In this document: in pieces, positions 1 through 64,000 of the stretch | Layout: every line of letters starts with the position of its first letter | Numbering within the stretch: position 1 is the first letter of the stretch | Origin: Ostrea edulis | Lineage: Eukaryota | Reading direction: 5' to 3' | NCBI RefSeq assembly: GCF_947568905.1 | Contig: NC_079167.1 | Coordinates: 13,826,001 to 13,890,000 of the forward strand | Length of the DNA: 64,000 nucleotides | Made by a program: the position numbers and the translations under genes | The notes under the pieces: generated by a model | What the model was told of the DNA's origin: nothing | The model's database searches: none | What the model saw: the letters and a program-made list of their open reading frames with translations, nothing else

Positions 1-583
1 TTACATGCGGGTCAATGGCAAATTCCTACAAAATAACCCTAAAAAATACAACCGACTTATAGGCAGACCGACTTCTGGGCGAGTATATACGGTATGTCAG
101 CTTATGTGCAAGAAAGAATAATTGCTGTGTATGGAGTGCATTCTGGTCAAAGCTCTGATTGTTGTGACAGAAAACAATGCAATGTACAGTGCATGTATAC
201 ATGGTCATGACTTTTTTTTTTATTGACTTAACAATCCTGTGTCATATTTTTGAAATTGTGTACTTTGTAATTCTTCTCAACCCTCCATTTTTGATATTTT
301 AAGATTGACGTGCCTTTTTGGGTGCCTATCTTTAGGTACCCTTTGCATTTGTCTACTAGTATATTATGCCTGTGACTGAGAAACTCTGTCCCTTTTTGTA
401 AGACTATTGTAACTGATGCAAATTAAATAGTTGAATCCCCTGCTGATGCAATGATAGAGTTTAAATAGTTCAATATATTTTTAGCATGTACAATTTCTCA
501 TTAATACTTAAGGCAGTTTGAAGAGTGTACAACCAGTGGACTAACTGGACAAATCAGTATTTCCTTGGGTAGTGTAAACTTAC

Positions 584-1327
584 TGGAACATTCTGGACAC
601 CATTGGGAGTGATGACTTGTTGGTACACCTGGGTTTGTTGCTGGGGTTGCTGAATTTGAACTTGTTGCACCTGTGGCTGTACCTGTTGCTGAACCTGTGG
701 CTGAACTTGTGGCTGACTTGTCTGTATTGCTTGCTGCTGTGGAGCTTGAATTTGAATCACCTGAGGTTGTTGTGCTACCTACAAAATGAATGCTAAAATG
801 AATAACAAACTGATATTCAAATCTGTTCTCTTTCCTTATCTTTCAGTAAAATAAACTTATTTGTATGTGAATCTACTGTATATTTGACACTTTCCATAAT
901 GTGACTTTGCAATTTGAAATCCCTGCTCCTCTCTCCCTAAAAACATTTAAAGTGATTTTAAATGAAAATTTTGTCAGACAAACTTATGAAGATGACCTAC
1001 CACAGAATTTTGAGCTGCTGAAGCAGCCTGATGAATCTGAAATGGCTGCTGAATTATTTGTCCTCCTGGAATAAACATAGAAAACACTCACACTTTAATG
1101 GCCATTAATAGTTACTGATAGTTCTCATTTCATAGACTGCACCAAAATATTCAAGGCTTTTTATCAGCAATCACAGGCAATTATTATGTAGTTTACCAGG
1201 TAGTTGTATTTGTGTTGCTTGAGATTGCTGTTGTGTTATTTGTGTCTGAACTGGTTGGGTCTGTTGCACTGTCTGTTGTGGGACTGTCTGCTGCTGCACT
1301 TGTTGTTGTTGCTGTTGTTGTTGCTGC

Positions 1328-1362
<35 letters not shown>

Positions 1363-4300
1363 GGCCTGCTGATTGGCTAACTGGAGATAATATTGTATTT
1401 GATCTGGCAACATAGATGTGCTTCTTGTTGAATCATCCTGTTAATACATGACAATGATTGTTCAACAGTAAATACACAAGGATGAAAACATGTAAAATAA
1501 GGAAATACATTAAAGGGACTGATTCACGATTTTCCCCAAAAAAATCTTTTTCACTTTTAACGATCAAAATCTACTGCCTAATGTGTTCAAAAGATTTCAC
1601 ATAAAGATTAAGGTTATACATTATCACAGAAGCTCATTGTAGAGAGTTTATTGTTTGTTTTGTAAACAAAGATTGCGGTATCTTATTGTTCACGACATTT
1701 TCAAAAGAAATGTATATTGATCTAAGTTTATTATATCTTTCACATTTCAAACTTTTCGGGGATAAAAAGTGTCTTCTAAAAGTTAAAATTTGTGACTACG
1801 CAAAACTAAGATGCTTTAATTTACAAAATCAATATTTCACTTGCTTGTTTGTATACATAAAATGACTCGAGTCTTTGTTTACATAACACAGATTCAAGGC
1901 TAAAATATTGCTTTTATTCTTGTATTCAGAAGGTCAAAAGTTTGGCTGTCAACATTAAATAAGTTATATTTTTAATGTTTAACATCAAAATTGAAAAATA
2001 TTTTTATTAAAAATCATGAACCAGTCCCTTTAAGATAAAAGTATTAAGTCATATAATGTATACATCTAAAACATTACTTGTCTTTTTGCAGGCTTGAGTT
2101 CATCTCTAGGAACTATGTCAATGAGAAAATCAAACTGGTCAAATTTGGTAATGGCCATGGCAATATCATTTCGCTGCAAAATAAATAATACTGTACATTA
2201 AGTGAGGCTGATAAAATAAAATCTGCATTTCAACAACACTTTTTCCCTTCAGTTTTCCAATATGATATTTACTACAGCAAGAGAATTATTGATCTTCAAA
2301 TCAAGGAAGTGAAGAAATTTTCCATGCTCTAAATCATTGTATCAAACAACTGTAATTTTCATTTAATACTTTGTGCAATCTTTTATTTCAGCACATACCT
2401 GTAGAGTTCTCCTCTTGTTGTCTTCAGTGTGAATCCAGGCCCTGAGTGATAGCTCACTTATAAAGATCTCAGCAGCTTTAGCAAATAGCACTGGTGCTTC
2501 TGCACTGATCATCTACAACAGAAAATCTTATGACTCTGTATATACCGGTATATGTAATCTTTGATGAATGCATCTAATTTTGAAAAAAATAAAAATTGGA
2601 GCAGGAAATGTTTCCAGGAAATTTTTGAAAGGTAAAAGGTAAGTTATTATCTCTAATAAATTACTTAAATTGTACAACTTTTATCTAGAAACTCTTTTTA
2701 AAAAACCAGTTTCCTTTATAAACATATACTTTGTACACATAGACATCTGCCTTTGTGTATACTTTTCAATGGTGTGTAGGCAGTGTACATTTCGCACACT
2801 ATACACTTATAGCTCTCAAATGTGTGCAAACCTTAACATCCTCATCAAGCTTCATTATCTTCTTAATTCTCGCTAGTGGCAACTCCTGTTGTTTAAAATC
2901 ATCCTGAAAAAAAAATCAAAATACAACAATACTATTCAGTGATAATATATGAAATTATATCATATCTATATGTTATTTTTTCTTGTTTTGATACAAGAGA
3001 ACTTCAAAATGTTTATCACTTCTCACTGGGGAAGATATATATATGATTATAGTAGAACAATTAGGATGCAATACAATGGCCTCACTATCAATAGAGAATT
3101 AAACTGAGATGGTTTTTGTTTAAGCATGGCATATTGCAAATACATAATATGTACAAAAAAATGTATGAGTATTGGACCCAAATGCAAATTTGTTTTCCCT
3201 TTTTGATCAACCCAGAAAAAAAATGCCCTGACTTGATAATGTTACTTCTATTTCTCATAACAGTCTTTAATTCTTAATTATGATACTTTCTAAGATTCTT
3301 TATTTGTTGTTTTCAGTTGGGTTTGGGGGGGGGGGGTGTCTTTTTTGTAATACTTGAAAAGCATGAAGTGTAAAAACAGTACACTCTACCTTAATACTTA
3401 GTAAAAGCAATTTGCTCACTAACTACCAATTTGTCAACTGACCAGTTTTGCCTGGAAAAATAAAGTAATTTTCCTAGTAATTCCACCTACCACCATGTTG
3501 GTGAAATTACTAAGACTTTCACAAAGAGGGCTTGAAACTGAAATATAGAATTTACAGAAAGTATGTATATGTATATCAGTCATAATTCTTTTCATAGTAG
3601 AATCCATAGTCATTGGAATGGTATTTGGTTTAAGAAATGGGCCAATAGTCAGCTCTTCCATAATGGTAGAACATTTTGCACACTGGTGCAAAGTGTACTA
3701 GTCTATGTTTATCAATTGCTAATATAATGTCAGAAGACAACACAGCACGATGAGCAAGGTAAAATTTATAGTATATGTCAGATGGATAATGTGTAGTTAA
3801 TCATAATCAATTATCCAAGTCTAAACAACATAAATGTAGAAAATAGTTTATACTGAGAAACAGTCCTAAAAACAAAATTCAACCTAGTGATAATGCATCT
3901 TCAATATCATCAATGCAAGTTTGAGAATCAAGTCTGATTACAGTAAATGTATCAATCCTTACAGGTATCATGCATGTAACTTTCATCACTGTAGAATATA
4001 AAAGTGTTTATCAAAGTTCTTTGTCTCTTGAAATCAATCCCTGGTCCCAATTTTATCCATATCAACAAGTTTAAACTTAACTTTACTCTCAATTTCTCAA
4101 CCTCCCTATCTTTAAAGATCTTCAAAGTAAAATCTAGGTCTCATTTCCTTAAGGAGAAATGCCATATTATCATAATATGGCTGACCTCCTTCAAAAACAA
4201 ATGCAAATAAAATATCAGTAATATATTCCAGAGTACTGCTGATCTGTATATATTGAAGTCTCTGAGCTCTAGTCTGTAAGAGGGTTTTCCAAAGAAACAA

Positions 4301-6313
4301 AAATTCAAGGTGACTTTCTACTAAAACTACATGTTTTACTAAGTAAGATAAATTCAAAAGTTTTCCATTGCAAAATATCATTGTATATATATCCTGCATT
4401 TCCTTCCATAACAGTTTTCTCTGATGTGCTATTCCTCCTTAAATTTGACTTTTGATGACTATGTACTGGCAGTCATTCAGATGTATGTTAAATAGGGGCA
4501 TGGAACATTTATCAGAGAAATCGAAATAGCTTAGTGTGGTGAATGTGCATCATGCAAAGTGAATGTTTATGCACGTGCACTGTGCAAGGTACAGCAGTTT
4601 ATTTAGAATTTTTAATAACTGTTGTAATCAATAACTGAAACAATGTTTTAAAGATAAATAATTAATGACATGTCACAAAATTATGATTGAATGGTATATG
4701 TGCTTTTAAAAGCCATGGTGAAAGCAAGTCTGATGCATATTCAAACAGGTTTAATGATTGTGTAGAAAATATTGGCTAGATTTGATTGCTGACCCATATG
4801 GAGCACCAAATTAACATAAACTCAAATAATTGAAGATATCTTCAATTATTTAAAGATATCATCAATTCATTTGATGCGCGCAACAATTGAATTAGAGATA
4901 TCTTCAAATAATTAATGATATCTTCAATTCTGAATTATTGCGTGCATTAATTGAATTGATGATAGCATTAATTCTTCAGCTGAATTGATGTGCGCTTTAA
5001 TTGAATTAATGATCTCTTCAAATGAATTAATGATATCAACAATTGAATTGATGCGCGCTACAATTCAATTGAAGAGAGCAATAATTGATATAATGCGCGC
5101 ATTAAATCAATTGATGAGAGCAATAATTGAATTGATGCGAGCATTTGATGAGAGCAATAATTGATTTAATGCGCACATTAATTCAATTATTGCTCTCTTC
5201 AATTGAATTAATGATATCTTTAATTCCTTTGGAGAGAGCAATAATTCTTTTAGAGAAAGCAACGATATAATTAAAGATATCTTCAATTCAACATATCCAC
5301 AATTGAATTAATCATATCTTTAATTGAATTGTTGCTCTCTTTAAAAGAATTGATGCGCGCATTAATTCCTTATACAAAAGCACTGTAAATGAATTAAAGA
5401 TATCTTCAATTGAATTAAAGAGATCATCAAATTATTTATACCGAGCTCTAAATTAATTATTGCGAGCAATATTTCTACTAAATTGCATCAATTGAATTGA
5501 AGAGAGCAATTATTGTATTAATGCGCGCATTAAATCAATTATTGCTCTCATTAATTCAATTGATGCGCACATTAATTCAATTGATGCGTGCATTAATTCA
5601 ATTGATGAGAGCAATAATTGAATTGAAGCGCGCATTAATTCATTTGATGAGAGCAATAATTGATTTAATGCGCGCATTAATTCAATTAAAGAGAGCAATA
5701 ATAGAATTGATGATATCTTCAAACAATTGAAGATATCTTCAATTATTTGAGTTTATGTTAATTTGGCACTCCATAGACCCATTTGAAGCTTTATTGCACT
5801 GGTTGTCATCTATTCAGATAAATAGAATCATTCCATCATCAAGTTAAATTTATGAACCCTAAACTGTAGAAGGAATTACAATTTAACAATTTTGAATTCC
5901 AAAGAAGGGATCAGCCTTTTTTCCCCCCATTAGGCCCATATTCAGACTAAAGATTAACTTAAACATTCCAAACTTTCTATATATATGCGAGATATGCCAT
6001 ATCAAAAGATTAGAAAATGTAAAGCTGAAAAAGAAATATCATCCATATAAATAATATATTTCTGTAGAAAAAAAATTATCTGATCGACAGAGTGTTTGAC
6101 ACAATATACATTATGTCAAGATACTGTCAGTGAATATACAGTTCTAAGCATATTACACATGCAAAAATATTTTATGTGAACAACCTGTTTCAAGGCTCTA
6201 ATGTTGCCGATGGTCTTCGGCCAGAACTGCTGCAGCATCATATTTGCCTCACCACTTATAGTCACCCCTCCTGTGGGAGAGGATCCACCTGGGGTGTAAT
6301 TTGGATCAGACAT
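584..6313 (-). CDS. NFYC: Nuclear transcription factor Y subunit gamma (NF-YC), 3'-incomplete (continues past window start)
   Basis: Coding exons 6313-6185, 2903-2832, 2512-2399, 2173-2078, 1437-1197, 1065-1001, 778-584, all GT-AG and phase-consistent. Translation gives the histone-fold core [83 protein letters not shown] followed by a Q-rich domain. Confidence 0.96.
1300..1362 (-). repeat. Coding CAA/CAG repeat, 21 consecutive Gln in NF-YC
   Basis: 63 nt of mixed CAA/CAG codons within exon 1437-1197. Confidence 0.9.
1514..2029. mobile_element. Non-autonomous DNA transposon (MITE), Kolobok-like
   Basis: TTAA at 1510-1513 and 2030-2033. TIRs AGGGACTGATTCACGATTTT and AGGGACTGGTTCATGATTTT (18/20 match). 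RR termini with a TTAA TSD fit Kolobok. Confidence 0.75.
4797..5775. mobile_element. Non-autonomous foldback DNA transposon with 6-bp TSD (IS3EU-like), copy 1
   Basis: Termini TATGGAG...CTCCATA with long TIRs (AAATTAACATAAACTCAAATAATTGAAGATATCTTCAATT). GACCCA direct repeat at 4791-4796 and 5776-5781. Interior is degenerate ~21-nt repeats. Confidence 0.85.
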
Positions 6314-6489
6314 TCTTCAAATCCAGGTTATCCTACCAAAAAAAAAAATTATATTTTTTTGGAAAAGGTAAATTAGAAGGAACATTTCAACAATACAAAA
6401 ATATTTTCAATATTTACCATAACAAAACAGCATTCAATTTCGAAAAATTTGTTATATATAGGCCTAAAATCTGCGTGTGTAGCATTTTT

Positions 6490-6994
6490 ACATGGCGACG
6501 ACAAGATAAGTTCGAATGTTGGTATCAATATTCTAACAATATTTATACTGGAAATATTTTATATTGCAATTTTTATATATCAAATCGTGACACTTTATTG
6601 TTTGTAATATGCGACACAGTAAAACTACTGGCTGGCTGTCCACAAAATGCGATTGATTGTGGCAATTGGACCAATAATTTGGTCAGAATTTACATACCCA
6701 ATCAACACATGAACCAATGACCTACCCACCAATGAGAGTGAAGAACAATCCAGTCCAAATGCAGGTGCGCGAATACAAGAAAAGTAGTTAGTACAACTAC
6801 AATTAAAGATAACTGATACGTATGAACAAGTTTCCCAAATAAGTATTCAGTAAATTAGCACAAAATACACAATTATTTTTTGTTTCCTTCTTTATGGGAA
6901 GAAAAATATGGCGGATTCTGATTGGAGAAAAACTGCGCATGTGTGACATGAAATAAACACTAAAGCACCGCTTCCGGTTAATGATACGGGGAAA
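6490..6994. promoter_or_regulatory. Probable bidirectional promoter of NF-YC and MED8 with a CCAAT-box cluster
   Basis: Start codons at 6313 (-) and 6995 (+). CCAAT/ATTGG at 6665, 6671, 6698, 6714, 6729, 6921. YY1-like ATGGCG near 6908 and ETS-like CTTCCGG at 6971. Confidence 0.65.
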
Positions 6995-9900
6995 ATGCAG
7001 GTATGAAATCGTAGGCCTATATACTTATATTGTAATTGATATGCCTACTGAAGATTAATTAACTTAGGAGATGACATGGTCCTTGTAATTATGGAGAAAA
7101 TACGCGTTACCACAATTTACCATCTATCTAAAATTTATCGATATGGCAGACAAACCTGCTGTAAATTTAATTTCTGTGGAAACGAGTAGGGGGTTATTTA
7201 TATTCGGTCTTTCCTATAGGATAGGAAAGACCAAATATAAATAACCCCCTACTCGTTTCTACAGAAATTACTGTAAATTGTAATTCCAATGCCATTTGTA
7301 GATTAGTAGCAGTAATCATTATCATTACAGTACCATGGATAATGAACCCATTTTTCAATCACAAATAATATTGTAATGTAATGCATTACTTTCATAAAAA
7401 TGTAAATATTGACTTTTCAATTATGCTTTAATATTTACAAAGATTCTTGGCCAACCCTGCAACTAGTTCGAAATAGCTGACGTTTTCCTGGCTTTTTTAT
7501 GATTTTGATATTTACCGTCAGTGATTTAGATTAGAATGCAAGTTGATAGGACAGAGGGACTAATTGATATAAAAATTATAGTCCATTTTAGCCTAACTCC
7601 ATGAAAACTTCAGCCCCTAAATAAATATGAAGCAATGCTGCAAAAAAAACTTTAAGATCCCTTCAATAATTGTTAACTTATATTGAGACGTCACCAGTTG
7701 TAAGTGAAGTACCACGCTCAGAGCTGTAGTAATGAGGGTTCTTTAATGTGCAACAATGCCTGCTGTGACACAGGACGTCATTGTTAAAGGTCATATCCAA
7801 AAGACCCGTAATTCTCACTTTTAAATACCTAGCGTTTGGCAAAGGGGCAATCATTACCTATGTTTACATCTAAGGTTTTACACAGCCATGACACGAGCAG
7901 AGTTGAACTCCTGGTTATGAAGCATTGAGCTACCGCGACTGGAAAATCCGATGTTCAATAGGATTTGTTGCCCATCATCAAGCCAGACTCTTCGGCGAAG
8001 CCATTTTTCTTCAAAACTAGTTTCTCGCAGATTGCTGCTACACAAACAAGAGAAGCAAGATCAGCAGAGTACCAGTTGATTATATTTTTTCTCAAAGTAA
8101 TTTCGATTCGACGGAAGTTTTTCGAAAACCAATCAAAATCTTCTTTACAAATGATCGACTGAGTACCTTTATTATGACGAACCAAGGCAGATCGCAGTTA
8201 ATTTCCCTTGGGTGGTAAACACTTAAAAATGATCGGCCATACTGACTGAAAAATGAAAATTTCATAGGTACATTTTAATCGGCCATTTTCAGTATTTCTC
8301 GGCCATTTTGACGATGGCCAACGCCAATCTGAATCACTGTTTACTGTGCCAGTAAAACTGAAATATCTGACGTTTTAAGATTATGATATTTACTGTGCCA
8401 GGAAAACGTCAGCTTTTCCTGGCACGGTAAATTTCAAAATCATAAAAAAAGCCAGGAACACATCAGCTATTTCGGACTTCCCAGCAACATGACATCTGCT
8501 CAAGTGGAAAGAATGTTGCTGGTGTAGCAGGGTCTGCTTAGCCAAGAATCCTATTAAAGCGTAATTGAAAAGTCATTACTGACATTTGTTTTAAGCATTA
8601 CAGGCAGAGTTCTCAGGTCAGAACTGTTCTCTGACTGACAGTATATTTGAAAGTCTTGTGTCACAAAATGTAACTCTGATGTGTAAAATGACATGAACAT
8701 GTGATTTTTATATTCACAATCTGTCTTTAAAGTTAATTTACAAATAAAATGTGTGTTCCTAAATTTAATTTTTATTATTTTCATAATGTAATGTGTATTG
8801 TAATTCATTACTTTAATCAAAACTAATTATAATTTTAATGTAATTTCAAAATGAAGGCAATCATGGTATATGTAATGGAAGGGTTCCAATATATGCATTA
8901 GGCCATTCCAAGTTTTTTTTCTACGTTTAGCATCCATGGACCGATTGGTTTTAAGGTATACAAATTAAAAAACGCGCATTCACCAGAAAAAAATCATGTT
9001 ACATATTACAATGCTACATGTATTTGCACTCTATGTCTAATTTTTTATGGAGATCAAAATCCTAAAAAAAAAAACACTAGAGTATACTTTGTGACTTTCT
9101 CAACTGGCTAACTATCTCTCTCTCTCTTGTCTGCACATGATGTTATATGTCATTATAATAGATGTCTACATCTTTTAAATAGATATTTGGCAAGTACTGG
9201 GTAGGGGCAGTAGTGTGAAAACTTGGTAAAATATGCACAGTTCATGTAGTTGGGTGATAGTATATTGTTTAACGTCGTGCTCAAAAAAATTTCACATGTA
9301 TGAAAACGTCACCATTGCCAGTGAAGAGTTGCAAAATTTAGGCCTATGCTTGATGCTTACGGACTTTGAGCAAGGGAGGATCTTTATCGTGTCACACCTG
9401 CTATAACATTGGGCCTCTGTTTTTGTGGTCTCATCTGAACAAACACCTCCAAGTCTGTAGATGCGGTTACAGAGGAATATAGAAAACATATTCCCTCACT
9501 TATGGCAAGGTCTAATAGTCTGCATTTTCTCTTTGATATGTTATATATAACAAAGCTTAGAGCAAGATTACAATGACAAAACAAAATACAACAATAAGAT
9601 ACACATTCAACTTCAGTTAGAAAAAAGTTCATTGATTGATCATGATCAAAAGTTGTTTAGGGAGAAAATACTCAATTGCTGATAAGGATTTTATAATTAC
9701 ACTAAAATGTTGTGTTTTTTCTACTGATTTGTGGGTTGTTGTTTTTTTCTATAGAAAGATAGGATTTTGACTCTAGGGTAGATGCTAAACATAGAAAAAA
9801 CTTGGAATGGCCTTATATTTCACAGTAATTGACCCCAGGTCTGATGTCATTTATGTTATACCTTCATTTAACAATTTTTCGAGATGGTCTACTGATAATT

Positions 9901-12900
9901 TAGCCATTTTGACTTATGCAGGAAAAGTATAAAATATATAATATGTATGGTAATGACCTTACTTTGATTTACCTGTAAATTGTAAAATCATTGAGAGGAA
10001 AAATTAAAATCCATTGGACTCAAAACTCATGATCTTCAGATTGGCATTCTAACATGCTTAAATCCACAGAGATGACCAGATAGTTAAGTAGCAGTATTTA
10101 AACATGTTTCAAATTCCGTGATCGTAAATATATTGCTGATGTTTATCTATGCATTTTTTTAAAAAATAGTCTTTATGAAGTCTTGTGATAATATGTTGTT
10201 CTACTTTATGTTCTAGAAAGAAGAGAAGCAACTTGAGCATACGGTGGAATCTCTTATTCAGAGAGTTCAAGACATAAAGAATTCCATTGCTAATTTTCTT
10301 CTGAAGTTGGAAAATGAGTACAACACCCTGCATTGGTACTGATTACTATAATATATACTCTGTCAAATTAATGACTGTATAGTATGCATGTATTTTGAAT
10401 GTTTACATTGTTATATCGAATACTTCATCTGTGTATGGCAGAGTAGCGATGAAGAATCTGGTCCACTGCAATACATGTATTTGAACTGACATTTTAGTTC
10501 TTTCAATCTTGGGACACCCAGAAATGTTAATTCTCACTTGGAGGTTCTGTATTGAAAATCTGTTTCCCGAATACTGATTAATTTCTTATTCCAGCTTCTC
10601 CATTGTCAACTTCCCGAATACTGATTAATTTCTTATTTCAGCTTCTCCATTGTCAACTTCCCATATTTATGTAGCAATATTCCATTATCACCTGCATATG
10701 GTGTTTATATCTCTCAACTGAATCAGTATGCAAAAGCTTGTTCTGCATATGATTAGTTTTTAAATTGAGGCTACTGACAAACAAGTTGATGTTACAGGGG
10801 TTTCTACAATCTTGTTTAGAGTCAACAATTCGCAAATGTTATGGTTGTTTTAATGATCCAATTTGCCAATACAGCCTATCATTGGGTCAAAGGTTGTCTG
10901 ATGTGTATACCAACTGTTGGGCTGTTCTTGGCACACTAATTTTGACTTCGGATTACTCTGTTTACCTGATCAAGATATAGGGCTCACGGCGGGTGTGACC
11001 GGTCGACAGGATGCTTACTCCTCCTAGGCACCTGATCCCACCTCTGGTTTATCCAGGGGTCAGTGTTACCTCAACTCTATTTCCTTATAGGAGTTATGGG
11101 ATTGATCACTGTTTATTAATATCTTCACCTTTCATCAGTCACGTGATTGATTTATGAAATTTCAGACCAGATGAGTGTCTTGCTCACTTCGACTACAATT
11201 TGATTTAAGTCAGACTTCTTTGATCCACTCCATAAACTCTTGTGGAGCAGATTTAAGAAGATTTACTTCCAACTGTTTTAACTTTTGGCCTTTCAAACAT
11301 GTATGCATTCCTTGCTTTTGGTTTGTGTCATTTAGATTATTGTGAGGATATCAGTCCAGATTTCACTGTAGATTGTTGTGAGGATATTGGTCCAGATTTT
11401 GGAAACACTGAATTTTAATGATATGATTAGTATTTGATCTGTTCTAAGACAGTACTCTATTTTTTTCTTCCAAAAAAAAATTAATAAATAACAAACCAGA
11501 TTTCTCTCGGATATATATGGACAATTCCTTATTCATTGTTTAGCATGGCATTATAATTCTTTCTTTAAATCATAGCTTGTTAACATAGCATCTCACTTAT
11601 TATCTGTTTATATTTAACGTTAAGTGTGGGAATCTAATGTCATCATTTTAAACTTTAGGCCAACAGTGCTTGACAACTTTGCCCTTTTATCTGGGCAGTT
11701 GAACACGCTTGGGAAACTTCTTAGAAATGAAAAAGTGCCACCTTTACGGAATTCCATCCTTCTTCCAATTGCTTTATCAGGTGATAGAGATCCAGAGTTG
11801 GAGGTAAGCAAATGTATCTGTGTACAGAGGTTATACAGTTATGTAATTAAGATTTATTTGTGAATGTAATAAAATTCTAAGAATATTACACATGTATTGT
11901 CATATACCTGCACATGATTTTTAACCTTTATTTTGTGCCCAGTGGCATTACATGTATAATGATATATTTAATTAGATATTATACATAGAAAGCTGTTCCT
12001 GATGTCAACTGTAAAATATTTAAGAAGAAAAAATTACCTTAAAAGTTTATGCAAATCATTGTACATTTAATTTATTTTTGATTGATAGAAAATTACAGAG
12101 AGAAGAGTGATTGCTTTCAATGCAGATGTTGTGCCCCATTATCTCAGGACAAAGCCAGAACCAGAGGTGGAAGAGCGCCTACAGCCAGTATTGACCAGGG
12201 CATCCACATTGACCACAGAAATGGCTCAGGCATGTCATACGAAATGCTTTTTCTATTATAAAATTCTTGTCAGTTTTTCACAGTAAAATGTATTTTTTGC
12301 AATGTTTCATATTACTTTTTAATAATAGTATTATTTAGATATTATACATACAGGATAAAAAGCTTTAGCAAATTTTCTTCTTACAAACCACAAATTAGCC
12401 AAAAATATACAACTTCCCAAGGGGGGGGGGTGGTGCAAAATTGGGTCATAAAATTTGAAGATTGGAATATATAAGAAAGAATATCTTTAAATCTTGTTTT
12501 CAAGAACCATGCCTTTAATTTGTCAAGTAAATAAGAAAGTTTTCTCATTTTGTGTAAATGTTTGTTTAAACCATGACCTTTAAAGCTGTATGACACAATG
12601 TTCATGTATTATTTTTGATGCTGATCTTTTGGGAAAATATGCACCGAAACTCCATCTGCTTGTCTTTTACTACAATCTGCCACAACGCACATCCGTCCTT
12701 TATTTTTGCTAGCCATTTCGATGTTATAATCACAACCGAGCTCTACCAATTTTGCATCGAGAATGGTGCCAATGATGTAAGTTTGCATCACTTCCGGTAG
12801 AGCCCGTTATCGTAAATGTGGATTAGCAATATTTTGATATTTCATGCAATAACTCGCATATTAAAAAACACTGAGTGCTCAGACATGGGTTTTTTTTTCT

Positions 12901-15900
12901 GTTCTTTATTATATAAACAATATTTAAAGAAGCACTTTGAAAACAGCATCACAGACACTTTAAAGCAGATTAATTACTTTAAAGTTATGAACTTTCCCTT
13001 AATTAAATGAAACATCTGCATATAAAAGAAAACAGTGAGAATATTATTTAGAAAGCAAATATAGTGTGGTACATATATAAATCATCCGGAAAACCTTGGG
13101 CCTTTCACCCAAAGCATGGTGTATTCGGTGAAAGGCCCAAGGTGTTCCAGATAACGCATGAATTATACAGTGTTAGACGTCTAAAAATAGCCCCATGTGC
13201 GTCAGGGGAATCCCAACATGATGTATTAACTCAGATGCAACTGTCTAGTTTTAAGGCTGAAAGAGTGTAAAACAACGAATTACTAAGAGGTATTTGCTAT
13301 TTTTATTTCTATTAAACTTATGGCATGGTACTGTTATAACAAAATACACAGCTTTACACAGATAAGACCACCGATGATCTGAAAGTTTGAACTGGTCAAG
13401 TGACTGTCACTTGAAATGGCAGAGTGACGCGCTTGTTTGTAAACACCAATTTAGAATTAAATAATTTTGGTTAAAATAAGTGAAATAATGTATGACATGT
13501 CATACAGCCTCATAACTAAATACGTGCGATGATTTAATGGCGTTTTTACAAGATGGAAAAAAAATGTTGTAATTCAGACCATACAGCTTTAAAGCCCTCT
13601 TGGGGTCATGGATGGGGTTGCAAATTTGCTATATTTATAACAAAATTTTTACAATCTTCTAAAAAAAATTGGAAGTCTAAGCTTTGTCAAATTCTTGTTT
13701 AGTGTAAAGTCAAGTTTGTTAAGTTTTACTCAGGAATAATCCGATATAGGATTTTTATTCTCATAAGAGCCACAAGTCGCAGACTTTTAATATGCAAGCA
13801 CCCATAGTTGTGTAGATTTAAATTTGTCAACACCGTGATCCTGAAACCAGGATTGGTCAACGCTATAGAGGTTTCAGGTGACTCAGGGTAGTGGTTTGAC
13901 TCATGGGCCTCTTGTTATTTTCATAGAATATGATGAACCACGAGATACTTAGGAGTGTTGGATGTAGAGGCTTTAGTATACTAATAAGCACTGGAACTGA
14001 TGATATTACATATTTATTTTATAGAAGCAGATCAATGCCATGAATAAGATGACCAGTAACATTGTAGACATTATAAAGTCGCATCAGGAAACCATGGAGA
14101 AGGAAGCAAGTGAGTTGATACGAGTTTGATAATTTCCATATTAACCTCCCATTACAAATGTGCAGAGAGCTATGGCTGTTAAAATATATTCTTTAAATAC
14201 TTACCACAAAGCTTGAAATCACCTTTTGTTTACACACATAATCCTATAATCATGAAGTTAATGTCACAGTAACCCGAACTACAGATAAAAATTTATGCCC
14301 CCACCAAAAAATGACTGAGTCATATATTGTTACCCCTTTCCATTTGTCTATTCTTCTGTCATTCTGTGATAGCTGCAGTTTTCCGCACCATCTTTTGCTG
14401 TCCAAGAATGACTTGTGTGTGTAGTTGTATATTGAAGACAGTGCTTTTTATACATAAGAATTACTACCTTGTTCAGGCAGTTCCCCTTACCAAAATTTCC
14501 AAAGGAGATTAAAGTTTCATTTCAACTTAAAAAACAGCATCTTGAAAAGGAAAATATTGAGCAATAACGGGATGTTTTTGTCTATTAATCAAGGATTTTT
14601 ATATTCAAATTTGTGTGGGGGGGGGGGATACTGGAATCAGGTTGTCCGTCCGTCCGTCTGTAGACGCAATGGTTTCCGGGCTCTAAAGCGTTATCCTTTC
14701 CACCTACAGTCACCATATCATACATTTGGACTACCCATGGAATGAAGATGTTCCCTATCGAATTTGGGGTTCAAAGGTCAAGCACACTGGACACCAAAGT
14801 AGCAATATGGTTTCCGCGCTCTAAAGCATTATCCTTTCCACCTACAGTCACCATATCATACATATGGACTACCCATGGGACAAAGATGTTCCTTATCGAA
14901 TTTGGGGTTCAAAGGTCAAGCACACTGGACACCAAAGTAGCAATATGGTTTCCGCGCTCTAAAGCATTATCCTTTCCACCTACAGTCACCATATCATACA
15001 TATGGACTACCCATGGGACAAAGATGTTCCTTATCGAATTTGGGGTTCAAAGGTCAAGCACACTGGACACCAAAGTAGCAATATGGTTTCCGCACTCTAA
15101 AGCATTATCCTTTCCACCTACAGTCACCATATCATACATATGGACTACCCATGGACAAAGATGTTCCTTATCGAATTTGGGGTTCAAAGGTCAAACGCAC
15201 TGGACATAAAAGTAGCAATATGGTTTGCCCTTTCTTTTTTACTCTCAGGAAAGGTAATGTATACCTATTAACAACACCCTTTGTGAGATTGGGGTAAGCT
15301 GGGGGGGGGTGTATTCTTAGTGAGCATTGCTCACAGTACCTCTTGTTAAAACTTTTTTATGCCCCCCTTTGAAAAAGAGGGGGCATATTGTTTTGCACCT
15401 GTCGGTCGGTCGGTATGTCGGTCGGTCTGTAGACCATGTGTTGTCCGCTCAATATCTTGAGAACCATTCACTTGATGATAATGATATTTCATATGTGGGT
15501 TAGTTATGAGTAGAAGAGGATCCCTATTGTTTTTCAGGTCAAAAGGTCAAGGGTCAAGGGTCAGTCTACTCTGGACATAGGAATATAATGTCCACTCAAT
15601 ATCTTGAGAACCCTTTGTTTGAAAGACATCAAACTTGGCACACTGGTACATCCTAAGGAGTAGATGACCCCTATTGATTTTGAGGTCATATGGTCAAGGG
15701 TCACACTAGACAGGAATATACTGTCCGTTCAATATTTTGAGAACCCTTCGCTTGACAGACATCAAACTTGGTACGCCAGTACATCTTCAGGAGAAAATTA
15801 CCCCTATTGATTTTCAGATCACATGGTCAAAGGTCAAGGGTCAAACTGGACATTGGAATATACTGTCTGCTCCATATCTTGAGAACCCTTTGCTTGACAG

Positions 15901-17484
15901 ACATTAAACTTGGTACACTGGTACATCTTCAGGAGAAGATGACACCTATTGATTTTGAGGTCGCGTGGTCAAAGGTCAAGGGTTAAACTGTACATGGGAA
16001 TATACTGTCCGCTCAATATGTTGAGAACCCTTTGCTTGACAGATATCAAACTTGGTACACTGGTACATCTTCAGGAGAAGATGACTACTAATTATTTTAA
16101 GGTCACATGGTCAAAAGTCAAGGGTCAAATTGGACATAGGAATATACTGTCCGTTCAATATCTTGAGAACCCTTTGCTTGACAGACATCAAACTTGGTAC
16201 ACTGGTACATCTTCAGGAGTTGATGACCCCTATTGATTTTTAGGTCACATGGTCAATCCACTCTTGACATAGGAAGATATTGTCTGCTCAATATTTTGAA
16301 TTGATGATACTACTCTCAATTAAATGATGTGTGTGTGTATAACCCTTTTCAATTTTGCACCATGGGGGGCATATGTGTTTTACAAACATCTTTTGTTTAA
16401 TGTTGACTTTATGATGTGCATCCCATGTTGCACAATAAATTCAAAACATGTGAAAAGGTTGCAAAACAAAGCTATATACACACAAAAGATTAAAATTCTA
16501 ACGCAAGTGCTTTCATTTTAAAATCCTCAGGTGTTACATTTTAAATTAGTGTTAAAATAGCCTGACGTCATAAAGGCGTTTTGACATTTCACGTATGTAA
16601 CAATGTCATAAACAAATGAAGGGAAAAGGTTTTTTTTCATTAAGCATATTACATATAGATTATAAGAGGAAACAATTATACAGTAAGTTAATTAGAGCAA
16701 GTTTTGAAATCTGAATGAAGTGTCTTTATTTTTCTTGTCGGGATATAGTATTTTCTTTGTAAAGTTTATAAAACGGAAACACACTGAATTGTCCATGGCC
16801 ACACACATCTAAATGTTCGTCAAGTTTGATTTTTCTATGTTCAGGTATTGAAATGTGTTGTTCATGAACTCGTATATGAGTTTGCCTAGTAGTCCCCGTT
16901 TCATGGATATAATGTTTTCCACATCCAGCTCACATTATCTCACAAATTAAATTTTTGGTGGAACACATCTGTCTGAATTCACCGTAAATTCGTTGTTGTT
17001 AAACTGGAACAAATTTCCTTCCCATAAATATGGACACATCAATCGTCACATTTGGTAACCGGGAAAAATTTAATGTGCCTCTTGTTTTGAGTAAATGGTA
17101 AACCTATTTATTTGATATTATAGATCAGAAATCATCCCTCTCCCAGACCTCCTCACAGGCAGATACAAACACACTACTGTCTGCTGTGTTAACGGGTAAA
17201 GGCTTCAAGTCAACCAGTATGCGACGAGCAGATATTTCACAGCAACAGAACAGCATGCAGGCTCAGCAACAGGCAGCACAACAGAAAGCGCAAGGTGCAC
17301 AGTTAACGGATATCCATTAGTTTATACTGTAAAACAGTGTTGCTGTTTATGTAAAGTGTAATGACATTTCTTCATGCTTATTTTCTTGTTGTCAGGAAAC
17401 AGCGTAGGAAAAGTCCCCAGTTCTATAAAGACAAACATCAAGCAAGGCTCAAGTAGTCACCCATACCAGCGAAACTTAAATTAA
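6995..17484 (+). CDS. MED8: Mediator of RNA polymerase II transcription subunit 8, ~251 aa
   Basis: Exons 6995-7000 (MQ), 10217-10335, 11659-11803, 12089-12229, 14025-14109, 17124-17294, 17396-17484 (756 nt, in frame). Motifs [57 protein letters not shown] and [12 protein letters not shown]...HPYQR match MED8 as I recall it. Confidence 0.95.
7168..7270. mobile_element. 103-bp hairpin MITE with 9-bp TSD (Mutator-like)
   Basis: Near-perfect palindrome (two mismatched pairs, AGG loop) flanked by the direct repeat CTGTAAATT at 7159-7167 and 7271-7279. Confidence 0.75.
7441..8552. mobile_element. Degenerate non-autonomous TIR element containing a nested SINE
   Basis: Left end GATTCTTGGC...GAAATAGCTGACGTTTTCCTGGCTTTTTTATGATTTTGA is mirrored in inverted form at ~8430-8552. 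No clear TSD. Confidence 0.5.
7680..7945 (-). mobile_element. tRNA-derived SINE, degenerate
   Basis: Minus-strand head with box A-like GGTAGCTCAATG and box B-like GTTCAACTC. Body is similar to the copy at 27120-27395. Confidence 0.7.
9262..9460 (-). mobile_element. SINE 3' fragment
   Basis: Shares the ACGTCACCA...TAGGCCTATGCT...CTTTA..GTGTCACACCTGCT blocks with the SINEs at 7680 and 27120. Confidence 0.45.
10585..11135 (+). mobile_element. 3' remnant of a Penelope-like retroelement (RT C-terminus with no downstream endonuclease, possibly Naiad-type)
   Basis: Decayed frame [26 protein letters not shown]...[12 protein letters not shown], then the 3' region GATCAAGATATAGGGCTCACGG...CACCTGATCCCACCTCTGG shared with copies at 28000 and 50905. 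A 51-bp tandem duplication sits at its 5' edge. Confidence 0.6.
12370..13918 (+). mobile_element. Degenerate Helentron-like (HINE/DINE-type) element hosting a nested transposon
   Basis: AAAGTTTG/CCATGACC-type internal motifs and the 3' end CATGGGCCTCTTGTT (to 13918), as in other HINE-like ends in the window. Confidence 0.45.
12584..13588 (-). mobile_element. Internally deleted Kolobok-like transposon carrying a truncated THAP-domain ORF
   Basis: TTAA at 12580-12583 and 13589-13592, short TIR AGCTGTATG. Minus-strand [31 protein letters not shown] matches a THAP N-terminus (C-x4-C...H-x-FP) and stops at 12609. Confidence 0.65.
14596..15347 (+). mobile_element. Helentron-like non-autonomous element with an internal 138-bp tandem array (~4 units)
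   Basis: T-rich start, (GTCC)n microsatellite, units starting at 14669, 14807, 14945, 15083, 15220, 3' hairpin GTGAGCATTGCTCAC (15320-15334), end CTCTTGTT. Confidence 0.75.
15353..16397 (+). mobile_element. Helentron-like non-autonomous element with an internal ~142-bp tandem array (~5 units)
   Basis: TTTTTATGCCCCC start with a palindrome, (GTCG)n, GGTCAAAGGTCAAGG-containing units at 15581, 15714, 15856, 15998, 16140, 3' GGGGCAT subterminal IR, TGTGTTTTACAAACA hairpin, then TTGTT. Confidence 0.8.
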
Positions 17485-19299
17485 CTGGGCAAGTTTAAAA
17501 GGAGCCAGAAAATTGTGACTGAACAATGTGATGATGCTGTTGTTGATGTCTGTCAAGAAGTGGAGACTCGCGTGAACAGATTAGATGGACACTTTGCTGA
17601 ATTTGGTGAATGAAATGCAATCCTCATTTAGCAATCACAGAAAGCTCAAAAAATATAAGCCAAAGAGATGTCTTTTTGGTAATACTTATTAATAACAAAA
17701 TAGTGCACATTGCATTGAGTGTTGTGTGCTATTTGAGAGGTCTGTATTTTAATTGTGTAAAATGCTAATACATGATTGGGATTTGTAGAAGGAAGTAATT
17801 GCGCATATAAAGATTCAACAGTGTTAATTTTTACTAAACTTCCTCATAAATAGACTAATCCAATTTTGTTGAGGTGGCATGCAGTGCAAATCCTTTGTTT
17901 TAAAAACAGGATTTTTTCCATTGCAGAAATGCATATTTATGAAATTAATGTCATAATAGGGGAGATCTGTTCTTGTCGATATGTTGCACAAAACTACAAA
18001 ATAAACATTTTGACAAGTCCATTTTGTTTATTCAATGATTATCAAATGATAGAAACCTGTTTGATTTAGATGTCATGTATTGTTCGTCTGTGATTATTTA
18101 AAAAAAATTATTTTTCCTGGCAGTTCTGCAGTATAAACTTCTACCAAACTTTGCACAATCCATTTTTGAGAGAAGAACTGTCAATTAATTTTAAATAAGG
18201 ACCCAGCAATGTTAAGAAAATGTACTTGAGGCAAAGTATTGATACCTTACTTCTTTTTCTTTTTTTTCTCAATATTCCAACGTCTACTCTATTCATTTAA
18301 GAGCAATATGCTAGATATTCTTTATATTTTACATAATACTCATGGAAGTGTTGTAAGTCTCTGACTCGCATTCCAAGGGGGGGGGGGACATTTAGAAAAT
18401 ATCCGCAGTTAAAATAGGGTCTCTACGTTTAAAAATCATAGAGTGACCTTGGAACTTATCGGACATAATATAATTATTCAAGAAATAAATTTCATTTTTG
18501 AAAACACGAGACGGTATGATATGTTTTATTCCACCATACTACATGAAGTGGAATAGCATACGAGATGAAAATGTATAAATGTTATTTATTAAACCTTGTT
18601 CTTCAAAATGTTCATATTAAAAAAAAAAGGTCATTTTGTAAGTTGGAAAGTACTGTTTAAAAGCGTCTACACAAAATTTACAAGTTGCTACACAGAAATG
18701 CAGCTGTTGGAACAAAAATTTGGCCTCTTGTTTCCCTTACCCCTGTTTTCACCTTTTTTGAATCATTGTTACCAAATTGGTTTTCATTGTTTGGACGGTA
18801 GCTTTCCACCCACTAAGTCTTGACAATTTTTTTTTCACCTGCATTTGCGATCCCTTAATAGAGAACAGATAGCACGAAAATTTCAGTTTCCGGTCCTTCT
18901 CGTCCAAATGTTTCCAATATTGATTTTCCATGTAAAAATCTTCATTTGAGACATGTAAATTGCTAAGTTTCAGTTTGCTTTCAAATAAATTATAGTAGAA
19001 TTTTTCTCTTATTTTGTCAACAGGAGAAAACAAGACTGTGTGTAGGTTCCACGAGGTTTATGCTCGACTAACCGCCTTCAGGAACGTTGGGCTCAGATTT
19101 CGATTTAATTTGCTTCGGCGGGACTTTTTTTTTAGAACATTATCTACAGCTCAGGAACATATTCTTTCTCAGTTATCATTGGTATCGCATTCAATTATGT
19201 GCGTCCTTTTACCATTGTCAGGAAATAATATAATTGAAGAAAAAAATCTATATTGTAAATATTCGTGAGAAATGCATCGTCGGTCTCTCCGGTACACTA

Positions 19300-20250
19300 C
19301 GAGGGCGGGACGTTTCGTGGTGAGACGATTCGTCCCAAAAGGCGATTCGCTTCGAGACGTTTCGCTTTAAGATGATTCGCCCCAAAAGACGATTCGCCCC
19401 ATGACATTTCTCCCAAAAAGACATTGAGCTTACACTGATGATCGTCTGTTGTGCACATTTTGCTTTCTTTATTTTGTAGATTAATGGTTATAAACATCCA
19501 TACTGATTAAAATATAGGTTAATGATGGTCTGCAGTGTTAATTAAAATAATCAAACACGAGGAAGGGATTAACACTCTCAACAAACTAGGTCTGAACAAG
19601 ATTAAAGACAACTACCGCGATGGCGGTAACACTTCAATTAATTGCATCTATAATCTACATTTGCCGGGATTAATCTTAATTTAGAGGCGCTCCAGATATC
19701 AATCCCACAGAGAATATAATGAGTAGACTCCTTTTGATTTCTTCAGTCGTGTTTATTTTGATAAAATTAATGTAATTTTATATTGGTAACGATTTTTTCT
19801 CTAATTTTGCTCCTTCGATATAAGAGGCTTGTTTATATAGGTGTGGCTGTAAAACGTTGCAATATTCCACAAATCTTGATTTATATTCGATGATTTTGAT
19901 GTTTATATGTGAAAACTTTGATATATATTCGATAATCTTGATATTCATATGCGAAAATTTGATTTATAAGTGATAATCTTTTTCATTTTATTGATCAAGA
20001 CTACCGAATACAATTTATCAAATATAAATTACAAGATTACCGTTGTATTTTTTTTTTAAACAAGAGACCATGGTTTCCTTAAGTATACCCCCCCCCTTCC
20101 CCCTAAATCCGCCACTGCCTGGATATATATGTATAATTTCGATTATGAATGTGGCCAGAAATCATTTCAATGTAATCGGAAAATGCCTGGGACGTTTCGC
20201 GCCTAAGATAAGGACGAATCGTCTCAAGGCGAAACAACCCGTTACCCACT
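19300..20250. repeat. Probable DNA-transposon remnant with short GACGTTTCG/GATTCGCCC subterminal repeats
   Basis: Clusters of 9-12-nt repeats at 19305-19410 and 20185-20250. Boundaries and family unresolved. Confidence 0.35.
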
Positions 20251-21480
20251 GGGCTGTTGAATGCAGTGTAACAGAGAGAAAACCAGCGAGTTCCGACGAT
20301 GTGGGAAATGGGATTAAAGGGAAATTTGGCGATATAACAATCATTCGTAGTCAAATCATTGTACTCAAATGAAAAAAGATAGCCTTAGCTGTAAGAGATT
20401 TTCCCCCCAATGTTAGAGAAACGTCTCTTTTATATATATTGAGGGATATCTCTCTTTTTTTATTGATAAAGAAAAATCTTTTTACGGTGAAGAGATATCT
20501 CTAGACGTTAAGAGATATCTTACTAAGTTAATGAAATTTCTTTCTATCTCTTAGATATTTTTTTTTACTCTTAAAAGTTATTTCTCTTTGTTAAAGAGAT
20601 ATCTCAGTCAGTTAAAGCGCTATTTCTTTATTGAATAAATAATAACACGGCTTGTCATAGCTAAACCTTTACTTTTTCACACCAGTAGGATAATTGAAAA
20701 TATGATTAGCAATAAAAGTGGAAATAATTATCTCTTTAGAAATAAAGATCAGTTTTAAAAATATTCACTGGGATATGAACTTGGTTGGTAACATAATCAA
20801 ATTCTGTGAAGCCCAAAGGGATTCTCAAATTTAATCACGTACCAACCAAGTTCATATATCAGTGAACTTTTTACTGTGTTTATTATTTCTTTAAAAAACG
20901 ATACCCTAATTTTGATTAGGTTATGGATGACCTCTTGACCTTTAAGAAATTTCACACACAGATGAACTGGTTTGATATCTAATAGGTTCATCTAAGGAAA
21001 ATTATTTGCAAATATAAATGTTTATCAGTGAAGACATTTTGTTGCGAATTGTTAGCTGGTCTGGTTTTCTCGGGATTTTCCCTGGTTCTGGACTTTAGCT
21101 AGTCAGGCCGTGGTACAAAGGGACATAGACAGTAGTGAAGATTATCAAGAACGCCGTGCTCGCGCGATTAATGTGAAGTTGTGATAACCTTATTTACAGT
21201 ATTAGTTAGCGTTGTAAAATAGATGCAGATTAAGGTTTCACATGTACCAACACATTTTACTGACGACAGAAAATAGAGAGGTATGTAACTGATATAAACC
21301 CCTTGTGAATTTTTTAATGAAAATTGCTTTTAACAATATATTAAGTCGATTAAATAAAGTAATTATAACATGCATTATTGTTATCATACATGATAATGTA
21401 TTAAAACAGAGTTCTTGGAGGCAGTCTTTAACGTTAATGAGATATATACATGGTTTGAACACCTCCAGGTGGATAAATAT

Positions 21481-21557
21481 TAGCTGCAGAACTGTAGCTC
21501 TCTGAAAAAATATTTTCCGTCGTAATATTTGTCCAGAGAGCTACAGTTCTGCAGCTA
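21481..21557. repeat. 77-bp hairpin (mini-MITE-like) upstream of CARD-like gene 1
   Basis: Perfect 24-bp arms TAGCTGCAGAACTGTAGCTCTCTG and CAGAGAGCTACAGTTCTGCAGCTA. Confidence 0.7.
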
Positions 21558-21655
21558 GGTGAATATCAGCAGCTTTCTGCTGGATAAAAAACACTTTGCT
21601 GATTTTTTTATCAATGCTCTACAGGGTGTAAAAGCAGTACCATTGTTGTATAGAA

Positions 21656-24600
21656 ATGGGTTCCGCTTTAGAGGAAAGGCTGCAGCGAATAGAAACAAAG
21701 CTTGATCAAATGTTGGAGCACATGTTGAGCAGAACTCAACCGCGGAGTGTCGTCAACGGTACCATAAACATGATTACAATATAGCTGTTTTAATAATTAG
21801 AAAAAATAGAATTCTTGATTTCTCTGTTACAATGTGTAGGCCAATACTTTGAATTTGGCACATACGCAATCTATTTAAAATTAGATGTTGGATCCGCTCG
21901 CATACTCGCTACATAAACGATGTTTGTGTAGCGAGTATGCAAGCGGATCCAACATCTAATTTCAATTAGAATGGCACATAAGTTGAGATAGTACACATGT
22001 ATGTTCTCAAACATTTGCTTTTAGAACAATAGGGAAGGGGGGAAATGATTATATGAGTACTATATTGACAACGAAATAACACATTGTCTTAGCACTTACA
22101 ATCAATGAAGATACAACACATTGTCTTAGCACTTACAATGAAGATACAACACATTGTCTTAGCATTCACAATGAAGATACAACACATTGTCTTAGTACTC
22201 ACAATGAAGATACAACACATTGTCTTAGCACTCACAATGAAGATACAACACATTGTCTTAGTACTTACAATGAAGATACAACACATTGTCTTAGCATTCA
22301 CAATGAAGATACAACACATTGTCTTAGCACTTACAATGAAGATACAACACATTGTCTTAGCACTCACAATGAAGATACAACACATTGTCTTTGCACTTAC
22401 AATGAAGATACAACACATTGTCTTAGCACTTACAACCAATGAAGATACAACACATTGTCTTAGCACTCACAATGAAGATACAACACATTGTCTTAGCACT
22501 CACAATGAAGATACAACACATTGTCTTAGCATTCACAATGAAGATACAACACATTATCTTAGCACTTACAATCAATGAAGATACAACACATTATCTTAGC
22601 ACTCACAATGAAGAAACAACACATTGTCTTAGCATTCACAATGAAGATACAACACATTGTCTTAGTACTCACAATGAAGATACAACACATTGTCTTAGCA
22701 CTCACAATGAAGATACAACACATTGTCTTAGCACTTACAATGAATGAAGATACAACACATTGTCTTAGCATTCACAATGAAGATACAACACATTGTCTTA
22801 GCACTTACAACCAATGAAGATACAACACATTGTCTTAGCACTTACAATCAATGAAGAAATAACACATTATCTTAGCACTTACAATCAATGAAGATACAAC
22901 ACATTATCTTAGCACTTACAATCAATGAAGAAACAACACATTGTCTTAGCACTCACAATGAAGATACAACACATTGTCTTAGCACTCACAATGAAGATAC
23001 AACACATTGTCTTAGCACTTACAATCAATGAAGATACAACACATTGTCTTAGCACTCACAATGAAGAAACAACACATTGTCTTAGCACTCACAATGAAGA
23101 AACAACACATTGTCTTAGCACTCACAATGAAGATACAACACATTGTCTTAGCACTTACAATGAAGATGCAACACATTGTCTTAGCACTCACAATGAAGAT
23201 ACAACACATTGTCTTAGCATTCACAATGAAGATACAACACATTATCTTAGCACTCACAATGAAGATACAACACATTGTCTTAGCACTCACAATGAAGATA
23301 TAACACATTGTCTTAGCACTTACAATGAAGATACAACACATTGTCTTAGCATTCACAATGAAGATATAACACATTGTCTTAGCACTCACAATGAAGAAAC
23401 AACACATTGTCTTAGCACTCACAATGAAGATATAACACATTGTCTTAGCACTCACAATGAAGAAACAACACATTGTCTTAGCACTCACAATGAAGATACA
23501 ACACATTGTCTTAGCATTTATACAATCAATCTGGAGCTTTTATTCGTTTACTCTGCAAAAAAGTAAAAGTCACAGCCATGACAGAACTTGCATTTGTTAG
23601 ATTTCTGGAGTGTTTTGAGTTCTGTGAGAAACAAATGATTTTAATCTATAGATCATCCTGTGTCACACCACAAAACAGCGCTGAGGAAGGTCCACATGAG
23701 ACTGGTGGGAGACTTTCATCTTGAATCAGAAATAGACAAACTTATTCAACACGACGTCATCAGACGTGAAACGTGGGACGAAATAAAGATGCACAGCAAC
23801 AGAACAAATCAATTGCGATTGTTTCTACTAAAACTAGGCTCCTACGACGCAACGAAATTCGAAGCTTTTCTTGACGTTCTGAAGGAATCACACAGTCACA
23901 TAGCTGAGGAGCTCAGTCGTTATAAGGCTGACACTGAAGACAATGATGCCATTTTGTTTGGGGATGACGGGATGGATATATCCTGTATAAGGTGTGAAAT
24001 TTCCAGACGAGTACAGCTAGAGGAGGTCATAGATGAATTATTTTCCCGAGGAATCATAGGCGCCACAGCACTCCGGAAATACATCGAACCAAACTCGGAA
24101 TTCAAAGGTAGTAAAGTCTGGAAGTACGTGTTTGAGAATTTGAAAAACCTTCAAAGAAATAACGTCAACGTTTCCAAGACGATGCGAGAAATTCTTGCCA
24201 AGAATTACTGCGATATCGCTGACAGCCGCCATATTGTTGGACATTGTTCATGGGACTGCTCATGTGAGACGTTGCAAATTTCGACACAAAGACGAGTGTA
24301 CTCCAGCAGCGATGCAAGTTCTGTTATTGCTCAAAAATGTGCTACCCGTTCGAATTCCCCGGATATAGAGGTCTTCATTGAAGCACCCAACGCGAGAAAC
24401 GAGAAACCTAGTACTCCAAACCCGCCAGAGGATCATGCATCCACATCACACTATCCAAGAACTCCTCAAATAGTGATAACGACGAATGATGACGTACCGA
24501 TGACGGGTGTAACGACGAATGATGACGTACCGATGACGGGTGTAGGTTATAAAGATCCTCCCAGAGAAATCTCGTCTAAAATAGCAACACATAATGACAC

Positions 24601-24850
24601 AAAGCATTCGTTGAATCTTCCTTCAGGTGGACCAATCACAAAGAACTGGGCACACATATCCGGTAATCATCAGGAAGATGTTACTTACACAAACCCATGT
24701 TATGATGGTTCGCTTTCTGCATCAGTCGATGGTCTGATTCCTTCTTTAGTTGAAGATGGTCAAAAACGTAATACCAGGGCCCCAACAAAAGACGATATCT
24801 GGCAAAAGTTCTTCCCAGGAACTCAAGTTAATGCCGAGTCATTGCTCTGA
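21656..24850 (+). CDS. Coiled-coil plus tandem death-fold (CARD-like) protein, paralogue 1, ~433 aa
   Basis: Exons 21656-21758 (MGSALEERLQRIETKLDQMLEHML..., phase 1) and 23652-24850 join in frame. HKTALRKVHMRLVGDFHLESEIDKLIQHDVIRRETWDEI...NQLRLFLLKL...FEAFLDVLKESHSHIAEEL fits the CARD pattern. A CIRC linker, a second helical unit (VQLEEVIDELFSRGII) and a disordered S/T/P tail follow. Confidence 0.78.
21879..21961. repeat. 83-nt near-perfect hairpin in the intron of CARD-like gene 1
   Basis: AATTAGATGTTGGATCCGCT...AGCGGATCCAACATCTAATT, with an inner stem GCATACTCGCTAC / GTAGCGAGTATGC. Confidence 0.7.
22070..23530. repeat. 33-bp minisatellite, ~43 copies, with 37-bp variants
   Basis: Unit AATGAAGATACAACACATTGTCTTAGCACT(C/T)AC, with an occasional AATC/AACC insertion. 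It explains all ORFs at 22089-23566. Confidence 0.95.
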
Positions 24851-26689
24851 TTATTTAGCTGATTAGTTTGTTGTTTTATGTTCTATTTGAGAATGTTTCA
24901 CTCATGTACAGACGTCACCAGCTTTAGGTGCTGGATAGTAGTTAAAGCAATCTACGTTCAAATACTTCGCCGTTCGCTGTTACAGATTCCCAGCCTTCTG
25001 GTCGTTTACATGTCTCCCCGGTAGGAGTACATCGGTTGTAAAAATATTATCGAAATAAGATTTACAAATTCCTAGGAGTTCTACTAATCTCGAGAAGTTG
25101 TTAGTATTTGTGTGATATAGAATTTAATTTTTTTTTTTTATCTACGATCGATAAGTCATCCGCTGTGTCCTGTCTTACATGCAAGATTCTGAAGAATTTC
25201 ATTACGCAAACTATACTTATATAGCAAATTCACATTATTATAATTATTTCTGATGTGTGAAATACTTCATGATTTCACACGGAGACGACCTCAGCAAATT
25301 TTAAGGATGATAGATATTGAGTAGTACTGTAGTCTAACATGACCTTGTGTATCGATCTTCGGCGTTTAGCTGACTCAGGGGTAATGACGAATAGTGATTC
25401 TTGTTCGAAGTTGACGAGGGGTGTGTGTCAAAGGACCTTCCAAATTTAGCTTTGACTTACCCCCTCCCCCCTCCGATGATTTAGTAAAACTATACAATTT
25501 GCAAATGTATAATGACCTAAGATGTTCATTAATACCTTAATTTAGAATTAGAGGTTTGGCATTTTAAGAGATATGCCGTCTTTTGAAATCGCGTTTGTCT
25601 GTTTTTGTTATACCTCTATTGATATTCATCTAAAGCCTTTGTTTATATCGAGCATAAGCTTGTCCAGATTTCTCTTTTCTATTGTGATTTATTTTATAAT
25701 AAAGAAAATCATATCCAAAAGGCAAGCCTGGACAATCTTGTGCTGGTGATGAAATTCATAACAATAATTACAATAAAAATCTGCATACTCTTAGTATTCG
25801 TCTTCTTTATACCTCATTTATCTGTACTGACCTCAGGTAGTAATTCTGTAGTTTTCAGGCTAAGGGTGACCATTTCAAACTTAGTTTTCTACCCTTATCT
25901 TCCAATATCCCAGGGGAAAAGGACTGTACACTTACAGGAGATACATCAGTGTTTAATATTTACCAAGAAGTGTTATAATAGATAAATCTTTTTTTTTCTT
26001 TGAAAAGAGGGCTGGTAAAAAGGGACCAAAGGCTACAGCTAAAGTGGAGAGGCCCTTTCCACGTGGGAAAATAACCGGATAAATATTCTATAGATTTTAG
26101 AGTCCATTTTCGATCGTAGAACAGCATCACACCCTCTAAATGCAAGAAGTTCTACAACTCCCTTCAAGTACATGTAGAAAAATTACCCCCATAGAAATTA
26201 TAGTCCCTGTGTCAGGTTCTTCAATTACAACCAAATAACCCAATAGTAGAATAGGTAAAACTGATTCCGAACAAAGTGGGAAAAAAATTATAGGTTAGCC
26301 AACAGCAAAACATGTGTCGTATTCTGGTGTAAATATCTTCCGAAACATTTAACACGGGTATGGTGATTTCCAATGTTGCTTATGTATAGTGCATTATTCT
26401 CTTTCCACGTGCAAGGAAGGGTATGGTAGCCAGAAGAACTGTCGGTCCTGTATCCATAATGAGAACAAGTTCAGAAAGCCATTTGACATACTTTTAAATA
26501 GCCCAAAAGTAGGCTACGGAGCACCAATCAAGTTGAAATATGAATTGATTATTTATTTCTCTTAGATGGAGGTTGTGACAGGGCAACCTCTATTCATAGC
26601 GGGAAATACAAACTGGAAATCTGTTTGACCTACTTTTACCCCTAAAGTAGGTCATGGTGCATCAATCCAGCTGAAACGCAAACTGAACT

Positions 26690-27070
26690 TATTTTCCTCC
26701 GAGAGGAAGCTTGTGACTAAATTTCAGAGCAATATCTGCATCCATAACGAAAACAAGGTTTCTCTATTAAGTGGTACTACGACTTTGACCTTGGGAAACA
26801 ATGGACATCGTCCGCTTGGATTAAGATGTATGTGTACCAAGTTTGACGGTCCTAGCCCCAACGGTTCGGTTTGTACTCTACCTACAAGGTTTTCATACTA
26901 AGTGATATTACGACCTTGATATTTGACCTTGAAGAACAAAATGCGTCCTTTAATTGGCATGAGGAGTATTACGAAGCTTAACGGTCCTAGTCCTAATAGT
27001 TCGATCTGGATTCTGCCTATAACGTTTTATTATTAACTGATACTACGATCTTGACCTCTGACCTTGAAAA
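26690..27070. mobile_element. Helentron-like internal repeat remnant
   Basis: Two diverged units containing GACGGTCCTAG...GACCTTGA motifs. Confidence 0.4.
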
Positions 27071-27119
27071 ACGATAGGTAGGTAGGTACTGAGTATATGT
27101 AGAACATATTGAGATCGAG

Positions 27120-27395
27120 AATTTTCCCCTCATACTGAGACGTCACCAGGTATAGGATTAGACCTATGCTCAGCGCTCAGGGCGATAGAAGTGAGAGTTC
27201 TTTAACATGCCAACGCCTGCCGCGACACGGGAACTCCGTTTATAAGGACCCATGATTCTCACTTCTAAATCCCGAGCGTTTGGCGAAGGAGCAATTATTA
27301 CCTATATTTGACACGGCCATGGCACGAGTAGGGTTCGAACTCACGACCTACCAGTTATGAAGTGAACGCTCTACCACTAAACTACCGCAACCGGT
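27120..27395 (-). mobile_element. tRNA-derived SINE
   Basis: Minus-strand head GGTAGTTTAGTGGTAGAGCG...GGTCGTGAGTTCGAACCC (boxes A and B), followed by a body shared with 7680-7945. Confidence 0.8.
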
Positions 27396-27999
27396 GCGAA
27401 ACAGTAGAAGTCTTGCGATTGGTTTTCATCGTAGTTCCATCCTCATGTGACTTATCAATATTAATGGTTAAAAATGGAAAAAAAAACTGTATTAGTTTTC
27501 ACTCAATGTTGTTTAATTTGATTAATAACCAATGAAAAACGTAAACGTTGTCAGACACACAAAAACAGATGTAGGTGTGAACATCAGAAAATCATACATT
27601 TTCGTTAAATAAAATGATAAAAATAGATATAAAAACTAGTTGAAATGACAAAATTTATATGTCAACAGTTTAAAAAAAAACCCCTGCTAATTCATAAATA
27701 TGTATAGATTAAATGTGGCTATTAGGGAAACCATTGTATAATAGATAGGAAATTGCAGCATGAGTTATTGTGCTTGACAACATTTTTTATCTTAAATCAT
27801 TGATTATCTCTGGAAAAATATAAACTTTTTCAGTATTAAAATAGTTTACTTTTTTTTTTATCAACTGAATAAAATTCCTCATAAAGATATATTTATATAT
27901 ATAATGAGTATTTTTTGTGGATAAAGTCGCATCTTTCAACAAAAGTGCGATTCGTTGATATGTTGATTCCAGTGAACGGAAAATAAAAGGCATAGTCTT

Positions 28000-28452
28000 C
28001 CATATCTGCTTCATACTTTGATATTTTATCAATCAGATGTTAACGGCAAACTAGCAACTAAACTTTATGAGAAACGGGATGACTTCAGCTTCTTCATCGT
28101 CAACTTCCCATATTTATGTAGCAATATTCCATTATCAGCTGCATATGATGTTTATGTTTCTCGACTGATTCTATACACAAGAGCTTGTTCTGCACATGAA
28201 CAGTTTTTAAATCGAGACAGAGATTACTGATAAATAAGTTGATGTTACAGGGGTCGGTTCAATGGTCTCGTTTGAAGTCAGCATTTCGCAAATGATATGG
28301 TCGTTATAACGATCTAATTTACCAATAGAATCTGTATTAGGTAAAATGCTGTCTGACATGTTTCATACTGATTGAGGCCGTTCTTTACACACTCCGTGTG
28401 TGACCGGTCTACATCGGGATGTTTACTCCTAAGCACCCGATCCCACCTCTGC
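28000..28452 (+). mobile_element. Second 3' remnant of the Penelope-like RT family seen at 10585
   Basis: ORF 28018-28230 [44 protein letters not shown], followed by the shared 3' region. Confidence 0.6.
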
Positions 28453-28610
28453 TAATGTAGCGTTATCGCATCATCGCCATCGCAGTATCGCACCATCGTT
28501 ATCGCATTATCGCGCCATCGTACCATAGTCATCGTACCATCGTCATCGCACCATCGACCCAAACCTCGATGGTGCGATAGTGAACTACGTGGCCCTATCC
28601 GGATTCCATA
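28453..28610. mobile_element. Solo end of a TATGGA-terminated element with CATCG subterminal repeats
   Basis: Many ATCGC/CATCG repeats ending in GGATTCCATA (reverse complement TATGGAATCC), the same terminal hexamer as the 4797 and 54833 elements. Confidence 0.5.
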
Positions 28611-30803
28611 CACAACAGCTTACGGAAATCGCACGGAAATATCGTGTAAAACATTAAACATTCACAGCAGTCAAATTCTACGTACTTATTATGATTATTG
28701 TAAATACAATACATAAGAAACATTGGAAACACTTCAAAGAAAAGCAAAACGTGGTTACAATATTGGTGTTATACATCACACATACGTTCAGAACTGTGTG
28801 TGTACGTCATTCGAGGTTGACCTTTTGCGTGTGAGGATGAATTAGAACTTTGTCAATCAAGAAATGATTTATATTTACCGCGCTTCATAAAACGTATGCC
28901 GACGTCAAGTGTTGCAGTTCGTACCCTCATGTATTTTCAAAAATGAAATTCATTTTTTATATTCACGCTCTACTCTTATTTCTGTTAGAATTCCCAGTCG
29001 TTAGAATAGACATAGAATAGATATACTACGAGTATATTCATCAAGATTCATACGCGCATTGTTCAAAGCTGTAATGCGTTCAGGAGGAAATAGCTATCAT
29101 TACAATTTCTGAAAATCTAAAAGGCAAAAATGGGAATGCAAATATTAATAATTGTATCAACAACAAAAATTAGAAATATTAGAACAGGAAAATCTAAACT
29201 GAGTAAATGAAAGTAGTAAGTGAAAGTAGATTACACCTCCTCCGCAGCCTCTGTACTGCCACACCCCCGACACATTCTATAGCCATGTTGAGGACATGTG
29301 CAGAACTTGTTTGGGCGTAATGTACTTGTAGTAACTTGATATTTAAACCGACACTGAAAAATTAAGAAATTCATATTCCTTGTTAGTATTAATTTAGACC
29401 GTACTCTCTGAGTTAAAATTCAGTTTCAATGTAGGTTAGATGTGGCAATTAAATATATCCTACGAATTAATTTTTTGTTGGTACATGGTATGCTGTGCCA
29501 CTAAATACTCAGTACTTCCGGCTTGGAGGACGTGGATCTGAATTGGCGTATTCATACACTGAATGAAATAATTGTAAAGATTGAGGAAGCACTTAAATTC
29601 TGCCTCCAGAGTGCACGGTGTGGACTATGGATATCTCTACTCATCTCCAAGTAAGTATTATCAGTATTTCATTGCTTATTATTGGTACAAATTAGAAAAT
29701 AGGATTAAACTGTAGAAAGCAATAAAAAAAATGAAAATGATGATAATTAAATTGGTATGAATTATGCCGTATGTCTTCCATTGTGAGGGTTTTAGTCGCT
29801 GATGAGACATGAAGTAAGTAAGTAAAATGTTATAAAAGATTACAATTTAGTTTAATATGTCTAACAATCGGGATGTGTGGCTATAAATGCATGCATATCA
29901 AGAGCTTCACGTTAGACAGAAAACCATTTTTCACGCTGGGGGTTTTTTTTTACATCTAAAACTTGACTGAAACAAACTGAGATGAGTTCTCTATATTAAG
30001 GAACTTTGTTCCTCGGCTTCTGAGTACAACTGCGCATGCCCTAACTGTGTACGTTACTTATGTCATTAGTCCAAACATATTTATTACTTAAACTACTCAG
30101 TTGAAAAAAATTCGTGTCGATTCAAAATTTTAAAGGATTTGGAAAGGACTAAATTTTGTGGCGAAAGGATTGTTTAATCAGAAAGTCCTATATCTGCATG
30201 ATTTTACAGTTTCTGTATCATTCAACATAGTGTCAATATTTACACTCTTAACGTGTATTTCGATTTTGTAGATTTATGATACTAATAGTAGAGAAATTTA
30301 ACACACTGTAGCTAAATGACAAGCACTATGACCCAAGTTTTCCTTTTAATTTCATAATCCCTCTTCAAAATATACTTCCGAAAATATTGACAATACTCCA
30401 AAACTCAGGAGCGAACCTCTTTTTAAAGTAATCTACAGTGAATAATGCATGCCCACACGGCATTCCAATTTTGATCGAATTTTCTCTTTTTCAGAGAATT
30501 TATGAAAAGTTGGAGCAGATAGAAGAACATTTGTCAAGAATTCTCTCTTTTGAGGAGAAATTGGAGAAAATTGTAAACATAACGGAGTTCCTACGTGAAC
30601 ATGGTCCCGGCAACATTGCATTCGAGAGGACGTGTTCGACAAAGGAAAAGAAATTCAAATCAAGCAGATCGGACACCAACCACCAAACATACGAGAAGTA
30701 TAGACAATGCGTTCCAGGTAAAACTGATCTTCCAATTGTTGTTCAATATCACCTCAATTAAAACACTCTTTGTTCTCAGAGCCCCATATATATTTCTAAG
30801 GGT

Positions 30804-31476
30804 CTAGTCTGATATTATTGTGATGAGTCTAGTGATATTGCGATGAGTGCAATATTATAGGGTTATTGAACTTATATCGGTGAATATTGGCACGAGTTGG
30901 CTGTGAAAATGCACGAGCTTGCGAGTGCATTTTGACAGCCAACGAGTGCCAATATTCACCTATATAAGTTCAATAACCCTTTTATTATATAGCTAAAGTA
31001 TTTGGTTGTTAAGTTATATCCATTTTCACTCAAACTACTCCAAAATAGACGAGAATTCATCAATATTGCCAGTGTGCAATAACAGCATGCATTTCTTAAC
31101 TGTTCAATATTTAACCCGTCATTAATGCATGAAGCAAACTGATTTTGTAAATGGGGACATCATAATTTATGTACAGTAAAACATAATGCTTAAGTAAATA
31201 TCAAATACCGGCTCTGTCAAATTCGGAGGACCGTCGTCTGCCATTTTTGCTTGTTTACGTCGTTACGGTAACGTCAATATTGAACGCTCATACTCGGAAT
31301 GTTTCGGGTGCATACAATTTACGTAATGTAAAGTTAGCGTTCAATAAATTTTCAGGATATTGAACGCTAACATTCTCTAGATTTTACGCAGATTTTATAT
31401 TAGACTATTTATTAGCTATATAATAATATGCCAATATTGGACTCGTCACAATAATACTAGACTCGTCAGTAACAAA
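30804..31476 (-). mobile_element. Non-autonomous element: IR-bounded module plus ~120-nt bulged hairpin (type example A)
   Basis: Hairpin 30859-30980. IR TTATTATATAGCTAA (30982-30996) / TTAGCTATATAATAA (31412-31426). Outer inverted GAGTCTAG-type repeats at 30804-30856 and 31427-31476. Confidence 0.6.
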
Positions 31477-31542
31477 TGTTTAGGTCACATCAATCTTCAC
31501 AAAACGAATAACAAAGAGCACACACACAGAAGAAACTTGTGC

Positions 31543-31594
<52 letters not shown>
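31543..31594. repeat. (TG)n(TA)n microsatellite at the 3' end of the minus-strand Penelope-like element
   Basis: Read directly from the sequence. Confidence 0.9.
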
Positions 31595-31597
<3 letters not shown>

Positions 31598-31630
31598 AAA
31601 AATATGAAAAGAAAACACAGAAATCCTCCG

Positions 31631-31669
31631 TAAAGCTTTAGCGCTTTCATTACATCTTCAGAAGCTTTA
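31631..31669 (-). ncRNA. Minimal type I hammerhead ribozyme
   Basis: Minus strand UAAAGCUU-CUGAAGA-UGUAAU-GAAA-GCGC-UA-AAGCUUUA: 8-bp stem I, conserved core, palindromic GCGC stem III, CUA cleavage triplet. Stem II is essentially absent. Confidence 0.72.
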
Positions 31670-31688
31670 CAAAAATGTATACATAGCA

Positions 31689-32058
31689 TTATTATATACT
31701 TTCAATTTCATATCTTCTTTTTTCTTTAAAAGTTTGCGGGCATATATCACACGATATATGCCCGGAAACTTTCCGGCCCGCAAACATTACGTCACAATCA
31801 AATTTCTACGCCGTTAATTTTCAAATTTTTCGTGTTTTTCATCTTTTACTCAGTTAAACCGATAAAGTTATTGTTAAAAATAAAATTATTGTTAGTTTCT
31901 AAATGAAATTGAAAGTATATAATAAAAAGGTTATACACTTTGTATGGGAAATATGACGACCTCGTTTTTTGTCGCGAACGGACCTCGCAAGCTCGGTCCG
32001 TCTGCGCGCCAAAAAACTCGGTCGTCATATTTTCCCATACAAAGTCTATAACCTATAT
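31689..32058 (+). mobile_element. Non-autonomous IR-plus-hairpin element (type example B) inserted in the Penelope 3' UTR
   Basis: 23-bp IR at 31689-31711 and 31903-31925, then a bulged hairpin 31929-32053 centred on GCAAGC. Confidence 0.65.
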
Positions 32059-33912
32059 TTATAAGTATCATAGTAACAGTGATTATGACGTCAAAGTAAG
32101 CGGAACGTTAAATGTCTATATTGTGACGTCATGGATAATGTACAACAATGATCTGGAAAAAGTACGGGAAAATCATAGGCAATTATAAAAGACTATTAAG
32201 TTTTGGCTTTAGAATACCAATAAAATGTTTTTCTTTTTCCCGTCTCTGAATAGCACTGGCACATCTGAGTTTATAAAATGGGAAAATGTTAAATCGTTTT
32301 TTACCACACGTTTCCAGGTGTGCACTTAACTGGATTTGTCTGTATTCAGGTGTACTGATGTGCTGCTTATGCACACGTACACGGGCACGGAGAGTGTTGC
32401 CAGTTTCACCAATGTAATATTCCTTGCATCCAGGACATGTGATGGCGTATATGACATCCTTTGTATCGCATGACATGTTAGCATTAACTTTAAATTCTCG
32501 TCCGTTAAAATTATAACTGGTCCCTTCTGTAATGTAGTCACATGTACCGCATCGAGGGTCCGTACACTTTGACACTGTATAAGTACGGTCATCTAATTGG
32601 GAGGAACAAAGTATTCTCTTAAGATTTTTGGGCTGGCGTTTACTGCTAATAAAACGACAGTTCTTGTATATGCCTTTTGTTTGTTCATCTTCCTTAAGTA
32701 GCTTGTTTAATTCATAAACAATTGAATTGATGTTTTGATTTCTCGGATTATAAGTGTGTACAAATGGTATTATTTCTCCATCAATTGCATGATAGACAAA
32801 CTTCTAGGAAAAGTTACGCGTGCGCCGTAAGAAAAAATTCTACAAATATTCCTACAGTTACAGTGGATCTCCCTATGGAAAATACACCTGGGCCATCATT
32901 TTCTAAAGGAATAAATTCATTTTCGGGAAAACGAAAAAATACAAATAAGAATCAATACGAGAATTCTATATCCAAAAATCAAATCTCTCGTAGTCCTATT
33001 CCGCAATATCGACAGATCCCTAAGCATCACAAAGCTATAAACAGGCGGAATCAGGACAATAGCGGACAAAATGAAAATAACCGAGGGTATAGTAGAAATA
33101 GACGTCCACCAAACTTTTACAGAAACGAAAGAACCACGTATATCGGAAGAGGGGTACGCAACTATTTTTTAGGAGGAGGCAAAATGAGCCAAGGTCAGAG
33201 ATACAAGAACCTAATACCACGGTTATCAACAACAGCAATTCAAGGGATACACCCAGGAATATAATTAAGACAGAACCAAAAGTATTTAATCTTTCTGATA
33301 GACAACTAACGGATTCCGAAATAAAACTACTGTCTAAGGGTCTAAAATACACCCCTACACCTCATGTCAATAACCAAGAGCTTAAAACGGATGTTAAAGC
33401 TTATACTCGGCGACTCAGACTACATGAATATTTTCATGAAAGTGAGACCAGTGAATCTGATTCCGAGTCTACAGAGACAGAGCCAACAAACCTTGTAAGA
33501 AATAAATCAAAGTTTAATTCCTGTCTGGATAAGGAAATATATATCAAAATTCTCCGACAATTTAACGGAAAAAGAAGCAGCATTCTTACTCAATTTTGAG
33601 GTAAAAACAAGTAGTTTTTATGGACTACCAAAAATCCACAAATCTAAGCAAATTCAAAACGGAATACAGAAATCATGTGAACCATACATCAAAATACCGC
33701 GCCCAACAGATCTTAAACTACGCCCAATCGTAGCTGGCCCTTCTTGTCCAACACAAAGACTTAGTAATTTCCTAGATATTATACTAAAACCCATCTGCAA
33801 AATAGTTCCGAGTTATATTCGGGACGACATGGATTTCTTAAACCACATTCCTAAAATCGTTGAAGAAAATACAAAATTGGTGAGTTTTGATGTCACAAGT
33901 TTGTATACAAAT

Positions 33913-34451
33913 TTCTCACATTATCACCAGTGTGAGATCGACTTTACCCATGTGAGACAGCTATGTGAGATTTTTCTGTCTCACACTGCTGCGACGTCAT
34001 TTGATTGTGACGTCATATATTTTCTATGATTTACGTTACATTGTGAAGATTTACGTTACACGATGAAGCAAAAATATTTTGCATTGTTATCTTTAAATTT
34101 TAATGTATATAGTTTCTGTTGGACAACCTTGGGTTTTTTAGTTTACACTTACAGTGTAAACCATTTTCGGATACGCTCTTTCTGCCTATCTAATTAGTTT
34201 TTGCATCGAGGTTCAAATGAGGATTTTGATAATTTAGAATTTTCTCAAAGCTCCTAAATTTATGCACTAAACTGTAGGTAAAATGTGAGAAAAATAATCC
34301 TTCATTATTAACTCGTGTGGGGCAGGGAAATTCCACCTCTGGAACAAGATTCGCTGTCTAGGACTCGGCAAAGCCTCGTCCTAGACTGCGAATCTTGTCC
34401 CCTCGGTGGAATTTCCCTATCCCACACTCGTACTAATGAAAGATTTTATTT
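33913..34451 (+). mobile_element. Non-autonomous IR-plus-hairpin element (type example C) inserted in the RT gene
   Basis: Splits ...TAT ACA AAT | ATC CCA CAC (YTN|IPH) with no target duplication. IR TTCTCACATT / AATGTGAGAA and a ~150-nt hairpin at ~34300-34445. Confidence 0.8.
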
Positions 34452-36042
34452 ATCCCACACAACTTGGGTATAGAAGCCATTTCCTTCTGGATTGATAAAC
34501 ATCAAAGTGTATTACAATCAAGATTTTCAAAGGAATTTATCTTGGAAGGAATCAAAATAGTTTTGGAAAATAATCATTTCTTTTTTGATAACAAATACTT
34601 TCTTCAAACAAAAGGAACAGCCATGGGGACAAAAGTCGCCCCCACTTACGCAACTTTAGTTTTTGGGTTTTCTTGAGGAGAAACTATTTACAGAATGCAA
34701 ATCAGTTTTTGGAGAAGAATTTGGCCTATATATTGAGAATAACTGGAAACGCTATTTGGATGACTGCTTTATTTTTTGGACCAAATCTTTACAAGATCTA
34801 CAGCACTTCCACAACATGCTGAATCACCTACACGATAACATACGATTTACAATGGAAATTAACGAAAATGAATTACCTTTTTTAGACATCCTGATTGTAA
34901 AGGAGGGGGTGAAAATCATAACAGATCTCTACTACAAGAATACAGATTCCCATCAATATTTGATGTTTAACTCATGCCATCCATCTCACACCAAACGAAA
35001 CATCCCTTTTAACATGGCCCGGAGAATTTGCACAATAGTAATAGATGAGGATCACAGAAATACAAGATTATCTGAACTTAAGATATTTTTATGCAGACAG
35101 AAATATCCACCAAAATTAATTGAAACAGTTATACAAAAGGCTAAAGAAACTCCCACCACAGAATTGTGAACTACTAAACAACATGAAGAAACCAACAACA
35201 AAATTCCTTTCGTTCTTACACACAACCCGAGAGGTCACAACATATTCAAAACAGCCAAGCAGTTATTCCCTATTCTTCAACAATCAGAAACATTAAATGA
35301 CCTCATTCAGCCCACGGATATACTCCACAGCAGACGTCAACCACCAAATTTGAAAAAATTCTCACTAAAGCCAAATTTACATCAAACCCCGAAAAACCAG
35401 CAATCTTCAAATGCGAGGATCCACGATGCGGTACTTGCCAATTTATACAAACCGGACACTCCATAACTTTCAAAAACGGAATGAACTTCAATGTAAATTC
35501 AACTATGACGTGTAAATCTAAAAATCTACTTTATTGTATGACGTGCCCTACATGTGGAGAAAACTATATAGGTCAAACAGGAACCAAATTGGCTGACCGT
35601 GTTCGTGTACATAAACAACAGATCAGAGATCCTACAATAAGAAACACACCGTGTAGCGGACATTTTGATTCGTGCGGGGAAGGCAGTTTTTATATTTTCC
35701 CATTTTACAAAGTAAAAGAGGAAATTGAACAATTACGCAGAGCCAAGGAAAACTATTTCATAAAACTGTTTGAGCCGAAACTAAACTGTTAATATTTTTA
35801 CTTCATGTTATTTAACATGTACATTTTACATAGAATGTCTCCTTTAATGTACAGGAATTCAGAAGTGCTTAAAACTTATAGACTGAACTGTTTTAAATAA
35901 TTATGTATGTATTTTTAAAAGTGCCTAACATTAACATTGTATAATGTTCTGACGTCACAATCATGACTGTATTATGTTTAACGTTGCCGGCATAACGTCA
36001 CGAGGATGACGTCATAATGGAACTTGTTTACATTGTTTAAAA

Positions 36043-36080
36043 ATCTACTGACGAGCCTGCAGGGCGAAAGCGCTATAGAT
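36043..36080 (+). ncRNA. Minimal type I hammerhead ribozyme
   Basis: AUCUA-CUGACGA-GCC(UGCAG)GGC-GAAA-GCGC-UA-UAGAU: stem I 5 bp, stem II 3 bp, palindromic GCGC stem III, CUA triplet. Lies ~250 nt downstream of the GIY-YIG stop. Confidence 0.85.
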
Positions 36081-36110
36081 AAAAGTTTGAGTATTGGGTT
36101 TTATTTTTTG

Positions 36111-36170
<60 letters not shown>

Positions 36171-36212
36171 AAGCGCTAAACACTAAAATGACCAACGAAA
36201 CGAACAACCTGA

Positions 36213-36253
36213 TTGTCAAATTTTCGGGACGACCCGTCCCTTCCTCGGGACAA
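36213..36253 (-). ncRNA. Degenerate hammerhead-like motif (remnant of a third Penelope-like terminal repeat)
   Basis: UUGUC-CCGAGGA-A-GGGAC(GGGUC)GUCCC-GAAA-AUUU-GACAA: stems I and II pair, but the core has a U4C change and an extra A. Confidence 0.4.
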
Positions 36254-36460
36254 ACAAAAAGAATTACATAATGTGGCCAATATCAACAAAGAATAATAAC
36301 AAAAACTACATATAAATACATCTAGCACTACAACTACACTAATCTACAAACGTATTTACAACGCAGACTACATGTTTTTGGTCTTTAGGCTTGCCAATCA
36401 ATGTTAAAAGCGGAGCGAATTAGGACATGCCTTATTCGTCCTAAGAGCTGATCCAAAATG

Positions 36461-36511
<51 letters not shown>

Positions 36512-36565
36512 GATAAATCTCCGATATAATCTTCTAGAGTGCTCGACGTGGCCTCACGGAGCTAC

Positions 36566-36945
36566 ATAAATTGACGATCAGATGGAGTTCAATCACATAA
36601 CATTTATTTCTCTACAGGCTGTTTCGTGAGGGGATGGTTTCCCCTCACTCGTCGGGAGAAAAATGACATCTAACGAAAAACATCCGCGTGGCTGAGAATA
36701 TGTTACACAGAAACATCAGAACTTGTCAGCACTTGCCGTCATTCCCATAAATTTCTATTTACTCAATCCTGTGTGTAATCATGCTTAGCAACTATCCAGT
36801 ATGTTTCTGTGTAACATATTCTCAGCCACGCGGATGTTTTTCGTTAGATGTCATTTTTCTCCCGACGAGTGAGGGGAAACCATCCCCTCACGAAACAGCC
36901 TGTAGAGAAATAAATGTTATGTGATTGAACTCCATCTGATCGTCA

Positions 36946-36951
<6 letters not shown>
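36566..36951. repeat. 151-bp apparently perfect inverted repeat with an 84-bp spacer (young foldback MITE?)
   Basis: 36566-36716 reads as the reverse complement of 36801-36951. TA borders both ends. Confidence 0.85.
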
Positions 36952-36991
<40 letters not shown>

Positions 36992-39900
36992 CACCTTTGA
37001 AAACGCCTGTACCTAAACAGGAACCTATGATTAATCCTTAAGCTTATCAATAATAGAGATAATTTTTCCAGGAATTCCAATTTGAATATACCATTGAATA
37101 AATCCAGAATCCGGTGGAAGGAAAAAAGTGAAGGGATGGGTTAACATCCCCGCGATAATATTCACAATTTACTATTAGCATACATCCGAATTACTCCACG
37201 CAAAGATGTTGCATTTTCTGAGTAACTGAGAAACGTGTTTTTAGTTGAAATTTTGAAAACGGTCACCTATGAATTCATCCACCTCGATACGATCCGAAAT
37301 ATGAATTGTACACATGTTAAATCTGTTCAATGCGCATGCGTATAGTTACAATAAGTACAATATTATTGGGGTTCAATGAAGGGTTTTTCACTCTAAAACT
37401 ATAAACACCTGTTTTAAAACAATGTTATTCAATGCATTCCATCTATCTGGATTTGTCAATTTGGCCGCCTTGACTAGTAACATCTTATGACAAGAGACAT
37501 CCATTGTTTTGTTTTTGAAATGTCATTAGTATCACGGTATGTTGTCTTAGATACGGGACTGGTACCTCTCCGTCGTGAGGCGCGTGCTAGTCCCGTATCT
37601 AACGTAATAGACCATTTCCATCTTGTATCCCTTGCGAATATTTGAATTTCAAACGAGAATTTTTAATGTTGAATTCTGTTGAAACTGTTTCAGACCAGCG
37701 GTGTGTATGTTCCTTTATATGAAAGGTTTACATCAACATGTTCAGTATTTCATTACACTTTATATTAACGAGTACAAATTCATGTTATCTATATGTTACG
37801 TCTTGGCAGCTCTTCACCTTGGTTCCTCTTTTCATCCACAGATTTTCACGTCAAAGTCCTTCAGAAGAACCACAAAGTGCTTGTAAATGAATTGTGCATT
37901 CGGGGACCCGTCATTGATGATCTTATCGAAAACGAGGCTATTTATCATTCAGATCAGGAAACAATAATGTCATGCGGCCGGCTCCCAGAAAGATCAGATA
38001 AGAAGTCTTTTGATGTGTCTTTCACGTTACGGTGAGGATAATTTCCTAAAGTTCGTAAAGGCGTTAGACACAGAGCGTCCAGATTTGGCCAAAAATCTCC
38101 ACGGCGATTTTGAAAGACAAAAGTCTGAACACTCCGAAGAGAATATAACCTGCATAAAATGCTGTATCTACAATCTAGTTGACATCAAAGATGTTGTTGA
38201 TGATCTGTATTCTAAAGGTCTTGTAGACTACTCATTCCTGGATCGAACTCTCGCAACGCCAGTTCGCAATGCGCGAAGGCAACTTTGGAACGAAGTATTT
38301 CTGAGAATGCGATCTGAAACAGATGATAATCGAAATAAATATTATGAAGCCTTAAAAGATGACATTCTAAAAAAGTACAAAAGTGTTTTCTCTCACTTTC
38401 CTGATTTTGACATCAACGAAAACACAATGAAATGCTTGTGTAAAGGGAAGTCATATGCTGAATCCACTTCTTCAAACCCAGAAAATGATCTTCCTTCATC
38501 AAAATTGCAAAACTCGGCTGAGGTGGAAGAAACTCCGTCCACACCGACCGTTACTCAAGTTCGTCGGCGCCCAAAGCTAAGAAAGAGGCGGAATGTTACA
38601 CCTAAAAGCAGGGTACCAGATCTCCTCCTCGCCAATGTGTTACATAAGTGGTTCAAATCTTTCCACAAGCGACAGAACACATGTAGCACAGATCTTAGTT
38701 TTGGCTTGAGCGAGGATGCGAGGAACAGCCAGATTATTAATGAGGATCCTGCAGTCTTACGCAAACAGCGTATTTTTAGATACAAAGAAGATAGTGGATT
38801 TGCTTCCTGTGAAATGAGCTCCGTAGATGTTGCTGATGAAAAAAAGAATGAAGATTCTGCCATACGGAGAGTTACAGAAGAGAAAGCCTCTGAAAAGTCT
38901 ACATGTACTCATTGATTCACGCCATTAAGCTATACCACACATACTTAAATGCATATGGACCAAAGGCAGCTGCTAATCAACTGTAGGAAGATTTGGACGA
39001 AAAATTATGACAATGACAAGCGTTCCAAATCTTACATTTACCTAATCGCACGCTTTCAACTGTTTGTATCAGAGTAATGACATCAACTTTGAATTTGTAA
39101 TTTACAGTATGTACACTGGAGGAGGGAGTGTTCCATAGGTCCCTAAAGAAAAGCGTTTCTCCAAATTAGTCTTAGTGTGCGATATTTCAAAGGTTTCTTG
39201 TGTTTCTTTGGGTATCATTTTTTTTTTTATCGCATTCAAAGAATTCCTCTGCAAGGTTTTACAGGTTAAAGATGTAACCGTTCTACAGAGACGGAGGGGA
39301 AAATGCAGATCTCGACCTCAGAAAATATGGAAAACTATACAAGGGAATTCGCCATGCCTACCTGGAGGAGTTTGCTTATTTGTTTGTTTTTGCAAGCTTT
39401 ACCGAAGAAAAGTAATTGATAATAATACGTGTTGTTATACGATGTAGACCTAAGGTGGACCTACAACACATTTATATTATCGCCATATGTGAATTTATCT
39501 AAAGAAAATTAAATGTGAATTCATTATCGCTGAATGGTATTTTGAGAAAATTGTCAGTGTGATATACGTTTTGAAATTGAGCCATATATTCATGGTAATT
39601 TCAATACATAGGTTGGTTATGTGTAATTTGTATACCAGCGTCTTGCAAGTGTATAGTGATTGCGTAGAGTTCTATACAATAGTGAAATATGTGCCGCCAT
39701 CTCTATTGTTGATATATTCAAAATGACCTACTGTGTTTAGAGAGCGATGCTTTTATTTCAATCACCCACTCTATGCTGTGTACTTCAGACTGTTGTCGAT
39801 ATTTATTTATTTTAAATAAATAAATACTCTGTTGAATGGGATTGTTACAGCATTAATACTGCCATATTTCACATATACATGTCAACACGATCCCAGTGTG

Positions 39901-41477
39901 ATTGAGTTTTAAGCATATCTACTGATACCGAAAAAAAAATGAAAATGCTTTTAATTTCTGCGATCGTCTAGTGGTATTTCGACGTTTTGTACTCTCTCTT
40001 GAAAACTTCGTCATCTGCATTCTTTGATTTGTTGACATTTCTTATTGATATAGCAATTTCACATTCTAACCCAAATCATTCAAATAGCTCCCTATCCTTA
40101 AACTAATTTGGAAGGAAGATAATGTTTACGTATTTGAGGAACTTACCTGTGTGTCTTTTTGAGAACATGGACATTAATAATAGATTAGCTCGGATAAAAG
40201 TGAAGAGCTGGGTGTGTACTAATACACCTTGTCACACCCCAGTAGTGATCAGCTTAGTTGACATTTGTTTTATACGGTCGTATTTTGGATACGGATTATA
40301 TCACTACGGATATAGCTATCGATAAGCATCAATTTAATAGAATTGCATTTTAATAGAAAACACTATAATCTGAAATTGACCAACAATATATAGTTAGAAT
40401 ACTCTCCAAATAACATTTGTATAATTCAGCTCATTTTGTAATCAATGCTTTCAATTTTCAATCAATTCTAGTGAAGATGTCTCCTGTGTTAAATTCTGGG
40501 TTTGATTAGTAAGCCTTCTATAATTCATATTAGATAACTGACAACTTATCAATTGTGTGTGATGAAGAGAGAGAAGGGGGTATCATTGTAAAATAATATA
40601 TTTGTGGGTTTTATTGGCATGATTCCCAGTTTAATTGATAGTTATTCAAGAAATAGATATACGTGAAGGCATGAACTGCAACGCCTTACTTATTTCATGA
40701 AAGGTATGCTGACGAGAAGCGGTGCAGTTCATACTCTCGTGCACTTTTCAAAAATGAATTTCATTTTTTATATTTACATTTTACATTCATTTCTGTGGGA
40801 ATTCTCATTCATTAAAATGATCAAGATTCATGCGCACATTGTTCACATTCATGAGGAAATGGCTATCATTTCAATTGGTAAAGACGTCGAAGTAAATATA
40901 TCAATAATAAGCTGTTTTATTGGCTTTGCAAGTGTAATGTTATCATAAACAAAATTATCAAACATATATTTCTTTGTTTGATAAAATCAATTTTATTTTA
41001 CGTACGACTTATTCTGACAGAAAAATGATAAGATAATTACCATTTTCAATTCGTAAACAAAATATTTTGGTTTTATTTGTTAAGGTTTTAATTGTGTCAC
41101 ACGTGATGAGGGCTTTGCAGCCCTCGATGACACACCATTATCCAAACTAAAGATAACGAGTCGCGGTCTTAAGGCAGGACTGGCTGTAGAAAGCTGCTGT
41201 CTTATCGGGTCTTCAGCACTTTCGAAACAGAAACAGAAGTCTTAGATATTGCGGATAGCTAAACTCATTGTTTAAAAGAATTTAAGCGGGTTTGGTTCAT
41301 TATTTACATTTGTTTATGCCGTATAAGGGGTGGCATTGATAAAGTTCGTGTCTGAATCGCTAGGCGGATGCCGCCTCCCCATGAACAGTCAGACCTTACC
41401 TTAGTTAGAATCAGTTTACTGGGGATTATATATATTACAAACTGACATCATTAGAACTTTATTTGTTTGTGAAGAAT

Positions 41478-44400
41478 ATGGATATCAGAGCGAACATTTT
41501 TACAGTCCTGTTTATTTGTATTTTTGCCTCTTTTTCCAGACAGGTAAGATTATAATCTTACGAATATTTATTTATGAATTTTTGAATTATCATAGGAAGT
41601 ATCAAATAGTTAATTAAAAATTTCACTCAAATAAATTCTGAAAGTAATTCTTTGAAATTTAAATCCTTTTAGTAATATTATTTCAAGAAAATTCTAGTAA
41701 GTTTCTAAATGGTAAAAATGATCGTAATGAATTTTTTAAGATTGATACACCAAAACTATCGCGCTGCATCTACATGCAATAAAAATAAGTTCCGATAGAC
41801 ATTTCAGTTTTTAAAAGAAGACGAAATAATTATATTTTTGTGTGGATACAGGGGCATGTCTTTGTTGAAAGAACACGTTATGTAAACAAAACGGCATCTA
41901 TAGACATGCCAAATCTTGGCTGCAGTCACCATACATGTACATAATGTACCATGATTAAGGCTGATAAAATTCTCATGGGTTTAATCAGAGTCTATGTAGC
42001 CCTGAACTTTTATATTTTCGTGTTTTTAATGTTTTATGCAAATAAATGTAATATTCATTAATTTAGTTTAACACACATACACAAACAAATAACAGTATAT
42101 TGAAAGAAAATAAATACACAATGTACCTTTTAAAGATTATTTAAAACTCATTAATCAAATCAAGAAAACAAACTCAAATCATATTGTAATCTAATTTCGT
42201 GAATTCCTCTTGTTAAGTATGCTGTCGATATATAACAGTTAAACCTTTATTTTGGGGTCTATTTAGCGAGTTGTTGACTTTATTTTCTGTCTGAGTATCT
42301 TTGTCAACTGTGCTGCAAATCTGAATATAAAAACGACATTCCATTTAACCAAGATCCTATATGCAAAATGAATTATTTTTGTGGAATATAAACGACTTGT
42401 AGAAATTTTAAATCATCGTGGTTAAAAAACAGACAAACAAAATTAAGCTGAACCTTCCGTGGTTTTTTGTGATTCAGTTTCTGATTTACATGTCTTACAG
42501 GCGAGTCCTCGAGCGACATTGTTTATTAATCTGAAGGAATACAACAACACTAATAGTGAACTGTACAATGGAGACTGCTGTGATGGACCGGCCGCGTCAG
42601 ATAAGTGCAGCTCAGACCGATGTGATTACGTCATCAATATTTGTGTATTTGCCGTTGATAAGGAGTGAGTACACTTTATCAATACCAACAGCTCTAACTA
42701 CAAATTCAGGTTAGGTTGTACAACTGTTCTGGTTTATATTAATTACTGGTGACAATTTACATTAATAAAAAAGTTGGCATTAAAAGCATTTGAGAAAAAA
42801 AAATCATAAGGGTTTCACATCTGATTTAGGAAGTTTCTCTACAAACCGATAATTGAGAAGACGATACGAAAATAATTAGGCAATGAACAATATGCCAATT
42901 ATGACAAAATCTTCACACAGCAGTAATTAAGGAATTTAATATCACGATCCACTTATATAATATTCACGCTCCAACACTACCAGGAAGTAGGAACAAACAA
43001 GGTGATGTAATAAACCAAAAATGGTGTTATTAGAAGCATGTACAGAGATTGCCCTTGTTATTAGAAGCATGTACAGAGAATGCCGTTGTTTATGTCGCAT
43101 GGTTTTCACGGAACACACAGTTTATGTGTAATCTGGTAGAATTTGTTTTTCTTATATGAATCACTGCCTTGAAATCATTGTTTGGGCAAAACAGAACGAG
43201 GAAATGCTGTGTGTTCTAGTATTACCATATCAACTCATGAGGTAACGTACCAAAGGAAGAAAACAGCGGGACAGGTACATGTCTGCAGACAAAAACCGAT
43301 AACATAAACGTGAAAAAAAATCCAAACACTAGCACCGCTCATCTCATATTCATTCCCGAATTACTAAAGGAATGAATGTGTAAACAATGAAAGCATGTAC
43401 TTAATTTGTATCAGATTTACCTTTGCTTCCATAGTCGATATATACACATGTATATATCCATACTACACTGTACAAGCAACCTAGATGTTCATTCCTTCAA
43501 TCTACATTTTGTGTTATTTATAGACTTTTAGGGTATCTGATAAATGATTAACCCAAAAAAGTCTTCATCAACGAAAATTAAGATATCAAAAACCCTTGTT
43601 TTTCAACATACAAAATGATTCATCAGGAAATTTTTGAAAAACGATCACGTACTTTTATGAGGTATTACCTAATTGATTTAACATTGGAAACCTATGGGAA
43701 ATACATGTGTTTGACATGCAAAAAAAGAAACAAAGATCAATTTCGCGAAAAGGCTCTTGGTAAAAAGCTGTATAATAATAATAATAATACCAAATTTATA
43801 TAGCACTCTTTTCATACACTATGTACGCTCAAAGGTGCTTTACAATGCATATATACCTTACAACAGAATGTTATACACATAATACATAGAAAATAAATAA
43901 AACATTAAAAGCTGTACCTATCCTCATTGTACATATAAAACATGAAAACACAAGATACCATAAATATGCTAGATAAGAATAAACATCAGTTTCAGGGCGT
44001 ATTAAAATAATAATAATAATGAAATACACACACGCACACACAGCATATAATGTCTCAGGTATAATACATTAAAACATACAATTCTTCTTCTTTTTTTAAA
44101 CGTCTGTGTATCATAATCTAAAAAGAAAATTATGGTTCATTTGGCAAAATTAGTGATATCATGAATTCAATTGAAGAGAACAATAATTCAATTATGTCCT
44201 CAATTATTTAAGTTTATGATAATTTGGTACTCCATACTCCAAGTAACTAAGAAAATTCATAGAAAAATATCAATAAATAACAAATATTCTTTTAAAAAAG
44301 AAAATGTTTTGTAAAGGAAACAAAATCATGAAAATTTTACAAAACATCTTATATTCGGTTCACATCACAGACCGCAGTCTTTGCTTTCTTTAATGATTGA

Positions 44401-47400
44401 TGCTCAGAGTCATTTCTCAATTCTACTATGAGAAAAGTAATGAACACAGTCTCTTCTAATCGAATACGTGTGGTGCTAACCAATAGAATATTCTATACAG
44501 GTCTTGGTGCCAGTCCATACAGCTAAATGCCGACCGACCACCGGAGTTCGTCTTCAGTGACGAGGGAACTCAACAACAACCGATAAACACAGACTGGAAG
44601 GTGTGTAATATAAACACGGTCATGTAATTCGCATGCATTTGCACAATAAAACTATACTTAAGATATTAAACGAGCCATATACATTACAATTATACATTAC
44701 ATTTTTAAAAACTCAAATGAGGGATTTCGATCTAGTGAGCACAATTTGCCATGATATGTGATATATACAAAGTATAATACGGGACTTTCGAGATACGGAT
44801 CCACTCTGACTTTTATCGCGCGTTGAACGTAATTTGTAGGGCATGTCACTTCCGGATTACAATAACAACTAAGTAAACAAGCATGGAATACTTCATTTAC
44901 TATCAAATTCCTGCATTTAAATGCTATCTTCGAAAGTAAGGAATCACTACAACCATTTTATAGGAAAATGCATTTGATTAAATTATGTGAGTTGGCGAGG
45001 GAAATAAAAAAGGGAATATCTTGAGGATGTCGGTAAAACTTCACGCCTTGCATCCAATGATACGCATCTAAATACGCCTTTTCCCTTTCATCTAACTTAC
45101 TCCCAGGTATTAAGCACAAATAGTGACTTGGATCGTCATCATAGGACATCGCTATAGCTCTTTACGGGCCGACTGCTAGCGAAACACAATTTGTATCAAT
45201 GTCAACTTTGCCCTACAATTGGTTATTATCACGTGACCGTGGTGTATAAAAGTCAAATATAATCGGTCGTTCCGGCACATCATGAAAGTTCCGTATTACA
45301 TCCTGATTTTTATTTCGCATCAATTGCAACAAATAATCAACTTGTATGATGATTACTGAGGGTAAAATAAAATGGAGATTTCATTTTCTAACATTTAATC
45401 CTCGTTATTACTGCCAATTTTCTATATTAAAAAAATATGCTTGTGTTGTTATCGATAATAAATAACTGATTATGAAAATTCTTCAAACATCAAGAAATGT
45501 CAGAGTTGCATATATGTAGGGGACTGCCCGGGTTGACATCAACATCACTGATATAGATGGTCCTGACAAACAACAACTGGTCGACCAGTTCTCATTCAAT
45601 TACACAGACAAGGGAAGACGGACTCAGAAATTCCAGGAACTGGTTTTAAATGGTTCACGTCAGAGGCCATCAAGGTATCGCTCATAATCTTTTATGCTAC
45701 TTGTATTCATTTGATAAAGGTAAATACGTAACATACATTGATTTAATGAATTACAGGTACAAATTAGTTAGATGCAAAACATTTAAATATGACTTTTGTA
45801 TCTAAACACAAATTCACACTGAGGTTCTTATTTATATTTAAACACGAATTCACACTGAGGTTCTGACTAGTATTTGAACATGAATTCATCCTTATATTTA
45901 AACACGAATTCACACTGAGGTTCTAACATGTATTTGAACACAAATTCACACTGAGGTTCTTACTTGTATATGAACATGAATTCATACTGAGGTTCTAACT
46001 TGTATTTAAACACAAATTCACACTGAAGTTCTTACTTGTATTTGAACATGAATTCATACTGAGGTTCTTACTTGTATTTAAACACGAACTCACACTGAGG
46101 TTGTAACTTGTATCTAAACAGAAATTCACACTGAGGTTCTTGCCTGTATTCAAACATAAATTCTGACATTTCTTAATTTAAATCATCAATTCATTCTGCG
46201 ATACTTACTTGTATTTAAACTTAAAACTAGACCGAAATTATTGCTTGTATCCAAACATGAATTCAAGCTGAAGTTTTTGCATATATTCACACATGAAGTT
46301 AGACTGAGCTTGTATCAAACCTGAATTCAGATTGAAGCTGTCTATGGCAGTGCAGTGTGGGACTTATTACTACGGTGATGAGTGTTCCGTGTTCTGTATT
46401 CCCTCTGTGGATTGTAAGGGCCATTACTCGTGTGATGAGCAGACGGGCACTAAGATCTGTGACCAGGGCTGGGAGGGAACGAACTGCACCAAGCCTAAGG
46501 CCGGGGAAGGAAGCTGTCAAGGTGTGACACAGGGACATTGTGACAAGAAAACGTGACCAGTAAAGCCAATAAAGAAAGGCGAAAAACACGAACGATTTAA
46601 AAATCATCGTATTATAACATCTTGGTTTAGTAATGTTCAATTATATGCAGATGTTATTCCATCTCTTTTTCTTTACGACCAACGTATATATTCATCTTAG
46701 ATGATATTCAGTTTCGAATTTTCCAAAGTGAAAAATAAGAGTAAATGTTATTTTGAATGTGTATTGTAGAGCAGCGCTGTAAGAACGGTGGTACTTGTTC
46801 CATGAACAAGTTCAGTAACTCATCTAATAATGCCTTCTTCTGCTGCTGTCCGCCCGGATTCACTGGAAACGAGTGTGAAATAGACATCAACGAGTGTGAT
46901 CAGACGCCCTGCCAATATGGTGGCGTATGTCACAAAATTCCCGGAAGCTACATCTGTAACTGCCATCCGAGGTATTGATAGACAGACTGTCAAGCTTATA
47001 GTTGAAGTATCTTTTATTCAAAATGTTATGCATGGATAAAGGATTTGAAGAAAAAAACCCACCCAAGAATCAGTATTTTGAAAAATCTTTCCCCCTCTTT
47101 CTAGGAGGAGAGTGGTGAAAATATTAGAAGTTTGTTATATTTATTGTAATGTTGACGTGTATTCAAATGATTATGATTTTATTTGTCAGATATCGCGGAA
47201 TGAATTGTGAAATTCCAACGAAATGTGCTGATAATCCATGTAAAAATGGAAAATGTGAGGATGTGAAAGGAGGCACATTTGTGTGTCAGTGTGGTACATT
47301 TTTTTCGGGTATATTTTGTGAAAGCACAGTAACAACAACACCAAAAACAACCAGTACAAAAACTATAACGACAGATTCAACAACGAGCACAACCACCACG

Positions 47401-50400
47401 ACAACTCCAAAAACCACCACCACAACTCCAACCACCACCACCACCACAACTCCAACAACCACCACCACAACAACTCCAACCACAACAACAACTCCAACGA
47501 CAACCACCACCACCACAACTCCAACAACTACTATAAAAAGATCAACGCCCATGTCTGCTCTGACAACAGAAATATTGCCAACGACAACTTCTCTTCTAAA
47601 AACCACTGCTACTTCAGTGGAAATGACATCATCAATAAGGACTCCATCTGCTGGAGAGGTATCCTATAAATGTTCAGAAAAAAATGCATGCAGAAACAAT
47701 GGTAAATGTATTAATGATGCATGTCAGTGTCCAGTGGGATTCTCGGGAAAGCTTTGTCAGAGGGAAGTAATTGAATGTGAGGCTGACTCATGTTGGAATG
47801 GGGGATATTGTAATGATGCTGTAGGAAATTATTCTTGTGACTGTCCTAGTGGCTTTGTAGGGTTTAAGTGTGAAAAGCATGTTGGAAATACTACATTGTC
47901 ACCATCAACTAGTGCATGTGGGTTTTGTGGTAATGGTTCTTGTTCTATGTTGAATAATGGGACTGTTGTATGCATGTGTAGACCTGGATTTAGTGGGAAG
48001 ACTTGTACCCACTCACAAGATATGTGTCGTCCTTTTTCAGATGCTTTATGTTTTAGAGATAGTGAGTGCATGGTAAAGTCATTTCGCCCACATATGGAAG
48101 TTTGCCCAAATAGCTGGAAAGGTCCACTTTGCAGAAATGGATCCATACCCTTATCTCGAGACGGGGAATGTCCACGAATTGTATGCAAGAACGATGGACA
48201 CTGTTATAATGGGAAATGCTGTTGCAGACCAGGATATAAAGGCGAATTCTGCGAGGAGGAGGTGCTACTTTGTGATAGTAATCCATGTAAAAGTAACACA
48301 ACATGTATCAATCTATTCAATGATTTTATATGCAACTGCCCAGTGGGATTGACTGGTAAATTATGTGAAGTGTCTCTCGTACATCCGACATCTACATCTT
48401 CAACACATCGTGTCCAGCCAGTCTCAACTCAACATATTACGCCTCCTCTACCATCCACAACAACCACCAATTCAGCATCACTAGAAACAAGATCTATCGT
48501 CCTGACAAAAGATATACCCCGGGGAGGAACAACCGAATTATTGACCAAAGCAAAACCTGTATCGAACAAACCCATTACAACAGAGGTAAAAACAACCCAT
48601 TTGATGACCACCCCAACATCACCTATTGTGTCAAGTACTGCAGCAGCATTAGAAACGACAAATAAAATTCCATCAACTGAATCAGCAACTCCAACCACAT
48701 TAACCAAGGCTAGTCCTTTATCAACAGAAGAAATTACACAACGAATGAGCTCGGTGAGGAATAGCTGGGGGTATACACTTTTTAAAAAATTGAATTAAAG
48801 TAATCGATATTTTTAGTTATATGTTCAAATGCCATATGTAGTATATTTTGTTTTTGTTTATTCAATGATTTGTAATATTTTGAAGTAATTAATTAACCTA
48901 AAAGCTCACGGACTTACATGATAACGACGACGCGTTTGAGAAAACCCATTTCTCACAAATTGAAATGTACATTGAGAATGTTCACCCTGACAACATATTA
49001 TTGAATGCTTATTTTTGGGTAGGATGAACAATTTGGGAATTATAATGATAATTACTCGTTTGCTCATACTTTGAACCTCTTAATCTGATTGCTTGTCTTA
49101 AGCCAGCAATATTGTCTTAATGGATCCACAAAACGGAACGGAACCATAAAAACAACGTAAGGCTCTGGTCCAACAAGTGTTGCAGTAACTTACTATTTGC
49201 TCGCTTTATTAGTTGGGTCTGCTTTTTAAATAGAACCTGCATAAATGCATGGTAGAACTAAATGTAATTGCATGTAAATGAATGGTACCTCTACAAATAT
49301 AACAGATTGAATTAATGAGTTTCCTCTATCCACAACAGCAGAATATAACACATATTCAAGCTTTTTATTTCAGAAGCCCATGTTTTCGGTTGGTTTTTCG
49401 AAAGCGTCGCCAGCAAGTACTCTGTCTGTTTCTAAACAGAGATCGTCAACATCGACTTCTGAATCCAGTGACAGAATATCGTCGTCGTCAGCTACCGTAA
49501 CTGCAACGACAGTGCAATCAATCCCTCCTCACAATGGAGGGAACAACTCGGTGACGCTTAGTGGCAAAATTCCAGATAAGGACATTCCAATCGTACAAGA
49601 AGTGATGACAAACGCCGTCAAAAACACTTCGAAAGGTAAAATATGTATTCATTCACATGAATGAATTGTAAATAGAAAGTAAATCCTTTTTGGATCAGGT
49701 CCCTATCTACTGAACATGCGTTTTGTAAAATGTTGTAAAAATAAGTTGTTTTTTTATAGGCGAGAACTGCACGGATATTAATATCTTGGACACGGAATAT
49801 CTTTACAATATTTCTGGGTAAGAGGATATTATTGTAAAGTTTAATAAATATATCCATGTGTTGTATTTTTACAGCTAAAATACGAAAATATCGGTAAATT
49901 AATTTTTTTTTAGGATACTTTGTGAATTAGATTTCTGTATTCGTTGGGGCGCGCTTGATTTGTCTACACCGGTCACAAAGAGTACACTTTCCCGTAATCA
50001 AGTGCAAAGGTGTACACCACCTACACCCTATACATGGCATGTGTTGGTAAATGCACCGAAAACTTAAATATGATTGAAAAAAGGTGAGGCGGAAAATTTG
50101 CCGATTTATCCCTCAGTATGTTAAGTACATAATAGGACAATTCCAGTGTATTGTATGTAGTGATTTACTAGAGTTTAAAATGTATTTTAAAGAATAAATG
50201 TAAACGATGCTATTTCGTACAATCATCAAAAACAACTTGGCGCCAAAATTATTACCAGCATTATTATTTGCACTTTAATTACATTAAAATCGTGAACAAC
50301 ATAAAACAAGAAATCCTCTCCAAAAATCTCTTCAGCCGCTGTTACAGTTCAACGTCCATATTGAATATACACGTACACTGCAACCAACAGCAATTGATTA

Positions 50401-53400
50401 TAAGCCATAAGGTGTAAATTGACCAAACGCGCCCAAAGTGTACAGTATTGACAATTTTGTCATAACTTCCTGTTTCATAGTACTGTATGCAAACTTATTA
50501 TCGCCGCAGTTTAATTTTTGCTCTGTGTCAAAAACCGTGAAATTGAACCTGCAATAAATGTAATTGTAAAGAAAAAATAAGGAACGTATCAAAAGTTGTC
50601 TACTGTATTCATTTGATTTTGCTTTTGTTAGAAACGTCAATACGAAGGTGACCTATAACAGTTCAGATTGTCCAGACGCTTCAGACTTGCATAAGAATCC
50701 TAATCTCACGCAATCCATCAATAATCAGCTCGCTAACTCTGGTCAACTTAGTAGTCACGCCGTATACAACGGCAAAACGAAAGGACTGGGGCGGAGTTAC
50801 CACATCCCTCTGATCGGTTACGTGTACACTATCAACAGAAGAGGCATAAAAGACGCAATTAAGCGAGCATGGTCAAGTGCTGGTAGGAAATATTGGTTAT
50901 TTATTTATTTTGACTACGGATAACTCCGTCTACCAGATCAAGATATAGGGCTCACGGAAGTGTGAAGGGTCGACAGGGGATGCTTACTCCTCCTAGACAC
51001 CTGATCCCACCTCTGGTATATCCATGGGGTCCGTGTTTGCCCAACTCTCTATTTTGTATTGCTTATAGGAGTTATGAGATTGATCACTATTCGTTATGTT
51101 CACCTTTCATTACGGAATGCATTGTTACATTGCATCATCAAAGGAAAATGTATATTTGCTTTACATGTGATAGGAAACAAACAAGTTGATGTCCTCATCG
51201 TTGACGCTGCATACCAAATTGGACAGTATGGGTAAGGAACTTCATATCGTAAGAATTACTTATCAAAAATCAAACCAGAATATAGCCAATGGTTGCATCA
51301 GAATTGTCATTTTAGAAATAAAAAAATATACACACATATATCATGTTTATTTTCAGAATATACATAACGGATATGTCATATCTGGTTACTAGTGGCCTTG
51401 CATTTCTACAACCTAGACCGGAAAACATTCCGACAGAGAAGTCATTTGATAAGGAGTTCAAAACGGAATTTCCAGCTTTGCAGGTGTTGGTGTATTCTGG
51501 AAACGAGAGGTATAATTACGCCTCTGGATTACGCCTTTCTCTAAAGCAGAGGAAGAGATCCGCGCCCCTGTCAGTGGCTGATATACAGAGAAAAGCTCTT
51601 ACTGAGTGGGAAAACGTTATCAAAGGTAACGCATAACAAGAACGTGTACTATAATACTATCATCCAGCCTGAGCATTAGAGAAATGTAAATTTCACTTCT
51701 GTTATATTATTTGTGTTGTAGATGATGGGCGGTGTGCAAACCAGACCTGTAACATTGGATTAACTATTTCTCCTTTGGAGATCACAAAATCACGGTATTT
51801 CAAGACACATTCTATATTTAGGAAATAGAAGGATTTCAGAGTAGAGGGTTTCAATGAAACATTTCTGTTGCAGGTCATTCGATGTTGTTCTGTATCCAAC
51901 AATAAACAAATATCTCAACACAGAATCAACATTAATGACGGGGCTGAAAACCAGACTATCGCCTTATCATGAACGATGTAATGATTGCTCCAGATACCAT
52001 TATATAGATATAGTTGGGCGAATAAAACTCAGAGAGGAAAATGATATTGAAAATGCAACAAAAGTGGTTGTAGGTAAGTGGAAAGACTTTATTGATAAGC
52101 ATGCGTATTTTGATTCTTTCATTCCTGTGTAATCTAGATAATTACAATGTGTTTGTGTTTAATTAGGGGCTGTCGACACAAATTGGACGAAACTGTCTTT
52201 CGTTAGTGCTAAAAGGTAAACCTTCATCATTTTGATAATTTTCTTTTGGTTTGGACATTTTTTTAAGTGCTGCAAAAAATTAAAGAACTGTGTTTTTTTG
52301 TTTTTGTTTTAGTTCCTTGTCGACAAGACTATATTACTTACCCAGTAGTTTAAATGACACAATGGCGGGCTGGCCGCGCCCAAATATGGAGGGAAAGCTT
52401 GACTTGATTAATAGTTCTCTGAACAAGTTGAACCGAAAGCTAGCAATGCATAGAATGAGACGGCTGCATCAGTTAGTGATTATGGAAGCTGTGCCGACAT
52501 CAGAACAACACCATACCTTACACCTAATGGAAACAGCCTGGGCCACTGCAAACCAACGTAAGGAATCTGTACAGCTACACTACAGTCTTGTGATCTTTTG
52601 GTATTGATGACCATTAATTTGATTAAATTCCACGAATGTTTTGTTTTAACTGATAAATGTTTAACTTCATTTCAGATGTTCCTCAGAGAGATTTGACCAC
52701 TACCATCCAATCGTGGAACACAAATTATGTTTCCTTTCATGGGTAAGGAGAATTTCCTCTGTGCTGAAATGAATGAAATATGCCAATGTTATGCTGTGTT
52801 GTGGTTGATGTCTTTGATTATAACTTCTCCATTTAGAGATTCTGTGACACGAATAAAGTACACCATGGATATTCTGAATGCTGATTCCAGCATCGCAGCG
52901 TTATCCTCACCCAGTGTCGGGGTGATGGAGACGGTATTGAATTCCTCAGGTAAAACATACAGCGGCTGCAGAGCTTACCAGGTGAGAATGCTATGGATGA
53001 CGGACATGGAAGACCTCAACACAACATCAATAGAGAGCGCCGTGTCCAAAGCATGGATCAGTGCAAACAGCGGTAAGCATACATCCATTATACACGACAA
53101 CGTATATTTTCAACGTAATTATGATGTATCTTACTATGTTTGTTCTGAACATTTTAGGTTTTCAGCTCGTAATTCCTGCAACAGTTCTGAATTATGAAGC
53201 AGGATATGTTGCAGCGTCAGGGTAAGTAGATAGAGTCGTTCTCTGATGAAGAAATGTTCACTGCAGAAAAACAAATGCTCATAGATACGATTACCAGCAG
53301 TGGTCTTCATATTCAATAACAGCAATGATCTTCATATTCAATAACACCGATGGTCGTCATGTTGAATAACGCTTATTGTCTTCATACTAAATAACATCAA

Positions 53401-54005
53401 TGGTAAATTTGTTTTGGCAGAGAGAATGTTCGTATGTATACATATTTTATACAACCGAGGATAGGAAGCAAAAAAATCGATGAAGAAGATTTAGACGAGC
53501 CGTCCACTGTCGAATTAGAACAAGCACTATCAAAAACAGTACCTGGGTTACGCGCATTTCCTACTGCGTCCAAGAAATCAAATGGAACGGCATCAGATGG
53601 AACGGTATGTTCAACAAGACCCTGATTTGTTTTGACTACCGACACATTACTTACAGCATCTGATTTTAGGTGTATATTTCACAGATGCAATTCGTTATGG
53701 TTATCACTAATAAACCTCATCAAATGTGAAAGAAAAAAGATGTACTGTATAAAGGGTATTTTCAGCGGTAGGAAATTTTTGCGATTTAATCCATAAATGG
53801 TAGCAAATTATATTCTGCGTTTCCATTTTCTGCAGTTGCATTGTACCTTTTGCGACTGTAATTTTTGAGGATTTTTCCTATCCGCAGAAAATGGACGATC
53901 GCATAGAATACCCGTTATACGGGATGGGGTTTGCAAAATATATCTAAATGTATCATAAAAAGGTGCATATAGTATTTGAGATGAGACCGTTCATCAATGT
54001 TTTTG

Positions 54006-54038
<33 letters not shown>

Positions 54039-56953
54039 AGACGTTAAGCAAGATAGAATCAATCAATCAATAATTCGAGAATTGTTTACTTATATGGAAA
54101 CGGCGTCGAATGTAGACGAAGTGTTAGAAATGGTGACTAATGCATGGCGCTCAGGGCTGTAGCAGTACAACAGCTACGGCTTCGGGCAGTGGGGGTTCTT
54201 TAGCGTGCCACACCTACTATGACACGGGACTCGGGTCAAACGAAACAGCTGTTGTCCGAGGACACAGTCTATAACTGTTTTGTTATACACCTTCATTCTC
54301 TTGGGTTTTTTTTTTCTAGATGCACATGATTCTTTCATTTTGAACTTTTTAACAAGACAGTGTGATTGCGCACATTTATCAACGTGGGTTAGGTTTGATG
54401 TGTTACTGAGAGCGAGCGCCGTAACCACTAGTCGTGTTAGCGGTTATCCAGTCGTTAGTTGGCGTGAGAGACTACATATAGATCTATATCTATATATATT
54501 CTTGACAGGAATGGTGGGTGTACATAGTCATAGCTGTAGGATGTCTGGCGTTGGTTGTCATATTAACATCACTCTTGGTCACAGCACTGCGGGCTAGAAG
54601 GTATGTAACACCGCGTACTTAAAGTCTACCAAAGGTACATGTATATTTACATGTATTATAATTTGTTAATGATTAACGTAGCATTTCATTTGAATGATAT
54701 AAAGTTACATCCTTTACAAAAGAGTGGCAAATCGTCATAGTGTTTCAAATGAGAGTACGTCATTGGTGCAAAAATGAAATCCGATTGACGGTGTTGCCCC
54801 TTTACTGATTCGACATTTGTCTGGATTAGCTCTATGGAGCGCCAAATTAACATAAACTCAAATAATTGAAGATATCTTCAATTATTTGAAGATATCATCA
54901 ATTCATTTGATGCGCACAACAATTGAATTAAAGATCTCTTCAAATAATTAATGATATCTTCAATTCTGAATTATTTGCGCGCATTAATTGAATTGATGAG
55001 AGCATTAATTCTTCAGCTGATTTGATGCGCGATTTAATTGAATTAATGATCTCTTCAAATGAATTAATGATATCAACAATTGAATTGATGCGCGCTACAA
55101 TTCAATTGAAGAGAGCAATAATTCATATAATGCGCGCATTAAATCAATTGATGAGAACAATAATTGAATTGATGCGCGCATTAATTCATTTGATGAGAGC
55201 AATAATTGATTTAATGCGCGCATTAATTCAATTATTGCTCTCTTCAATTGAATTAATGATATCTTTAATTCATTTGAAGAGAGCAATAATTCTTTTAGAG
55301 AGAGCAACTATATAATTAAAGATATTTTCAATTCAACATATCCACAATTGAATTAATGATATCTTTAATTGAATTGTTGCTCTCTTTAAAAGAATTGATG
55401 CGCGCATTAATTCCTTATATAAAAGCATTGTAAATGATTTAAAGATATCTTCAATTGAATTAAAGAGATCATCAAATTATTTATACCGAGCTCTAAATTA
55501 ATTATTGCGAGCAATATTTCTACTAAATTGATGCTCTCATCAAATGAATTGAAGAGAGCAATAATTGAATTAATGCGCGCATCAAATCTATTATTGCTCT
55601 CATTAATTGAATTAATGCGCGCATCAATTGAATTGAAGAGAGCAATAATTGAATTAATGCGCGCATTAAATCAATTATTGCTCTCATTAATTCAATTGAT
55701 GCGCGCATTAACTCAATTGATGAGAGCAATAATTGAATTGAAGCGCGCATTAATTCATTTGATGAGAGCGATAATTGATTTAATGCACGCATTAATTCAA
55801 TTAAAGAGAGCAATAATTGAATTGATGATATCTTCAAATAATTGAAGATATCTTCAATTATTTAAGTTTATGTTAATTTGACGCTCCATATAGCTCAGTG
55901 AACTAAGACGGTGGGCTTTTATTCTGTCCTCAGTTATAATATATGTTCAGCATTCAGATTGTGATCGGTTTTATACTCAAAAGACATCACGTATAATCAC
56001 CAGGGGTCAGTGTCCTTCAGAATGCCGATCGCAACGACCTCGGGAAAGGTTGTTTTTTCGCTTGCCGGAAAGGCCCTAGAATGTGCATATGTGGAATGAA
56101 AGACAAAGGAATTAATCTTGAATGTTACACCCAAACGTGTGATGTCGCACAGAGAACGCGGAATAACTCCATCAAATATCTGGTATAAATAGAACCATGT
56201 AATGAATTAAAACAATTTTCCAATCACTTTCTAATATAAATATATAAACATTTACGACAAGACCTTGTAACACAATGATGTTTGATCTTTTGACCTTGGA
56301 ATTTGAAACCTCAGACCTGTTTGATATCTCCTGAACTATTTAAGGTAGGGCTTTCATATTTTGTATATATATGTAGATTCTTTATGGCAAGACCTTTAAA
56401 CTTTGTTGTTTGACCTTGTGATTGTGACATTGAACAACGGCAGGACCAAGATGGTTTAGCTGAGCGATGTAGCCCATAGACCTCTTGTTATTGACTTCGT
56501 ACAAAAATTTGAATTATTTGCTACATGAGCCAATCTACACCTCACTGTATTGCACATCTCTTACTGGCTTTATTTATGTCAAATTTGATCGGTGTGGTAT
56601 TCCTCCGTACTCTACACAAATAAAAAAAATCCCTTGGTATTCATTGTATCATCAAGCCAATAACATTTGTTTTATCCATATATGATCCATTTCCTCATGC
56701 ATTTTACCATTTTGCATTGCTTTTATTCAATAAGTTGCTATTATCAAATTCTATTATTAGTCATCGTCAGTCAAGAACGCTAAAACAGGACCCAAAACAA
56801 ATGAATGGATTTGACAAAGAACACTTCTCTAAAGAGCCCGTAATGGAGAAAAATTCCAATGGCCTTTACACCGTGGAGGACGAGGACACAGACTATTCCA
56901 AAACAACATACATAGTGAACAACGCAGCAGATACCGAGGCGTATCAGGAATGA
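41478..56953 (+). CDS. Delta/Serrate-like (MNNL-DSL-EGF) type I membrane protein with mucin stalk and six repeated juxtamembrane modules, ~1580 aa
   Basis: 22 phase-consistent GT-AG exons: 41478-41543, 42501-42664, 44501-44600, 45520-45674, 46331-46521, 46770-46971, 47190-48753, 49374-49635, 49760-49817, 50632-50882, 51174-51231, 51357-51625, 51722-51794, 51874-52073, 52167-52215, 52313-52557, 52676-52742, 52837-53072, 53158-53221, 53421-53604, 54509-54600, 56761-56953 (4743 nt). Signal peptide; LKEYNN...LYNGDCC (MNNL); CGTYYYGDECSVFC...GHYSC...C..GWEGTNC (DSL); ~9 EGF; TM WWVYIVIAVGCLALVVILTSLLVTAL. Confidence 0.85.
45800..46270. repeat. 36-bp minisatellite in intron 4 of the DSL-like gene
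   Basis: Unit ~AAACACGAATTCACACTGAGGTTCTTACTTGTATTT, about 10-12 degenerate copies. Confidence 0.85.
50905..51109 (+). mobile_element. 3' UTR remnant of the Penelope-like family seen at 10585 and 28000
   Basis: GATCAAGATATAGGGCTCACGG...GATGCTTACTCCTCCTAG...CTGATCCCACCTCTGG...TTCACCTTTCAT. Confidence 0.65.
53745..53922. mobile_element. Small MITE, Tc1/mariner-like
   Basis: TA then CTGTATAAAGGGTATT at the left end; AATACCCGTTATACGG at the right end (imperfect TIR). Confidence 0.45.
53975..54250. mobile_element. SINE fragments
   Basis: GGACGTCTCCATATGAGTGAAAAATTCTCG...(AATC)n tail on the plus strand, and a GCGCTCAGGGC...GTGCCACACCTACT block matching the SINE body. Confidence 0.5.
54833..55890. 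mobile_element. Non-autonomous foldback DNA transposon with 6-bp TSD (IS3EU-like), copy 2
   Basis: TATGGAG...CTCCATA termini, TAGCTC direct repeat at 54827-54832 and 55891-55896, same family as 4797-5775. Confidence 0.88.
56270..56487 (+). mobile_element. Helentron-like 3' fragment
   Basis: TTTGACCTT motifs and the end GAGCGATGTAGCCCATAGACCTCTTGTT. Confidence 0.45.
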
Positions 56954-57635
56954 AACTGAACGGCAGGTGGATCCAACTGTTTATAAATTTAATCGCTCAG
57001 AAGTAATCCTGATGAATGCGTGAAGGTGCGTGAAGCGTCCAAAATGCTTTTGAAAGAGGCTGGCTGCTTCCTAGGAATGAATACGTGGCATAGATGTTTA
57101 TGTACGTGTGTTCAAGTACCAGTGTTCAAATCAGTGAGATAACATTATTTGAACACGATATAGGTGTACGTAGTTGTTTTATTGCTTACGTTGTTACCAG
57201 GTATTGGGTAATTTGCTTTTGATGTATCTTAAAATGGATTTGAATTAATAAAATTGACTCTTTTTCTCAATGAACTTATTATCATATATTGTTGCATTTT
57301 TATATCATGAAAAAAAAAATACTCTAGATTCAAGAACACTTGTCATAAAATGTGCACAATATTGATATCAGTTAAAACCTATATATTTGGTACATATATC
57401 ATTATGTTTCCAAACAAGTTCTAGTTTTTCAACAGCAATCGGACAGGTGATTATATCAGCTGGTAGCGGACACGTTTGTATAAGTTTATATATTTGTGTA
57501 GCGATGAAATACAATGATACAGGGCTGATAAGATTACCCCGTCTAACCACCCAGTGTAACAAAAAAGTCCGTTATCATGACCGGTGTTAATTCATCATCG
57601 TGAAAAGATTCTTTGGTGGGTGGAGTTATACGACA

Positions 57636-60600
57636 ATGGAGGTAGGAGGAGGAACTTGGGGCTAAACTTTTTCTCTCCGTTCTATGGAGTTCTACCGTTT
57701 CATTGTTGTAATTTTCTTTAAATTTAGAACTGAATATTAAAGTTGTTTAGAATTTACAAGGAAGAATTCTTTATCATAAAAATAACTTTGTATCATATTA
57801 CCTCAAATCAATAGATTGTTTCAAATGTTTTCCTTAGTTTATGATGTAATTACGTATTGGATTGATCGTTAAGAGATCTCGGGTTTTCATTGAACTAGGT
57901 AAATCTGTAATCTATGTAATGATTCACCCCATCATTTATCTACTATTTGGCATGCTTTATATTCAGCCCAAATCAGTGATCATTGTGATGGGTATTGCTG
58001 AAGACATAGTCAATAGTGAAAAAAATTGAAGCTTCAGTGAATTTCGAATGTAAACTAGATTCTATGATATTCTCTTGAAAATTATTTTCCTCTGATGACG
58101 CCATGAGGGGAAGTAACTCGTTTAAACTGAACTCGTCTAATAGTGAAAAACAAACAAACCCTGAACAACTACCGGTATATATGTCATGAAAAGGGGACAC
58201 TACTAAAATGAAATGAATTTATAATTTTACGTATTCGTCATCATGGTGCCTGTCATATTTTCGTCTATATTTGCTAGTGATCAGCTATAGAATTATATGC
58301 AGCATTGACGCGACGCATTCTATCCAATGAGAAAACGACATTCTAGTCCAAGACAAAACTTATAATGCATTTGTATTAATTCATATATAAAGTAGGGATT
58401 ACACATTTTGATTTACATGGATAGTTAATCACAATATTTCTGTACATAATCATTTATCTTAGATATAGGAGGGCTGTTCGATATGTAATGTGTATTGTAC
58501 CACAGCGCGATAACACTTTGCATGGTTTCGTGGATGATGATACTCTTGAATAGCTCTATTCAATACCTTTCCAACGGTATAAACACGAGCCTTCAGCTCT
58601 ACATGGTTTTAAACGAATAGTCATTTCAATAGAGCCAGTCGTTGACCGTTGTTGTAACAAGAATAGATATGGGTTACCCCATATCCAAGAAATTCGACTT
58701 TTAATTTACTCGTAGCAAATACTGTGACCAGTCTTGCTTCACTAGCAAACAGTGCGCACACCTGTCCTTGACCTTTTAACCTTGAAAAAATGTACAATTA
58801 CATGAACAATACTAAAGAAGGATAATTATTAAAATCTTGTCTTTATATTAGCTGAAAAATACATATATAGAGTATTGCAAAAATCAAGAAGGTGAAAATC
58901 ACTTTGTAGATATTTACTATGATATCCCCCTCCCCATCTAATTTTATTTCCTAGAAAATAAATTTGTCCAATTAAGTTATTTCTTTTTTAATTGAAAAAA
59001 TGCCCACCCCAGAATCAAATGTGTGTCCCCTTTCTTGATAAAAAAAAAATAGTAGAAATATCTCATTTCCAAACCTTTAATCCACCCCTCCTATTTTTTA
59101 AAATTTCCTCTGTTGTGGTTATATTTGTATTTTCTTATCCTTATGAATTCATAAATTTTGTACATGAGGATCACAACCTATGCACTTATTCAACAAGAAA
59201 TGTATACAAGGCTTTAATAAATTTTATTTATAAATTGGAAAAAACAACAACATGGGAATCATTTTGAATTGCAGGGAATTTCGTAAACGAGAGACTTAAA
59301 TAAATTTTTCTGCGTAAACTTTTTTTTCGATGCAAAAGTACCACCTAGTACCTCATCTACGCAATACCGAGCTGTCTTGCAGTGAATATTGCGGATGTAA
59401 ATTTTTTTTACACGTGTTTCTTTACTTTGTTCACTGACAACAAGCAGAAATCACATAAATTGCAACATAGATGTTGATAAGTTGAGTACCTTTAAAAACG
59501 AAAAACAAAACCTCGTCACTCGTACATTTCTTACATGTGTTATATTTTTAGAAGTTGGAAAACCCCACATAATAAAATGATTTGATAGCCTTTTGTCTTT
59601 CAAAACTACCGTTACCAGTGGTAACATGTTTTCCTTTAGATATCACATTTATTCTCTTTTCTGTTCAGTTGTTTTCCTCTGCTCTGATTACATATATTTT
59701 GAAGCCGTGTTGACAAAGCGTCATGCTTGTTCATAACGGTCGATAACTCGTAGTCGTACGTATTGTATAAGACAAATGCTGATGTCAAAATCATCGGCAT
59801 TTACCAGAAGTGCTCTGTTATACATAGAAATCCTTATAAAAAAGAAAAAACACACACACACACATACAAATTAATGATTAACATTCTCTCTCAGAATAAA
59901 TTGTATAATAATTAACGAACAATAATCATGAAAGGAATATAATTGTCAATCGAAGAATGACCTATATATTTCCGTGAAATACACTGAGGAGGCAGCTAGC
60001 GTAGGAATATGAATACTTCTTATTTACATTTCTGGTGAAAAAGTGATTTTCTTAAAATCATTTGACGTTAATTTTGTTTTCTTCTACATATTACATACAC
60101 ATCGATTTGCTGTAATGTTGTATCTGCTGATCATGAATAGAACTATATTTTTTCAGAGCAATTGTGTGAAGAGTACCTGACTCCAGTAATAAATCTTGAA
60201 TAGATAGTATGCACTGACCGAATTTATTAAAAATGGTTGGGAAACGGGTTGAGAATATTGAAGAAATTAGAGCTTATATAAAAGTTCGCACAAAACTCGG
60301 TCATTCGGTAATGGAATTTTTACTGAAATGGGGGGAGTTTATAGGTCTGATAAGGTATCTTATGAGACAGTTCGTAGGTGGAGAAAGAAATTTCTGACTG
60401 GCACAGAGTCCGCCAAAGATGCAGCAAAATCTGGCCGACCTGTGACTGTAACAGGCAAGACAAATGTCTCAAAATCAGGGAAATAATTGAAAGTAATGGC
60501 AGATACAGGATCCGTGATATTGTCAAAGCTGTTAGCATATCGCTATCCATTTTGAGGCGTATTTTGAAAGTACGAAAGATTTTTGCCAGAAGGATACCGC

Positions 60601-63381
60601 ATACATTGACAGATGACCAAAAACGGGTACGAGTACAAACCGCTAAGCAATTGTTCAATTTGGTTCTTAAATTCAATCAAAAATAACTTACAAACATTGT
60701 TACTGGTGACGAAACATGGGTTCCTTATTTTGAACCAGTAAGAAAAATTGGAAACAAAATATGGCTAACTAAACACGGTGAAAGGCCTGTAGTTGCCAAA
60801 AGAACCATACGCACAAAGAAGGTTCTTTATTGCATATTCTTCTCATGAGATGGTATAACCGTGCAAATTCCGGTGCCGAGTGACAAAAGTGTTACAGGTG
60901 GGTATTACCGAGATGTTATACTAAAAAAGCTCAAGAAATATTATCATAAACGACGCCCTGTGTCAGGATTAAGGCATGTTCGTCTACTTGATGATAATGC
61001 TCCATCACATAAATCTAAGTTTGTGAAGCAAAATTTGAAGTCTTGCCACACTCACCATACTCTCCAGATCTAGCCCCATGCGACTTTTTCCGTTTTCTAA
61101 AACTTGAAAAGTTCTTTTCTGGTCGTCGTTACAAGTCCCGACAAGCATTTGGCTCAGCCATCAGTCAGTGCCTCAGAGGTCTACCTAAATCAGCGTACCG
61201 TGACGCATTTCAGAAATGGATTCAGAGATTGAAATTATGTATTTCAAACCGCTGAGAATACTTTGAAGGGATGTAATGTTCATTTCACTATTTGAGTCGA
61301 ATGCTTTTGCGATATCGTACAATACACATTACATATCGAACAGCCCTCGTAGATATCTGGTACGTTTGCATTATTTGACATTTCAACTGAAATTCTGAAA
61401 CGTGAATTGGCTTCACTATGAAGAAATAAAAATAATCGACCGAGAATTCCTAGTTGCCTATGTCCTCTTATGAAGGATGGGGACAGGAGATTTTGAATTA
61501 TTAATCTAAACCTCGATATCTATCAAGGCATTTTGAAATATTTTTTCTAATACTAAGTTCTTAATTCTTACAGGAATTGAAAAAAAAATTCATAAATCTG
61601 TTGACATTTTATATCAGACAACTTATTTCTAATCAAAAAGTACCTATTACTTACCAATTAACTTCTTTAATTTTCATTTTTCTTGAAAGGGAAAGCAGTC
61701 ACTATCCGTCCTGATATTGCTGTCAATTGCAAACACTTTATATGCTCTTCCATATTGTATACCGAACCACGGTTCTCCAGCTCCCAATGGTAAGGATAGT
61801 AAAATGTTCTACAAGCTTGTCAAACTTAATAGTATGGCAGTGGACTAATCTTGTCAAAATTAATAGTATGGCAGTGGACTTACCATTGCACCTAAATTTG
61901 TTTAGTGCCACTGAATTCTATCAAAATGTTTGCTTAATGAATTCTGAAGCGGATTTTCATTACCTTTAATACAATGCAGCATGCTGTGATTTGTCGTATA
62001 GTATTTACCATTTGGATTTGAGTATACAGTGTTACACAACACATATATATACAAAAGTAAGAGAGGACGAGATTCTAAAATACATGGACAAATTGCAGAC
62101 ATGCATACGTCAAACTTCCGTTGAAATCTACGTTTAGACATTTGGTCAGACGTAGTTTCCACGTCAGTAAAATCAGCCGTAACTGCTACGTTTACGTCTA
62201 CGTTTGGATTTACAACCTTTAATAAACCTGTGTCCTAGTATTCAATTGTAAACTGTGTGTTTGTTTTAGCGCCACCTTTTCCAGTATTGCCCGACACTTT
62301 CCAATCCCGAGTGGAGGCCAACATAATCGATAAAAAGATGACGGTGTCTGCCCAGGAGTACTTTGACAACCGAAACGACAGGGCCACTTTGATTACGGTG
62401 TCAGAAGGCAGTACGCCGGATACATTTATATACGATTATTCCCACGACCAGCTCTTTTACGTTTATGGTAATAACAAACTTGTTGTGACACTAGATTCAA
62501 CAACAATGAAGATAACTTTTTTATTCCGTATTACAAGCATTGTCTATACACAACATATTTTGTTGTCAATCTTGCAAACTGGTTTTTAAAGTAAAACATA
62601 CACCTTGTAGATTTGCTCTGGAGTCCCGATCTGATGTGATTTTACATATCTTTCAGAGGGACAATGTCAAACAAATAATTTATTAAATGACCCAAATAAC
62701 TATCTATTTGGTAACAAGATGAAGAATGGAATAGCTCACACATTTTCCACCAACGGCGCCTTGCATTTTTTGAAGGATAACCAGGTACGAAAACCCACAG
62801 CCCATTTCGTTTCCATGATAAAGATGACGGGGCCTTTGTTTGTTGGTTTTTAACGATGATACTGCAAAAAATATTTTCCAGACGTATATGGGGAAAACAA
62901 TCGTAAGAGGAATAAACGCAGATCATTGGCGTGCGTGTTTGGTATGGTCGAAGCCTAATGCCACCTTCACTCTAGATTATTACTTTACGGGTAAGACGAG
63001 TGTTCCTCACCATGCAACAGAACAATGCTATTGTAGGGGTAACGTAAAGCTGAAATGTTATAACAAACGTGACGATAAATTGTCCAAATTCTTCACAAAA
63101 TACAATATTTATATTGACATAATTGCTGGATGATATACAAGCATATACTTTTAATTCTAAGATTTCTTAAGAGTTCTTCCTATGTATACAACATAATCAG
63201 ACTTCTGATGGACATTTCAGCTCTAGATTGGATCAATCCGGTGGGATTTCAACAACTTCCACTCAAAGCCGAGGCAATCGGAATAAAAATATTCAATGAA
63301 ACATCGCAAGTACTGTTTCATCATATATATAACTACTACGAATTCAGAGTGGATCTAACAGTCGATGATACAATTTTTCAG
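57636..63381 (+). CDS. Secreted ependymin/LolA-like domain protein, 3'-incomplete
   Basis: Well-supported exons 61690-61789 (signal peptide), 62270-62467, 62657-62784, 62882-62990, 63221-63381, all phase-consistent. The start exon 57636-57641 (ME) is tentative. Motifs P.LPDTFQSRVEANI...QEYFDNRNDR, YMGKTIVRGINADHWRAC, FHHIYNYYEF...DDTIFQ. Confidence 0.68.
58468..61349 (+). mobile_element. Mariner (DD34D-type) DNA transposon, degenerate
   Basis: TA-flanked ~33-bp TIRs (C/G)GAGGGCTGTTCGATATGTAATGTGTATTGTAC. Transposase remnants at ~60235-61280 (IRAYIKVR, YETVRRW, SGRP, IVTGDETW, LLDDNAPSH, PYSPDLAPCDF) with frameshifts and a stop. Confidence 0.9.
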
Positions 63382-63663
63382 GTAAACGACACTAATTTCC
63401 ATAGAAAGGAGAGAATGATGAAAGTCACGAACTTACGAGTAAACGTTCTATGTTTGTTAGTCCCACGGCTTCACAAGAGTAACATGCATCTTGAAAGAAT
63501 AACAATGCTCATTCACATCAAATGCAAATCAAATACATGACAATAAACAAACATACACAGTCCTAATATAGAATAGGGACAATATTATGCCATTTTTAAT
63601 AGATAGAATAGATATAAAATGTGGGGTTAGAGTTAAGATTTAGGGTTAGATTTAAGGTGTGGG

Positions 63664-63927
63664 ATTACCGTAGATATCATGTAAATATAGCTAGGAATAA
63701 GCATCTATTACCGTAGATATCATGTAAATATAGCTAGGAATAAGCATCTATTACCGTAGATATCATGTAAATATAGCTAGGAATAGGCATCTATTACCGT
63801 AGATGTCATGTAAATATAGCTAGGAATAAGCATCTATTACCGTAGATATCATGTAAATATAGCTAGGAATAAGCATCTATTACCGTAGATATCATGTAAA
63901 TATAGCTAGGAATAAGCATCTATTACC
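63664..63927. repeat. 43-bp minisatellite, ~6 copies
   Basis: Unit ATTACCGTAGATATCATGTAAATATAGCTAGGAATAAGCATCT. Confidence 0.92.
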
Positions 63928-64000
63928 TTTATGCACTTCATCACTACTACTTCCGTCCATTACTACATCATATGTCTATATTTTAATTCAAGTAATTATG

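What the first reader, a model, noticed from the sequence alone, without database searches (positions are those of the whole stretch)
41478..56953. Giant Notch-ligand-like protein with mucin stalk and six novel membrane-proximal modules
Seen: the canonical ligand head (MNNL then DSL), but followed by EGFs split by a Thr-rich tract, a second S/T region, ~600 aa of repeated non-EGF modules, a TM helix and a ~65-aa tail with several Tyr and Lys. Canonical Delta and Jagged/Serrate have only EGFs (plus a Cys-rich vWC-like domain in Jagged) before the TM. I know no described DSL protein of this architecture. It may be a lophotrochozoan long-reach ligand, a Notch antagonist or an adhesion/mucosal receptor (inference). 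This is the best candidate here for an undescribed system.
Basis: partly seen in the sequence, partly recalled or inferred. Interest (0 to 1): 0.82.

Follow-up and report, generated by a model that had tools for sequence, protein, structure and literature searches.

The report
Delta-like head on mucin/SEA-like stalk
This oyster gene encodes a membrane protein with a divergent Notch-ligand tip on a sugar-coated stalk and six SEA-like domains; the design is conserved in oysters and pearl oysters, I found no paper describing it, and its function is untested.

Summary
A 22-exon GT-AG model (41478-56953, + strand) gives 1,580 aa. In order it has a signal peptide, a partial MNNL/C2 match, a DSL domain, 3 EGFs, a 129-aa Thr-rich tract, 6 EGFs, an S/T-rich region, about 616 aa of non-EGF modules, a TM helix and a 67-aa tail.

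It aligns end to end with annotated "uncharacterized" proteins of Saccostrea, Crassostrea and Pinctada. The two-gene reading is therefore unlikely.

The modules are new as a sequence family, with no Pfam or PDB sequence match. They are probably not a new fold. AlphaFold gives β-α-β-β-α-β domains whose best structural matches are membrane-adjacent SEA-like domains (PCDH15 MAD12, MUC16 SEA), all at Z below 8. The true domains straddle the exon pairs. Only three of the six fold confidently.

The head is not canonical. Three of the five conserved Jagged1 DSL-face residues differ, and an extra Cys is present. These changes are conserved in the orthologues.

The module/TM/tail part also occurs in abalone and chiton proteins. 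A much larger paralogue with the same design lies on the same chromosome.

My reading is a lineage-specific fusion of a Delta-like head with a mollusc module cassette. Notch binding is untested. I rate it a new variant of a known kind.

The parts
41478..41543 (+). Exon 1: start codon and signal peptide (22 aa), phase-0 donor
   Evidence: The N-terminus aligns with the S. cucullata and C. angulata orthologues.
42501..42664 (+). Exon 2: start of the MNNL/C2-like domain
   Evidence: Pfam PF07657 at 31 bits, profile positions 6-47 of 157. tblastn with P0011 gives 78% identity.
44501..44600 (+). Exon 3: middle of the C2-like region (no Pfam match)
   Evidence: Splice and frame search. tblastn with P0011 residues 80-110.
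45520..45674 (+). Exon 4: end of the C2-like region
   Evidence: tblastn with P0011 gives 61% identity.
46331..46521 (+). Exon 5: DSL domain with a divergent receptor face (F/I/S/D/K at Jagged1 199/201/203/205/207) and a seventh Cys
   Evidence: Pfam PF01414 at 51.6 bits. Alignments to DLL1 and Jagged1 chains.
46770..46971 (+). Exon 6: EGF1 and calcium-binding-type EGF2
   Evidence: Pfam EGF and EGF_CA. Exon borders.
47190..48753 (+). Exon 7: EGF3; Thr-rich mucin tract (about 47284-47670); EGF4-9 (about 47689-48369); start of the second S/T-rich region
   Evidence: 556-aa open frame. Pfam EGF families. S/T content. Tandem repeats. Contigs of a related species cover 48063-48684.
49154..49312 (+). 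Relic in intron 7 of an EGF-like segment that is coding in the orthologues; here it is broken by a frameshift and two stop codons
   Evidence: tblastn of the P0004 segment.
49374..49635 (+). Exon 8: Ser-rich linker, then beta1-alpha1 of module domain D0 (from about 49542)
   Evidence: Frame-consistent acceptor and donor. Orthologue alignment. D0 folds at pLDDT 67-86.
49760..50882 (+). Exons 9 (49760-49817) and 10 (50632-50882): rest of D0 and start of D1. Intron 10, just downstream of exon 10, holds a highly repeated element at about 50907-51110.
51174..51625 (+). Exons 11 (51174-51231) and 12 (51357-51625): rest of D1 and start of D2
   Evidence: Acceptor 51357 was chosen because the orthologues encode the extra 20 aa. 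A contig of the related species covers 51374-51509.
51722..52073 (+). Exons 13 (51722-51794) and 14 (51874-52073): rest of D2 and start of D3
52167..52557 (+). Exons 15 (52167-52215) and 16 (52313-52557): rest of D3 and start of D4
   Evidence: A spliced contig (X2 record 23) ends exactly at 52557.
52676..53072 (+). Exons 17 (52676-52742) and 18 (52837-53072): rest of D4 and start of D5 (CxC motif)
   Evidence: Spliced contigs X2 record 23 and X1 record 8 match the exon borders. The exon 18 query found the orthologues.
53158..53604 (+). Exons 19 (53158-53221) and 20 (53421-53604): rest of D5 and the juxtamembrane linker
   Evidence: The D4-D5 model has pLDDT 82.
54509..54600 (+). Exon 21: transmembrane helix (aa 1488-1513) and basic stop-transfer residues
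   Evidence: tblastn with P0011 gives 65% identity.
56761..56953 (+). Exon 22: cytoplasmic tail and stop codon. This is the most conserved part: 87-92% identity to oyster orthologues and 62% to Pinctada.

Best explanation
This is one gene for a type I membrane glycoprotein that joins two parts of different origin.

(a) The head is a divergent Delta-type unit: a C2-like domain, a DSL domain and EGFs.

(b) The rest is a mollusc-specific cassette: tandem SEA-like (β-α-β-β-α-β) domains, a TM helix and a conserved short tail.

Between them lie two O-glycosylation-type S/T-rich tracts and six more EGFs.

Shown here:
- The architecture.
- Its conservation in Ostreidae and Pinctada.
- The SEA-like fold of D0, D4 and D5.
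- The absence of the Gly-Ser autoproteolysis motif at the β2-β3 turns.
- The conserved but altered DSL face.
- The presence of the cassette in an abalone protein whose N-terminus is unresolved, and of the module in a chiton fragment.

Inferred mechanism:
- The mucin tracts and the row of uncleaved SEA-like domains act as a stiff, glycosylated spacer. My rough estimate is that this holds the DSL tip on the order of 100 nm from the membrane.
- The tip binds an EGF-repeat partner (Notch or a Notch-like protein) through a changed interface. The protein would then act as a non-canonical, modulatory ligand or adhesion molecule rather than a standard Delta.
- Trafficking or signalling runs through the cassette's own tail, not through a Delta/Jagged-type tail.

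My odds: architecture and origin about 0.85; this particular mode of action about 0.35-0.4.
For: Gene model:
- The 22 exons are frame-consistent.
- The model aligns end to end with P0011 (S. cucullata), which is full length (signal peptide to tail). It aligns over the modelled portions of N-terminally incomplete P0004 and P0013, of isoform P0012 (which lacks EGF4-9), and of partial P0014.
- Spliced contigs of a related species join exons 14/15-16-17-18-19 at my borders.

Domains:
- Pfam finds MNNL, DSL and EGF.

Module fold:
- AlphaFold of D4-D5 has pLDDT 82.4 and shows two β-α-β-β-α-β units.
- D0 shows the same pattern at pLDDT 67-86.
- The top VIA matches are PCDH15 MAD12 (Z 7.0-7.7), MUC16 SEA (6.1, 5.8), the Gpr126 SEA region (6.1), CDH23 MAD28 (6.0), a TMPRSS SEA (5.3) and dystroglycan (5.3).

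DSL face:
- Jagged1 positions 199/201/203/205/207 read F/I/S/D/K here, against F/R/R/D/F in Jagged1 and DLL1.
- Of the three best-scoring DSL copies in the same genome, two read F/R/R/D/F and one I/R/R/D/F.
- The importance of these residues is taken from PMC3415683.
- The altered motif is the same in all the oyster orthologues and similar in Pinctada.

Cassette found elsewhere:
- Haliotis P0007 and P0015 align through D4-D5, the TM helix and the tail.
- A chiton protein, P0006, matches the module.

Paralogue with the same design:
- It lies at G000:C4:64947513-64993830 and has MNNL, DSL, a mucin exon, 16 or more module exons and a TM exon.

Conservation:
- The tail is 87-92% identical among oysters, against 59-66% for the modules.
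Against: - No RNA contig crosses exon 7 to exon 8. No RNA run of this species was found.
- The 5' part of ancestral exon 8 is degenerate here, so splicing at 49374 is assumed.
- All structural Z-scores are below 8, which the tool warns may reflect only a common arrangement. Foldseek and Atlas gave only generic ferredoxin-like matches.
- D1-D3 folded at very low confidence. D2 and D3 show no profile similarity to the other domains.
- Nothing here measures binding, glycosylation, cleavage or expression.
- Changed face residues do not prove loss of Notch binding.
Confidence: 0.5

Rival explanations
1. It is a canonical, activating Notch ligand with a long reach. The head binds Notch EGF11-12 as Delta does. 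Endocytosis of the ligand pulls on Notch. The long stalk only extends the range across mucus or glycocalyx.
For: - MNNL, DSL and EGFs are in the canonical order, above Pfam cut-offs.
- The best PDB sequence matches are DLL1 and Jagged1.
- F199, D205 and the GHY motif are kept.
- The tail has six Lys that could be ubiquitinated.
Against: - R201, R203 and F207 of the conserved face are I, S and K, and an extra Cys sits beside them. Two of the three best-scoring DSL copies of the same genome keep the full face and the third differs only at F199.
- MNNL matches only positions 6-47 of 157.
- The tail belongs to the module cassette, which is shared with the abalone proteins. It gave no Delta/Jagged-type Pfam match; no Delta/Jagged tail was aligned directly.
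- A long, compliant stalk is an odd lever for force transmission. This last point is inference.
Confidence: 0.2
2. It is mainly a membrane mucin, adhesion or sensor protein of the module family. The conserved tail carries the function. The DSL/EGF tip is a borrowed binding module for a non-Notch partner, or is close to vestigial.
For: - The tail is the most conserved part.
- The module/TM/tail cassette occurs in abalone models with no DSL in the annotated part, and the module occurs in a chiton fragment.
- The layout of PTS tracts, SEA-like domains, a TM helix and a short tail matches that of transmembrane mucins.
Against: - The head is under constraint. It is 67-81% identical among oysters, and the altered DSL motif is conserved out to Pinctada.
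- The abalone model is N-terminally incomplete: further module exons lie upstream of its annotated start. A head there cannot be excluded.
- A paralogue keeps the same head-plus-cassette design.
Confidence: 0.25
3. It is an artefact or a decaying gene. Either two neighbouring genes were read as one, or the gene is a pseudogene in this species because part of ancestral exon 8 is broken.
For: - No RNA contig spans 48753 to 49374.
- The orthologous EGF-like segment at 49154-49312 carries a frameshift and stop codons.
Against: - Gene models in five other species join both halves. The Pinctada one is a partial model that also runs on into downstream PAN-type sequence.
- All 22 exons are open and phase-compatible.
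- The second half has no start codon or signal peptide of its own.
- The same arrangement occurs in a paralogue.
- The remainder is conserved at 60-66% identity with no disruption.
Confidence: 0.05

Closest known systems
Delta/Delta-like and Jagged/Serrate (DSL-family Notch ligands)
   Same: It is a type I membrane protein with an N-terminal C2-like (MNNL) region, a DSL domain and then EGF repeats. Its best sequence matches among solved structures are DLL1 and Jagged1.
   Different: - The DSL face is F/I/S/D/K instead of F/R/R/D/F, and there is a seventh Cys.
- MNNL is matched only in part.
- The EGFs are interrupted by a 129-aa Thr-rich tract.
- About 616 aa of SEA-like modules lie before the TM helix.
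- The tail gave no Delta/Jagged-type match and lies in a cassette shared with abalone proteins.
Bivalve DSL expansions (Delta2, DSL-only tandem genes) described in PMC8166818
   Same: It is a lineage-specific diversification of DSL genes in molluscs. That paper mentions a branch with 'DSL, EGF and other domains'.
   Different: That study defined Delta by MNLL+DSL+EGF and discarded unexpected architectures. In the passages I read it describes no mucin tract or SEA-like module design.
Transmembrane mucins with SEA domains (MUC16 tandem SEA; MUC1, MUC3/12/17)
   Same: - PTS-type S/T-rich tracts encoded by degenerate tandem repeats.
- Membrane-proximal β-α-β-β-α-β domains in tandem.
- A single TM helix and a short tail.
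- MUC16 SEA structures match at Z 5.8-6.1.
   Different: - No sequence match to Pfam SEA or to any PDB chain.
- No Gly-Ser cleavage motif.
- Mucins have no DSL head. That last statement is from my own knowledge.
Membrane-adjacent domains MAD12 of protocadherin-15 and MAD28 of cadherin-23
   Same: These are the best structural matches (Z 7.0-7.7 and 6.0, with 84-91 residues aligned). They occupy the same position next to the TM helix.
   Different: They are single domains, not six in tandem. Sequence identity is 4-10%. A Z below 8 is fold-level evidence only.
Haliotis asinina XP_067679697, H. rubra XP_046566801 and Liolophura sinensis XP_064605714 (all uncharacterized)
   Same: The abalone proteins share the module family (CxC motif, an 'A..AW' helix), the TM helix and a related tail motif. 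The chiton fragment shares the module only.
   Different: No DSL or EGF lies in the annotated parts. The abalone model is N-terminally incomplete and the chiton model is a 134-aa fragment.

Membership tests
DSL-family Notch ligand (Delta/Jagged) | DSL domain | tested here: met
   PF01414 scores 51.6 bits against a cut-off of 24.2 on exon 5. It aligns to DLL1 and Jagged1 chains at E 6e-11 and 2e-10.
DSL-family Notch ligand (Delta/Jagged) | N-terminal MNNL/C2 domain | tested here: inconclusive
   PF07657 scores 25.7-31 bits, above its cut-off of 22.5, but covers only profile positions 6-47 (to 48 in one orthologue) of 157. The remaining 90 or so residues have the right length but no match.
DSL-family Notch ligand (Delta/Jagged) | Conserved receptor-binding face of DSL (Jagged1 F199, R201, R203, D205, F207; PMC3415683) | tested here: not met
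   The residues here are F, I, S, D, K, with an extra Cys at position 206. Of the three best-scoring DSL copies in the same genome, two read F/R/R/D/F and one I/R/R/D/F.
DSL-family Notch ligand (Delta/Jagged) | EGF repeats, a single TM helix, type I topology | tested here: met
   Nine EGF-like repeats (six found by signature, the rest counted by eye), a signal peptide, and a TM helix at aa 1488-1513.
DSL-family Notch ligand (Delta/Jagged) | Binds and activates or cis-inhibits Notch; tail recognised by Mindbomb/Neuralized | not testable with these tools
The tail aligns with abalone module proteins, and no Delta/Jagged-type Pfam match appeared. No Delta/Jagged tail was aligned directly.
SEA domain / SEA-like (ferredoxin-type) extracellular domain | β-α-β-β-α-β fold | tested here: met
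   This is met for D4 and D5 (pLDDT 82.4) and for D0 as far as α2, with no β4 resolved (pLDDT 67-86). D1-D3 were modelled at low confidence only.
SEA domain / SEA-like (ferredoxin-type) extracellular domain | Sequence membership in Pfam SEA, or similarity to solved SEA chains | tested here: not met
   Pfam gave no SEA (PF01390) match on the modules; the sub-threshold rows there are unrelated families. Profile A1 against PDB sequences gave 0 matches at E up to 10.
SEA domain / SEA-like (ferredoxin-type) extracellular domain | Structural similarity to SEA/MAD domains clearly above background | tested here: inconclusive
   SEA and MAD entries are enriched among the top 25 matches at Z 5.3-7.7. 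All are below 8 and are mixed with PheRS, Cas and ACT domains.
SEA domain / SEA-like (ferredoxin-type) extracellular domain | Autoproteolysis motif (Gly followed by Ser/Thr/Cys) at the β2-β3 turn | tested here: not met
   The six turns read SGN, YGI, KSR, KSS, HGD and SGE. None has Gly followed by Ser, Thr or Cys (sequence, read against the strands).
Transmembrane mucin | Long Pro/Thr/Ser tract encoded by tandem repeats | tested here: met
   aa 325-453 is 60% S/T and 8% Pro. TRF finds arrays with periods of 18-45 nt at 47388-47528. Glycosylation itself is not testable here.

The most novel reading that the evidence does not exclude
A mollusc-wide extracellular module family that has no Pfam model (SEA-like domains with a CxC motif, plus a conserved TM helix and tail) captured a Delta-type head in pteriomorph bivalves. 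This produced a small family of mucin-tethered DSL proteins, one of which has more than 16 modules. These proteins would carry out Notch-type signalling or its inhibition over unusually long distances at mucosal or shell-forming surfaces. The row of SEA-like domains would act as a mechanical element in force-dependent receptor activation.
Probability: 0.15. Interest if true: 0.8.

Novelty: new variant of a known kind. Interest (0 to 1): 0.55.

Why it matters
Notch ligands are thought to be structurally uniform: a head, EGFs, a TM helix and a tail. Their activity depends on pulling force across a short cell-cell gap. A conserved ligand-like protein with mucin tracts and six SEA-like domains between tip and membrane tests that picture.

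Either the DSL head has been reused for something else, or Notch-type recognition can work from a long glycosylated tether.

The work also defines a module family with no Pfam model. It is present in bivalves, an abalone and a chiton, and comes with a strongly conserved short tail. The design is directly testable with binding and reporter assays in oyster or heterologous cells.

The finding is lineage-specific and has no functional data, so its present weight is moderate.

Tried and rejected
- RNA evidence for this species. Two run searches listed no RNA run. Runs X9 and X10, which I hoped were RNA, cover introns and are DNA. Only X1 and X2, from a related species, gave spliced contigs. None of them crosses exon 7 to exon 8.
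- Internal repeat detection by blastp among exon translations was nearly blank. A simple alignment of exon-pair 'modules' was poor. The domain register had to be shifted.
- AlphaFold of D0-D3 gave a mean pLDDT of 43. Only D0 is usable.
- Foldseek against PDB and the Atlas shape search returned only generic tandem ferredoxin-like proteins such as ACT, Cas6, RRM and SecDF.
- The Atlas feature search gave no usable hit.
- Profile A1 against PDB sequences gave nothing.
- The word search with the head region found only the orthologues. The word search with the abalone protein found only its congener.
- The genome search with the tail exon found no second copy.
- Paralogue A at C4:64.84 Mb has MNNL and DSL exons, but I could not show modules downstream of them.
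- Weak Pfam rows for the TM/tail region (Cadherin_C_2, TMEM132_C, below cut-off) were rejected as TM-driven.
- A furin-like 'RKR' in D2 was rejected. It has no Arg at P4 and is not conserved in the orthologues.
- No complex prediction was sent, because I do not claim binding.
Full report
**What is there**

The window is AT-rich eukaryotic DNA. DNA runs labelled 'oyster metagenome', and runs of one coded organism, hold the stretch almost completely. It therefore comes from an oyster. I did not establish the species. The genome is 895 Mb in 52 contigs.

Open frames on the + strand between 41.4 and 57.0 kb carry an MNNL-like piece, a DSL domain, EGFs and a 556-aa open frame with a Thr-rich run.

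**The gene model**

I built the model from splice sites and frame continuity. It has 22 exons, all GT-AG, and no internal stop. Alignment to orthologues moved the acceptor of exon 12 from 51417 to 51357. The final product is 1,580 aa.

The domain order is as follows:
- A signal peptide.
- A C2-like region. Pfam MNNL scores 31 bits but covers only profile positions 6-47 of 157.
- A DSL domain (51.6 bits).
- EGF1-3.
- A Thr-rich tract at aa 325-453, 60% S/T, encoded by degenerate 18-45-nt repeats.
- EGF4-9.
- An S/T-rich region at about aa 690-870.
- A non-EGF region at aa 871-1486.
- A TM helix at aa 1488-1513.
- A 67-aa tail with 4 Tyr and 6 Lys.

The model has 26 N-glycosylation sequons.

**One gene or two**

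I ran a whole-library HMMER search with exon 18, which is 78 aa of the non-EGF region. It found a 1,466-aa Saccostrea echinata protein at 62% identity and a 2,038-aa Haliotis asinina protein at 35%.

A word search from the Saccostrea protein added four more:
- S. cucullata XP_062570839 (1,637 aa, full length).
- C. angulata / C. gigas LOC105326748 isoform X3 (1,202 aa; it lacks EGF4-9).
- C. virginica LOC111119087.
- Pinctada imbricata KAK3090337.

All are named 'uncharacterized' or 'hypothetical'. UniProt auto-names the Pinctada entry 'Delta-like protein'.

My model aligns with these proteins from signal peptide to stop codon. Identity figures:

| Region | Oyster orthologues | Pinctada |
|---|---|---|
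| Whole protein | 60-66% | – |
| Head (MNNL-DSL) | 67-81% | – |
| Modules | 59-66% | – |
| Tail | 87-92% | 62% |

Read evidence is partial:
- Runs X9 and X10 proved to be DNA.
- Contigs from a related species (X1, X2) lie on exons plus a few repeated intronic stretches, and are spliced exactly at my borders.
- X2 record 23 joins 52311-52557 to 52838-53015 with 68 nt in between. That gap equals exon 17 plus one base.
- X1 record 8 is exon 18 flanked by non-collinear sequence.
- No contig spans exon 7 to exon 8.

That junction is the weakest link in the model. The orthologues encode an extra EGF-like segment there. Its counterpart in this window (49154-49312) has a frameshift and two stops. This species apparently uses an acceptor inside the ancestral exon.

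**The modules**

Exon pairs (a short exon with phases 1 to 2, a long exon with phases 2 to 1) recur six times.

The structural domains are offset from the exon pairs. Each domain consists of:
- β1-α1 at the end of one long exon;
- β2 in the next short exon;
- β3-α2-β4 at the start of the following long exon.

I first saw this register in the abalone sequence. AlphaFold then confirmed it:
- D4-D5 of the S. echinata orthologue (7-row alignment) gives pLDDT 82.4 and two β-α-β-β-α-β units.
- D0-D3 gives a mean pLDDT of only 43. D0 alone is confident and shows the same pattern.

Profile-profile comparison links some of the domains:
- D1-D5, E 1e-4.
- D4-D5, E 5e-4.
- D0-D1, E 3.5e-3.
- D0-D4 and D1-D4, weaker.
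- D2 and D3, no signal.

No Pfam SEA match and no PDB sequence match covers the modules.

By structure, Foldseek returns only generic tandem ferredoxin-like proteins. The exhaustive VIA search puts extracellular membrane-adjacent domains on top:

| Match | Z |
|---|---|
| PCDH15 MAD12 | 7.0-7.7 |
| SorCS2 | 6.7 |
| CELSR1 | 6.4 |
| Gpr126 SEA region | 6.1 |
| MUC16 SEA | 6.1 and 5.8 |
| CDH23 MAD28 | 6.0 |
| TMPRSS SEA | 5.3 |
| Dystroglycan | 5.3 |
| Notch2 HD | 4.8 |

All are below Z 8 and are interleaved with unrelated ferredoxin-like folds. Most rows align to D4 only. This is fold-level evidence.

None of the six β2-β3 turns has Gly followed by Ser, Thr or Cys. SEA-type self-cleavage is therefore not expected.

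**The head**

Aligned to Jagged1 and DLL1 chains, the residues at Jagged1 199/201/203/205/207 are F/I/S/D/K. A seventh Cys sits at position 206. Those five residues form the conserved face needed for trans-activation and cis-inhibition (PMC3415683).

Of the three best-scoring DSL copies in the same genome, two read F/R/R/D/F and one I/R/R/D/F. The altered motif is identical in all the oyster orthologues and similar in Pinctada. It is therefore conserved rather than decayed.

**Relatives of the cassette**

The abalone proteins align through D4-D5 (including an invariant CxC), the TM helix and a related tail motif. Their TM/tail reaches the Pfam TMEM154 cut-off (30.6 and 32.1 bits against 30.3). 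The oyster tails do not.

The abalone model is incomplete at its 5' end: more module exons lie upstream of its annotated start. Whether it has a DSL head is unknown.

A chiton fragment, XP_064605714, carries the same module.

**Paralogues in this genome**

Two more DSL copies share the extra Cys. One of them heads a roughly 46-kb locus at C4:64947513-64993830, all on one strand. That locus has:
- MNNL-like and DSL exons;
- a Cys-rich exon;
- a 196-aa mucin exon (46% S/T);
- at least 16 mutually similar module exons;
- a TM exon.

Profile A1 hits one of its exons at E 4e-4.

**Interpretation**

The best-supported account is a lineage-specific fusion of a Delta-type head with a mollusc module/TM/tail cassette. 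The product is a DSL-tipped membrane mucin.

How it acts is inference. I favour a non-canonical binding or modulatory role over canonical activation, for two reasons: the receptor face has changed, and the tail is the cassette's own. No experiment bears on this.

The literature searches found no description of this design. The lophotrochozoan Notch survey notes DSL expansions in bivalves but filtered out unexpected architectures.

Noticed in passing
window 49154-49312: Relic of an EGF-like coding segment that is intact in the Saccostrea and Crassostrea orthologues. Here it lies in intron 7 with a frameshift and two stop codons.
   Followed up: partly
window 50907-51110 (intron 10): A very highly repeated element. 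Summed contig depth is about 10^5 in all four runs, with many rearranged joints. It is probably a short transposable element.
   Followed up: no
window 55018-55292 and 55526-55827 (intron 21): Two arrays of a 21/42/84-nt tandem repeat built around a palindromic AATTAATGCGCGCATTAATT core. Both arrays are open in both strands.
   Followed up: no
window 45796-46163 (intron 4): A 36-nt tandem repeat with 10.6 copies, which gives spurious ORFs on the minus strand.
   Followed up: no
G000:C4:64947513-64993830 (loci L026-L030): A large paralogue on the same chromosome with the same design: MNNL-like exon, DSL with the extra Cys, a Cys-rich exon, a 196-aa mucin exon, 16 or more module exons and a TM exon at 64993736. 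A second DSL copy with the extra Cys lies at C4:64844891.
   Followed up: partly
L033 1-10000 (Haliotis asinina, upstream of XP_067679697): More module-type exons and a long tandem repeat lie upstream of the annotated start, and a separate 435-aa gene is called there. The abalone gene model looks N-terminally truncated or split.
   Followed up: partly
P0007:1930-2038 and P0015:1408-1516: The TM helix plus tail of the abalone relatives just reaches the Pfam TMEM154 gathering score (30.6 and 32.1 bits against 30.3). The oyster tails score 15 bits or less. This is a possible distant link of the cassette's tail to vertebrate TMEM154.
   Followed up: partly
P0012 (C. angulata / C. gigas isoform X3) against window exon 7: The annotated isoform lacks EGF4-9, which here lie inside one 1.56-kb exon. 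This suggests alternative splicing within that exon in Crassostrea.
   Followed up: no
P0014 (Pinctada imbricata KAK3090337), residues about 570-1689: After the conserved tail the model runs on into PAN/apple-type repeats. It is probably a fusion of two neighbouring genes in that annotation.
   Followed up: no

What the first reader, a model, noticed from the sequence alone, without database searches (positions are those of the whole stretch)
49560..53604. Six ~100-aa modules encoded by a strict short/long exon pair (phases 1-2-1), possibly SEA/ferredoxin-like
Seen: short exons of 49-73 nt alternate with long exons of 184-269 nt six times. Sequences are very diverged but repeat a strand, a helix often ending in W (IKRAWSSA, ALTEWENV, METAWATAN, VSKAWISAN), a V.V.I...Y...G strand, a T..(T/S)Y strand and a P...L...L helix. 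That beta-alpha-beta-beta-alpha order suggests a ferredoxin-like SEA fold, as in mucins, dystroglycan and the Notch heterodimerisation domain. It would give a ligand with force-sensing or sheddable modules (inference).
Basis: inference. Interest (0 to 1): 0.7.

Follow-up and report, generated by a model that had tools for sequence, protein, structure and literature searches.

The report
Six SEA-like stalk domains, Delta-like protein
The six short/long exon pairs are real and encode tandem copies of an unannotated, mollusc/annelid-restricted extracellular domain with a SEA-like (ferredoxin-type) fold that forms the membrane-proximal stalk of an oyster Delta-like, mucin-bearing membrane protein; nothing shows that the domains cleave themselves.

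Summary
Observation confirmed. Thirteen GT-AG exons give one open frame. Six short exons (58, 58, 73, 49, 67, 64 nt) alternate with six long ones (251, 269, 200, 245, 236, 184 nt), with intron phases 1, 2, 1, 2. Annotated proteins of four other oysters align at 58-66% identity with no indel at any junction.

The gene encodes a type I membrane protein: DSL, EGF repeats, Thr-rich mucin stretch, the six modules, a TM helix and a conserved tail.

A profile of the long exons finds 147 proteins. All named ones are mollusc, plus one annelid. Some are giant Delta-like proteins with up to 25 copies. Pfam matches none of 122 domain instances.

The SEA self-cleavage motif is absent. Domains 3 and 4 are too diverged to confirm. 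Force-sensing and shedding remain inference.

The scan noted this same stretch once more as a whole gene (s1-274702), not on other DNA.

The parts
49374..49635 (+). Exon 0: Ser/Thr-rich linker, then strand 1 and helix 1 of domain 1. Ortholog conservation starts at about 49542.
   Evidence: Splice sites and frame; ortholog alignment; domain bounds.
49760..49817 (+). Short exon S1 (58 nt, starts in phase 1): strand 2 of domain 1, ending at the hairpin residue.
50632..50882 (+). Long exon L1 (251 nt, starts in phase 2): strand 3, helix 2 and strand 4 of domain 1, then strand 1 and helix 1 (Trp helix) of domain 2.
51174..51231 (+). Short exon S2 (58 nt): strand 2 of domain 2.
51357..51625 (+). Long exon L2 (269 nt): rest of domain 2, then strand 1 and helix 1 of domain 3. 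Holds the dibasic KQRKRS site at 51544-51561.
51722..51794 (+). Short exon S3 (73 nt): strand 2 region of the diverged domain 3, with two Cys.
51874..52073 (+). Long exon L3 (200 nt): rest of domain 3 and start of domain 4. Both are diverged.
52167..52215 (+). Short exon S4 (49 nt): strand 2 region of domain 4.
52313..52557 (+). Long exon L4 (245 nt): rest of domain 4, then strand 1 and the Trp helix of domain 5.
52676..52742 (+). Short exon S5 (67 nt): strand 2 of domain 5.
52837..53072 (+). Long exon L5 (236 nt): rest of domain 5, then strand 1 and the Trp helix of domain 6.
53158..53221 (+). Short exon S6 (64 nt): strand 2 of domain 6.
53421..53604 (+). Last long exon L6 (184 nt, ends in phase 0): strand 3, helix 2 and strand 4 of domain 6 plus a short linker. 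It has no following strand 1 or helix 1, which fixes the domain register.
54509..54600 (+). Transmembrane exon: about 25 hydrophobic residues followed by Arg-Ala-Arg.
   Evidence: Hydropathy scan; sequence; tblastn of orthologs.
56761..56953 (+). Cytoplasmic tail exon with stop codon. It is 86% identical to the Saccostrea and Crassostrea tails and carries the motif DKEHFSKEP.
46309..46552 (+). DSL-domain exon of the same gene (approximate bounds).
   Evidence: Pfam DSL, E 1.2e-13.
47190..48753 (+). Large exon with EGF repeats flanking a Thr/Pro-rich mucin-like stretch.
   Evidence: Pfam EGF and EGF_TEN; ORF; splice sites.

Best explanation
The stretch encodes the membrane-proximal stalk of a type I membrane protein of an oyster. 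The protein is an atypical Delta-like protein: N-terminal Notch-ligand region, DSL, EGF repeats, Thr-rich mucin segment, stalk, TM helix, and a conserved tail of about 65 aa. The stalk is six tandem copies of a 93-110 aa extracellular alpha/beta domain that no domain library describes. The domain folds as beta1-alpha1-beta2-beta3-alpha2-beta4, a ferredoxin-type two-layer sandwich, and most resembles the SEA/MAD class of juxtamembrane domains. The structural domain is offset from the exon pair. It consists of the last third of one long exon (beta1, Trp-ending alpha1), the short exon (beta2), and the first two thirds of the next long exon (beta3, alpha2, beta4). The phase-1 intron lies in the alpha1-beta2 loop, where in domains 2 and 6 it splits a Gly codon. 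The phase-2 intron lies in the beta2-beta3 hairpin and splits the turn codon, which is Gly in four of the six domains. The exon pair is a symmetric phase 1-1 unit, so unequal crossing-over in the introns can add or remove one period; relatives carry from about 6 to more than 25 copies. Shown: exon model, family membership of domains 1, 2, 5 and 6, fold of domains 2 and 6 (on the ortholog), position next to the membrane, and restriction to molluscs and an annelid among named hits. Inferred: the array acts as a glycosylated spacer. Because N and C termini of this fold lie side by side, it may be a mechanically soft, extensible tether under the DSL/EGF head rather than a self-cleaving SEA module. 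Domains 3 and 4 are inferred to be degenerate copies.
Confidence: 0.72

Rival explanations
1. The modules are true, cleavable SEA homologues. One or more are cut, by autoproteolysis or by a proprotein convertase, so the DSL/EGF/mucin ectodomain is held non-covalently and can be shed by force, as in MUC1 or the Notch heterodimerisation domain.
For: The fold and the juxtamembrane, post-mucin position match cleaved SEA proteins. A dibasic site (KQRKRS in the window; QQRKRT or QQMKR[ST] in the orthologs) sits between strand 1 and helix 1 of domain 3 and is kept in all four oyster orthologs. Published SEA/MAD-like domains carry furin-type sites (PMC11527881).
Against: The hairpin lacks G/S[VI]VV. 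The Gly is 61% conserved, but the next positions are mixed (Ser 13% directly after Gly). In the window the turns read G-I, G-N, G-D, G-E, R-S and S-S. The dibasic site lacks Arg at P4 and lies in a domain that could not be confirmed as folded. No cleavage data exist.
Confidence: 0.15
2. The domain is a lineage-specific ferredoxin-like fold unrelated to SEA (convergent). Its role is binding or cis-dimerisation, as MAD12 dimerises PCDH15, rather than mechanics or spacing.
For: There is no sequence signal to SEA. Foldseek ranks only generic ferredoxin-like domains. The best VIA match of model 1 is the dimerising MAD12 (bioRxiv 10.1101/460097).
Against: Surface positions are poorly conserved between copies (about 12% mean column identity), and copy number varies from 6 to more than 25. 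That fits a spacer better than a specific binding site. Extracellular SEA/MAD domains head both VIA lists.
Confidence: 0.25
3. The pattern is a by-product of exon duplication in a disordered glycosylated linker, with no folded domain.
For: Pairwise similarity among the six modules is mostly at chance level. Domains 3 and 4 escape the profile.
Against: The AlphaFold2 models are confident. Hydrophobic periodicity and the Trp, Tyr and Gly positions are conserved over 122 instances. Ortholog identity is 58-66% across the region, against almost none in the adjacent Ser/Thr linker.
Confidence: 0.03

Closest known systems
SEA domains (Pfam PF01390; MUC1, MUC16, enterokinase, agrin, TMPRSS6, the Gpr126 ectodomain)
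   Different: There is no Pfam SEA match in 122 instances and no G/S[VI]VV cleavage motif. The family has its own signature: a Trp at the end of helix 1, a Tyr in strand 3 and a hairpin Gly. It is attached to a DSL/EGF head, an architecture not found in the literature searched.
Membrane-adjacent domains (MAD) of PCDH15, CDH23 and CELSR cadherins
   Different: MADs are single copies following cadherin repeats, whereas here there are six to more than 25 tandem copies and no cadherin repeats. Sequence identity is 5-8%.
Delta/Serrate/LAG-2 Notch ligands and the lophotrochozoan DSL expansion (PMC8166818)
   Same: The gene has a DSL domain and EGF repeats. Relatives have MNNL+DSL (Patella) and are named 'Delta-like protein' by UniRef.
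   Different: Canonical Delta has EGF repeats running straight to the membrane. The mucin segment and the SEA-like array are extra, and the tail differs. The paper on lophotrochozoan DSL genes does not mention these modules in the passages read.
Generic ferredoxin-like folds (ribosomal protein S6, ACT, the PheRS C-terminal domain, RAMP/Cas)
   Different: They are cytoplasmic, bind nucleic acids or small ligands, and do not occur as tandem extracellular juxtamembrane arrays.

Membership tests
SEA domain (Pfam PF01390) | Match to the family HMM | tested here: not met
   No match at E<=10 for the seven exon translations or for any of 122 whole-domain instances.
SEA domain (Pfam PF01390) | Alpha/beta sandwich of about 100-120 aa with order b1-a1-b2-b3-a2-b4 | tested here: met
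   AlphaFold2 models of domains 2 and 6 of the ortholog P0006 (pLDDT 89 and 79.9) show this order.
SEA domain (Pfam PF01390) | Structural similarity to solved SEA domains clearly above other ferredoxin-like folds | tested here: inconclusive
SEA domain (Pfam PF01390) | Autoproteolysis motif G/S[VI]VV in the b2-b3 hairpin (present in a subset of SEA domains) | tested here: not met
   The hairpin Gly is 61% conserved. The next residue is mixed (E 17%, S 13%, T 11%) and no [VI]VV follows. The window turns read G-I, G-N, R-S, S-S, G-D and G-E.
SEA domain (Pfam PF01390) | Extracellular, next to O-glycosylated regions and often near the membrane | tested here: met
   A Thr/Pro-rich exon and a Ser/Thr linker lie upstream. 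A TM helix follows about 8 residues after domain 6.
Cadherin membrane-adjacent domain (MAD) | Ferredoxin-like domain directly following extracellular cadherin repeats | tested here: not met
New lophotrochozoan repeat family (defined here by alignments A2 and A4) | Significant match of each window module to a profile built without orthologs | tested here: inconclusive
   Domains 1, 2, 5 and 6 match: i-E 5e-9, 2e-14, 1e-14 and 6e-11; hhalign probability 95-98%. Domain 4 is marginal (29%, in register). Domain 3 does not match (0.4%).
DSL (Delta/Serrate/LAG-2) ligands (gene context) | DSL domain plus EGF repeats in a type I membrane protein | tested here: met
   Pfam DSL E 1.2e-13 and EGF E 1.7e-17 on window exons; TM exon. 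Notch binding is not testable here.

The most novel reading that the evidence does not exclude
Molluscs and annelids have a class of giant Delta-like proteins whose DSL/EGF head sits on an array of 6 to more than 25 mechanically weak SEA-like domains. The array unfolds stepwise under load and sets or buffers the pulling force that the ligand can deliver to Notch (or another receptor). That would be a ligand-side force gauge mirroring the SEA-like heterodimerisation domain on the receptor side.
Probability: 0.08. Interest if true: 0.8.

Novelty: new variant of a known kind. Interest (0 to 1): 0.5.

Why it matters
The work defines a domain family that Pfam does not hold. All named members are annotated 'uncharacterized', 'hypothetical' or only 'Delta-like'. 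It assigns the family a SEA-like fold and gives its exact relation to exon structure. It also shows an unreported architecture, DSL-EGF-mucin-(SEA-like)n-TM, spread over bivalves, gastropods and an annelid. If the stalk is mechanically soft or cleavable, it bears on how force is handled on the ligand side of Notch-type signalling. At the least it improves annotation of a large lophotrochozoan gene family, and it is a clean example of a repeat period (the exon pair) that is circularly shifted against the folded domain.

Tried and rejected
1. Pfam on single exons gave nothing. That test was unfair, because an exon holds only part of a domain, so it was repeated on 122 whole domains with the same result.
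2. Direct pairwise Smith-Waterman comparison of the six modules was mostly at chance level, so the repeat had to be shown through relatives.
3. RNA support: no RNA run holds the stretch. The five holders look like DNA runs.
4. A profile-profile comparison against SEA was not possible. The own genome gives only two partial PF01390 exon matches containing stops, so no SEA alignment could be built from referenced sequences.
5. The ESM-Atlas feature search of domain 6 gave no usable hit.
6. Foldseek against PDB gave only generic ferredoxin-like folds at E>=3e-3 for both models.
7. The Pei and Grishin 2017 paper on divergent SEA domains is not held. It is cited only through papers that quote it.
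8. The alternative register, in which a domain starts with the long exon and ends with the next short exon, was considered. It was rejected because the neutral model pairs the short-exon strand with the following strand inside the first domain, and because the array begins with strand 1 and helix 1 and ends after strand 4.
9. The spliced window protein was never sent to a search or fold tool. Exons were searched by reference, and the joined step was left out. Exons were joined only inside local scripts, for alignment with fetched proteins and local HMM/hhalign runs. Folding used the database ortholog P0006 by reference.
Full report
OBSERVATION. Reading 49300-53900 and joining candidate exons in a local script gives 13 exons with AG acceptors behind pyrimidine tracts and GT donors, and one open frame. 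Six short exons of 58, 58, 73, 49, 67 and 64 nt alternate with six long exons of 251, 269, 200, 245, 236 and 184 nt. Short exons start in phase 1 and long exons in phase 2. Five pairs sum to a multiple of three, and the last pair ends in phase 0.

The model is not a reading artefact. Annotated proteins of Saccostrea echinata, S. cucullata, Crassostrea virginica and C. angulata align over about 630 residues at 58-66% identity, with no indel at any junction. A Lymnaea stagnalis gene has the same alternation, with exact-match stretches of about 54-78 nt alternating with 177-267 nt, then a TM exon and a tail exon. No RNA run was available for this species.

GENE CONTEXT. Upstream exons carry a DSL domain (Pfam E 1.2e-13). 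A 1.56-kb exon has EGF repeats around a Thr/Pro-rich mucin-like stretch. Downstream lie a transmembrane exon (54509-54600) and a tail exon ending at 56953. The tail is 86% identical to the Saccostrea and Crassostrea tails, more conserved than the ectodomain. tblastn of the orthologs places the first coding match at about 42498. The product is therefore a type I membrane protein: Notch-ligand-like head, mucin segment, the six modules, TM helix, tail. The modules sit directly outside the membrane.

A FAMILY, NOT A ONE-OFF. Pairwise similarity among the six modules is weak; only M1-M5 and M5-M6 reach z=6. A six-frame search of the same genome found a paralog on the same chromosome (G000:C4, about 64.965-64.995 Mb). 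It has at least 16 module-like long exons, the same phases, one exon in which short and long parts are fused, the same truncated last long exon and the same tail motif.

A profile of 22 long exons, all given by reference (A2), was searched against 1.84 billion cluster representatives. It found 147 proteins at E<=1e-3. Among them are giant proteins with 10-25 repeats from Potamilus, Patella (MNNL+DSL), Owenia (an annelid), Haliotis, Dreissena, Ruditapes and Aplysia (four DSL domains). Every named hit is a mollusc or that annelid, and all are annotated 'hypothetical', 'uncharacterized' or only 'Delta-like'. The unnamed hits carry no organism, so restriction to molluscs and annelids rests on the named hits only. 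Pfam recognises nothing in 122 extracted domain instances, SEA included.

REGISTER AND FOLD. Each period holds, in order: a strand (short exon), then a strand, a helix, two strands and a Trp-ending helix (long exon). [quoted passage not shown] The natural ends decide between them. Conservation starts in exon 0 with a strand plus helix, and the last long exon stops after strand, helix, strand. The domain therefore consists of the end of long exon n-1, the short exon n, and the start of long exon n.

A register-neutral AlphaFold2 job used 1.5 periods of the ortholog P0006, residues 861-1024, with 68 in-phase rows. It gave pLDDT 89 and pTM 0.80. Residues 1 to about 100 form b-a-b-b-a-b at pLDDT 92-98, and in the following half-period only helix alpha1 forms, at lower confidence. 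A single-domain job on the membrane-proximal domain 6 (P0006:1257-1373, 122 rows) gave pLDDT 79.9 and a clean E-H-E-E-H-E pattern.

The two introns of each period fall in the alpha1-beta2 loop and in the beta2-beta3 hairpin. The hairpin intron splits a turn Gly codon in domains 1, 2, 5 and 6; the loop intron splits a Gly codon in domains 2 and 6.

[quoted passage not shown] Others call it a SEA domain (PMC11527881).

CLEAVAGE. The SEA autoproteolysis motif is not present. The hairpin Gly is 61% conserved, but the following residues are mixed. A dibasic site, KQRKRS at 51544-51561, lies between strand 1 and helix 1 of domain 3 and is kept as RKR or KR in the four orthologs. It lacks Arg at P4. 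It is only a lead.

LIMITS. A profile built from 105 non-orthologous instances recognises domains 1, 2, 5 and 6 of the window protein (i-E 5e-9 to 1e-14; shuffles score at most 7 bits; hhalign probability 95-98%). Domain 4 matches only marginally (29%, in register), and domain 3 does not match. These two fit the exon pattern and, by eye, the hydrophobic pattern, and helix 1 of domain 3 is predicted helical in model 1.

The models are of a 66%-identical ortholog. The spliced window protein was not sent to any search or fold tool. Exons were searched by reference, and joining was done only in local scripts.

MECHANISM AND VERDICT. The best reading, at about 0.7, is a glycosylated juxtamembrane stalk of tandem SEA-like domains. 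It evolves by gain and loss of a symmetric phase 1-1 exon pair and holds a DSL/EGF head away from the membrane. Because the fold's termini are adjacent, the stalk would extend by unzipping under load; this step is inference. Self-cleavage is unlikely. Convertase cleavage or a binding or dimerising role cannot be excluded.

The family is undescribed at sequence level and the architecture was not found in the literature searched. The fold class and the logic (mucin plus SEA-like domain plus TM helix) are known, hence 'new variant of a known kind' and moderate interest.

Noticed in passing
G000:C4:64965000-64995000 (loci L010, L006, L009, L008): A paralogous gene on the same chromosome has at least 16 module-like long exons with the same intron phases. 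In one exon the short and long parts are fused (L008:6450-6740). One intron has a GC-AG donor (gcaagt after L006:8261). The last long exon is truncated in the same way, and the tail carries a related motif (DTEHFSEP).
   Followed up: partly
window 56761-56953: The cytoplasmic tail is 86% identical to the Saccostrea and Crassostrea tails, against 58-66% for the ectodomain. Its D-K-E-H-F-[ST]-x-E-P motif recurs in the paralog and in a Lymnaea relative (L013:15021-15197). This suggests a conserved intracellular partner.
   Followed up: partly
window 51544-51561: A dibasic KQRKRS site lies between strand 1 and helix 1 of domain 3. It is kept as QQRKRT or QQMKR[ST] in four oyster orthologs and is a possible convertase site.
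   Followed up: partly
window 23645-24847 and 37968-38912: These are long plus-strand ORFs upstream of the gene. The first carries a CARD domain (Pfam E 5.5e-10). The second has no Pfam match.
   Followed up: partly
window 22080-23563: A long minisatellite is open in several frames on both strands (unit reads ...HNEDTTHCLST...). It is probably non-coding repeat DNA.
   Followed up: no
window 32186-35789: Retroelement-like ORFs lie on both strands in the intergenic region. An earlier scan note calls them Penelope-like elements.
   Followed up: no
G000 whole genome (L011, L012): A six-frame search for canonical SEA (PF01390) in the 895-Mb genome gave only two partial exon matches over the cut-off. 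This is a lower bound, because SEA domains are split by introns.
   Followed up: no
L013 (Lymnaea stagnalis, P0110): This family member has six short/long exon pairs, a TM exon and a tail, but only a Ser-rich N-terminus and no DSL in the gene model. Either the model is partial, or the stalk also occurs without the ligand head.
   Followed up: no
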